43,948 bases of DNA from a virus (lineage: Duplodnaviria; Caudoviricetes): IMG/VR virus record IMGVR_UViG_3300043037_000014, positions 1 through 43,948 of that record; one strand, given 5' to 3'. Below are positions 1-43,948 of the stretch, one piece after another (the stretch's first letter is position 1; each line of letters opens with the position of its first letter). The translations under genes were made by a program, and so were the position numbers. Under the pieces are notes generated by a model. The model was not told the origin of the DNA, ran no database searches, and saw only the letters and a program-made list of their open reading frames with translations.

Positions 1-127
1 AGTACAAAAACTAAATAGCTCAAATAAAACAGAATATTATGGTATCTTTAGAGAGGTTAAATCATCACAACACGCTATTAACCAAGCCTTGCTTAAAATA
101 CAGCTTATGGTGAATACACAGAAAGCT
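1..127. repeat. 127-bp terminal overlap, identical to 43822-43948 (circular assembly)
   Basis: agtacaaaaa...cagaaagct matches base for base at both ends, and the portal reading frame continues across the join. Confidence 0.97.
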
Positions 128-1033
128 TTTGTCGATGTTAATGCAGTAGAAAATCTAGATGAATTTATAGCTCAATTTAATAGAGTAAATGGTGTTATAC
201 CTATGAAAGAATTAGATGGCTATAGAATAGAAAATCTAACTAGAGAGGTTATTGACCAATATACTATTATAGATAAAGCATTAGATAGAATACAGAGAGT
301 ATTATCTATTAATGATAGTTTCTTAGGTATGGCTTATGCTTCAGATAGTGGTACTAAAGTTAAGTTACAACAAAACGCATCTGTTGTAGCGCAAAGATAT
401 TCAACATCTAAAATAGAGCAATTTTATAGGTTATTAGGTTGGGATATAGTTAATCTTATAAAACAATACTTTACTGCACATGATGTTATCCGTGTAGCTG
501 ATACTTATGAAGGTAATAAATGGGTTGAGATAAATAAACCTTTAATGGTACCGACAGGTAATATGTTACCTAATGGTATGCCAGAAACAAAGCTAGTCTT
601 TGAAGAAGTGTTAGACCCAGAAACTAATGAACCTTTAGTTGATGAGTTTGGTAACATAGTCGTTGCTCCTATACCTACTATGGATACTGATATAGCTTTT
701 ACAATGGCAGAAATAACTATAGAGGCTATAGCTTATGATGATGAAGATGAGCGTAATGGTGTAATGCTTGAGCAGTTTATTAATGGTCCAATAGGTCAAA
801 TGATTAGCCAAGTTAATCCTGCAGGATACTTAAAAGCTGGAGCTTTATCTGTCAAAAATCTAAAGGCTAAATATAGTATGGAAGTAGCAGCTATAGTTGA
901 AGAGACTGCAGCTATGTTAGGAAATAATCAACAAGCAATGCAAGCTATGCAGCTAGGTGAGGTACAAGGGCAGATGGGTATGACTCAATCTGTAAATCAA
1001 ATGCCAGGAAGAAATAGAATAGGAAGAGGATAA
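1..1033 (+). CDS. Portal protein, C-terminal part (gene starts at 43022 and wraps; about 610 aa total)
   Basis: Same frame as the ORF starting at ATG 43022 once circularised; P22-like portal features (A.SG...L.Q.A, II.VAD, Gln/Met-rich tail). Confidence 0.85.
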   Translation, partial: VQKLNSSNKTEYYGIFREVKSSQHAINQALLKIQLMVNTQKAFVDVNAVENLDEFIAQFNRVNGVIPMKELDGYRIENLTREVIDQYTIIDKALDRIQRVLSINDSFLGMAYASDSGTKVKLQQNASVVAQRYSTSKIEQFYRLLGWDIVNLIKQYFTAHDVIRVADTYEGNKWVEINKPLMVPTGNMLPNGMPETKLVFEEVLDPETNEPLVDEFGNIVVAPIPTMDTDIAFTMAEITIEAIAYDDEDERNGVMLEQFINGPIGQMISQVNPAGYLKAGALSVKNLKAKYSMEVAAIVEETAAMLGNNQQAMQAMQLGEVQGQMGMTQSVNQMPGRNRIGRG

Positions 1034-1034
1034 A

Positions 1035-3704
1035 ATGGAAGGTTTTAAAGTAGGCGAAGCCCCTTGGGAACAAACAGATACTACTATAGGTTTTAAAGTA
1101 GGCGAAGCTCCTTGGGAACGGAAAGAAGTTGAACAACCAGATGTTACTCCCTTAGCTACTAAAGCTGAAGAAGCTGATTTAATACCTGAGATGGAAGGTT
1201 TTTCACCAACTCAAATAGAAAGAGATGTTACATTTACAAAAGAAGATTTACAAGCATCTGAAGCAGGTAAGGCCGCTGACTATACTAAACAAGTATATGA
1301 TAGATTTCAAGTATATAATAGAGCTAAAGCTTTCTGGGATGAAGATACTAGAAAGCAAGTTGAGCATGATACTGAAGTTGTTAAAAATAAAGTACTTAAA
1401 GAACTAACTTTACAAGGTTTTGAAAACCCTAAATATATAGGAGATACTTTATTTATAACAGTTGATGGTAAAGAGATAGAAGCTGACTCTAGCTTATTAC
1501 GTAACATATGGAATGAGAAATTTTCTATTGCAGGGTCTATAAGTGGAGCTGTTGTAGCGGCTAGAGGTGCGGCGGCTTTAATGCCAGCAATTACTCCTCA
1601 TACAGCATTAGCTAAAGCTGCTATAGGTAGTGCTGCTATTGCAGGTGGTGCTATTGCAGGAGCTTTAACATCTGGTATAGATACTTTAATTTCTGATATA
1701 AATATGGTTTCAGAGGTATCTTCTAAAGCTTACTTAGATAAAATGAAGGATGCTGGTGTAACAGAGGTTATCTTTGGCGTTGGTGGTTTACCTGTTGGAT
1801 ACGGACTTGCTCAAAGTGCTAAGCTAGTTAAGCATATATATGACTCAGTTTTTGATAAAAATATAGATGGCGCGTATAAGGCACTACTAACACACTTTGA
1901 TAAAACTCACGAAGAGGCTATGGAGATAGTTACTAAGCTTGAAAATCTTATTGGGCCTTTAAGAGGTACAGATAAAGAAAAAGCTATCTTTGCGTTGACT
2001 CGTACACAAAGAGGAGGTGAAGGTGTAGCAGATACTGCAGGGCTATTTAATCCTAGAGCTAGTGCTGAGATAGTTAATAGTATAAATAAAGTAGCTGATG
2101 ATTTACTACAAAATACAAAGAACTTAAGTGCTGATAATATTCAAGCTATAATAAAGCAGAATTTTGACACTTATACTAATAAAGTTAAAAAGTTCTATGA
2201 TGATGTTAAGAATGCACCGGGTAAGCTAACTGAAAACTATAGTTTTGACTATGATAAATTAGGCGTACAACCTATAATAGAGAGTATAGGTAATCGTATA
2301 GAGAACCCTACTATTAAACAGAGGTTTGCTGATTTATTAACCAAGGTAGGTAATGCTTCAGAAGGTAGAACATTTATAGACCTTATCGACTTAAGACAAG
2401 CAGTTAATGAAATTAAATTCGCTACTAAGACTATTAAGAGTAGAGATAAAATAGCTTTAGATAATGCATTAGCTTCTATAGATAACGAAATAGATAAAGT
2501 AGCTGATAATTATATGGGTGAAAGTGCTAAAGCTTGGAAAGATAATTGGGCTAAAGCTAAAGAGCAATATTCTAAGATGAAAGCTACAGAGAAAAATGTA
2601 TTATATAAAGTATTAACTAGACCTGGTATAGATGAAGAGACAGTAGTTAAGCAGTTAGCTAAATATATAAGAGCTGGAGATAATACTTTTTATGAAGTGG
2701 TTGAAAAGCTACCTAAGAATGTTAGAAATAGAATAGATGGTGCAGTATTAAATACCTTAGTTGAAAAGTTTACAGCTGGTGAAGTTGGTGGAGGCCGAGC
2801 AGTACATTTTCCTTTATTAAGTGCTGAGCTTAAAAAGGTATCTTGGTCCTCGCCTAAAGCTAAGCAAACAGTTAGAGCTATTCATAGAATGGCTGATGTA
2901 TTTAGAAATGATGTTAATCTTGCTAGAGTATCTGGTAATATTAGTATACCTAAGTTTCAATCATATTTGACTGCAGACCCTATAATACGTCTAAAGTATG
3001 AAATAGCTTCTAGCGTATTTAATTATGTAAAAATGTTAGCTCCAGGTGACCAAGCTAATTATCTTGCATTAGTTAAGAATGCTGGTGATATATTTGAAAA
3101 CCCTATAAATTTTAAAGCTATTGAAGCTATGAAAAGAGGTTTGCCTAAAGATAGCAGATTATTTCAAGAGTCTTTAGACTCATCACCATTACTTAGAGAT
3201 TTACAAAATATGTATGTTGAACGTAAAGCTGCTCTAGAAAATCTATATGGCAAAGCTAATATGCCTCCTAGATTAGTGTGGAAAAAACCTTTAGAAGCTC
3301 CAACTACTATTAAAGAGTCTTTAGATAAAGTATTATATGCTACTGAAAAAGGTACTATAGCTGAAGACCCTACATCAGCTATTATGAAGGATAGAACAGA
3401 TGAGATTATATCTGACTTTATTTGGCAAAATACAACTAAAGAAAACGTAGATATAGTTTCTCAAGCTATTAAGTATATGGATAATGCAAAGTTTGAAAGA
3501 ATAGGTAAAAGTGTAGCTAATGCTATGCGAGTTGGAGAAAGAGAGCGTAATGCTAAGATGCTTAAAAATATAGTTAATCACCAAGCTAATCAACTTATTA
3601 AACAAATTAATAAAGACTTTGGTGTTCAATTACCAAAAGAAGAAGCAGATAAGATTATTCAACTAAAATTTAAAGAACTAATGGAGCAATGTAATGGTAT
3701 GTAA
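1035..3704 (+). CDS. Large internal virion / DNA ejection protein (889 aa)
   Basis: Helical Ala/Gly-rich hydrophobic stretch around aa 160-250, N-terminal PWE repeats, position in the ejection module. Confidence 0.6.
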   Translation: MEGFKVGEAPWEQTDTTIGFKVGEAPWERKEVEQPDVTPLATKAEEADLIPEMEGFSPTQIERDVTFTKEDLQASEAGKAADYTKQVYDRFQVYNRAKAFWDEDTRKQVEHDTEVVKNKVLKELTLQGFENPKYIGDTLFITVDGKEIEADSSLLRNIWNEKFSIAGSISGAVVAARGAAALMPAITPHTALAKAAIGSAAIAGGAIAGALTSGIDTLISDINMVSEVSSKAYLDKMKDAGVTEVIFGVGGLPVGYGLAQSAKLVKHIYDSVFDKNIDGAYKALLTHFDKTHEEAMEIVTKLENLIGPLRGTDKEKAIFALTRTQRGGEGVADTAGLFNPRASAEIVNSINKVADDLLQNTKNLSADNIQAIIKQNFDTYTNKVKKFYDDVKNAPGKLTENYSFDYDKLGVQPIIESIGNRIENPTIKQRFADLLTKVGNASEGRTFIDLIDLRQAVNEIKFATKTIKSRDKIALDNALASIDNEIDKVADNYMGESAKAWKDNWAKAKEQYSKMKATEKNVLYKVLTRPGIDEETVVKQLAKYIRAGDNTFYEVVEKLPKNVRNRIDGAVLNTLVEKFTAGEVGGGRAVHFPLLSAELKKVSWSSPKAKQTVRAIHRMADVFRNDVNLARVSGNISIPKFQSYLTADPIIRLKYEIASSVFNYVKMLAPGDQANYLALVKNAGDIFENPINFKAIEAMKRGLPKDSRLFQESLDSSPLLRDLQNMYVERKAALENLYGKANMPPRLVWKKPLEAPTTIKESLDKVLYATEKGTIAEDPTSAIMKDRTDEIISDFIWQNTTKENVDIVSQAIKYMDNAKFERIGKSVANAMRVGERERNAKMLKNIVNHQANQLIKQINKDFGVQLPKEEADKIIQLKFKELMEQCNGM
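1041..1118 (+). repeat. 30-bp direct repeat encoding GFKVGEAPWE twice
   Basis: ggttttaaagtaggcgaagc(c/t)ccttgggaa at 1041 and 1089. Confidence 0.95.
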
Positions 3705-5061
3705 TAAAGCTATGAAAGAAGCCTTAGACGACATTATCCAAGGTATAGATTTCACGTATAAAATGGATGATATTATTAGTAATTTACCTAAAAATCAAAA
3801 GTTTAATGCTCAGCAGTTGAACGGTTATTTAACTAAACAAGGTGTATCACCTAAGGAAATAGAAGCTAGTGGTATATTAGAACCTTATCTTAATGACTCT
3901 AGAGCTTTTACGGCTGAAGAGTGGGAAATTATGAGTTCAGAGTATGGTAAACATAGATTTAATATTAGAGAAATAGGAGACTCCCCAGTTGGTAATCTTG
4001 GTAGATATAGTAATGTAAGTCTTAATAAGAAAGGAGTAGAAACAGATACCTATAAAGAAAGATTATTTAAGTTTAGCGAACAAGAAAAAAGAACTAACCT
4101 AAAGCATTTTAGTGATGACATGACTGAAGGTGAATCTTTATTAGGCTGGAATAGAATACACCAAGATAATATTAATGGTAAAAATACTACTGTGCTTAAT
4201 GAGTTTCAATCTGATTGGTTACAAGCTGAGCGTCAAGGAGCTGGTAGTTTTGAAAGTAATATACAGCGTAATAAAGAAAAACTAAAAGAAACAGAAATAT
4301 TATTGAATAATGCTAAAGATAGTTTTAATAGAATAAATATGGAAGTGACTGAACTATATGAGCAATTTAGATTAAAGTATGGTGGTAACGCTATAAAAGA
4401 AGCTGAGAAAGATGCAGAGTATATAAAATTAGCAGATGAATATGAAGCTGCACAAGAATTAGTTTCTGAACTAGAGAAAGAACAAACAAGATATAAAAAG
4501 CTAACTAGGTCTACTATTGCTGATTTCCCTATGAAACCTGAGAAATTTCACCAATTAATGATAGTTGATGCTATTAATGAAGCCATTGAGAATGGCACTA
4601 AGAGAGTGGCTATACCTATTGAACGAGAGAATGAGTTAGTTGGTACAGAAGGAGTTACTAAATTCTACGATAGTTTAAATAAATCTATACTACCAGATAT
4701 TCGTAAGAAATTAGAGAAACAAGGGTTACGTATTAAGCTTAGTAAAGAAGATTATAATGTTAGAAATCGAGTAGGTGAATTTTATTATGATGAAGCTTCA
4801 AACTTTATAAAGGAAAATTTTACTAATATAACTTTAGCGCAGGCTGACGAATTAACTAATTATTTATCTGGATTGTCTACATCTTTAGATGAAAACCTAA
4901 AGCGCCAATTAAATACTGTGCTAGAATTAAAATCAGACTATACTAATACTCTACATATTATAGAGATTGAAGAAATACCTAATAAAAGAGTTAAATGGGA
5001 TGTTTATGCAGTCTTAGCAGCTTTAGGTTTAGAAAAATACGTAAATAAAGAAGAGAACTAA
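3694..5061 (+). CDS. Virion-associated protein of the E.QSDW.Q polyvalent-protein-like family (455 aa)
   Basis: GGAG RBS; motifs GVSPKEIE, HF, LNEFQSDWLQ, EAIENGTKRVAI, KFYD. Confidence 0.5.
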   Translation: MVCNKAMKEALDDIIQGIDFTYKMDDIISNLPKNQKFNAQQLNGYLTKQGVSPKEIEASGILEPYLNDSRAFTAEEWEIMSSEYGKHRFNIREIGDSPVGNLGRYSNVSLNKKGVETDTYKERLFKFSEQEKRTNLKHFSDDMTEGESLLGWNRIHQDNINGKNTTVLNEFQSDWLQAERQGAGSFESNIQRNKEKLKETEILLNNAKDSFNRINMEVTELYEQFRLKYGGNAIKEAEKDAEYIKLADEYEAAQELVSELEKEQTRYKKLTRSTIADFPMKPEKFHQLMIVDAINEAIENGTKRVAIPIERENELVGTEGVTKFYDSLNKSILPDIRKKLEKQGLRIKLSKEDYNVRNRVGEFYYDEASNFIKENFTNITLAQADELTNYLSGLSTSLDENLKRQLNTVLELKSDYTNTLHIIEIEEIPNKRVKWDVYAVLAALGLEKYVNKEEN

Positions 5062-6233
5062 ATCTCTTCTTTATCAAAATATTTATCAACGAAATTACTT
5101 TTATTTAAAGCAACAGTTTGGTACACTTGATGAGAGATGGCTCCTTCAACAAGTAGATAGTGTACGTCTATAGCCTCATCTCTCTTCATATTACATTGTC
5201 TAGCTCGCCTTTGTGTGTAACGAGCTGTTGAAAAGTCCATGGAGTAGATTATTAATGTTTTATACATAGATAAGTCTACTCCTTCGGCAAATGATGTAGC
5301 TTGTAATATTGTTGCTTTCTTAAAATACTTTTCTAATTTTGTTTTCTCATTTTGATAATGATAAAAAATTACTAAGCTTTCTATATCACCAAATTCCTTA
5401 AGTATATAATCTATCTTTTCAGTATTATCTAATATAAGATTAGACTCTTCTAATTTAAGTGAACCACCTTCTAGCTGGTGTAGACCTAATAATAGTTTCA
5501 TTGGCGTATCTGCTACATATTCTAATTCAGGCAAGATATTGTCTTTCATTAGCTTATTGTATAGTTTTTTAGTATTTTCATCTAAAGTAATCATATGAAT
5601 AATGTCATTAGGTTCGTGCTCAAAACCTAGTTCTTGTCTAGTATAGCTAATAAATAGATGTTTAACCTGCTCATAGGCTTCAGCTTTAACTTTATGATAT
5701 TCTTTAATAACTCTTCCACCTATAAATTTCTGGCTTGCTATACCATAATCTCTATGCCAATCATAAAAGTTCTTGTGCTTATATGGACACCAAGAAGATA
5801 GTTTTAGTTGATGATATAATTGTGCAAATGTTTGAGCACTTGGTGTAGCACTTAGATATATAATAGGTTTAGTCTTAGTAAAACTATATACAGTCTTCCA
5901 TGTCTTAGTAGGCTTAGGATAAGCCGATAAGTTAGCATGAGCTTCATCTATTATTACTAAATCAAACTTACCTTCTAATTTATGTAGTGACTCATAGTTC
6001 ATTACAGTATAAGACTTAGATGGTTTATACTTACTAATAGTTTCATCCCAACCAGTGATAGCTTTCTTCTTTGTTACTATAAGTATCTTATTAGCCTTAG
6101 ACATTTCAGCCACTAATATCGCTGTTAGTGATTTCCCTGTTCTTTCTTCCATAGATAGATATACTAAGTAGTTTAGTTTTAAAATATTATAAGCTTGTAA
6201 AGCTATCTCTTCTTGATGTTTATATGGTTTCAT
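5058..6233 (-). CDS. SNF2/SF2-type helicase
   Basis: PYKHQ Q-motif, MEERTGKS Walker A, IIDEAH, LSATP, AEGVDL, QRRARQ; start better at 6233 than 6302. Confidence 0.9.
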   Translation of the reverse strand: MKPYKHQEEIALQAYNILKLNYLVYLSMEERTGKSLTAILVAEMSKANKILIVTKKKAITGWDETISKYKPSKSYTVMNYESLHKLEGKFDLVIIDEAHANLSAYPKPTKTWKTVYSFTKTKPIIYLSATPSAQTFAQLYHQLKLSSWCPYKHKNFYDWHRDYGIASQKFIGGRVIKEYHKVKAEAYEQVKHLFISYTRQELGFEHEPNDIIHMITLDENTKKLYNKLMKDNILPELEYVADTPMKLLLGLHQLEGGSLKLEESNLILDNTEKIDYILKEFGDIESLVIFYHYQNEKTKLEKYFKKATILQATSFAEGVDLSMYKTLIIYSMDFSTARYTQRRARQCNMKRDEAIDVHYLLVEGAISHQVYQTVALNKSNFVDKYFDKEEI

Positions 6234-6492
6234 ATTTAAAGCCTTTAATTTCTGGTAATTTATACTCCATAACCTCTTCATAGAAAAGACACATATCAAC
6301 AAAAGTATTATGTTCTTCAGTTGATAATTCTCCTTTTCTATCTAATCTACATTTAACTATCTTCCAAGCATCTGCACATTGCTGTATTGTATATCTACCT
6401 TTAGCTTTCTTATTAGGAGGTAGAATACCTTGAGCTCTAATAGCTTCGTCACTAAAACCTAATTCTTTAAGTTCTTCATAAGTCATTGTCAA
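6220..6492 (-). CDS. Hypothetical protein (90 aa)
   Basis: ORF with GAGGAG RBS, overlapping its neighbours in the operon. Confidence 0.75.
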   Translation of the reverse strand: MTMTYEELKELGFSDEAIRAQGILPPNKKAKGRYTIQQCADAWKIVKCRLDRKGELSTEEHNTFVDMCLFYEEVMEYKLPEIKGFKYETI

Positions 6493-6763
6493 TCTCCTCT
6501 AATAAAGTATCCACTTGACTATCTTCATACATAACCATAGACCAACCACCAGCCGCACTAATATTTAATAAATTATGCTTTTGTAAAGCTGTTGTATTAT
6601 TTTTTGTATCTGGTTTTTTAACCTCTATACCTATAAATTGACCCTTATAACAGGCCAAAATATCAGGTACACCTTTAGTAGTTGCTTGTACAACCTTAAC
6701 AACATAAGCTTTATTTGCTTTTAATTTCTTTATTATTTTGCTTTGTATCTCGCTCTCTTTCAT
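6476..6763 (-). CDS. VRR-NUC domain nuclease (probable Holliday junction resolvase)
   Basis: MKESEIQ, GVPDIL, FIGIEVK PD-(D/E)xK motif, LQ...L..I..AGG. Confidence 0.9.
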   Translation of the reverse strand: MKESEIQSKIIKKLKANKAYVVKVVQATTKGVPDILACYKGQFIGIEVKKPDTKNNTTALQKHNLLNISAAGGWSMVMYEDSQVDTLLEEIDNDL

Positions 6764-6821
6764 CTTTATGCCTTTGTCTTTTAAGTCTTTTAGCTCTTAG
6801 CTGATTTTTACTTTTAGCCAT
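6711..6821 (-). CDS. Possible 36-aa Arg/Lys-rich peptide (not in ORF track)
   Basis: TAATG coupling to the ligase stop; MAKSKNQLRAKRLKRQRHKDERERDTKQNNKEIKSK. Confidence 0.4.
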   Translation of the reverse strand: MAKSKNQLRAKRLKRQRHKDERERDTKQNNKEIKSK

Positions 6822-7681
6822 TAGTCTATCTCCATAGTTTTGTCTTCTCTAACTCTAACAAAAGTAGGTTGAATATAAGTATCTATAATTTGCTCATATT
6901 CTATTTCTACAATTTTATTTATAAAACAATCTTTTGGTAACCCTCGCATACTATCATCTAGACCACTACCAACTGAGACTGTTCTACCTTCTTTATCTTG
7001 TAGAACTAAAGAGCCTATCATATCAATATATTTACCTTCACCTGGTTCAATACCTATACATAGTAAATCCGCTGTTTTACGATACTTTAATTTAATAGCT
7101 TCGTTAACACGTTTACCAGGTTGATATACATGGTTTATATGCTTAAGAAATAAGCCTTCATATCCTAAATCAACTAGTTCTTTAGCTTTACATTTAGCCA
7201 GTTCTAATTTATCTACATACTCAAAAGAGGCTAGTCTTACTTGCTCTGAACCTTTAAATATATTCACTAACCAATTATGGCGAGCTTCAAATGTCCAGTT
7301 AAGTATTATAACATCAAAAACTATAAAAGTATCACTATTAGTATCTAAACCTACATTAGCTAAACCTTTTTCAAAGTTAGTTCTATATGTAGTTAACTTA
7401 GCTGCTTTTACTCTGTCACCTAGTTTACCTTGACTACTACCTATGAATTCAGTCTCTATAATAAAGTCTAAATTTGGATTATTCTTTACTAAACTATCAG
7501 CAACTAATTCATGATAGAATTCTTTTCCTCCACTAGTGAAAAATCTAACTGAATTACCATGCTTATGTATCTGCACATAATTACCATCATATTTAATACT
7601 AGATAGCCATCCGCGTTCTAGTAGCTTAGACTTAGACACATTATCTAAGTCTTTTCCTTTACACTGCTTAATCATTGTCAA
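6821..7681 (-). CDS. lig: ATP-dependent DNA ligase
   Basis: KYDG motif I, ETEF, FDVI, YEGLFLK, KLK, OB-fold VGSGL and VEIEY. Confidence 0.92.
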   Translation of the reverse strand: MTMIKQCKGKDLDNVSKSKLLERGWLSSIKYDGNYVQIHKHGNSVRFFTSGGKEFYHELVADSLVKNNPNLDFIIETEFIGSSQGKLGDRVKAAKLTTYRTNFEKGLANVGLDTNSDTFIVFDVIILNWTFEARHNWLVNIFKGSEQVRLASFEYVDKLELAKCKAKELVDLGYEGLFLKHINHVYQPGKRVNEAIKLKYRKTADLLCIGIEPGEGKYIDMIGSLVLQDKEGRTVSVGSGLDDSMRGLPKDCFINKIVEIEYEQIIDTYIQPTFVRVREDKTMEID

Positions 7682-8198
7682 AATCCATAGTTAATTGTTT
7701 AGAAGGTTGCATATCTGCCTCTTTTATAAAGTTTCCATGAACTGTTAAATAACCTTTTCTATCTTTAATCTCTTCATAAGCTAATGTCCAGCAATGCTCA
7801 GCACTAGTTTCTAATGCCTCAGCTAAGCTATATAAAGCACTAATTAGGTCATATAGATACTCTGAAGCTTTTTTATATTCATTTGAATTTATATATTTGC
7901 ATAGTTTACTCAATGACTTAAAAACATCTTGTATAGGATTAATAGCTTTAGAAGGCCTAACATGCTTAAAAGCTATATTACCATTTATAAGAATGTTTAA
8001 GTTACAACAAACTACTAAACTATCACCTATACCATCAAAAATTCCACTATCGTTATCATCATCACACATAGCATCTAAAGTTTCACATATCTCTTCTGTA
8101 AGTTTACATACTTGTGTAATAGCTTTACCATTAGTTGTTATACCTCTATCAGCTGACCATCTTTCTGTTAATAACTGTAATTCTGCTAAACTATACAT
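7668..8198 (-). CDS. MazG-like nucleotide pyrophosphohydrolase
   Basis: W..DRGI, KLTEE..E, DGIGD..VV, AYEEIKDRKG...G.FIKE. Confidence 0.85.
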   Translation of the reverse strand: MYSLAELQLLTERWSADRGITTNGKAITQVCKLTEEICETLDAMCDDDNDSGIFDGIGDSLVVCCNLNILINGNIAFKHVRPSKAINPIQDVFKSLSKLCKYINSNEYKKASEYLYDLISALYSLAEALETSAEHCWTLAYEEIKDRKGYLTVHGNFIKEADMQPSKQLTMDFDND

Positions 8199-8838
8199 CT
8201 TGCACCTTTCTAAGTTTTAATTTATTTTTAGGGTTTACTATCCAACCATCACTATCTTGTATCTTTCTAAGTAATTCAGTTGTTATCATAACGTCATTTA
8301 AACAATATCTAATTACTTTTTCATACTTACCTCTTTGCCAATCAATTGCGGCGTTAACACCATCTCCAGATTTAGAAGGTAAATCGTTAACCTTACAAGT
8401 TTGTTTAAGACTATAACCAGCATGATAAGGAAAAGTAAAGTCTGGGCCTAATCCAGCAGCTTGCCACATCTCTTGAAGAATATCATATTGTTTAATATGA
8501 GTGGGTATAGTAAAACCATTAGCTTCTATAAGTAGATTATCAAATCTAATAGAGTTAAATCCTACAAGTATATCACACTCATTTAATAAGTCTTGAAAAT
8601 GTTTAATAGTTTTTAATTTTAAATCTTCCATAGGAGGATAACCCATATGCATAGCTTCATAATTAACAAAAGCTATCTGCTCTTTATTCCAATTATTATA
8701 AGTACCTATGACACTTATGCCCATATTTGCATGGTCATGCCAACCATCACAATACTCTATACCTTCTATTTTAGCTTCATTTTTATAATCTATTGGTACA
8801 GCCTTAATAATTTCACAATCATAAACTAATATTTTCAT
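8191..8838 (-). CDS. DEDD/RNase H-like 3'-5' exonuclease
   Basis: VYDCEI (ExoI), VGFNSIRFD (ExoII), YCLNDV (ExoIII). Confidence 0.88.
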   Translation of the reverse strand: MKILVYDCEIIKAVPIDYKNEAKIEGIEYCDGWHDHANMGISVIGTYNNWNKEQIAFVNYEAMHMGYPPMEDLKLKTIKHFQDLLNECDILVGFNSIRFDNLLIEANGFTIPTHIKQYDILQEMWQAAGLGPDFTFPYHAGYSLKQTCKVNDLPSKSGDGVNAAIDWQRGKYEKVIRYCLNDVMITTELLRKIQDSDGWIVNPKNKLKLRKVQDV

Positions 8839-9044
8839 TTTGATAACTCCTTTAAAGCTTCTTCACTAAATGGGAATAAAACTATTTTCTCAGCTTTATA
8901 AACTTTAACTGCAACTTCTATAGAAGCATTATAGCCTTTTTTATAGTGGCTAACCATTGACACAGATATACCAAGTTTATCTGCTATCTCCTGTGATGAA
9001 TGTTTCTCACTCAGCTCCTTAATATATTCTTGTATCTTTACCAT
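8835..9044 (-). CDS. Helix-turn-helix (XRE-like) regulator, 69 aa
   Basis: SQEIADKLGISVSMVSHYKKG; GGAG RBS before ATG 9044, a better start than 9110. Confidence 0.8.
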   Translation of the reverse strand: MVKIQEYIKELSEKHSSQEIADKLGISVSMVSHYKKGYNASIEVAVKVYKAEKIVLFPFSEEALKELSK

Positions 9045-9127
9045 TGTTCTCTCCAATATTAAAATTTTATTAAATTTAAAAACTAATTTTAAGCTATCTA
9101 CGTCGTCCATATTTGATTATAAATTTT

Positions 9128-9154
9128 TAGATATATAACTAGTCTATATATCTA
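9128..9154. promoter_or_regulatory. Perfect 10-bp inverted repeat upstream of the HTH gene (possible operator)
   Basis: TAGATATATA-actagtc-TATATATCTA next to a minus-strand TATAAT. Confidence 0.45.
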
Positions 9155-9168
9155 TTATCGTTTGAAAT

Positions 9169-9582
9169 TTAATTAATTCTGTTGTGAATTTCTAGGTTTC
9201 TAGATTTATATAAACAGTTAAAATTATCCTTCAACCATTTAGTATCAAAATCTTTACCTTCAGCAATCTCATCATCGCTTCTAACTATATACATTATATT
9301 AGGTATAGCTAGCTTAAACGTTTTAATACCTAAGTTTATAAGTATATCATTTTTAGACTCTATAGTTATTAAATCAGCTTCCCACTTATCATCTATTGGT
9401 ATAACTCTCTCTTTTAAAACAGATTTAGGTAAACTTAAATATGTATTACGTGAGCATATACAAACTCTACCTTTTATAAGCTTTAATAAGAATGCTTTAT
9501 CAAACTCTGGTCTATTTGGTAACTCCCCATTTAAACCTACATATTTATCATTACTACTTAGTAACACTGTACCTATTATCAT
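9169..9582 (-). CDS. Divergent dihydrofolate reductase
   Basis: N-terminus VGLNGELP..PEFDKAF..LIKGR.CICSRNTYLSLP parallels the DHFR pattern IG..N.MPW..P.DL..F......IMGR.T..S; lies directly after the thyA-like gene. Confidence 0.72.
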   Translation of the reverse strand: MIIGTVLLSSNDKYVGLNGELPNRPEFDKAFLLKLIKGRVCICSRNTYLSLPKSVLKERVIPIDDKWEADLITIESKNDILINLGIKTFKLAIPNIMYIVRSDDEIAEGKDFDTKWLKDNFNCLYKSRNLEIHNRIN

Positions 9583-9583
9583 A

Positions 9584-10384
9584 TTAAGCCTTTAACTCAA
9601 ATTTTATAGCCGGTTGAGATACATAGTCACTTATTTCTATATCATTATAAGTTAAACTATGTAAACATCTAGCTTTGCGATTAATCTTAGTTGTATGCAT
9701 ATTATCTATATCTATAGCTTGCTTAAGATACTGTCTTACACCATCTAAATGCTCTTCATAGATATGTACATTACCAAGCTGCATAGTTACATTGCCAGGT
9801 AATAAATCACAATGCTTAGCAACCAAATAAACCCATAAACTTGCTAATATCATATCACTAGGTAAGCCTACCATAGTATCAACTGAGCGTTGTATCCATA
9901 CCATATCTAGTCTACCTATGCTATTAACATTAAACTGATAGGCATAATGGCAGCAAGGTAAAGATAAACTATCTAATCTATCAGGTCTCCATAGACTAAT
10001 AATATGTCTACGTGAATATGGGTTCACTTGTAACTCAAGTAATAGGTTTTCTAGCTGATTAATACCGTTAAAGTCATGTAGCTGCTTAGCATAATCTATT
10101 TCTAGATGTCCAGTATTATCAGCCCAGGTTTTCCAATAATTACAACCAACAGACTCAAATTGTTCTAACTCACTATAGTTATTTATAAATGCTATAAATT
10201 CACCAATAACTCCAGCATAGTATATTTTTCTACCTTGCAATATTGGAAAATTAGACGGATTTACAGTAAACTTTATCTGCTCACCAAATAAGCTTAGCGT
10301 ATTACCATTTCTACCTATTGTTTTATAGCCATTGGCTAAAACTTTTAAAACTAAGTCTACATAGGTTTTTTCAAATTCTTGCAT
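9584..10384 (-). CDS. thyA: Thymidylate synthase (ThyA) family enzyme, Asp177 variant (possible dCMP methylase)
   Basis: FPILQGRK, YWKTWA, SRRHII, LPCCH catalytic Cys, QRSVD...GLPSD, GNVHIY. Confidence 0.9.
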   Translation of the reverse strand: MQEFEKTYVDLVLKVLANGYKTIGRNGNTLSLFGEQIKFTVNPSNFPILQGRKIYYAGVIGEFIAFINNYSELEQFESVGCNYWKTWADNTGHLEIDYAKQLHDFNGINQLENLLLELQVNPYSRRHIISLWRPDRLDSLSLPCCHYAYQFNVNSIGRLDMVWIQRSVDTMVGLPSDMILASLWVYLVAKHCDLLPGNVTMQLGNVHIYEEHLDGVRQYLKQAIDIDNMHTTKINRKARCLHSLTYNDIEISDYVSQPAIKFELKA

Positions 10385-10740
10385 TTTGCTTCCTTATAAG
10401 ATTTTAATCTTTTTTCAAAGTCTTTTCTATCTTTATCTTCCATAGCAAATTTTCTATGTAGATAGTGTAAAGCCATAGAGTTAAAAGCTACACATACAGA
10501 ATGAGGTAAACCTGTATCAGTATCTATTATTTCACCTTTATCTATTTGCATAAGATGTCTTTCTAAAGCATTTCTATATCTACTAATATCTGACTTAGTA
10601 GCTTTTCTCCAATTATCGAAGTCATATTTATAACCACCTAATGTTAAAAGCCTAGATAAATCCTCTTTAAAATCCACGTCTATAAGTGAGGGCATAATTT
10701 TGCCATCAAGCATATCATTCTTCATAAATTTAGTTGCCAT
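10357..10740 (-). CDS. dATP/dGTP diphosphohydrolase-like protein (DUF5664)
   Basis: GK....LI, LTLGGYKY..DNWRK, RY.NAL.RHL, D.DTGLPH...AFN. Confidence 0.85.
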   Translation of the reverse strand: MATKFMKNDMLDGKIMPSLIDVDFKEDLSRLLTLGGYKYDFDNWRKATKSDISRYRNALERHLMQIDKGEIIDTDTGLPHSVCVAFNSMALHYLHRKFAMEDKDRKDFEKRLKSYKEAKCKNLKKPM

Positions 10741-12055
10741 AACCTAACTCCTTAAAAGGGTCAAATAATTCAATAGCTAAGCCATCATCCTCTTGTCTTT
10801 TTAGTTGCTTAATAGAAACTAATCTCATAGTAGTTAAAGCATCTACGAAAGTTAAACCTTTACTTTCAAAAGCTTTTACTACACCTTCCCACATTTCTAA
10901 TTCACTCATGTCTTTATTTAAAAACTTCTCAGCTTTCTTAGGTCCTATACCAGGTACACCTTTAATACCATCAGAACTATCTCCCATTATAGCTTGTAAA
11001 TAGTTAAACATTATAGCTTCAGCCTCTTCAACCTCTACAAACTTAGGTTGTATGTTATGTTGATCGGAACTATAGTAGTTAAAGTGTTTACCTGGTATAC
11101 TTTTTAATAAATCTTTATCAACGGCACACATAACAAAATTCCTATATACCTCGGCTTTACCATTAATTATCTCATAATAAATATTTTTATACTTAAATTT
11201 AATATTACTTTCACCTAACATTGTAACTATATACTCTAAGGTATTAGGATATGGCGATTTTGGGTTATCTACTAAATTTTGTTTTTTAGTATTTAGAGAT
11301 TTACTAACAAATTGAATATTGCTAGGTATATAGTGACCTAAGTAATCTATCCTATCTATTGAGCAGCCTTCAAACCATCCGTTTTCTAAGGCCCAAGTAA
11401 TATAATTATTTGGGTCCTCTACCCACGGTTTATATACTTTAATACTATTATCTTGATAATGTGCTATAGAAGGTTTGTAATTACCATAGCATCTATCTAA
11501 CATATTATCCCACTGACTATAGACCTTGGATTTACCTGTTATACTTGAGTGGTGACCAGAAATTTTCTTATTATTGCTTAATACCCTACTGTCAGCTAAA
11601 TTATTCAGCTCTTCTAATTCAGCTTTTTTAATTTTATAATCTTTCATAGCTTTATAAGCTACCATATCGTCAGCCTCATATTCAGTACAAATCATACCAG
11701 AGTAGTGTTTTAATAACTCAACTTTTATTTCATATAAACCTTCAGGTCTACGCAACCCAACTCTATTAGCCTTATAATTAGGGTCTACATCATATCTAAA
11801 ATTATAACCACTTGTAAAATAAAGTTCACAAGTTTTACAACCTGTTTGGTCCAATATCTGTTGAATTCTACCAATAGCATGGTCAACAGCATCATTTAAG
11901 TTTATAGCATATTTATCTTCATTAGCTTCAATGTCATAGTACTGATATTCACAAGCACAACAAGCCCCATAAGCTATGGTATCCGCATCTATAAGAGCTA
12001 TTTTATCATTAGGCTCCGCTTTTGGATAAAGCGTAACTTCTTCAGTTTCAAACAT
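10730..12055 (-). CDS. 5'-3' exonuclease (T7 gp6/FEN-like) with an in-frame HNH-type insertion
   Basis: LIDAD, NFR, YKANR, EADD, DKDL, GD.SDGIKGVPGIGPKKA. Confidence 0.92.
   Translation of the reverse strand: MFETEEVTLYPKAEPNDKIALIDADTIAYGACCACEYQYYDIEANEDKYAINLNDAVDHAIGRIQQILDQTGCKTCELYFTSGYNFRYDVDPNYKANRVGLRRPEGLYEIKVELLKHYSGMICTEYEADDMVAYKAMKDYKIKKAELEELNNLADSRVLSNNKKISGHHSSITGKSKVYSQWDNMLDRCYGNYKPSIAHYQDNSIKVYKPWVEDPNNYITWALENGWFEGCSIDRIDYLGHYIPSNIQFVSKSLNTKKQNLVDNPKSPYPNTLEYIVTMLGESNIKFKYKNIYYEIINGKAEVYRNFVMCAVDKDLLKSIPGKHFNYYSSDQHNIQPKFVEVEEAEAIMFNYLQAIMGDSSDGIKGVPGIGPKKAEKFLNKDMSELEMWEGVVKAFESKGLTFVDALTTMRLVSIKQLKRQEDDGLAIELFDPFKELGYGN
11141..11640 (-). mobile_element. HNH-type homing-endonuclease-like domain inserted in frame (boundaries approximate)
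   Basis: Y..W.NM..RCY, I.V..PW, WALENG, SIDRID..GHY.PSN.QF; about 165 aa between EADD and DKD. Confidence 0.75.
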
Positions 12056-12467
12056 TTGATTTCTCCCACTTTTCTACTTCTATATTATTAGTTCTTAGAT
12101 AATCTAAACCTTCTGTATTCTTCCATGTTTCATAGTATACTACACGTTTTATATTATAAAAAACTATAAGCTTTGCACAATCTATGCAAGGTGATAATGT
12201 TATATACATAGTTGCACCTGTAGTGTTTATATCATTATCCCTACAAAAATGTATAGCATTAACTTCTGCATGTATAACATTATCTAATGTACAACCTTGC
12301 TCATCAACCATAGTATTGTTAGCTAATGGTAAAGTACCATTATAGCCATTAGATATAGGTCTATCATCTTTGGTTATAACACAACCTACTTTCTTATCAG
12401 GAGCATAAGAAAACATCGCTAATTGTAATGCTTGTAGCATATAGTAATCATCATATTTACTTTCCAT
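12048..12467 (-). CDS. dCMP deaminase family protein
   Basis: VGCVI, GYNG, HAEVNAI, TLSPCIDC zinc motifs. Confidence 0.93.
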   Translation of the reverse strand: MESKYDDYYMLQALQLAMFSYAPDKKVGCVITKDDRPISNGYNGTLPLANNTMVDEQGCTLDNVIHAEVNAIHFCRDNDINTTGATMYITLSPCIDCAKLIVFYNIKRVVYYETWKNTEGLDYLRTNNIEVEKWEKSNV

Positions 12468-14153
12468 TTAAACCTCCTTACAGATTTTTGTACCATCAGA
12501 TAGAATATATTCATACTCTACTGGCATAGGTATATCTTTATAATACAACATAGGCATTTTACACATCTCTGTCCAACCTTTTTTCATATTACGTACTAAT
12601 ACTTCAGCCCAATATTCTACATCAACTTCTGGTACCCTCATATAAATAGCATCATGAACTATATTAAATATATAGTTATTAGCTCTACTATCTTCTTTAT
12701 TGATATAATGAGCACTTAACTTAGTAGTATCAGCTATACAACCTTGTGTAGCATAGTTTATTGCATCAGTACCAAGATTAGCCATACATCGTCTACCAGT
12801 AGGAGTTTCATTTGGTATAGATTTATACTCTTGCCATTTAGTATTATGATATCTAGCTATATTTTGATATTTAGTGTTATATTTTTGCTTAATAATTTTA
12901 CACTCTTCAGCAGTAAATTTAACACCATAGTTAACATAAGCATATTCTTGAAAACTATCTGCGCTCATACCAAAAATTAAGCCGAAACTAATAGCTTTAC
13001 CTTTTTGCCTATCTGCTTTTGTAATATCAGCTAATGTCTTATCAGGCATAGCTAATAAAGCCGCTAGCTTATGTAAATCGTGACCAGCTTTTAGTTCTTC
13101 GTACATAGTAGGTTCTTGCATAATACTACAACCTGCTCTTAGCTCAGCTGTTGAAAAGTCAGCATGTAAAACCACTGTTTGCACTCCATCTATTATAGCA
13201 GGTTGATGAAATATATATTGTAAATCTCTAGTTATTTGCTGAGCATTTATACTTCTATCTAAATCACCACCAGTTGATGTAAATCTTCCTGTAACAGCTC
13301 CAGATGGATTAAATCTAGTATAAATTTTAGGAAAGTTATAGCTATTTAAAAATGTTCTACGTCTTAGCTGTCTACGTTGTATGTATATAGCTTCTGCTAA
13401 GTCATTATCATTAGCTATAAGTTTAATCAATGTATTCTTATCTGTTGATGCTGTACCTAGGGCTTCTTTACATTGCTTAGGTGAATTGGGATTAAGTCCA
13501 CCAAGTTTAGTATAATAACTATCTATCTTAGTTTCTACTAAATCTAATTCTTTTCTAACGCTAGGTTGATGCACAATTAATCCATTTTGCTGGAAAGCCA
13601 TTGCATGCTTTATACTTAGTATATCTACTTTATAACTAAATATATCTCTAGCTTTTTGTATACTAAAATCTTCCCAAATTTTGGATAAAGCATATACATC
13701 AGTGGCTGAATATTTTAGCTGTACTTGTGATAAATATGCACCTTTAATAAAACCTTGCTTCTGTAAAGCTTTCTTATCTAGTCCATCATATAGATAGTCA
13801 TAACCTAGTCTAGAAACTATATTATCTAACTTATATTCTCTCCATTCAGGGTAAGCATTTCTTGCTAATAGTAGAACATCATCAAACTTATCTGTTGTCA
13901 TATTTAATGTACCAAAGTCGTAAGCACAACCTTGCCAAATAGTCCAATATGTTTTTAGCCAATTTTTAACTTCTTCTAAATCTATTATATCAGTATCTAT
14001 AATATATATCATATCATCAACTTCAGGTTGATATACTTGTATAAGCCTACAGTCTACATATAGCTTTGCCGTTTCAATATCACAAAACATAGGTTTATCT
14101 GTTACTAGGTGACTAATTTCATTTAAATCATTTATTATTTTAAATTTTATCAT
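12468..14153 (-). CDS. polA: Family A DNA polymerase with 3'-5' exonuclease domain (compact, 561 aa)
   Basis: CDIET, YSATDV, TGRF, ADFSTAELR (motif A), RQKGKAISFGLIFG (B), VHDAI (C). Confidence 0.93.
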   Translation of the reverse strand: MIKFKIINDLNEISHLVTDKPMFCDIETAKLYVDCRLIQVYQPEVDDMIYIIDTDIIDLEEVKNWLKTYWTIWQGCAYDFGTLNMTTDKFDDVLLLARNAYPEWREYKLDNIVSRLGYDYLYDGLDKKALQKQGFIKGAYLSQVQLKYSATDVYALSKIWEDFSIQKARDIFSYKVDILSIKHAMAFQQNGLIVHQPSVRKELDLVETKIDSYYTKLGGLNPNSPKQCKEALGTASTDKNTLIKLIANDNDLAEAIYIQRRQLRRRTFLNSYNFPKIYTRFNPSGAVTGRFTSTGGDLDRSINAQQITRDLQYIFHQPAIIDGVQTVVLHADFSTAELRAGCSIMQEPTMYEELKAGHDLHKLAALLAMPDKTLADITKADRQKGKAISFGLIFGMSADSFQEYAYVNYGVKFTAEECKIIKQKYNTKYQNIARYHNTKWQEYKSIPNETPTGRRCMANLGTDAINYATQGCIADTTKLSAHYINKEDSRANNYIFNIVHDAIYMRVPEVDVEYWAEVLVRNMKKGWTEMCKMPMLYYKDIPMPVEYEYILSDGTKICKEV

Positions 14154-14184
14154 TCTGACTCCTTAGCTTAATTAAACTATAAAT

Positions 14185-14192
14185 ATTATACA
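14185..14192 (-). promoter_or_regulatory. Putative sigma70 -10 box for polA
   Basis: Minus-strand TATAAT upstream of AAGGAG RBS and ATG 14153. Confidence 0.45.
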
Positions 14193-14193
14193 A

Positions 14194-14222
14194 ATAAAAA
14201 GACCTAGTTTCCCAGGTCTTTT
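14194..14222 (-). terminator. Intrinsic terminator after the SSB-like gene
   Basis: Minus strand AAAAGACCTGG-GAAA-CTAGGTCTTTTTAT. Confidence 0.8.
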
Positions 14223-14226
14223 GTAA

Positions 14227-14697
14227 TTAAATTTCAGGCTCTTCAGGAGTCACTGTTTCAGTAGCTAACCCTTCTGGAAGAAGAGCTTTATGCTTTGCTT
14301 TAAGCTGAGCAAGAAAGCTATCTGGAGCCTTAATACGTTGCACTTCATAACCATGACCTAGTGCTTTCTTCTTATCGAATTTATCACCTTTTGTCCATTT
14401 CTTAGTTATGATATAAGCTTCACCTCTTACCATACCACCATTAGCCATTAAGTTCTTAAGCATTGTGTTTGGTACAAAACTAACTAGTTCTGCTCCTGAT
14501 AACATCTCATCCATAGAACCTAATGTATGGTCAAAAGACACCCCTTGAAGTATCTCAAAGTCACCATAATCCGCTGATGTAGCTTTTGTTTTATTATCAT
14601 AATAAAACGTTAAAGAGAAACCATTTTCTTGGTCTCCCAACTTCATGTCTTTGTATGGAGACTTACCTTCCATAACTTCAGTTTCGAACATACTCAT
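14227..14697 (-). CDS. Probable single-stranded DNA-binding protein
   Basis: 156 aa, beta-rich, acidic tail TPEEPEI, upstream of polA, own terminator; function inferred from context. Confidence 0.5.
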   Translation of the reverse strand: MSMFETEVMEGKSPYKDMKLGDQENGFSLTFYYDNKTKATSADYGDFEILQGVSFDHTLGSMDEMLSGAELVSFVPNTMLKNLMANGGMVRGEAYIITKKWTKGDKFDKKKALGHGYEVQRIKAPDSFLAQLKAKHKALLPEGLATETVTPEEPEI

Positions 14698-14746
14698 AGT
14701 ATTATCCTTGCATTGTATTTTAGTTTTACATCTTTGGATGTGAACC

Positions 14747-14901
14747 GTTCAGATAGCTAGCTATAGTACAAGGAGCCATGAGAGGTGTAGGCTCGTTGTA
14801 CTTATGTTTTGACTTAATAAGTTCAGATAGCTAGCTATAGTACAAGGAGCCCTGAGAGGTGTAGGCTCGTTGTACTTATGTTTTGACTTAATAAGTTCAG
14901 A
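14747..14901. repeat. 74-bp tandem repeat (2 copies plus 7 bp), each copy containing a hairpin
   Basis: Units start at 14747, 14821 and 14895; the two full copies differ at one base. Confidence 0.95.
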
Positions 14902-14902
14902 C

Positions 14903-14939
14903 GAGATAATAAGGAGTGTTAAATTACCCTTATTATCTC
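14903..14939. other. Perfect 12-bp stem-loop adjoining the tandem repeat
   Basis: GAGATAATAAGG-13 nt-CCTTATTATCTC. Confidence 0.85.
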
Positions 14940-14953
14940 TACTCAACTTAATG

Positions 14954-15403
14954 TTACTGAGGTTTAAATCTAAAACCTTTGATTTGACTAAAGTCAGGAC
15001 CTGCAACTTTTGCAAGTTTTGCTTTAGCTTCATCAGCAGAAATGTTACCAGCTAGCATATCTTGCATAACTGCAGCTTCAGTAGCTTTCTTAACACTAAT
15101 AGCTTTCTTTCTAGCAGCTTCAGCAGCTCTAGATAAACGCTTAAGACCACCGAATTTATTACCTTCAGAAGCATCTTCATAGAAGTTATCAGCTGTAGCT
15201 TCTAACCATAGGCCACTTACAGAACATTGTAAATAAGCTTTACCATCTTTAGTTTTTGGAACATATACGTCTTCAACATTTACGCTCATACCACCTTTTT
15301 TAGGTTCAACGATTGCACTGATTTCGGCAATCAACTCTTTAGAAGCTTTATGCTTCTCTAATACTGCCACTACTTGAGTGAAAATTTCTTTTTTGCTCGC
15401 CAT
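14954..15403 (-). CDS. Basic Lys/Ala-rich hypothetical protein (149 aa), paralogue of 23281-23721
   Basis: AAGGAG RBS before ATG 15403; own promoter; shares L.KHKASK.L..E..AI..PK.GG and C..SGL. Confidence 0.85.
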   Translation of the reverse strand: MASKKEIFTQVVAVLEKHKASKELIAEISAIVEPKKGGMSVNVEDVYVPKTKDGKAYLQCSVSGLWLEATADNFYEDASEGNKFGGLKRLSRAAEAARKKAISVKKATEAAVMQDMLAGNISADEAKAKLAKVAGPDFSQIKGFRFKPQ

Positions 15404-15448
15404 TTGAGACTCCTTCAATTTTTAACGATTTATTCGTTTTATAAATAT

Positions 15449-15482
15449 ATTATATCAAAATAAATATTAAAAACAGCTTAAA
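15449..15482 (-). promoter_or_regulatory. Extended -10 promoter
   Basis: Minus strand TTTAAGCTGTTTTTAATATTTATTTTGATATAAT. Confidence 0.7.
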
Positions 15483-15489
15483 TTATAAA

Positions 15490-16674
15490 TTAAATTATAT
15501 GGACTACTTTTCTACTTCTACTTAAGGCTACGTACATTAACCTTGCATAGTTATCATAATAATTATTTACAATAGCTTTCTTAATATCATCTTGAACTAT
15601 CCAAACTCTATCGAATTCAGAACCTTGCGCTTTGTGTACAGTAGATGCAAATGTATAGTCCATAATAAAAGCTCTATTTAAAGCATATAGCCATTTATAA
15701 TTCTTCTTATCAGCTACTGCTTCCATCTTAGCTTGTTTTATAACTATATTAGCATTCCCTATACCTTTTATTACAGGAACTATCATATTACCAGCTTCTA
15801 TAAACTCAATATCTTTATGCTGTATTAAAGCATAAAGTGAGGCCTCTAAATATTTTGAGTTTATTTGGCTATTCTGTAATAATAAATAGTTCTTGTAATA
15901 CGCCTCAACCAATGTATCAAGATTAGGTTTTATGAACCTATTAACTTTAACTGGCTCAAGCATATTACCCAATTGTACTTCTTGCCCTTCATATGACTTA
16001 ATCTTCAATTCTTTCGCGATTAATTGATTATAATGACCAACGCAGGCATTAGTATAGGCCAATAATCTATCGTCCGATTTAAAGCCATTTATGGTCTTCT
16101 TTTTAATGATATTTTCAGAAAATTCTATTTTTAAATCTTTTTTATTTATACCTTCTAAATAATGTACAAACTTAGTAAATTGTTTAACTATATCTGGTGA
16201 CTCAGCTCTATACTGTGTTGTTAAATTAGTAGTATACTTTGGGTCTGTTTGTATCTGTATACCTTTAACTGGTAATAACTGATAAGGGTCCATAAATACT
16301 TGTATAGTTATATGGTCAGTATCAAAGTTATTAACCTCTTCTAACTTGGAAATTATAGATGTAAACATATCTTCAGACATCATACCTCCTTCGTCTATAA
16401 CTATATAAGTATAATCACTTAGGTCTTTATCCAACTTAACGGTTGTGTCTATGTGATTAATATGTTTAGCCTCTTCATTTATAGCCGGTATCCACCCTAA
16501 TAAAGCCTGAATAGTCTTTATTTCTATATGAGGTGGAACTTTAGTACTCAACCTCTTAATAGCTTTATGAGTTGGGCATATAACCACTGAGCTTTCAGGT
16601 ATTGTAGGTAACAACTCTAAAAGTTTAGATGATTTACCTGTACCTGCATACCCTGTTGTATAATAAATTTTCAT
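15490..16674 (-). CDS. RecD/Dda-like SF1B helicase
   Basis: GYAGTGKS, PTHKA, VIDEG, DPYQLLPV, TVHKAQGSEF, YVALSR. Confidence 0.92.
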   Translation of the reverse strand: MKIYYTTGYAGTGKSSKLLELLPTIPESSVVICPTHKAIKRLSTKVPPHIEIKTIQALLGWIPAINEEAKHINHIDTTVKLDKDLSDYTYIVIDEGGMMSEDMFTSIISKLEEVNNFDTDHITIQVFMDPYQLLPVKGIQIQTDPKYTTNLTTQYRAESPDIVKQFTKFVHYLEGINKKDLKIEFSENIIKKKTINGFKSDDRLLAYTNACVGHYNQLIAKELKIKSYEGQEVQLGNMLEPVKVNRFIKPNLDTLVEAYYKNYLLLQNSQINSKYLEASLYALIQHKDIEFIEAGNMIVPVIKGIGNANIVIKQAKMEAVADKKNYKWLYALNRAFIMDYTFASTVHKAQGSEFDRVWIVQDDIKKAIVNNYYDNYARLMYVALSRSRKVVHII

Positions 16675-16769
16675 GCTTTCATCACTCCAATAATTAGCAA
16701 GGCTATTGCACAGCCTATTGGACCACCTAGTAAAAAACCTATAGCCCCAAATATTATATAATCAGCCAT
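16671..16769 (-). CDS. 32-aa single-pass membrane peptide (not in ORF track)
   Basis: MADYIIFGAIGFLLGGPIGCAIALLIIGVMKA; AAGGAG RBS; ATGA overlap with the helicase start. Confidence 0.65.
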   Translation of the reverse strand: MADYIIFGAIGFLLGGPIGCAIALLIIGVMKA

Positions 16770-16770
16770 A

Positions 16771-17184
16771 TTAAAAATCTCCTTTATCATACTTATCTAC
16801 TACCCATTTATAGTTTTTACATAGTTTTACATATACAAAAGCTACCTTTTTAGTATATATCTTTTGTTCTAAGAAACTATCTAAGGCACCTATGTTTTTA
16901 AAACCTAAATTACTAGCTATTCTACTCTTTTTATCTTTAGCTATATCTAATAAAAGCAGAATACAAGATTGTATACTTTTAAGAAATACATCTTTTATAT
17001 TTTGCTCTTCTTTAATAGCTAAAACTGCCTTCTGGTCATAATAAACCGTTCCACCTATTTTTATAACATCTATCTCACTTAATAGTTGTTTATATGGTGA
17101 TAAGTATAGTTGACAATCATCTTTTAAATCGAATATCTGCAATAATTGTTCACTAACTAGCCAAGCTTTTTTATTAAAATACAT
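16771..17184 (-). CDS. Hypothetical protein (137 aa), possible DNA-binding
   Basis: GAGG RBS; IASNLGF HTH-like segment. Confidence 0.7.
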   Translation of the reverse strand: MYFNKKAWLVSEQLLQIFDLKDDCQLYLSPYKQLLSEIDVIKIGGTVYYDQKAVLAIKEEQNIKDVFLKSIQSCILLLLDIAKDKKSRIASNLGFKNIGALDSFLEQKIYTKKVAFVYVKLCKNYKWVVDKYDKGDF

Positions 17185-17202
17185 CGTAATACCTCTTATA
17201 GT

Positions 17203-17307
17203 TTATTTGTCTACTAAACAAGTAGTTTCATATGCTCCACTTTGGTCAGTACAGCACTGATAACTCATAAACGGACATATTAGCTTCTCAGTTTCACTTA
17301 TCTTCAT
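17203..17307 (-). pseudogene. 34-aa truncated copy of the N-terminus of 17808-18095
   Basis: MKISETEKLICPFMSYQCCTDQSGAYETTCLVDK* vs MTIKQASELICPFMSYRCALESAGAYETTCITDK. Confidence 0.7.
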
Positions 17308-17351
17308 CTTTTAATGTGTACACTATTGTATTATTAGATTTTAGCCAACTT

Positions 17352-17582
17352 TCATTTTAATTCTCCTTGCTGTTCTAGCCATATAGTTAGTCTATTTATC
17401 ATTTTATCTCTGTCTGTTAGTCTGTTTATACGTGCTTGACATTGTTGCTTAGCTTCTATAAGTTTAGACATATCATTGTTTATACGTTCCATATCTTCAA
17501 TAGTTTTTTCTAGTGAGTCAAATGGGTTTGGTACACTAATGCAATCTTTCATATATTCTATTTCTTCTTTAGTTAGCTTCAT
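17352..17582 (-). CDS. Hypothetical coiled-coil protein (76 aa)
   Basis: ORF track; ATGA coupling to the upstream mini-ORF. Confidence 0.7.
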   Translation of the reverse strand: MKLTKEEIEYMKDCISVPNPFDSLEKTIEDMERINNDMSKLIEAKQQCQARINRLTDRDKMINRLTIWLEQQGELK

Positions 17583-17638
17583 TTTAATCCCCTACAATAT
17601 CTCTCGCAATCTTCACGAGGTAATTCTTTACCAATCAT
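17579..17638 (-). CDS. 19-aa mini-ORF duplicating the C-terminus of 17808-18095
   Basis: MIGKELPREDCERYCRGLK* vs DLPREACEGYCRRLK*; AGGAGG RBS; ATGA overlaps at both ends. Confidence 0.55.
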   Translation of the reverse strand: MIGKELPREDCERYCRGLK

Positions 17639-17811
17639 ATCTTTCCTCCTAAAGTAAATATTCTATCTGTTCTAGTTCCTGAGTCTTTTACCATCTTGCA
17701 TCTAAATAATGCAAACAATGGCTGTTTTTCCATGTCCCATTGCTTCTTAAACCCAATATAAAAATGTGGTTTTTTATCTCTTATTCCAAATACTATTATT
17801 AATGGTTTCAT
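17635..17811 (-). CDS. Hypothetical protein (58 aa, not in ORF track)
   Basis: MKPLIIVFGIRDKKPHFYIG...TLGGKI; AGGAG RBS; ATGA overlaps. Confidence 0.65.
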   Translation of the reverse strand: MKPLIIVFGIRDKKPHFYIGFKKQWDMEKQPLFALFRCKMVKDSGTRTDRIFTLGGKI

Positions 17812-18095
17812 TTTAATCTCCTACAATATCCCTCACAAGCTTCGCGAGGCAAATCAGTTTCTATATTTATATGTTCTTTCCCACACTTTTGGCAAGTAAA
17901 ACCATATCTATAAACATCAAATGTCTGACCACAAGTACACTTAAAAAAATTGTCTTGAATAGCTTTGGTCTTGGTAGTTTCCCAAGCCATGCACTTGTCT
18001 GTTATACAAGTTGTTTCATATGCTCCAGCACTTTCTAAAGCACACCTATAACTCATAAAAGGGCATATTAATTCTGATGCTTGTTTAATAGTCAT
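17808..18095 (-). CDS. Cys-rich zinc-ribbon protein (95 aa)
   Basis: CPF, C...KCMAW, CTCG, CQKCG, GYC. Confidence 0.75.
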   Translation of the reverse strand: MTIKQASELICPFMSYRCALESAGAYETTCITDKCMAWETTKTKAIQDNFFKCTCGQTFDVYRYGFTCQKCGKEHINIETDLPREACEGYCRRLK

Positions 18096-18154
18096 CTTTT
18101 ACTCCTTACCCATTCACAAGCAGTCATTACGTTTATCATTTCTCTAGTTGTCAT
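18092..18154 (-). CDS. 20-aa mini-ORF bridging two genes
   Basis: MTTREMINVMTACEWVRSKR*; GGAG RBS; ATGA overlaps at both ends. Confidence 0.45.
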   Translation of the reverse strand: MTTREMINVMTACEWVRSKR

Positions 18155-18384
18155 TTGTTACTCCATTCTTCATAATCTACATAGAACTCTATCAGCTCAT
18201 CTGATATAGGGTCATAGAGTTCAACTAGGTATTCACCGCTATATCTGTCTGCGTACTCAGGGTAGTTAGTAAAAATGTATTCTAGTATTTCTGCTCTATC
18301 ACTATCTTCAAGCTCATACATTCTAGTTGGTACACCTCTGTTACCATCAGCATCACATCCGTAGTTTTCTATATAACTAATCAT
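18151..18384 (-). CDS. Small acidic protein (77 aa)
   Basis: 20 D/E vs 5 K/R; AAGGA RBS. Confidence 0.75.
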   Translation of the reverse strand: MISYIENYGCDADGNRGVPTRMYELEDSDRAEILEYIFTNYPEYADRYSGEYLVELYDPISDELIEFYVDYEEWSNK

Positions 18385-18620
18385 TGTTTATCCTTTATCA
18401 GTACATTCACTACATTATCTATAACAATAACATCTAGCTTAGTTACGTTAGCTTCCTTTCCATTGATAAATATTTTATCATCAACTAGCTTACAACTCAC
18501 CACTGCTTTATCGCTTACACATCTAGCCCACATAGACGATTGTGGTTCTTTAGCTTCTGCTAATCCGTAGAAGCTAATGACTATAAGCATAAACAGTATA
18601 GCTAATATAAGTTTATTCAT
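18381..18620 (-). CDS. Small exported protein with signal peptide (79 aa)
   Basis: MNKLILAILFMLIVISFYGLAEA/KE signal peptide; two Cys; start better at 18620 than 18689. Confidence 0.7.
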   Translation of the reverse strand: MNKLILAILFMLIVISFYGLAEAKEPQSSMWARCVSDKAVVSCKLVDDKIFINGKEANVTKLDVIVIDNVVNVLIKDKQ

Positions 18621-18789
18621 TGTCTTCACGTTCCATCTCCATATAATATTCATCCCATTCTGACACCTCATCATTACACCCCTTATCATTGTAAGCTTTC
18701 ACCAGGTTTCCATCATATTCCTCACTTAATGCTTGAAACTCTTCCATACTTAGACTGTCATACCATTTAACAAAGTCAGGTGTTATCAT
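18613..18789 (-). CDS. Small acidic protein (58 aa, not in ORF track)
   Basis: MITPDFVKWYDSLSMEEFQ...EMEREDNE; AAGGAG RBS; 18 D/E vs 4 K/R. Confidence 0.7.
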   Translation of the reverse strand: MITPDFVKWYDSLSMEEFQALSEEYDGNLVKAYNDKGCNDEVSEWDEYYMEMEREDNE

Positions 18790-18908
18790 TTTGCACTCCT
18801 TCTATATAGTCTAAATAGCTTATTAAAATCTGAAACATCTAACCTTTTATCTAAAGCACACATAGCCTTTAACCATTTTCTAAATGCTGGTATATGTTTA
18901 ACTTTCAT
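18786..18908 (-). CDS. Small basic protein (40 aa, not in ORF track)
   Basis: MKVKHIPAFRKWLKAMCALDKRLDVSDFNKLFRLYRRSAK; coupled at both ends. Confidence 0.6.
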   Translation of the reverse strand: MKVKHIPAFRKWLKAMCALDKRLDVSDFNKLFRLYRRSAK

Positions 18909-19117
18909 TAGTTACCCTTTACTTCTTTGCCATTTCTATATATCTTGTAGCTATGTATATGTGGTTTAACCTTCTTTAGCTTTTTCATTATGTCTTTAGC
19001 TTTACAATTAATACCAAATATACCCATACGTGCATCATATGGAGCTATACCATCAGACCCTAATATCTGCATACCTTGCTCATCAAATAATTGTATATAG
19101 TTTCCATTGTATAACAT
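18908..19117 (-). CDS. Hypothetical protein (about 69 aa)
   Basis: AGGAGG RBS precedes the internal ATG (MLYNG) of track ORF 18908-19153. Confidence 0.7.
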   Translation of the reverse strand: MLYNGNYIQLFDEQGMQILGSDGIAPYDARMGIFGINCKAKDIMKKLKKVKPHIHSYKIYRNGKEVKGN

Positions 19118-19211
19118 TTTACCTCCTAATAGGTTGTAGTATTTAATATCCACCTATAATTTATTACTAGCTCATATTTAATCTATGGCTACTACTTAGA
19201 TAACCATGAGC

Positions 19212-19430
19212 TTATATTATTACGTTTATAGTATCAACTTCTTTAGCTTTATCTTTTAAATATTCTATACAAGCCGACTGTTGCCTAATAGTAGCTTTTT
19301 GATTTTCTACTAAAGCCTCTAGCTCAGCCATGCGTTTAAGTTGCCCTTGCAACCATCTAGCGTTCACTTGGGCTTTTTGCTCAGGTTTAACATAATCAAT
19401 TTTAAATTGTTCAAGTGCTACATCTAACAT
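19212..19430 (-). CDS. Hypothetical coiled-coil protein (72 aa)
   Basis: GGAG RBS; starts immediately after the upstream stop codon. Confidence 0.7.
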   Translation of the reverse strand: MLDVALEQFKIDYVKPEQKAQVNARWLQGQLKRMAELEALVENQKATIRQQSACIEYLKDKAKEVDTINVII

Positions 19431-19604
19431 TTAATCTCCCTCATATAATTCGTTGGCATCTATCTCGCCATTATCAACCAAAGCATTAGTTTGCTTACCA
19501 TAAAACTCTTCTTCTAACTCTTTAATCTTCTTCTCTTTTAACTCAACCGGTGCGTTAGATGTTTGATATGACTCTAACTTAGCTTTAAATTCTCTCTCAT
19601 TCAT
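19431..19604 (-). CDS. Hypothetical protein (57 aa, not in ORF track)
   Basis: MNEREFKAKLESYQTSNAPVELKEKKIKELEEEF...; AAGGA RBS; TATAAT at 19635-19640. Confidence 0.7.
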   Translation of the reverse strand: MNEREFKAKLESYQTSNAPVELKEKKIKELEEEFYGKQTNALVDNGEIDANELYEGD

Positions 19605-19634
19605 TTTTGCCGTCCTTAATCTTTATATAATATA

Positions 19635-19665
19635 ATTATATAATAAATTAAATTAAATTAAAATA
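19635..19665 (-). promoter_or_regulatory. Putative promoter
   Basis: Minus strand TTTTAATTTAATTTAATTTATTATATAAT. Confidence 0.55.
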
Positions 19666-19701
19666 AATCGTAAACAAAACTATTCACATGAAGCAGAGAA
19701 A

Positions 19702-22041
19702 CTATATCTCCGCCTCTTCACTTGGCGCTATATCTTCCTTATTATATTTAAGCCAGTCCTGGTAACTTTTTATAACTTTATCTGATAGTTTTATGCTCAA
19801 TCCACGTGTGGCCCATTTAGCATACTTAGCTTTATCTCTATAGTCCTGTTTACTTAGTGATGAGAAAACTACATTACCTAGTCTAAACGCTATGTTCTTA
19901 GGTGATAGGTTTGTCATATCCTCATCTCTTGTAGCATTTAACAATACCCTAAAGAAGTCTTGTGGTAGTAGAGTTGTCCACTTACCTTGTGTACGAGACG
20001 TTGGTGGTTTAAGCTGCTCAAGTATAAACTCAACTATTTCATGTTTACTCATATAATTATTTTTACCTGGCACAAATGCATCAAATAATATATTAGGACC
20101 AGCCATAATCATAGATATTAATTTCTCGCTAGTTGTTCCATCAGTCTTAGCACTTAATAGGAATGATGTTGTAGGAGCTTCTATGTACAGCTCTCTATAA
20201 TACTTATCCTGCTCAGATGTAAATAAATGAAAACAATAATTAGCTATGTCTTGTATCTCTTGTCTATACACAGTATAGTCCGACATAATCTCTGCAATGA
20301 CTAAACCTTCCTCATCTGTCAGCTTCTCTGTTGGTGCCCATATAAAAAATCTACGGTCAGTCTCATCAACTTTTGGATAGAAGTTACTGCTCACTGCAAT
20401 ACATGCAGACTTATCAGATATGGTTATTGACCCACCTTTTTGGTTCACTGCCTTTATTGTTCCAGACGTTTCACGCTTTATACGTGCATATAATTCACTC
20501 CAATGTTTAGTGTCATGCAAGTCATCAAAACAAGTCAGTTTAGTATTATGAAATGCATCACCCCACTTCGCTGTCTCTTCATCTATTGTCTTAACCATAC
20601 CTCTAGGTAATATATGCATTGGTAGCTTAGCGGTGAATGTAGATTTCCCTGTACCTCCTTGCACATTTGACGCTGTGCTTAGTGACATTACAGTGCTTAG
20701 CTGTTTTGTTGAGAAGAGTATATGAGCTAACCAATGATAATAAAAATCCTCTGGGTCGACTGAACATTGAGAGTCCTCATCCTGCTCAAATATTTTACTT
20801 ATAGCCTTAGTTAATACATTGTTTGGCTTCTGAGAAACTGCACCTATATTTAATATGTATTGTGTTGGAACTATCATTGATAGTGTGAATAGGTCACGGT
20901 CTAAATCATATGATATTCTAGGTGCATATGGGTTTGATGTTATTTCCACAAACGGTATACCAAATGTCCATGTGTCTGCATTTAGTGTAGGGAATAAGTG
21001 TGCTAACGACTTTTGCCCACGCAATATCGTATCATTAGTAACTATAGGCACATAGGTATACTTATCAACTAATATATACTTCAAAGCACCTGAATTATCT
21101 ATTGTTGAAATGACTCTATGCTGATTTGTTCTTGAGATAGGTGCTTTAGCCATATGAGCATCAAAATTCTCATTATAATCATCGATTTCATATATAGGTA
21201 ATGTAGGTATAATCTGTTTATATAACCGCGTCTGCGTCTCTTTAGAATTTAGATTTATGTTGTATTCTTTAACAAGCATGTGCTCCAGAAAACTAATCAC
21301 TGTTTGGTGCGGTATGTATTCGTTTAAAGCCAAATAATACGCTATTGTATTAAACGTATCATAGGCTAAAGGTGGGCATGTATAGGTGCGATTTTTATCA
21401 GCTTTGTCTTTAGGTGTTAGTAGCTTCCACAATCTACGCTTATCATCTAATTTATCAGCTATATAATCCTCTATTATCTGTCTTTCATAAGGTGCAAATC
21501 GTTTATTTGTCACTTGGTTGTGCTTCTTATTTAGTGTAGAGGTTGGGACTATAGACATTAAAAAATCTATCTCTCTAGGTTTAAGCTCTAATATGGTTGT
21601 ATTCTCCATATCATAGTGCTCATTAACGTCGTGTAGATGTCCCTCAAAAACTATACCATTGGATAGCACATCAACCTTTGGCCAAGCACCAACTATACGC
21701 GTAATAGGGAACTCCTCAGGTCGCTTTATGTAGATATGTTGCTTATTAGGGTTGGTAGTTGTAGTGGTAAATGTTTGCGCTAATGTAGGCATATTCTGCA
21801 TAAGCATAGAAACTATATCTGTGCTAGGTGCATCTAAATCTATTACTATAACATTGTGGTCCTCAGCCCTAAGCTTATACATATTATCATCTTTAAACTT
21901 ATCTAATGGTTGATAATCTTGGCGATATGCAACTATAGGTTCTTTACGTCCATTTACCATCTTCCATCTACCTGCTGGGTAGATGTCAATGTGTAATGAC
22001 TTAAATGTTTCAACTATTTGCTGTCTTGTATATTTAGCCAT
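19702..22041 (-). CDS. Bifunctional primase-polymerase / SF3 (D5-like) helicase
   Basis: VIVIDLD and KQHIY prim-pol motifs; QGGTGKST Walker A, CFDDL Walker B, SSN motif C, DRRF. Confidence 0.88.
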   Translation of the reverse strand: MAKYTRQQIVETFKSLHIDIYPAGRWKMVNGRKEPIVAYRQDYQPLDKFKDDNMYKLRAEDHNVIVIDLDAPSTDIVSMLMQNMPTLAQTFTTTTTNPNKQHIYIKRPEEFPITRIVGAWPKVDVLSNGIVFEGHLHDVNEHYDMENTTILELKPREIDFLMSIVPTSTLNKKHNQVTNKRFAPYERQIIEDYIADKLDDKRRLWKLLTPKDKADKNRTYTCPPLAYDTFNTIAYYLALNEYIPHQTVISFLEHMLVKEYNINLNSKETQTRLYKQIIPTLPIYEIDDYNENFDAHMAKAPISRTNQHRVISTIDNSGALKYILVDKYTYVPIVTNDTILRGQKSLAHLFPTLNADTWTFGIPFVEITSNPYAPRISYDLDRDLFTLSMIVPTQYILNIGAVSQKPNNVLTKAISKIFEQDEDSQCSVDPEDFYYHWLAHILFSTKQLSTVMSLSTASNVQGGTGKSTFTAKLPMHILPRGMVKTIDEETAKWGDAFHNTKLTCFDDLHDTKHWSELYARIKRETSGTIKAVNQKGGSITISDKSACIAVSSNFYPKVDETDRRFFIWAPTEKLTDEEGLVIAEIMSDYTVYRQEIQDIANYCFHLFTSEQDKYYRELYIEAPTTSFLLSAKTDGTTSEKLISMIMAGPNILFDAFVPGKNNYMSKHEIVEFILEQLKPPTSRTQGKWTTLLPQDFFRVLLNATRDEDMTNLSPKNIAFRLGNVVFSSLSKQDYRDKAKYAKWATRGLSIKLSDKVIKSYQDWLKYNKEDIAPSEEAEI

Positions 22042-22271
22042 TATAGTGCCTTTAGTATAGCTAGTATAGTACTTAGCTTGCCTTGTGACATATTTAGCTT
22101 AGATGCTATAGTCTGCTGATTTGTCATAGCTATGTCATAGATTAAATCTTCTCTGCGTTCTATTATCTTAGCATAAAAATTATTACTATCTATGATAGGT
22201 GAGTGCTCAGCAATATAAGCATATAAATCATCTGCGCGCAACCTATTAGTTGATTGTTTGGTGTCTTGCAT
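22041..22271 (-). CDS. HTH DNA-binding protein (76 aa)
   Basis: NQQTIASKLNMSQGKLSTIL; AAGGAGG RBS; TAATG coupling to the primase. Confidence 0.75.
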   Translation of the reverse strand: MQDTKQSTNRLRADDLYAYIAEHSPIIDSNNFYAKIIERREDLIYDIAMTNQQTIASKLNMSQGKLSTILAILKAL

Positions 22272-22296
22272 TTTACCTCCTTGATGTTTTATCTAT

Positions 22297-22330
22297 ATTA
22301 TATCTAAATTATTATTAATTTATTATTAAG
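22297..22330 (-). promoter_or_regulatory. Putative promoter of the HTH-primase operon
   Basis: Minus strand TTAATAATAAATTAATAATAATTTAGATATAAT. Confidence 0.6.
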
Positions 22331-22399
22331 GACAAATTTTGTCTCTTTAATAATCATAATTTATAAATAACGATTAATATTTTAATAAATCAGTCCAGA

Positions 22400-22704
22400 A
22401 GTGCGTTGTACCAGTAGTTATATCAAAAAATCAGTTTTTTATATGATTTAAATATTTAAATACAAGCAAAAATCCACCTAGCTTCCTAGCTTGCTTTGTG
22501 GCTTGGCGGGGCTTCCTGATTGATTGATTTTTAATATTTTAGAAATCGGTCCCGGAGTGCGTTGTACCAGTAGTTATATCAAAAAATCAGTTTTTTATAT
22601 GATTTAAATATTTAAATATATATGTAATTTGAGCACAGCTAAACTATAATTAGTAAGGCCGTTTTCTGGTGACTTGATAAATCACTGATTTTTTGATGTA
22701 ACTA
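22400..22704. repeat. Two identical 63-bp direct repeats (22400-22462, 22556-22618) plus an inverted 21-bp core copy (22684-22704); candidate replication origin
   Basis: agtgcgttgtaccagtagttatatcaaaaaatcagttttttatatgatttaaatatttaaata x2; actgattttttgatgtaacta is the reverse complement of the core with one mismatch. Confidence 0.9.
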
Positions 22705-22785
22705 TAGTTTTTTTTTCTAAGATTATTTTAATTTTATTTTGTTTAAAATAATCTTAAAAAATTAAATTAGTTTCGAAATTTAAAC

Positions 22786-22813
22786 TTCCGAGGCCTATCC
22801 ACCAACCTCGGAA
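22786..22813 (-). terminator. Hairpin / probable terminator of the first early unit
   Basis: TTCCGAGG...CCTCGGAA stem, followed on the minus strand by an AT-rich tract. Confidence 0.5.
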
Positions 22814-22844
22814 AATATTAGTTTCTAGGATAACAAAGCTACGG

Positions 22845-22919
22845 AGTATCTAAGCACATTAAGTATCTAAGCCCATTAAGTATCTAAGCACATTAAGTAT
22901 CTAAGCCTACTGAGTATCT
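22845..22919. repeat. 17-bp tandem repeat, about 4.4 copies
   Basis: AGTATCTAAGC(A/C)CATTA at 22845, 22862 and 22879, a variant at 22896, a partial at 22913. Confidence 0.95.
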
Positions 22920-23131
22920 TCATCATCCTCATTAGATTTTGAGAGACTGAGCTTGCATAATAGCTTAAAGTCTTCATCATCGTAACAAGCTATACTAGCT
23001 AAGCTTTTGAGCACATCATCCACCTCAGTGTTTAAGCTATAAAGTTTTCCATTAATTAAGCGACTATAACTAATATAGCTTCCGTTAATAGTCAAGCTAT
23101 AACAATTTGATTTATCAATACTAAAGTGCAT
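22907..23131 (-). CDS. Hypothetical protein (74 aa), acidic C-terminus
   Basis: AAGGA RBS; ORF track. Confidence 0.65.
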   Translation of the reverse strand: MHFSIDKSNCYSLTINGSYISYSRLINGKLYSLNTEVDDVLKSLASIACYDDEDFKLLCKLSLSKSNEDDEDTQ

Positions 23132-23216
23132 AATAGTTCCTTACACGAGATATATACTCTTTATAAGATATCATTTTATGCTTTAACATAACTTGTAGTT
23201 CTAATATAGTTTCCAT
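23121..23216 (-). CDS. 31-aa hypothetical peptide (not in ORF track)
   Basis: METILELQVMLKHKMISYKEYISRVRNYYAL; AAAGG RBS. Confidence 0.5.
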   Translation of the reverse strand: METILELQVMLKHKMISYKEYISRVRNYYAL

Positions 23217-23240
23217 AATTTATAACCTTTTGAATAGATA

Positions 23241-23273
23241 ATAAAATAGGCCTGCCCAGATAAGCAGACCTAT
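23241..23273 (-). terminator. Intrinsic terminator
   Basis: Minus strand ATAGGTCTGC-TTATCTGG-GCAGGCCTAT-TTTAT. Confidence 0.7.
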
Positions 23274-23280
23274 AAGTATT

Positions 23281-23721
23281 TTAAGCAAGAGCATAGCCAA
23301 GCTTACTTAGTTCTTCGCGAACATCACTGTAGTATTTAACTTCATTTCTTAAAACTTTCAACTCTTCGGCCTCTTTAGCTTTAGCTTTGCCATTTTCTAC
23401 ATCACCCGCTAACAATAGCTTCATAGCTTCGTTATTTAACTCTTGAATAATTCTACCAGCTTTAGTCCATTTGCTTATAGCTAGCTTTGAGTAGCCTTTT
23501 GATTTACCATTACTCATAACCATTTGAGCTTCAATAACATATAAACCGCTATATCTACAATAGTGATAGTTTTTGCCATCAATAGTTCTCATAGGATTTT
23601 GAACTACACTTCCACCCGCTTTTGGTGCTAAGATAGCTTCGAGCTCTTCACTCAACTTTTTGCTTGCTTTGTGTTTAGCTAAAATTTCTTGAACTTCAGC
23701 CCATAATTTAGTTTTAGTCAT
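23281..23721 (-). CDS. Basic Lys/Ala-rich hypothetical protein (146 aa), paralogue of 14954-15403
   Basis: GGGAGG RBS; LAKHKASKKLSEELEAILAPKAGG, YCRYSGLY, LLAGDV...KAK. Confidence 0.85.
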   Translation of the reverse strand: MTKTKLWAEVQEILAKHKASKKLSEELEAILAPKAGGSVVQNPMRTIDGKNYHYCRYSGLYVIEAQMVMSNGKSKGYSKLAISKWTKAGRIIQELNNEAMKLLLAGDVENGKAKAKEAEELKVLRNEVKYYSDVREELSKLGYALA

Positions 23722-23807
23722 AATAGACCTCCCATTTCGGATTAATTTAGATTTATACTATAAATAGTATATCAGAAGCGACGTTATAAAGTATCGCTTC
23801 AAATATA

Positions 23808-24026
23808 TTATTTAATTAGTGTTATTAAATAATCTTTAACTTCGGCATCTGTCTTAAAATCTACTAATTTAAGATAACCGTCATTACAGCCGAGATAGTC
23901 GGCTATTTCATATTTATCGATACCTAAATCGACAACAAACCTATCTAAATATTCAACCACTACATTAGTAGCTAAATCGTCTTCATTTAATAATACATTC
24001 TGAACGAATATTAAATTACTTTTCAT
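23808..24026 (-). CDS. First early gene, small acidic protein (72 aa)
   Basis: GGAG RBS; promoter at 24085-24118. Confidence 0.75.
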   Translation of the reverse strand: MKSNLIFVQNVLLNEDDLATNVVVEYLDRFVVDLGIDKYEIADYLGCNDGYLKLVDFKTDAEVKDYLITLIK

Positions 24027-24084
24027 TTTTGTCTCCGATTAATTTAGTTTTAACTCACAGTCTCTCAACCGTTCGTTTAATAAA

Positions 24085-24118
24085 ATTATACCGAGTTAAG
24101 CTTAAACGAATATTAAAT
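24085..24118 (-). promoter_or_regulatory. Early promoter
   Basis: Minus strand TTTAATATTCGTTTAAGCTTAACTCGGTATAAT. Confidence 0.65.
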
Positions 24119-24366
24119 TAAGTAGAAATTGAATTAAATTATAAAGAAAATTTTCAGTGGGCTATATTAAATGAAACGCGTGCACGCGATATATCATAAT
24201 TTAGTTTAGAGTTTAATATGATATTTAGATTAGTTATTTTATTTAAGATTATTTTAATGTTTAGTGAGCCTCGAATTTTGGTTACTTTCTTGTGTTTAAT
24301 AGTAGGGCACCGGGCCCAGACAGCCTAGCCGCCTTGCCATTGACGAGCGGAGGTAGTTACGAGGTT

Positions 24367-24648
24367 AATCCAATTTAAACACCTATATAATTAAGCACAA
24401 TTAAAAAACAGAGATAATTAGAATACCGATATAATTAAAATACAAATCCAATTTAAACACCTATATAATTAAACACAATTAAAAAGCGATATAATTAAAA
24501 TACCAATCCAATTTAAATACCAATCCAATTTAAACACCTATATAATTAAGCACAATTAAAAAGCGAGATAACCAGAATACCTATATAATTAAACATAATT
24601 AAAATACAAATCCAATTTAAACACCTATATAATTAAACACAATTAAAA
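24367..24648. repeat. Four 40-bp direct repeats in a degenerate short-period array upstream of terS
   Basis: AATCCAATTTAAACACCTATATAATTAA(G/A)CACAATTAAAA at 24367, 24445, 24522 and 24609. Confidence 0.93.
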
Positions 24649-24667
24649 CGCTAATCCTTTAAGCAAA

Positions 24668-24691
24668 CTTTAATATTAAATAAGATATAAT
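24668..24691 (+). promoter_or_regulatory. Late/packaging promoter
   Basis: CTTTAATATTAAATAAGATATAAT, then AAGGAG RBS and ATG 24712. Confidence 0.65.
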
Positions 24692-24711
24692 ACAAAATTG
24701 AAGGAGACCAC

Positions 24712-25386
24712 ATGACCAAAGCACTACTAAACATCATCAAGGCAGAATATGAACATACCAGTCAAAACATTGAGCAACTGTGTGATAAATATAACTGTAC
24801 TACTAAAGACCTAAAAGGCTATACTACCTGGAATAAAAACATCCTGCAGCCAACTAAAAGCAAAGAAACAGAGACATATGTAAAATTAGTTTATGAGACT
24901 CTATACTCACCAACTCTAGAAGATATAGATTTTGAAACAGAAAGTAACATAGTTTCTGAGAATAACATAGCTTCCGAAGATGAAAGTAATATAGTTTCTG
25001 AGGATGAAGAATTAGACATTGAAGTGGTTGAGGATGAAGAGGTCACCAAGGATATTATTCACAAAACCGCGGAGCAAATACTAAATAAACAGCCAGTGTC
25101 AAAAAACGACATCCCTAAACCTTTACAAGATAGTTTCGAGGGACTACGTAAGTTGGATATTAAGCTGCAAAACCAATCAATAAGAATATTAGATAAGCTA
25201 GATGTGATGCTATTAGATGCTGAAACACCAAAAGACCTAAGGGATTTAGCTGCAGTCCATACATCAATAAGAGATGTGTATTTTAATACTAAATCACCTA
25301 TGATTAATATATTGAATGGTGATGTGAATATGTCACAACAGTCAGAGTTAGCTACACTTCTTGAAGGAACATCAGATGACTGCTAA
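24712..25386 (+). CDS. terS: Putative terminase small subunit
   Basis: Directly upstream of and overlapping terL; N-terminal HTH-like segment, helical C-terminus; call is positional. Confidence 0.65.
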   Translation: MTKALLNIIKAEYEHTSQNIEQLCDKYNCTTKDLKGYTTWNKNILQPTKSKETETYVKLVYETLYSPTLEDIDFETESNIVSENNIASEDESNIVSEDEELDIEVVEDEEVTKDIIHKTAEQILNKQPVSKNDIPKPLQDSFEGLRKLDIKLQNQSIRILDKLDVMLLDAETPKDLRDLAAVHTSIRDVYFNTKSPMINILNGDVNMSQQSELATLLEGTSDDC

Positions 25387-26920
25387 CCTAACACCTCAAC
25401 AAATAAAAAACCTAACTTCTAAAATGTGGAGGTTGAACAACTTATACACGATAATCACAAAGGATAAGCGAAAGACAATATTAAAACTTAACTACTCACA
25501 ACGTCAAGTGCTTACGCAATTTAAACATCCTAGGAAAATAATACTCAAATCAAGGCAACAGGGAATATCTACACTATACTGTGCATATTACTTGGATAGT
25601 TGCATAACAAAGCCAAACTATTCTGCGGGTATACAGTCGTATGGGAAGGATGAGGCTGAAAAGCTAGCACAGAGAGCCAAGCTAATGTGGGACGAAATAC
25701 CAGAAGCGTTCAAACGCGCATTAGGAATAGATTTAGTGAAGTGTAATACACAAGAGATGCAGTTTTCAAATGGGTCAATCTTTAAAATAGGTAACTTTAG
25801 AGGTGATACTTTACAAGGTCTTCATGTTTCAGAGCTTGGTAAGATAGCTATTAAATTCCCTGAAAAGGCAAGAGAGTTAAAAACTGGAGCTTTTGAAGCT
25901 GTAGGTAAAGGGAATAAGATAACTATTGAGTCGACAGCAGAAGGTAAAACAGGGTTATTTTATGAACTATGGAAGAAAGCTATAGCTAAGTCACAGACCT
26001 CACAAGAGTTGACACCTTTCGATTTTGAAGCCATATTTTTAAGTTGGATGCAGGACCCAGACTGTAATATAGATACTAGGATAGCGATACCAGTCGAACT
26101 ATCTAAATATTTTAACGATTTAGAGCAGCTATTAAACATTAAATTAATAGATACACAGAAGTGGTGGTATTGTGCAAAATATGAAACACTTGGTGAGGAT
26201 ATGAAGCGAGAGTATCCATCTTATCCAGAGGAAGCTTTTGAGCAGTCAGTGGAAGGAACATACTACAAAAATGAATATGCAAAACTGAGAATAGGTTCTG
26301 AACTATATGACCCTAACTTGCGAGTTCATTCTGCATTTGACCTAGGTATGAATGATGACTTCTCTATAGGCTTTTTTCAGATAGATATACGTGACCAGGT
26401 AAAAATAATAGGTGAATATACTAACTCTGGTCATGGACTAGAGCACTACGCAGACGTGTTTAAGCAACTGACAAAAACTAGAGGATGGAAACACGGAATA
26501 ACATTTGTACCTCACGATATTAAACAAAGAGAGTTGATAGCTGGTAAAACAAGATGGCAAGCTCTAAAAGAATTAGGTTTTAACCCAGTATTAGTTAAAA
26601 AGCATAAAGTACAAGATGGTATAGAGGCTACAAGACAGTTCCTAAAAGAGGTTATAATAGATGAAAGCTGTGAGACTATAAGAGGAGCGATACAAAACTA
26701 TAGAAAGAGATATGACCAGAAATTAGGCGTTTTCTTAGATGCACCTTTACACGATGAGTTCTCACACCCTGCTGATATGTTAAGATATATGGCGATGGGT
26801 TGTAAGTATAGAAAACCAACAGATAACTTAGTTACGGGTGGGTATAGATATTATAGTAGTTATAGTTCTTCTAAATCAAACTCAACTAATAGATTTAGAA
26901 CTTCTGGGTATGATGTTTAA
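25376..26920 (+). CDS. terL: Terminase large subunit
   Basis: ILKSRQQGIST Walker A, LHVSE Walker B variant, ESTAEG, REYP..PEEAF, AFDLG, PHD, HPADMLRY. Confidence 0.95.
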   Translation: MTANLTPQQIKNLTSKMWRLNNLYTIITKDKRKTILKLNYSQRQVLTQFKHPRKIILKSRQQGISTLYCAYYLDSCITKPNYSAGIQSYGKDEAEKLAQRAKLMWDEIPEAFKRALGIDLVKCNTQEMQFSNGSIFKIGNFRGDTLQGLHVSELGKIAIKFPEKARELKTGAFEAVGKGNKITIESTAEGKTGLFYELWKKAIAKSQTSQELTPFDFEAIFLSWMQDPDCNIDTRIAIPVELSKYFNDLEQLLNIKLIDTQKWWYCAKYETLGEDMKREYPSYPEEAFEQSVEGTYYKNEYAKLRIGSELYDPNLRVHSAFDLGMNDDFSIGFFQIDIRDQVKIIGEYTNSGHGLEHYADVFKQLTKTRGWKHGITFVPHDIKQRELIAGKTRWQALKELGFNPVLVKKHKVQDGIEATRQFLKEVIIDESCETIRGAIQNYRKRYDQKLGVFLDAPLHDEFSHPADMLRYMAMGCKYRKPTDNLVTGGYRYYSSYSSSKSNSTNRFRTSGYDV

Positions 26921-26926
26921 TATTAT

Positions 26927-26964
26927 TTTAATGTTTATTTTGATATAATATAAATTGATATAAT
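26927..26964 (+). promoter_or_regulatory. Tandem extended -10 promoters for the scaffold/capsid operon
   Basis: TGATATAAT at 26941 and 26956 after TTTAA. Confidence 0.7.
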
Positions 26965-26978
26965 ATTAAAGGATTGTT

Positions 26979-27611
26979 ATGAGTACACCCAACAAGGACA
27001 CTCAGACACCAAATGGTTCTGAGCAACACGTAGATTACGAGAAGCGTTATAAGGACTTGCAGTCGGTCTTTACCAAGACTACACAAGAACTTAAGGTCAC
27101 AAAGGCTAAGGTAGAAGCACTTGCAAAGCTTACCCAACCTAAAGTGGAGCTAGATGAGGCTACAGCTGCAGAGCTAGAAGAGTTAAAATTTTCAGACCCA
27201 GATGCATGGAGAGCTAAAGTTAACAGCTTAGAGGCTGAAGCGAACAAGAAACATCTTGAAAGCTTGTCAGAAGTTGAAAAACAAGCCTCATTGCAAGCGG
27301 AACTGGAAAGAAGAGCTCAAGTATTGGAAGATTTTAACCAGAGACATCCTGAATTGCAAATAAATGATGACGTCATAAATTCAGATATACCTCCTAGGTT
27401 TACCAAAAAACTTGAGTCTGGTGCAATTAGCTTCGAAGACTTCCTAAACGAGGTTGCAGAATACCTAAAAACACCAAAAGTTATAGGTTCTAAAGATAAA
27501 ACTCTTGAACAACCTAATTTGGGTAAAATAGGAGGAGATAATACTCCTACAAAAGGTGCTATTGAAAGAGATTTAATAGCTGATTATAAAAATAATAAAG
27601 TAGTTTTTTAA
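26979..27611 (+). CDS. Capsid scaffolding protein
   Basis: YEKRYKDLQ..FTK..QE coiled coil; immediately before the capsid gene. Confidence 0.8.
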   Translation: MSTPNKDTQTPNGSEQHVDYEKRYKDLQSVFTKTTQELKVTKAKVEALAKLTQPKVELDEATAAELEELKFSDPDAWRAKVNSLEAEANKKHLESLSEVEKQASLQAELERRAQVLEDFNQRHPELQINDDVINSDIPPRFTKKLESGAISFEDFLNEVAEYLKTPKVIGSKDKTLEQPNLGKIGGDNTPTKGAIERDLIADYKNNKVVF

Positions 27612-27624
27612 CTAGGAGATATTT

Positions 27625-28755
27625 ATGGCTGATGGAACAGGAAAAGTCGATTATAATTCAGACTTAATTAGAAAGCAGTGGATGTCAGAGGGACTTATTC
27701 AAAAGTCTGCTACATCTTTTTGGGCACCTTATAAAGGCACAACAAAAGACTCAATCATTATGGTAACAAATGACATTTCTGCTGGAAATGGTCATACTGT
27801 AGTTTTTGATATGGATGGTAACTTGAGTGGTAAACCTGTAAAAGGTAATACAACAGCTAAAGGTACTGGTGAGCAAAAGAGAAAATTCTCTGATAAACTC
27901 ACTGTTGCTGACTATAGATATGTAGTTGATAATGGTACAAAATTTGATGGTGTTGAAATTGGGGACCTTTCAATCAATGAACACTCTGACTCAAGAAGTA
28001 AACTAGCTGACCTTTGGGTACGTTCAGATGACCAAGGTTATTTTGACCTAGCTCAACAAGGCGCAGAGTTTGGTATTGATTTAGGTTCTGACGCAACATT
28101 TGATGATATGCTAGCCGTTGAAGAAGTAGTTAAGAATGGCTATGGTTTTGATACTTCACCTAGTGGTATTTCAACTAGATTACCTCTTAAACCTTTTATG
28201 CTTGCGAATGGTGAGCCAGTATGGTTGTGGTTAGTTGATGTATCTTTCAAAAGAAAGATGCTAGCTTCTAACGGTATGCAGTCAATGCTACAAAGTGCTG
28301 ACCTTAGAGGAAATGATAATAGGCTTATCAAAGGTGCTTTAGGTAAAATAGGTAACTTCCTATTTGTTGAAGCTGGTTCATTCTTTGGTACAACAACAGG
28401 CGATATTTTAGATGCTGAAGGTTACTATAATTATGACAAAACAAGTATAGAAATGGCTGGTATGAGAAGATATGACTCTGTAAATGGTGCTTGGACTGGT
28501 GAAGAAGGTTTTGATATTGCATCTACTATCAAGTCTAGAAGTGTTATACTTGGAGCTGGAGCATTCCAAAAAGCTAATGGTAAAATGCCTAACTATGAAG
28601 TAGAATTCACAGATTTCAAAAAATTCTCAGAGTCTTGTATGGAAGTATGGTGCGGAGCTAAAAATACTAAGCTTATAGCTGAAAATAGCGATTATAATAT
28701 GGCTAAAGTTGCGGGATATAACTTTGGTTCTATCTTCGTTGACGTAACACTTTAA
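27625..28755 (+). CDS. Major capsid protein (N4-gp56/DUF4043-like)
   Basis: G.TVVFD..G.LSG..VKG...A.G.GE, R.KL.D.W...DD, N.L.KG.LG.I; AGGAG RBS. Confidence 0.88.
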   Translation: MADGTGKVDYNSDLIRKQWMSEGLIQKSATSFWAPYKGTTKDSIIMVTNDISAGNGHTVVFDMDGNLSGKPVKGNTTAKGTGEQKRKFSDKLTVADYRYVVDNGTKFDGVEIGDLSINEHSDSRSKLADLWVRSDDQGYFDLAQQGAEFGIDLGSDATFDDMLAVEEVVKNGYGFDTSPSGISTRLPLKPFMLANGEPVWLWLVDVSFKRKMLASNGMQSMLQSADLRGNDNRLIKGALGKIGNFLFVEAGSFFGTTTGDILDAEGYYNYDKTSIEMAGMRRYDSVNGAWTGEEGFDIASTIKSRSVILGAGAFQKANGKMPNYEVEFTDFKKFSESCMEVWCGAKNTKLIAENSDYNMAKVAGYNFGSIFVDVTL

Positions 28756-28766
28756 GGAGATAGACC

Positions 28767-29159
28767 ATGGCTGATTTAAGATATGAGAATAAAAATAACC
28801 AAAAGAAAACTAGAAGCGTATTTGCTTCTGGGGTAATTGGTACTTCTGCTACAATGGCAGAAACACTCTTTACATTACCTGCAGCGTCAATAGTTACAGC
28901 TGTGTATGCGGTAGTTTTAACTGCATCTGGTACAGCTACTGATACTGTAGATGTAAAAGTAGGTTCAACTGTAGTTGCAAATGAGATAGTCGTAGGTACT
29001 ACAGGTACAAAAACTGGTTCTGTTACTGCAGCATATTTTGAAACTGGTGGAGTTGTTTCTGTAGTAGCTGGAGCGGATGCTCCTGATGATGTAGGGGAGA
29101 TAAAAATAGTTGTTGAGTACATTGAGACTGAACTAACAAATGGTCAATATACTGACTAA
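28767..29159 (+). CDS. Capsid decoration/cement protein
   Basis: 130 aa, Thr/Val/Gly beta-rich, after the capsid gene and before a terminator. Confidence 0.65.
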   Translation: MADLRYENKNNQKKTRSVFASGVIGTSATMAETLFTLPAASIVTAVYAVVLTASGTATDTVDVKVGSTVVANEIVVGTTGTKTGSVTAAYFETGGVVSVVAGADAPDDVGEIKIVVEYIETELTNGQYTD

Positions 29160-29167
29160 AATTAACA

Positions 29168-29205
29168 GAGTAGCCTACTAATTAGGCTACTCAATTAATT
29201 TTATT
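29168..29205 (+). terminator. Intrinsic terminator after the capsid operon
   Basis: GAGTAGCCTA-CTAAT-TAGGCTACTC followed by a T-rich tract. Confidence 0.75.
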
Positions 29206-29217
29206 TAAGGTAAGATA

Positions 29218-29973
29218 ATGAGTCGAATATCTGATATATTAGCTAATGTCAGGGATATATTAGCTGATGAGACAAAGCAAAGATGGTCTGATGATAAGCT
29301 CATTAGACACCTAAACTCTGGTATAAAAGAAATAGTTGTAAAAACTGGATGTTTACGAGAGCGGTTATTCTTGGAACTAGAGGCTAATACAGCTTTATAT
29401 GATTTAAGTGAATATGTTATTAAATTTTTACGTGTTCAATATATGAACAAAGTTATATCTGCAAAAACTTCAAATGAATTAGATACTATTAGTCCTACTT
29501 GGCAAGAAGATGTAGGTAATGAAGTGCTTTTCGTTACTTTTGATAATCTACCAGAAGGTTGGTTAAGAATATACCCTAAAATTACAGATGGTTTAGATAA
29601 TGTTACACAAAATCAAGTATATGGCGGGTTGATAGATATAACAGTTACTGAGGATGTCTATAAAGTTCCATCTTTTGGTAATTTAGAAGAAGGTATAGAA
29701 AAATACTTAGTTTTATATGTTCTTAAAAAGCCTAATATAGTAACTATAGATACAGTAAATGAGGACATGGAAATAGACTCTATGTATGATAAAGCTTTAG
29801 AGTATTATATCTCTGGTCATATTCTTAGAGCCGATACAGATACTCAAAATAGAAGTTTTGGTGCTGAGCAATTACAACTCTTCGCTGGTTGTTTAGGAGA
29901 TACAAAAGTAAATACTGTTTTATCTAGTAACGTAGTTAAAACAAGAACAGTAGCATATAAAGGGTTTATATAA
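29218..29973 (+). CDS. Head-tail adaptor protein
   Basis: I...VR..L.D....RWSD..L...LN.G, Y.L, L.IYP, Y..AL.YY pattern. Confidence 0.75.
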   Translation: MSRISDILANVRDILADETKQRWSDDKLIRHLNSGIKEIVVKTGCLRERLFLELEANTALYDLSEYVIKFLRVQYMNKVISAKTSNELDTISPTWQEDVGNEVLFVTFDNLPEGWLRIYPKITDGLDNVTQNQVYGGLIDITVTEDVYKVPSFGNLEEGIEKYLVLYVLKKPNIVTIDTVNEDMEIDSMYDKALEYYISGHILRADTDTQNRSFGAEQLQLFAGCLGDTKVNTVLSSNVVKTRTVAYKGFI

Positions 29974-31760
29974 TGAACGTAACAATCAATAGACAAAAAC
30001 TAGGTTTAGAAGACCTTTTAATAGGTTCAGGCACAGAAACACAAATACGTAGTGGAAAAGAAGTAGAAATTACCAAGCTTAATGTAGACGCTTTACCTTA
30101 TGGCGACCAAGGGTCTACATTTAGAGAAATTGTAACTGAAATGGCAGGAGCTAGAGATGAAGCAGTTCAGGCGGCTATAGAGACAGGTAATGATTTATCG
30201 GCTATCCAAGCTATTGAGCAAAATGTGATAATCTTAGAGGGCCAAGCATCTAATAGTAAAGATGCTGCTGCTTTATCAGAGCAAAATGCAGCACTCTCAG
30301 CCCAAGAAGCTTTAAATTATGAACAAGCAGCTGCGGCTATATTAGATACTTTTGATGATAGATATTTAGGTTCCTTTGCCACAGCTCCTTTAGTAGATAA
30401 CGATGGTGATACTTTACAAGATGGAGCTTTATATTTTGATAGTACTATTAAAGCTTTACATGTGTATGATTTAGCTACTACAACGTGGATAAGCTTACCT
30501 GTTACTTCTTTATCTTCTATGACTGATATAGTTTTAAATTCTTTAACAACTGGACAATATCTACAATGGAATGGTAGCACTTGGGTAAATGTAGACTTAG
30601 AAATTTATACTACTATGGAAGACTTAACTGATACTTTATTTACCAATAAAACTACAGGTGACTTGGTTTACTTTGATGGTACTAATTGGGTAAATGTAAA
30701 TATATTTACTCAAGAACATGAGTGGACTCAAATACAAAAATTTGCATCAATTCAATTAACAGGTGGTGACAGTACTCAAGGTATTATGTCGTGGAATACT
30801 GATGAAAGAACAATAGATTTAACGCTTAATGGAGTAACTCTACAACTTGGGCAAGAACAATTAATAGGCGTAAGAAATAATTCAGGTAGTTTAATTGCTA
30901 ATAAAACTGTTTGTATGTACACTGGCACAATAGGTAATAGCGGTAAAATAGAAGTAGAGCCTTGTGATGCTCAAAGTGAAGATATGTTAGTCGGTATAGC
31001 TACTGAAGATATACCTAACGGAGAAGATGGTTTTATTACAACTTTTGGTAAACTTAGAGGAGTAGATACATCTGCTTGGAATGAGGGAGATATTCTATAT
31101 GTAGCTTCAGGTGGGCAATTAACTAATGTAGAGCCTTTAGGTGTTAAAATACCTGTAGCTGTAGTTATTAGTTCTTCTGTAGCAGGTACGTTATTTGTAA
31201 GAATTAGTAATTTTGACCAAAACAAATATGCTATTAAAACCGAAGTAAATAATGCATTAGATTTAAAAGCAAATAGCAGTGATATATATACAAAAACAGA
31301 GCTTAATAATGGACAACTAGATAGTAGGTACTATACAGAGAGTGAAGCAGATGCACTGTTCGAACCTGCTGACAGCACTATACTAAAAGATGCTGATATA
31401 GGGGTTACTGTACAAGGGTATGATGCTGATACGGCTAAATTAGATGAAGCTCAAACATTCACAGCACCACAAAGAGGAACTATAACGGTAGATAATGATG
31501 GAAACTTTGATTTGAATGTAACCAATAACTTCAGCTGTACACCTACTGCTTTGTTTACATTAACATTTACAAATATTAGTGCTGGACAAAGTGGTCAGAT
31601 ACTACTAGACAATACTGGTGGTTATGTGATTACTGCTGATACCAACACTAAAGTAGATGCTAATTTTCTAAGTACAATATCAACTGCTGGGGTGTATGTG
31701 TTGGGGTATTTCTCAAATGGCACTAATGTATATGTTTACAATAGTGGGGCTATGGTATGA
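29973..31760 (+). CDS. Tail fibre protein
   Basis: Ala-rich coiled coil, FDDRYLG..P..DNDG..L..GALYF, repeated G..L..DG..WVN, GIATE.I..G..G, LD.RYYTE.E. Confidence 0.8.
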   Translation: MNVTINRQKLGLEDLLIGSGTETQIRSGKEVEITKLNVDALPYGDQGSTFREIVTEMAGARDEAVQAAIETGNDLSAIQAIEQNVIILEGQASNSKDAAALSEQNAALSAQEALNYEQAAAAILDTFDDRYLGSFATAPLVDNDGDTLQDGALYFDSTIKALHVYDLATTTWISLPVTSLSSMTDIVLNSLTTGQYLQWNGSTWVNVDLEIYTTMEDLTDTLFTNKTTGDLVYFDGTNWVNVNIFTQEHEWTQIQKFASIQLTGGDSTQGIMSWNTDERTIDLTLNGVTLQLGQEQLIGVRNNSGSLIANKTVCMYTGTIGNSGKIEVEPCDAQSEDMLVGIATEDIPNGEDGFITTFGKLRGVDTSAWNEGDILYVASGGQLTNVEPLGVKIPVAVVISSSVAGTLFVRISNFDQNKYAIKTEVNNALDLKANSSDIYTKTELNNGQLDSRYYTESEADALFEPADSTILKDADIGVTVQGYDADTAKLDEAQTFTAPQRGTITVDNDGNFDLNVTNNFSCTPTALFTLTFTNISAGQSGQILLDNTGGYVITADTNTKVDANFLSTISTAGVYVLGYFSNGTNVYVYNSGAMV

Positions 31761-34021
31761 TACAGTCAAATGTAATACCAAAGCTACCTAGTGGTTACAA
31801 CATTGAACAGTCATTAAGGTTTAATGATGATGATAGTGCTTATTTAAGTAGAACTCCTAGTGTAGCTGGTAATAGAAAGACTTGGACATATTCAACTTGG
31901 GTTAAGAGAGGAAATTTAGGAACAATACAAGATATTTTTACACAAGGATGCGCAGCAAATCCTTATTATTATTTAAGACTTGGATTTTTAGCTAATAATA
32001 CCCTTGAAGTCCTAGGGTATGATGATGCTATTAGTTTAGCTGGAGCTACCACTAGGCTATTTAGGGATACATCTTCTTGGTATCATATAGTTTTACATTT
32101 TAATACCACTCAAGCTGTAAATACTGAAAGATTTAAAATATTTGTCAATGGAGTTCAAGCTACTCTAGGTGCTGGTACTTTTGAACTAACCTACCCAGTA
32201 CAAAATTATGAGTCACAATTAAATAACACAACATATCCTATGTATGTAGGTAAGCACACAAATATATCCAACTATCTGGATAGTTACCTAGCAGAAACTC
32301 ACTTCATAGATGGTCAAGCATTAACACCAGATTACTTCGGAGAATTTGATGCTACTTATGGCCATTGGAAACCAAAGAAGTATGATGGTACTTATGGTAC
32401 TAATGGGTTTTACTTGCCATATAGTAATGGTGGAAATATAGGAGAGGATAGTTCAGGTAATGGTAATCACTTTACAGCTACTAATCTAAGTGCTACTGAT
32501 ATTGTGTTGGATAGTCCCACTAATAATTTTGCAACCTTGAATGTGTTAAATTCTACAGGTCAAACAAAGACACTATATGAAGGAAACTTAAAGTCTATTG
32601 TTGGAACTTCAACAACTGTTAATGGTTACGTTACTTCAACTATTGAAGCACAAGGCAAATCTTACTTTGAGGTATTGACTAATAATATTCCAACACAATG
32701 GTGTGTAATTGGTTTTGATGGTAACTATTCAAGATTACAATTTTATTCAAGTGGTACAAGTACTATGCTAAATGGAATAACATATCAAACAGGACTATCT
32801 CTTCTAAGTGCAGGTGATATTATAGGGGTAGCATCAGATGTAGATGCAGGTACTATTCAATTCTATAGAAACGGAGTAGCTTTAGGTAATCAGCTTACAG
32901 GTGTTAATTTTAATACTAAAGATATAATGCTTACTCAAATAACATCAAGTTCTATGAATATAAACTTCGGTCAAGACTCATCATTCGCTGGTAACAAAAC
33001 ACCACAAGGCTACACAGATGCTAAAGGTATAGGAGACTTCTATTATCAACCACCTGAAGGATATTTAGCTTTGTGCACTACTAACTTACCTTGGCCTACT
33101 GTTGTACCTAGTAAGCATTTTGATGTGGTATTAGATACTGGTGCAAATATTAAAACAACAGCTGAAGGCGTTTTTGGTGATGGTTTATATTGGATTAAAG
33201 ATAGGGCAAATGCAACAGACCATCAACTAATAGATTATGTTAGAGGAACATCTGCTGTACTAAGAACACCAATTACGACAATAGGTTACGAAACAACATA
33301 TTTTACGCCTACTGGAAGTAGTGTAGCCTGGAACTGGAAAGCTGGTGGTACTCCAGTAACTAATACAGATGGTACTATTACTTCTCAAGTAAGTGCTAAT
33401 GTAGATGCTGGGTTTAGTATTGTTGGTTGGACAGATACATCAAGTGGGAGCGATACTGTTGGTCATGGATTACTACAAACACTCCAATTAGTTATAACTA
33501 AAAGTAGAAGTGTCTCTGGAAACTGGTACACATTTACTAATGTAGTTGATGGTAGTACAGATTTCCTACTACTACAAGCAACAAGTGCTAAAGCTGATGC
33601 TACTCAAGTTTTAGGAAGTACGACTTTTTCAACGATAGGAGTAAATTATGGCAATTGCATAGGATATGCTTTTCACTCAGTTGAGGGTTACAGTAAGATA
33701 GGTACTTATATAGGTAATGGTAGTGCAGATGGTACGTTTGTATATTGTAACCATAAGCCAAAATATGTGATGATAAAGAGAACGGATAGCACAGGTAACT
33801 GGATTGTAGTAGATATTGAAAGAGGACTATATAACTCTGTTGATGATATTCTGTATCCAAATTTATCAAATGCTGAAGCAAGTAATTCTACACTAGATGT
33901 TGATTTTACGTCTAATGGATTTAAACTTAGAACAACTGATGCAAACATGAATGCAAGTGGCGGAGTTTATTTATTCTACAGCGTAGCAGAACAACCTTTT
34001 AAATTTAGTAACGCGAGATAA
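31757..34021 (+). CDS. Concanavalin A (LamG)/SPRY-containing receptor-binding fibre protein
   Basis: SLRFNDDDSAYLSRTP, WT.S.WVKRG, FRD.S.WYHIV, GTNGFYL, DSPTNNFATLN, NFGQDSSF, AGFSIV, GYSK.G.Y.GNG. Confidence 0.8.
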   Translation: MIQSNVIPKLPSGYNIEQSLRFNDDDSAYLSRTPSVAGNRKTWTYSTWVKRGNLGTIQDIFTQGCAANPYYYLRLGFLANNTLEVLGYDDAISLAGATTRLFRDTSSWYHIVLHFNTTQAVNTERFKIFVNGVQATLGAGTFELTYPVQNYESQLNNTTYPMYVGKHTNISNYLDSYLAETHFIDGQALTPDYFGEFDATYGHWKPKKYDGTYGTNGFYLPYSNGGNIGEDSSGNGNHFTATNLSATDIVLDSPTNNFATLNVLNSTGQTKTLYEGNLKSIVGTSTTVNGYVTSTIEAQGKSYFEVLTNNIPTQWCVIGFDGNYSRLQFYSSGTSTMLNGITYQTGLSLLSAGDIIGVASDVDAGTIQFYRNGVALGNQLTGVNFNTKDIMLTQITSSSMNINFGQDSSFAGNKTPQGYTDAKGIGDFYYQPPEGYLALCTTNLPWPTVVPSKHFDVVLDTGANIKTTAEGVFGDGLYWIKDRANATDHQLIDYVRGTSAVLRTPITTIGYETTYFTPTGSSVAWNWKAGGTPVTNTDGTITSQVSANVDAGFSIVGWTDTSSGSDTVGHGLLQTLQLVITKSRSVSGNWYTFTNVVDGSTDFLLLQATSAKADATQVLGSTTFSTIGVNYGNCIGYAFHSVEGYSKIGTYIGNGSADGTFVYCNHKPKYVMIKRTDSTGNWIVVDIERGLYNSVDDILYPNLSNAEASNSTLDVDFTSNGFKLRTTDANMNASGGVYLFYSVAEQPFKFSNAR

Positions 34022-34034
34022 TAAGGAGCAATAA

Positions 34035-34778
34035 ATGTACATAAACAGAGATACAAGAAAAGTATACAAAGGTAACACGTCTATTGTTTTACCTACTGAG
34101 GTAGAAGTTAAAAAACTTACTTTAGATGATAAAGGAAACCCTACGTTCAATGAGAACGGCGAACCTATATACACAGTTGTAACAGAAATCAAAGACATTC
34201 TTTACCCAAGACAAATATGGGAAGATAGAGAGTTATTAAAATCGTTTAATATTTATCCATATAGAGAAGTAGGTGTAGACAGCAGATACTATTGGCAAGG
34301 GCAAGGAAATATTGTAGATGGAGAAACTGAAACTGTATGTACTTATGAAGCTATACCAAAACTATTAGATGATAAGTTAGAGTTTAATGAAGATGGTACT
34401 CCTATGTTAGATAGTGACGGTAAGCAAGTAGTTACTAAAGGTTTAAAGTCAGCATTAAAAGCTAAAGTATCAACTAAGTACAAAGCTATTATGGAAAGAC
34501 CAGCAGTTGATACTGGATTAGGGTTCAGTGTAGATGGTGGATATGCCGATTTGCAGAACTTTCAGATAGGTAAAGAGTTTGGACTCCCACAAGTTAAAGA
34601 TGTGAATGGTGTATTCCATGATGTAACTGCTGAGGACTATGACACTATAATTGCAGCTATTAAAGCTAAGGGATTACAGTTGTATAATGAGAAGTGGTTG
34701 GCAGAACAAGAAGTAGAAGCTATTAGCACACTTGAAGAGTTGATGGCTTATGAAAACCAAATAAGTGAAGGAATGTAG
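34035..34778 (+). CDS. Tail fibre assembly-like protein (DUF4376-like C-terminus)
   Basis: Follows the fibre genes; C-terminal L...KW.....V.A..T.EEL. Confidence 0.55.
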   Translation: MYINRDTRKVYKGNTSIVLPTEVEVKKLTLDDKGNPTFNENGEPIYTVVTEIKDILYPRQIWEDRELLKSFNIYPYREVGVDSRYYWQGQGNIVDGETETVCTYEAIPKLLDDKLEFNEDGTPMLDSDGKQVVTKGLKSALKAKVSTKYKAIMERPAVDTGLGFSVDGGYADLQNFQIGKEFGLPQVKDVNGVFHDVTAEDYDTIIAAIKAKGLQLYNEKWLAEQEVEAISTLEELMAYENQISEGM

Positions 34779-34779
34779 T

Positions 34780-35028
34780 ATGACACATGAAAAACTTATA
34801 GCAAAGTTTGAGAATGATGTAGCTAAGAGGAGTCGTATAATGCGTTTTCTACTAGTTTTAGACCAACTAGGTAATGTTCTGTTCCTTAATGGTAGTCAAG
34901 ATGAAACAATCAGTAGCCACATAGGTAGACGAATCCAGGCTGGTAAAGCTACTTGGATAGAGAAGAAGTTATGTTGTTTATTAAAGAAAATAGAAGGTAA
35001 TCATTGCCTTAAAAGCTTAGGAGAATAA
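34780..35028 (+). CDS. Small phage protein (82 aa)
   Basis: LDQLGNV...G..DETISS..GR ... HC..S; start better at ATG 34780. Confidence 0.7.
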   Translation: MTHEKLIAKFENDVAKRSRIMRFLLVLDQLGNVLFLNGSQDETISSHIGRRIQAGKATWIEKKLCCLLKKIEGNHCLKSLGE

Positions 35029-35029
35029 G

Positions 35030-35449
35030 ATGAGTTGGCTAACAAGTATAATAGGAGGAGTATTTAGTGTAGTTACTGAACCTGTAAAGGAATGGCAACG
35101 AAGAGAAACTCTAAAGGTAGAACAACAAGACAAACAATTAGATAGACAGCATGAACTTAATCTAAAGAAAATAGATGTAGCTTTAGAGTTAGCAAAGCAA
35201 GGACAGAAGATAGAGGCTGATTGGGATACAAATGCACAGCAAGATATGAAAACAAGCTGGAAAGATGAGTATCTAACAGTACTATTTAGCATACCTTTGA
35301 TACTTGCTTTTTTACCACAAACACAAGACGCAGTTTTAAATGGCTTTGAAACATTAGCTAAAACTCCTGAATGGTATACGATGTTGGTTATGGGTATAGT
35401 TGCTGGAGTGTTTGGTCTTAGATGGTTAATTTCAAGAAAAGGCAAGTAA
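35030..35449 (+). CDS. Putative holin (3TM/GTA-holin-like)
   Basis: SWKDEY, PLIL.F.P, PEWY, hydrophobic segments, basic C-terminus; near the endolysin. Confidence 0.7.
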   Translation: MSWLTSIIGGVFSVVTEPVKEWQRRETLKVEQQDKQLDRQHELNLKKIDVALELAKQGQKIEADWDTNAQQDMKTSWKDEYLTVLFSIPLILAFLPQTQDAVLNGFETLAKTPEWYTMLVMGIVAGVFGLRWLISRKGK

Positions 35450-35964
35450 TGAACGAAGAGAGAATACTTAATCAATTATCAGACCACGAAAAGACACTAA
35501 CTCTTATGAGTAAAGTAGTTGAAGATATAAATAAAAATCTTGATAGGTTTGCAAGTGCTAATGAAACACTAACTAAAGAGATGGCAGAGCATTGGCATAT
35601 ACAAGACAAGATAATGACTAAGATGGAAGCTATTCTAGAAAGTATGTCTAAGTATGAAGTTAGGTTTACCAAGATAGAAGATAGACAGATTAATGGTTGT
35701 CCTAACTTCATTAACTTTACAAAAACTAGAGATGAGCAGTTAAAGAGATATGAGAATATCATAGAGAGCTTAACTACTGATGTAAAGCGAAATAGAGAAG
35801 AGATTAATGGTCTTATAAACAGGTGTGATGTAGTAACAGAAAAGATAAGTGTAACCAACAATAGAATTAAAGACCTTGAAGAGTCACAGAAAAAAGGTAT
35901 GTGGTTAATTATCACTGCTTTTCTAGCAATACTAGGTACTTTAATTAAAACGAGTATGGAGTGA
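35449..35964 (+). CDS. Coiled-coil protein with C-terminal transmembrane helix (lysis-associated)
   Basis: TAATG coupling; heptad pattern; GMWLIITAFLAILGTLI. Confidence 0.65.
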   Translation: MNEERILNQLSDHEKTLTLMSKVVEDINKNLDRFASANETLTKEMAEHWHIQDKIMTKMEAILESMSKYEVRFTKIEDRQINGCPNFINFTKTRDEQLKRYENIIESLTTDVKRNREEINGLINRCDVVTEKISVTNNRIKDLEESQKKGMWLIITAFLAILGTLIKTSME

Positions 35965-35967
35965 ATA

Positions 35968-36321
35968 ATGAGTAGATATTTTAAAGATAGTGAACTAGAG
36001 TGTAAGTGTGGGTGTGGTTTAAATAACTTTAGTGATGCTACATTAACAAAGTTTGATATAGCTAGAGAATACGCACAAGTTCCTTTTGTTATTGATAGTG
36101 CTTGTAGATGTGAGAAACATAACAAAGAAGTAGGTGGTAAAAAAGATAGTAGCCACGTGATAGGTAAAGCACTAGATATAAAGGCTACAGATAGTAGAAC
36201 AAGAGCTAGAGTGTTATATGGTTTAGTTATGGCCGGATTTAATAGAATAGGTGTAGCTAAGACATTTATACATGCAGATGATGATGAAACAAAACCTAGC
36301 CAAGTAGTCTGGTTATACTAA
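35968..36321 (+). CDS. Endolysin, peptidase M15 family
   Basis: F...EL.CKCGCG, SACRC.KHN..VGG...SSH..G.A.DI, FIH.D. Confidence 0.92.
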   Translation: MSRYFKDSELECKCGCGLNNFSDATLTKFDIAREYAQVPFVIDSACRCEKHNKEVGGKKDSSHVIGKALDIKATDSRTRARVLYGLVMAGFNRIGVAKTFIHADDDETKPSQVVWLY

Positions 36322-36332
36322 AAGGATAATAA

Positions 36333-38147
36333 GTGATATTAGCACAATATAATGGCGGATTAAATATAAACATAGCTCCACATCTAATTGGTATAAATGA
36401 AGCACAAGTATATACTAATATAGACAATAGCTCAGTTTCACTTAAACCTTTTAATGGTCCGACAGCTACCGCACAGAACTTCGGCAGTGACCAAAGCTTT
36501 ACATATTTTAAAGGACAGTGGATAAGTAACTCATTAGGTACTAGTTATGTTAAGTATAATGATGTATTGTATTATACTACCGGAAATGGCAACCTGATGA
36601 AAACTAAAGACGGTTTATTATTTAAAGAGGTAGGATTAACAGCCCCCGTTACAGCTCCTACCATAGCTAATACCTCTACAGTTAGTTTCTCTTTAGCTAA
36701 TAAAGTAACTGGTGATGTTTCGGATATCCCAGCTGGCTCATATACTTATATATTCTTATACTATACTTCAGACGTTAAGTATAATTATGAGGCCATAGAT
36801 TTTGAATATACTGGCACTCAAGGTATAGAAGCTACTATTTCTGTACCTACTGAAGTTACCAAAGTTATGTTATATAGATTATATGATAGTACTTATAGAC
36901 TAGTTGGCACTTTTGATGGTACTACATTAGATGATACTACTTATGATATTTCATTAAATGCTGCTTATAGTTTCTTACAGTATTCAGAACTAGCTGATGT
37001 AAGACAGTATTGCTATACATTTTATAATATAGATGATGGGATGGAGTCTGCGCCATCACCTGTATCAGAAGAACTTAGTATACTAACTAATTCAGTATAT
37101 ATATCAGATTTAGAAACTACTTTAGAGTCAGCTACTCATATACGTATCTATAGATTAGGTGGAGATTTAAGTAACTTTACATTAGTTGATGAACTAGCTC
37201 TAGGTACTGAAACTTATACAGATACTAAGTCTGATATTGATATAGCTGATAGTGAGTTATTAACCACCCAAGGTTTAAGAAAACCTCCGGAAAATATGAA
37301 CTATTTAACAGAATACTCTTCTACTTTATTTGGTGCTGTTGATAATACGCTATGGTTTAGTGACTCTGGTCTAGTAGATAATTGGTCAGAATATAATTAT
37401 ATAGATTTCCCAGATACTATAACAGGCTTAGGCGCCACACAAAATGGTTTATTAGTGTTTTCTAAGAACCAAACACATATAATTATAGGCACTACTATAG
37501 ATAATTTTGCCAAGATATTGATGCATAATTCACAAGGTTGTGTAGCACACTTAACTATACAATATGTAAATAATGTTTTAATTTGGCAATCATTAGATGG
37601 TATATGTGTATCTAATGGGTCTAGTATAGAACTTATAAGTGAAACTAAATTAGGTAAATTAGATTTATCTCCTATAGCCTCAGCTGTATATGATACTGAG
37701 TACTATCTATTCCATGAAACAGGGTGTTTAATAGTAGAAAAGAATGCAATATTTAAAACTTTAGACCTAATTGTACAAGGAGCTTATTATAGTCCAGATT
37801 TTGACTTATTATACTATATAAACCCAGATGATAATGGTATGTATAGTTTTAATACAGATACAGATAATAAGCTAACTTATACATATAAAACTGGATGGTT
37901 AGCTGATAATGGGCTCACTAATGTTAAAGTATATAAAACTATTTATCTATTTTGTGATGGAGAAATAGAAGTTAAATGTTATATAGATGGGGTATTAGTA
38001 ACCACCCAAACATTAGTTGCTGGGTTTAATGAGTTAAAATTACCTAGTACTTCTTTAAGAGGCTACTATGCTGAATTAGAATTTACAGGGTCAGCTATGC
38101 TTAGAGAAGTAGAGTTTAAAACTGAAGGAAGACAAAATGGCAGGTAA
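36333..38147 (+). CDS. Tail nozzle/stabilisation protein (P22 gp10 / T7 gp12-like) with Ig/FN3-like insert
   Basis: GTG start with AAGGA RBS; GGLN...AP, ESAPSP, L.FSD....W, GC.A..TI, S.DGI, YKTG. Confidence 0.7.
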   Translation: MILAQYNGGLNINIAPHLIGINEAQVYTNIDNSSVSLKPFNGPTATAQNFGSDQSFTYFKGQWISNSLGTSYVKYNDVLYYTTGNGNLMKTKDGLLFKEVGLTAPVTAPTIANTSTVSFSLANKVTGDVSDIPAGSYTYIFLYYTSDVKYNYEAIDFEYTGTQGIEATISVPTEVTKVMLYRLYDSTYRLVGTFDGTTLDDTTYDISLNAAYSFLQYSELADVRQYCYTFYNIDDGMESAPSPVSEELSILTNSVYISDLETTLESATHIRIYRLGGDLSNFTLVDELALGTETYTDTKSDIDIADSELLTTQGLRKPPENMNYLTEYSSTLFGAVDNTLWFSDSGLVDNWSEYNYIDFPDTITGLGATQNGLLVFSKNQTHIIIGTTIDNFAKILMHNSQGCVAHLTIQYVNNVLIWQSLDGICVSNGSSIELISETKLGKLDLSPIASAVYDTEYYLFHETGCLIVEKNAIFKTLDLIVQGAYYSPDFDLLYYINPDDNGMYSFNTDTDNKLTYTYKTGWLADNGLTNVKVYKTIYLFCDGEIEVKCYIDGVLVTTQTLVAGFNELKLPSTSLRGYYAELEFTGSAMLREVEFKTEGRQNGR

Positions 38148-38958
38148 AATACAGATACCGGTTAATTTAGAAGACCCGACAGTATTGAAGAGATTTCTTA
38201 CTAACTTAGTATTAGATTTTAATACTAATCCACTTATAACCGGCACTGCTGAAGAAGTCAATGCTGCGCTATCGCAAGCTTTTGGTGCTGGAGATAGTTC
38301 TTTTCTTGATACTTTAGCTGATATAGCTGATGTACAAACCAAGATTAAAACATATGTTGAGCAGAATGTAGAAACTCTAATAAAGCAAAATACTCAAAAT
38401 ATAGCTTTAGTTGCTGAGCAATTTGGCACATTCTATAATGATGCGCTAGCAGCATCTTGGTATGGTTTAAGTGTAAAAGCTGGAGGAACAGTGGCAGGTT
38501 TAGAAATAGGTTCACTTGACCCTAATACAACTACTCCAGGAGATGAGTCTAGTTATTTTAGAGTTGCTGCAGATAGTTTTTTGGTTGGTAGAGCTTATGA
38601 AGATTTAAGCCAAGAAGAGAAAGACTACTTAGCAGCTAATGGTCTTCCTAACTTTGGTACAGTATACTCAGCAGAAGGTGACCCAGTGCCAGCTTTTTTA
38701 ATTAATTGGGACTCTAACACACAACAATATAATATTTATTTTAATGGTAGAGTCAGCTTTAATAATATGGATACAGGCTTAACAGATGGAAATGGTAATA
38801 CTTTAATAGACGGAGCGTTTATAAAAACAGGTAGCATTACAACAACACAACTAGAAATGGATACTGGATGGGCAGGTGTTATATATAATCAAGGGGGCTC
38901 TGCTGCTAGTTATAGCATGAAAATTGATTTTACTAATGGAGAGATACATATAAAATGA
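38137..38958 (+). CDS. Tail tip protein with a DUF1983/J-like segment
   Basis: Y.L.VKAGG.VAGL.IG, F.V.AD.F.V, PAF.I, IDG..I.TGSIT...L. Confidence 0.6.
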   Translation: MAGKIQIPVNLEDPTVLKRFLTNLVLDFNTNPLITGTAEEVNAALSQAFGAGDSSFLDTLADIADVQTKIKTYVEQNVETLIKQNTQNIALVAEQFGTFYNDALAASWYGLSVKAGGTVAGLEIGSLDPNTTTPGDESSYFRVAADSFLVGRAYEDLSQEEKDYLAANGLPNFGTVYSAEGDPVPAFLINWDSNTQQYNIYFNGRVSFNNMDTGLTDGNGNTLIDGAFIKTGSITTTQLEMDTGWAGVIYNQGGSAASYSMKIDFTNGEIHIK

Positions 38959-40031
38959 GTATTTTTATAGGTAAAGACAATTTAAATAATCCATTATTAC
39001 ATATTACTAAAACATCTAAAAGTGCTAGTGCAATGAAAACTGGAGTTGTATCAGATACAGTGTTTCACAGTGACTTAGGTTATATAGAATACGAAAACTA
39101 TGCATGTACTATTGTAGATAGTGGTGTATCTTATGCTTCAATACCTACAGAAGCTTTAAATCTAATAGTATCTAATAAAAGAATGTATTTCTTTGTTTAT
39201 CAACTATCTTCCGGTGTCTATACACAATATCTTAGCGTTATAGCAAATACTCCTGGAAATGCTTATTTTTATAATAGTGCTCTGAGTGCTTATGGATATT
39301 ATCCATCGTCTACATATTATAGATTAAGATTACCGGTTTCTGGTGTTTTAAGTTGTTATATTTGTATAGTGAACATAGATGATAACGGTTTTATACCTAG
39401 AACATTACCTCAAAATGACATAAAAATAGGCGCAGGAGATTTTATAGTAAAAGGGGTAGATTTGCTTGATTACAAATATATTCAAGGTTCTACTATTAAT
39501 GACCAAGATATAGCTTTTCAGGTTAATAGCAATGAAACTTTCCAGTTAATAAATAGCATACCTAGTGCGGAAACTATTGAGATTAAAGGTTCTCCTATTA
39601 AACAAGAAATACTAAAAGGTAATAAAGTAATATTTACTACAGAAAACACGAGAAATAAGATATTTTATAAAGAAAAGCTGACTAAAGTTGTACCTTATGG
39701 TACTTTTTCTACGTCTTATAGTACAACTTGGGATTATGAATTATTACCGGCTGGAACATTTGCAAATGGAGATATGTTTTTTATTAAATACTTTGCTGAT
39801 GGAAATACAGGTAATGATTTTGAGACTTCTAGTAATATGTTACTATCATATCAAGTTGGAGAGATGCAGCAATTTACGTATGATACTTCTCCTTATTATA
39901 ATGTAAAAGGTTTTTATGTTGGTGACCTTGACGGGAGCTTAACTATAAGGTATAAAGTCACTATTTATGTTGGTGGGAGTGGGACATTAGTCTCTAAAAG
40001 ATATGACTATGACATACATTTATTAAAATAA
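38955..40031 (+). CDS. Putative tail/receptor-binding protein (358 aa)
   Basis: Tyr/Ser/Thr-rich beta protein coupled to the tail tip gene. Confidence 0.5.
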   Translation: MSIFIGKDNLNNPLLHITKTSKSASAMKTGVVSDTVFHSDLGYIEYENYACTIVDSGVSYASIPTEALNLIVSNKRMYFFVYQLSSGVYTQYLSVIANTPGNAYFYNSALSAYGYYPSSTYYRLRLPVSGVLSCYICIVNIDDNGFIPRTLPQNDIKIGAGDFIVKGVDLLDYKYIQGSTINDQDIAFQVNSNETFQLINSIPSAETIEIKGSPIKQEILKGNKVIFTTENTRNKIFYKEKLTKVVPYGTFSTSYSTTWDYELLPAGTFANGDMFFIKYFADGNTGNDFETSSNMLLSYQVGEMQQFTYDTSPYYNVKGFYVGDLDGSLTIRYKVTIYVGGSGTLVSKRYDYDIHLLK

Positions 40032-40032
40032 G

Positions 40033-40066
40033 TTTAATATAAATTTAATATAAATTTAGATATAAT
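40033..40066 (+). promoter_or_regulatory. Promoter of the GNAT/ejection/portal operon
   Basis: TTTAATATAAA x2 then TTTAGATATAAT. Confidence 0.65.
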
Positions 40067-40090
40067 ATAGTAAAATAATAGGATTATATT

Positions 40091-40495
40091 ATGATTAAAA
40101 AAGCTACCTTAGATGATGTAAAAGTTATAACAGAAATGCTTTATGCTATGTATCAAGAAGTTTCACCAGAGATAGTTACTACTGATATTGATGAGTTTGA
40201 ACAGTTAGCTTTAAATCATATATTAAATGATTATGTATATTTTGATAATAGAGGCTTTTTTATAGTTAAAGATGAAACTTTACCTATACATAATAAGAAA
40301 TTTTGGAATGGTGTAGCTGTATATGTTAAACCAGAGTATAGAAGCTCTAAAGCTCTTAAGGAGTACTATGATGTTTTGTTTAATACTTTTGAAGGCACTG
40401 TTATGGGGTTTACAGAAGTAAATAGTTTACATAATAAAGTTTTAATGAAGAGACATAGGCTATTAGGATATGTGTATGAACTTAATAGAAGCTAA
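40091..40495 (+). CDS. GNAT-fold protein
   Basis: MIKKAT.DD...I..M, VYVKPEYRSS. Confidence 0.7.
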   Translation: MIKKATLDDVKVITEMLYAMYQEVSPEIVTTDIDEFEQLALNHILNDYVYFDNRGFFIVKDETLPIHNKKFWNGVAVYVKPEYRSSKALKEYYDVLFNTFEGTVMGFTEVNSLHNKVLMKRHRLLGYVYELNRS

Positions 40496-40841
40496 TTTAT
40501 CACACGCTGAAGTAATAGCTGATATGCATAGAGATGCTTATAAAGAGAAGTTTAATAAAGAACAGTTGAACTATATTGACTTATATCTAGAAGAAACTAT
40601 TAAAGATATAAATACCAAGAAGGTTTTTATTACGGATAACTTTACAGCACTTATAGTTTGTGAAGATAGAACTGACCCATTATTACTAAATTCAACTTAT
40701 CATTTAGTAACTAGAATTTATGTAAAGCCAGAATATAGAGGACAAGGAATAGCTAAGAAATTAGTTAAACATTGTCAAGATACTTTAGGGCCTTTAATGG
40801 GCTGGGACGGTAAGTTTTATAATATAGGAGAAATACAATGA
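40476..40841 (+). CDS. GNAT acetyltransferase
   Basis: IYVKPEYRGQGIAKKLV acetyl-CoA motif A. Confidence 0.82.
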   Translation: MNLIEANLSHAEVIADMHRDAYKEKFNKEQLNYIDLYLEETIKDINTKKVFITDNFTALIVCEDRTDPLLLNSTYHLVTRIYVKPEYRGQGIAKKLVKHCQDTLGPLMGWDGKFYNIGEIQ

Positions 40842-41554
40842 CAGGAGCAATAATAGGTTCTGCTCTTATTGGTGCAGCAAGTTCAGCTAGCTCAGCTAGT
40901 TCAGCTAGTTCAGCAGCTAGTCAACAAGCAGCGGCTAGTCAAGCGGCTACTGATGCTTCATTACAAGCTAGCAGAGAACAACTAGAATTCCAAAAGCAAC
41001 AATATGCAGATTGGGAAAGTATCTTTGGTCCGATACAAGAGAATTTAAGTAGTTATTATCAATCACTTTCACCAGATACTTATGCTGCTATGGGATTACA
41101 AAATCTGCAACAAAGTTATACAACTAGTAAGCAATCTCTAGATAGAGCATTAGCTCAAAGAGGTTTATCTACTAGTGGCGCCGCAGCTCAAGCCTTAACA
41201 GATTTAGAGTCACAGAGAATGTTAGGTGGAGCATCTATCAGACAATCTGCAGCACAAGAAGTAGCCACACAAAAACAAAACTTCTTAGCTTTAGGTTTAG
41301 GCCAAGGTTCTACGTTACAACAAGGAGTTGCAGGAGCTTATGGAAATATAGCTTCAACAAATATGCAAGCTGCTGGTAATGCTATGGCACTGCAAGGTAC
41401 TTATGCTAATCAAGCTGCTAGTGCTTATGCAGGTATAGGGCAATCATTAGGTTCTGGTTTAAGTACTTATATGACTTATAATGCTTTAAATAGGGGTGTA
41501 AACCCTTATGGCTCTGGTATGGCTACGAACCCTCCAGGTTCTTTATTTGGTTAA
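40838..41554 (+). CDS. DNA ejection/pilot protein (P22 gp7-like)
   Basis: AIIGSALIGA.SS.S.AS.A..QQA, QLEFQ.QQY, AQRGL..SG. Confidence 0.75.
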   Translation: MTGAIIGSALIGAASSASSASSASSAASQQAAASQAATDASLQASREQLEFQKQQYADWESIFGPIQENLSSYYQSLSPDTYAAMGLQNLQQSYTTSKQSLDRALAQRGLSTSGAAAQALTDLESQRMLGGASIRQSAAQEVATQKQNFLALGLGQGSTLQQGVAGAYGNIASTNMQAAGNAMALQGTYANQAASAYAGIGQSLGSGLSTYMTYNALNRGVNPYGSGMATNPPGSLFG

Positions 41555-41567
41555 TTAAGGAAATAAT

Positions 41568-43022
41568 ATGTATGGACTAGGACAAGGAATAGCACAGGGT
41601 CTACAGATGGCACAATCTGGTATGCTACAAGCTGAAGATATAAAACAGAATAGAAGAAAAATTCAAATGCAAGAAGCTCAGTTTGCTCAACAAATGCAAC
41701 AAGGGCAGTTAAGTATGCAACAATCTGAGCAGCAAATACAAGCTTTAAAAATGCAAATTGAACAAATGCAAAAAGAAAATGCTAAGAAAGATACATTTAG
41801 CGCATTTGATAGTTTTGAAAGAACTGGTGATACTAAGTTTTTAAATTTAATGAAGAAAAACCCTTTACTGAAACAACAGTTAGATGGTATGGGAACAGCT
41901 AGCTTTTTAAATACTAAAGACTTAACACCTGAGAAACTTAGTGAATTAGGTGTTACAGAAGAGATGTTAAATGACCCAGCTAAAAGAATAGTTATAGCCA
42001 CTTCACCTAATGGTAAAATGGCACCTATTAATTTAATGGAATATTATGCAGCTACTGGTTACATAGATAAAATGGATGCAGACAAGCTAAAGGCTATAGA
42101 GTTAAAGCAAAAAGAAATAGCTCAGAAAACTGAAACTTTGAAGTTTGAAGATATGGAGAAATTTTTAGAAAAACACCCTAATGCTACTTTAGCTGATTAT
42201 CTGAGAACTACTAAAGAAACTAAAACTGCAGTTGAGCAAACAGCTGAATACATAGGTTCTGCATTAGGTGAAGAAGGTAAGACACAATATCTCAAGAAGA
42301 CTGCTGGTATGCTAGAGAAAGAGCCTTCAGCTATTACTGTAGATAAATATAAAACAGCTCAAATTAATGCTATTACTGAAGAGTCTGGAGTATCTAATCT
42401 TTATGATGTAGATGTTAATAAACTTAAAGGTATTAATAAAACTAATATGATGCGTATGGCTAAAGAAGAAGCAGATAAAACTGACATAAGAGAAGATGTT
42501 AAAGCTATGGCAGCATTAGGTACAGCTGCTAAGAAATTAGATGTTGATACATTAAGTAAGTCTACTGGTATAGTTGATGCTACAGTTAAAGAAGCTATGG
42601 ATACGTTAGGTATGGACTTAGATGATGACGTTCTTAAGAATAGTTCTAACTACAATTTAATTGTTAACTCATTTATTAAAGCTTCTATGGGAAGCCAAGT
42701 TACAGGTAATGAGCTTGATAGAATTAAGAAGCAACTAGGTACCGAGTTTAAAGCTGATAATACTGTAAAAATTAAGTTAGCTGAGACACTAGAAAATGCA
42801 GCTAATTCTTATAGTTCTTATAAAACAATAGCTCCTGCTTTATATGCTACTGAAATAAGAGGGAGAGTAAATAGTTTATTAGATGTTGCTAATTATTTAA
42901 GAACTGAGGCTAAAGTAGAAAAAACTAAATCTACTAAACTTGAAACCAAAGAGTGGGAAGGCGTTACTTACTATAAAGACCTAGAAAGTAATACATGGCT
43001 ACCATTGAAAGAAGGTAAGTAA
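41568..43022 (+). CDS. Internal virion/ejection protein (484 aa)
   Basis: GLGQGIAQG start, Gln-rich coiled coil, G.QVT..E..R motif. Confidence 0.65.
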   Translation: MYGLGQGIAQGLQMAQSGMLQAEDIKQNRRKIQMQEAQFAQQMQQGQLSMQQSEQQIQALKMQIEQMQKENAKKDTFSAFDSFERTGDTKFLNLMKKNPLLKQQLDGMGTASFLNTKDLTPEKLSELGVTEEMLNDPAKRIVIATSPNGKMAPINLMEYYAATGYIDKMDADKLKAIELKQKEIAQKTETLKFEDMEKFLEKHPNATLADYLRTTKETKTAVEQTAEYIGSALGEEGKTQYLKKTAGMLEKEPSAITVDKYKTAQINAITEESGVSNLYDVDVNKLKGINKTNMMRMAKEEADKTDIREDVKAMAALGTAAKKLDVDTLSKSTGIVDATVKEAMDTLGMDLDDDVLKNSSNYNLIVNSFIKASMGSQVTGNELDRIKKQLGTEFKADNTVKIKLAETLENAANSYSSYKTIAPALYATEIRGRVNSLLDVANYLRTEAKVEKTKSTKLETKEWEGVTYYKDLESNTWLPLKEGK

Positions 43023-43948
43023 TGAAAGCTGATATTAAAACTTTACAAGATACCTTTAAGATAGGTTATGAAGCTTTTGAGTCATCTAGAAAAGAAGCTA
43101 TGGAGATTATAGATTTATACCATAATAGACAATATACAGATAGCCAACTTAATACATTAGCGGATAGAGGTCAACCAGCTGAAACGTTTAATATTATAAA
43201 GCTTTTTGGTAGAATGTTAATAGGTTATTACTCCACAATAGTTAATAATATAAGAGTTAACCCTACTAAAATAGATGAAGTTTATACAGCCGCTATTTTA
43301 CAAGACCTAACTGACTATGTATTTAGAACTAATAACTTTCAATCTGAAGGGGATAAAATTAAGCTAGATAATATACTTATAGGCTTAATGTGTAGTTATA
43401 TAGATGTTGTAAAAAATGGTGAAACTGATGAATTTGGTAGACCTAAATATGATATTAAAATAAGTCATGTACCAGCTCTAGAAATAGTTTTAGACCCTAT
43501 GAGTAGATTAGATGACTATTCTGACGCCAGATATATTCATAGATTTAAGTGGATAAGTGAAGATGCTTTCGTTAATCTCTTTGGTAAAGAGAAACTTAAA
43601 AATGTAGATGCTTATTATAATCACTTAGAGATTGAAGAAGCCGAGTTTACATATACATATACTAATGAGTTTCATGGAAAGTATAAAACTTATGATAACT
43701 ACTTAGTTGTTCATTCAATTATTACTGATGAAGACGGTAAGACTTGGAGTATTTACTGGTGCGGAAACGAAGAGCTTAGTAAGAAAGAAATTACTTATAA
43801 AGAAGTTAAAAACCCTTATAGAGTACAAAAACTAAATAGCTCAAATAAAACAGAATATTATGGTATCTTTAGAGAGGTTAAATCATCACAACACGCTATT
43901 AACCAAGCCTTGCTTAAAATACAGCTTATGGTGAATACACAGAAAGCT
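43022..43948 (+). CDS. Portal protein, N-terminal part (not in ORF track; runs off the end and continues at base 128)
   Basis: TAATG overlap; MKADIKTLQD...LYHNRQY....L..RGQP...FN.IK...DP.S...DYSDARYI...KW, P22-like portal pattern. Confidence 0.88.
   Translation, partial: MKADIKTLQDTFKIGYEAFESSRKEAMEIIDLYHNRQYTDSQLNTLADRGQPAETFNIIKLFGRMLIGYYSTIVNNIRVNPTKIDEVYTAAILQDLTDYVFRTNNFQSEGDKIKLDNILIGLMCSYIDVVKNGETDEFGRPKYDIKISHVPALEIVLDPMSRLDDYSDARYIHRFKWISEDAFVNLFGKEKLKNVDAYYNHLEIEEAEFTYTYTNEFHGKYKTYDNYLVVHSIITDEDGKTWSIYWCGNEELSKKEITYKEVKNPYRVQKLNSSNKTEYYGIFREVKSSQHAINQALLKIQLMVNTQKA
43822..43948. repeat. 127-bp terminal overlap, identical to 1-127
   Basis: Exact match. Confidence 0.97.

What the first reader, a model, noticed from the sequence alone, without database searches (positions are those of the whole stretch)
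9584..10384. ThyA homologue with Asp in place of the uracil-selecting Asn177: predicted dCMP methylase
Seen: QRSVDTMVGLPSDMIL aligns without gaps to E. coli QRSCDVFLGLPFNIAS, so residue 177 (codon 9854-9856) is Asp. Established: this Asn selects dUMP, Asn-to-Asp mutants of E. coli and L. casei ThyA methylate dCMP, and T4 dCMP hydroxymethylase naturally has Asp there. The protein keeps the TS-type W..W motif and C-terminal tail and sits next to DHFR. Inference: it makes 5-methyl-dCMP. Caveat: GLPSD-type ThyAs may be common in phages and routinely annotated as plain TS.
Basis: partly seen in the sequence, partly recalled or inferred. Interest (0 to 1): 0.85.

Follow-up and report, generated by a model that had tools for sequence, protein, structure and literature searches.

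The report
Phage dCMP methylase, Kafunavirus-like lineage
A small uncultured phage carries a thymidylate synthase look-alike with aspartate in place of the uracil-reading asparagine, so it likely methylates dCMP and likely builds its DNA with 5-methylcytosine; this kind of enzyme is known from other phages, but I found no report of it for this lineage, whose cultured members are labelled plain thymidylate synthase.

Summary
Observation confirmed. Codon 9854-9856 is Asp at E. coli ThyA position 177. Cys146, Leu143 and Asp169 are kept, which points to methylation rather than hydroxymethylation. Asp177 marks a whole clade: 119 of 120 listed homologues, 78 of 80 viral loci, and cultured KF-1, PH1, VPMS1 and Amaethon. 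The concept is published: Xp12, and NEB virome work in which 5 of 7 Asp177 enzymes made 5mdCMP. This scan noted it in at least 15 other genomes. This lineage differs: 19% identity to Xp12's enzyme, and it keeps His147. Indirect support: a deaminase accompanies it in 20 of 24 genomes against 1 of 8 relatives lacking it. Both natural Asn177 revertants with DNA in hand lack the deaminase. Relatives carry other base-modification cassettes in the same slot. Mid-GC Asp177 phages deplete 0-2 palindromes, control podophages 7-22. Against: His147 is kept, the window depletes GAWTC, no kinase gene was found, and the gene replaces ThyX. Best reading (0.7): a dCMP methyltransferase giving 5mC DNA, with dTTP made by deamination. 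Nothing was assayed.

The parts
9584..10384 (-). ThyA-fold enzyme, 266 aa, Asp177/His147/Leu143/Asp169 (E. coli numbering); predicted dCMP C5-methyltransferase
9854..9856 (-). Asp177 codon (GAT), the base-selecting position
9947..9952 (-). Cys145-His146 codons = E. coli catalytic Cys146 and His147
9169..9582 (-). Short, divergent DHFR-like gene (137 aa); would recycle dihydrofolate; weak match
   Evidence: Pfam E 0.0086, phrog_316 E 1.2e-5; also kept beside an Asn177 revertant
10357..10740 (-). dNTP diphosphohydrolase (PF18909); inferred dCTPase; overlaps the start of the TS gene
   Evidence: E 1.1e-18; fused to the deaminase in PH1, KF-1 and Amaethon; beside a gp42-like enzyme in G011
12048..12467 (-). 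dCMP/dCTP-type deaminase (PF00383), HAE and PCxxC zinc motifs intact; predicted to turn 5-methyl-dC nucleotides into dT nucleotides
   Evidence: E 9.3e-22; 36% identity to the Xp12 deaminase
7668..8198 (-). MazG-like NTP pyrophosphatase, substrate unknown
   Evidence: phrog_1992 E 5.8e-33
12468..14153 (-). Family A DNA polymerase
10730..12055 (-). 5'-3' exonuclease with an in-frame HNH-like insert; one border of the variable cassette slot
6821..7681 (-). ATP-dependent DNA ligase; other border of the slot

Best explanation
The gene encodes a ThyA-fold enzyme with Asp at position 177 that likely methylates dCMP to 5-methyl-dCMP, so the phage likely replaces most cytosine in its DNA with 5-methylcytosine and likely makes dTTP by deaminating part of that pool. 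Shown: the residues, the neighbouring genes and their distribution among relatives. Inferred: Cys145 attacks dCMP, CH2-THF donates the methyl group and is oxidised to dihydrofolate, and the DHFR-like protein recycles it. The PF18909 and/or MazG pyrophosphatase turns dCTP into dCMP, which keeps plain C out of DNA. An unidentified, probably host, kinase makes 5mdCTP, the phage PolA incorporates it, and the deaminase converts part of it to dTTP. The purpose would be resistance to host restriction enzymes.
For: (1) Residues: D177 with L143 and D169, invariant L143/D169 in 80 of 80 viral loci, fits the published rules (PMC8670742; PMC13326640). 5 of 7 Asp177 virome enzymes made 5mdCMP in E. coli (bioRxiv 2024.12.05.627091). 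(2) A deaminase is in 20 of 24 genomes with this TS type and 1 of 8 capsid relatives without it, including 0 of 6 ThyX carriers, which would also gain from dUMP. (3) Natural revertants: 2 of 80 viral loci have Asn177. Neither record has a deaminase (one complete, one 49%), whereas 31 of 36 full-flank Asp177 loci do. A third revertant, P0087, nests inside the clade. (4) Depleted palindromes (O/E <0.35, expected >=6): 0-2 of 93-112 tested in 12 mid-GC Asp177 genomes, against 7-22 of 97-100 in T7, RIO-1, VpV262 and CVT22. Same-host pairs: CCWGG 109/77 in PH1 vs 1/64 in RIO-1; 96/72 in VPMS1 vs 0/67 in VpV262. Six of the 15 sites depleted in Asp177 genomes are GATC, which MboI and DpnII still cut in Xp12 5mC DNA. 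The complete revertant depletes 5 of 106, all sites of enzymes blocked on Xp12 DNA. (5) The same slot holds other base-modification cassettes in close relatives. The one cassette-free relative, G003, depletes 11 sites, including CCWGG 4/31. (6) In the GTDB scan the 9 hits at >=40% identity lie on MAG contigs of at most 46 kb; 6 have PolA or ligase nearby, two more read as phage under code 25, and one (3 kb) is too short to tell.
Against: His147 is kept (120 of 120 proteins, 80 of 80 loci), whereas Xp12 has Pro and T4 gp42 has Thr, and position 147 was the second marker of modified contigs. The protein is closer to canonical TS (32-36%) than to Xp12 (19%) and passes the TIGR03284 cut-off. ThyX occurs in 0 of 32 records with this TS (18 near-complete) but in 6 of 8 relatives without it, so it covers dTTP supply somehow, yet 4 of 24 genomes (VPMS1, Kolga, G004, G016) and 3 more chosen records lack the deaminase. 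The window depletes GAWTC (2/37) and partly CATG (57/136), although TfiI, HinfI and NlaIII are blocked on Xp12 DNA; G011, with a gp42-like enzyme, does the same. In the window's own low-GC group the counts overlap (1-8 vs 5-11), and G007 and G023 deplete CCWGG. Two Gracilibacteria-phage cassettes include a dUTPase-like gene, which makes dUMP (motif recognised by eye). No P-loop dNMP kinase was found in the window. 2 of 7 published Asp177 enzymes showed no product. The genomes are related, so the counts are not independent, and the four controls come from other phage families.
Confidence: 0.7

Rival explanations
1. Dual-specificity enzyme: Asp177 with retained His147 lets it methylate both dCMP and dUMP, giving 5mC DNA and dTMP from one protein.
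For: Mutually exclusive with ThyX; deaminase-free members exist and VPMS1 still keeps CCWGG; at least three reversions to Asn; dUTPase-like gene in two cassettes.
Against: The host can supply dTMP; the deaminase travels with 20 of 24 genomes, which a good dUMP methylase would need less.
Confidence: 0.12
2. Ordinary thymidylate synthase that tolerates Asp177; deaminase and pyrophosphatase feed it dUMP; the DNA is unmodified.
For: His147 and the canonical fold are kept; it replaces ThyX; deaminase-pyrophosphatase fusions could make dUMP from dCTP; GAWTC and CATG depletion in the window.
Against: Asp177 switches canonical TS to dCMP (citing the 1992 papers, which I did not read). The deaminase is absent from ThyX relatives and from Asn revertants. 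Restriction sites are retained in mid-GC members.
Confidence: 0.09
3. It methylates dCMP only as a detour to dTTP (5mdC nucleotide, then deamination), and little 5mC reaches the DNA.
For: Replaces ThyX; the deaminase is tightly linked; no kinase gene seen.
Against: Deaminase-free Asp177 genomes would have no use for the product; site retention suggests protected DNA.
Confidence: 0.06
4. It makes 5-hydroxymethyl- or 5-hydroxy-dCMP for later hypermodification.
For: Asp177; relatives G011 and G014 carry a gp42-like enzyme.
Against: Leu143 and Asp169 are invariant; DHFR-like neighbour; no glycosyl- or carbamoyltransferase among the 52 window ORFs scanned.
Confidence: 0.03

Closest known systems
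Xanthomonas phage Xp12 deoxycytidylate methyltransferase (QNN97214.1) and relatives (PaMx74, AXL1)
   Same: ThyA fold, Asp177, Asp169; DHFR, deaminase and NTP pyrophosphatase genes nearby
   Different: 19% identity, separate branch. Xp12 has Pro147, Asn/Val at 143-144 and Phe83; this enzyme keeps His147, Leu143 and Trp83. Xp12 is a 64-kb high-GC phage; this is a 44-kb phage of 33% GC related to podoviruses.
Asp177 TS / PRA-PH / deaminase / PolA modules of cytosine-modified virome contigs (Yang et al., eLife 2021, PMC8670742; bioRxiv 2024.12.05.627091)
   Same: Same marker residue and same neighbouring domains; same proposed route to dTTP
   Different: I could not see which sequences were tested (preprint supplement not available; no motif hit in the eLife supplements), so this clade may or may not be among them.
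T4 gp42 dCMP hydroxymethylase
   Same: Asp at 177, catalytic Cys
   Different: 18% identity; Asp143, Thr147, no TS-type tail
Canonical ThyA (E. coli; TIGR03284)
   Same: Fold (TM 0.92), C146, H147, R166, S167, D169, H207, Y209, W80, W83; above the TIGR03284 cut-off
   Different: Asn177 to Asp, Phe176 to Ser, Pro145 to Cys, Lys48 to Arg; below all six PRK equivalog cut-offs listed

Membership tests
ThyA/pyrimidine C5-modifying superfamily (PF00303) | Profile match, fold and catalytic Cys | tested here: met
   E 1.5e-62; TM 0.92; C145
Canonical dUMP thymidylate synthase | Asn177 | tested here: not met
   Asp
Canonical dUMP thymidylate synthase | His147 | tested here: met
   H146
Phage dCMP methyltransferases (functional class) | Asp177 with Asp169 and no acidic residue at 143 | tested here: met
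   rules
Phage dCMP methyltransferases (functional class) | Linked deaminase and NTP pyrophosphatase genes | tested here: met
Phage dCMP methyltransferases (functional class) | Position 147 differs from His, as in Xp12 and T4 gp42 | tested here: not met
   His kept in 80 of 80 loci; Trp in a shorter sister subclade. The papers read differential, not obligatory.
Phage dCMP methyltransferases (functional class) | Makes 5mdCMP from dCMP | not testable with these tools
   needs an assay
Phages with C replaced by 5mC | 5mdC in virion DNA | tested here: inconclusive
   Only an indirect restriction-site signature: clear in mid-GC relatives, mixed in the window; only contigs were listed, no raw reads
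Xp12/Pamexvirus enzyme clade (orthology) | Groups with Xp12 TS | tested here: not met
   19% identity; separate in the quick tree, clade support 99 SH-aLRT, long branches flagged
dCMP hydroxymethylase / 5hodCMP synthase | Acidic residue at 143, or Asn169 | tested here: not met
   L142, D169
Kafunavirus-like phage group (KF-1, PH1, VPMS1, Amaethon) | Shared major capsid protein, PolA and gene order | tested here: met
   capsid 43-50% identity to these only; PolA 27-29%; related group, not genus-level

The most novel reading that the evidence does not exclude
An independent origin of dCMP methylation by a one-residue switch in an otherwise canonical, His147-keeping ThyA. It is ancestral in KF-1/PH1/VPMS1-like podophages, has reverted to Asn more than once with loss of the deaminase, and may work on both dCMP and dUMP. 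Several cultured phages, some studied for fish and crop therapy, would then carry unrecognised 5mC genomes, and the gene would be one of at least five interchangeable base-modification cassettes at one locus.
Probability: 0.3. Interest if true: 0.6.

Novelty: new member of a known kind. Interest (0 to 1): 0.38.

Why it matters
If right, a widespread podophage group annotated as carrying plain thymidylate synthase has 5mC DNA. That changes which host defences it meets (type II restriction versus modification-dependent nucleases) and can be checked in a day on cultured phages. The Asp/Asn pairs inside one clade are a natural version of the classic N177D experiment and could show whether His147 matters. 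The linked deaminases belong to the class mined for 5mC-selective sequencing reagents. The chemistry itself is not new.

Tried and rejected
Literature on the DNA of the cultured relatives: searches and the KF-1/IW-1 announcement (whole text) gave no digestion or base analysis; most primary papers on these phages did not appear in the library. A motif search gave only unrelated papers. Hardy and Nalivaika 1992 is not held. My first guess, Zobellviridae, was dropped: the capsid hits are only the KF-1/PH1 group; RIO-1, VpV262 and CVT22 served as controls. ThyX relatives failed as unmodified controls, because four of the five carry other modification cassettes. No pooled statistic of 5mC-blocked versus 5mC-cut sites was computed; depleted sites were sorted by reading the published table, so no p-value is claimed. 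A cellular genome using this type as its only TS was sought: the two Gracilibacteria hits are phage-like, and their bins hold another ThyA or weak ThyX-like hits. The residue 143/147 columns were misparsed and are replaced. The careful tree did not finish; only the quick tree is used. Sequencing runs: no RNA holder listed; of 4 of 21 runs laid, two gave no cover, one gave only short pieces, and X7 lists no change at 9854-9856, with 6 differences not shown. Host not identified.

Full report
Setting. The window is a complete 43.9-kb virus record with a 127-base terminal repeat and 33% GC. Its capsid protein matches over full length only PH1, KF-1, IW-1, ETP-1, ZHX, VPMS1, Amaethon and two Manatee Spring genomes among 50,697 phage records (43-50%). 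The same nine phages are the top hits of the TS (38-44%). The host is unknown; an Rz-like spanin hit suggests a Gram-negative one. Near-identical DNA occurs in shale-gas, oil-facility, sludge and wastewater runs.

Observation. Confirmed. Asp177 (GAT, 9854-9856) faces E. coli Asn177 in an ungapped block anchored by R166, S167, D169, G173, H207 and Y209. The model matches E. coli TS at TM about 0.92. Asp is a clade trait: 119 of 120 listed homologues (of 644 found), 78 of 80 viral loci (best 80 of 206), and the six GenBank phages I translated (PH1, VPMS1, Amaethon, KF-1, ctXG1253, Kolga); GVE2 has Asn.

Active site. Published rules: Asp177 selects cytosine, an acidic residue at 143 gives hydroxymethyl, Asn169 gives hydroxyl (PMC13326640, passages and section 28; PMC8670742, passages). 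This protein has D177, L143 and D169, so the predicted product is 5-methyl-dCMP. The discordant residue is His147. It is kept here, is Pro in Xp12 and Thr in T4 gp42, and was the second differential position in modified contigs. Single N-to-D mutants that keep His are reported to methylate dCMP (citing Hardy 1992 and Liu 1992, neither read). I recall, unverified, that removing that His improves dCMP selectivity. A shorter sister subclade has Trp there. The quick tree puts the clade (support 99) apart from Xp12, gp42 and canonical TS, which suggests an independent switch; long branches make the deep order unsure.

Gene context. From PolA: deaminase, 5'-3' exonuclease, PF18909 pyrophosphatase, TS, DHFR-like, HTH, 3'-5' exonuclease, MazG-like, ligase. 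Xp12 has pyrophosphatase, TS, deaminase and DHFR in a row. PH1, KF-1 and Amaethon have TS, a pyrophosphatase and a deaminase-PF18909 fusion. A deaminase is found in 20 of 24 genomes with this TS and 1 of 8 capsid relatives without it. ThyX shows the mirror pattern: 0 of 32 records (18 near-complete) against 6 of 8. So the gene set supplies dTTP. That fits either a plain TS or the route proposed for Xp12-type phages, in which deaminating 5mdCTP removes the need for a second TS. The absence of the deaminase from all 6 ThyX carriers favours the second.

Natural revertants. L241 (G034, complete) and L259 (G035, 49% complete) have Asn177 in otherwise typical clade motifs. Neither has a deaminase, against 31 of 36 full-flank Asp177 loci. 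G034 keeps the DHFR-like gene, and no pyrophosphatase was detected within 6 kb. Two cases only, but the direction is what a return to dUMP would predict.

A cassette slot. Between the 5'-3' exonuclease and the ligase, close relatives (capsid 67-75%) carry different sets. G011 has a gp42-like enzyme with a carbamoyltransferase, the system of Yang 2021, and G014 a similar enzyme. G005 has another Asp177 enzyme with a C5-methylase homologue. G002 has a second ThyX-like gene with a deoxyribosyltransferase and an HD nucleotidase; G009 has a second ThyX-like hit. G010 and G015 have 7-deazaguanine-type genes, named by eye from motifs. G003 has none. The Asp177 set thus occupies a DNA-modification slot.

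Restriction-site signature. Counting all 4-6-letter palindromes with expected >=6 and O/E <0.35: 12 mid-GC Asp177 genomes deplete 0-2 of 93-112; T7, RIO-1, VpV262 and CVT22 deplete 14, 10, 22 and 7 of 97-100; Xp12 (50 of 64 kb) depletes 3. PH1 and RIO-1 share a host species, as do VPMS1 and VpV262; CCWGG is 109/77 vs 1/64 and 96/72 vs 0/67, and CTGCAG 21/20 vs 0/12 and 24/22 vs 0/18. Of the 15 sites depleted in the Asp177 set, 6 are GATC, which MboI and DpnII cut even in fully 5mC Xp12 DNA; 2 are sites whose enzymes were blocked (PMC7653180 supplement). Revertant G034 depletes 5 sites and G035 depletes 2, all of the blocked kind. For the window itself the signal is mixed: it keeps GGCC 24/25, CCWGG 20/25, CTGCAG 13/10 and AGCT 442/414, but depletes GATC 1/105, GATATC 3/16 and GAWTC 2/37, with CATG at 57/136, although TfiI and NlaIII are blocked on Xp12 DNA. 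Low-GC Asp177 genomes deplete 1-8 sites (G007 and G023 include CCWGG) and ThyX or TS-free relatives 5-11. The controls are from other families and hosts differ, so this is supporting evidence, not proof.

Mechanism. Most likely (0.7) a dCMP methyltransferase feeding 5mdCTP into DNA, with dTTP from deamination and dCTP removed by a pyrophosphatase. Only the residues and gene distributions are shown; each catalytic step is inferred. No kinase was found. Rivals: dual specificity (0.12), ordinary TS (0.09), detour to dTTP without modified DNA (0.06), hydroxymethylase (0.03).

Known or new. Natural Asp177 dCMP methylases are in print: Xp12, and 5 of 7 virome enzymes tested in vivo, with the same TS/PRA-PH/deaminase/PolA neighbourhood (bioRxiv 2024.12.05.627091; parts 1-3 of 11, passages and section 20 read; its supplement was not seen and may hold this clade). 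I found no statement that KF-1-like phages are modified (PMC8472413, PMC9206674 and PMC5175136 passages; PMC3569283 whole text). Earlier notes of this scan report the same residue switch in at least 15 other genomes, none found by sequence likeness to this protein. Verdict: a new member of a known kind, interest 0.38. What it adds is a distinct His147-keeping lineage with cultured members and natural revertants, which makes the test cheap.

Noticed in passing
G002:C1:14472-16563 (L189:362-2453); second ThyX-like hit also at G009:C1:29603-30085: A second, divergent ThyX-like gene (291 aa) with DUF6378, a nucleoside 2-deoxyribosyltransferase and a YfbR/HD nucleotidase sits in the modification slot, while a canonical ThyX lies elsewhere. 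I did not match it to a described pathway; candidate unknown base substitution.
   Followed up: partly
L135:3412-8146 (G010); L138:3985-7783 (G015): 7-deazaguanine-type gene set (QueD/QueE/QueC/FolE-like, named by eye) in the same slot.
   Followed up: partly
L163:707-3498 (G011): gp42-like enzyme, GNAT and carbamoyltransferase beside PF18909: probable 5-carbamoyloxymethylcytosine cassette, with ThyX elsewhere.
   Followed up: partly
L104:791-2858 (G005): Divergent Asp177 TS homologue followed by a C5 DNA-methylase homologue.
   Followed up: partly
window 10730-12055 (-), residues about 160-323: The 5'-3' exonuclease carries an in-frame HNH-like insert (phrog_374, E 4e-18) absent from relatives' exonucleases; no obvious intein ends by eye; intron, fusion or homing element unresolved.
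   Followed up: no
L198:4820-7615; L199:4902-7608: TGA=Gly recoded phage-like contigs in Gracilibacteria MAGs carry dUTPase-like, PF18909-like, Asp177 TS, deaminase and DHFR-like genes in a row.
   Followed up: partly
L096-L101 (G007, G008, G012, G013, G023, G024): A shorter (about 232-239 aa) sister subclade has Asp177 but Trp at position 147; some members deplete CCWGG.
   Followed up: no
L001:8354-9103; L003:8391-8990; L004:8344-8952: 'Hypothetical proteins' of PH1, Amaethon and KF-1 are deaminase-PF18909 fusions.
   Followed up: partly
window 14954-15418 and 23281-23721 (-): Two unannotated proteins that look paralogous by eye, resembling a conserved protein upstream of the SSB gene in G011.
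   Followed up: no
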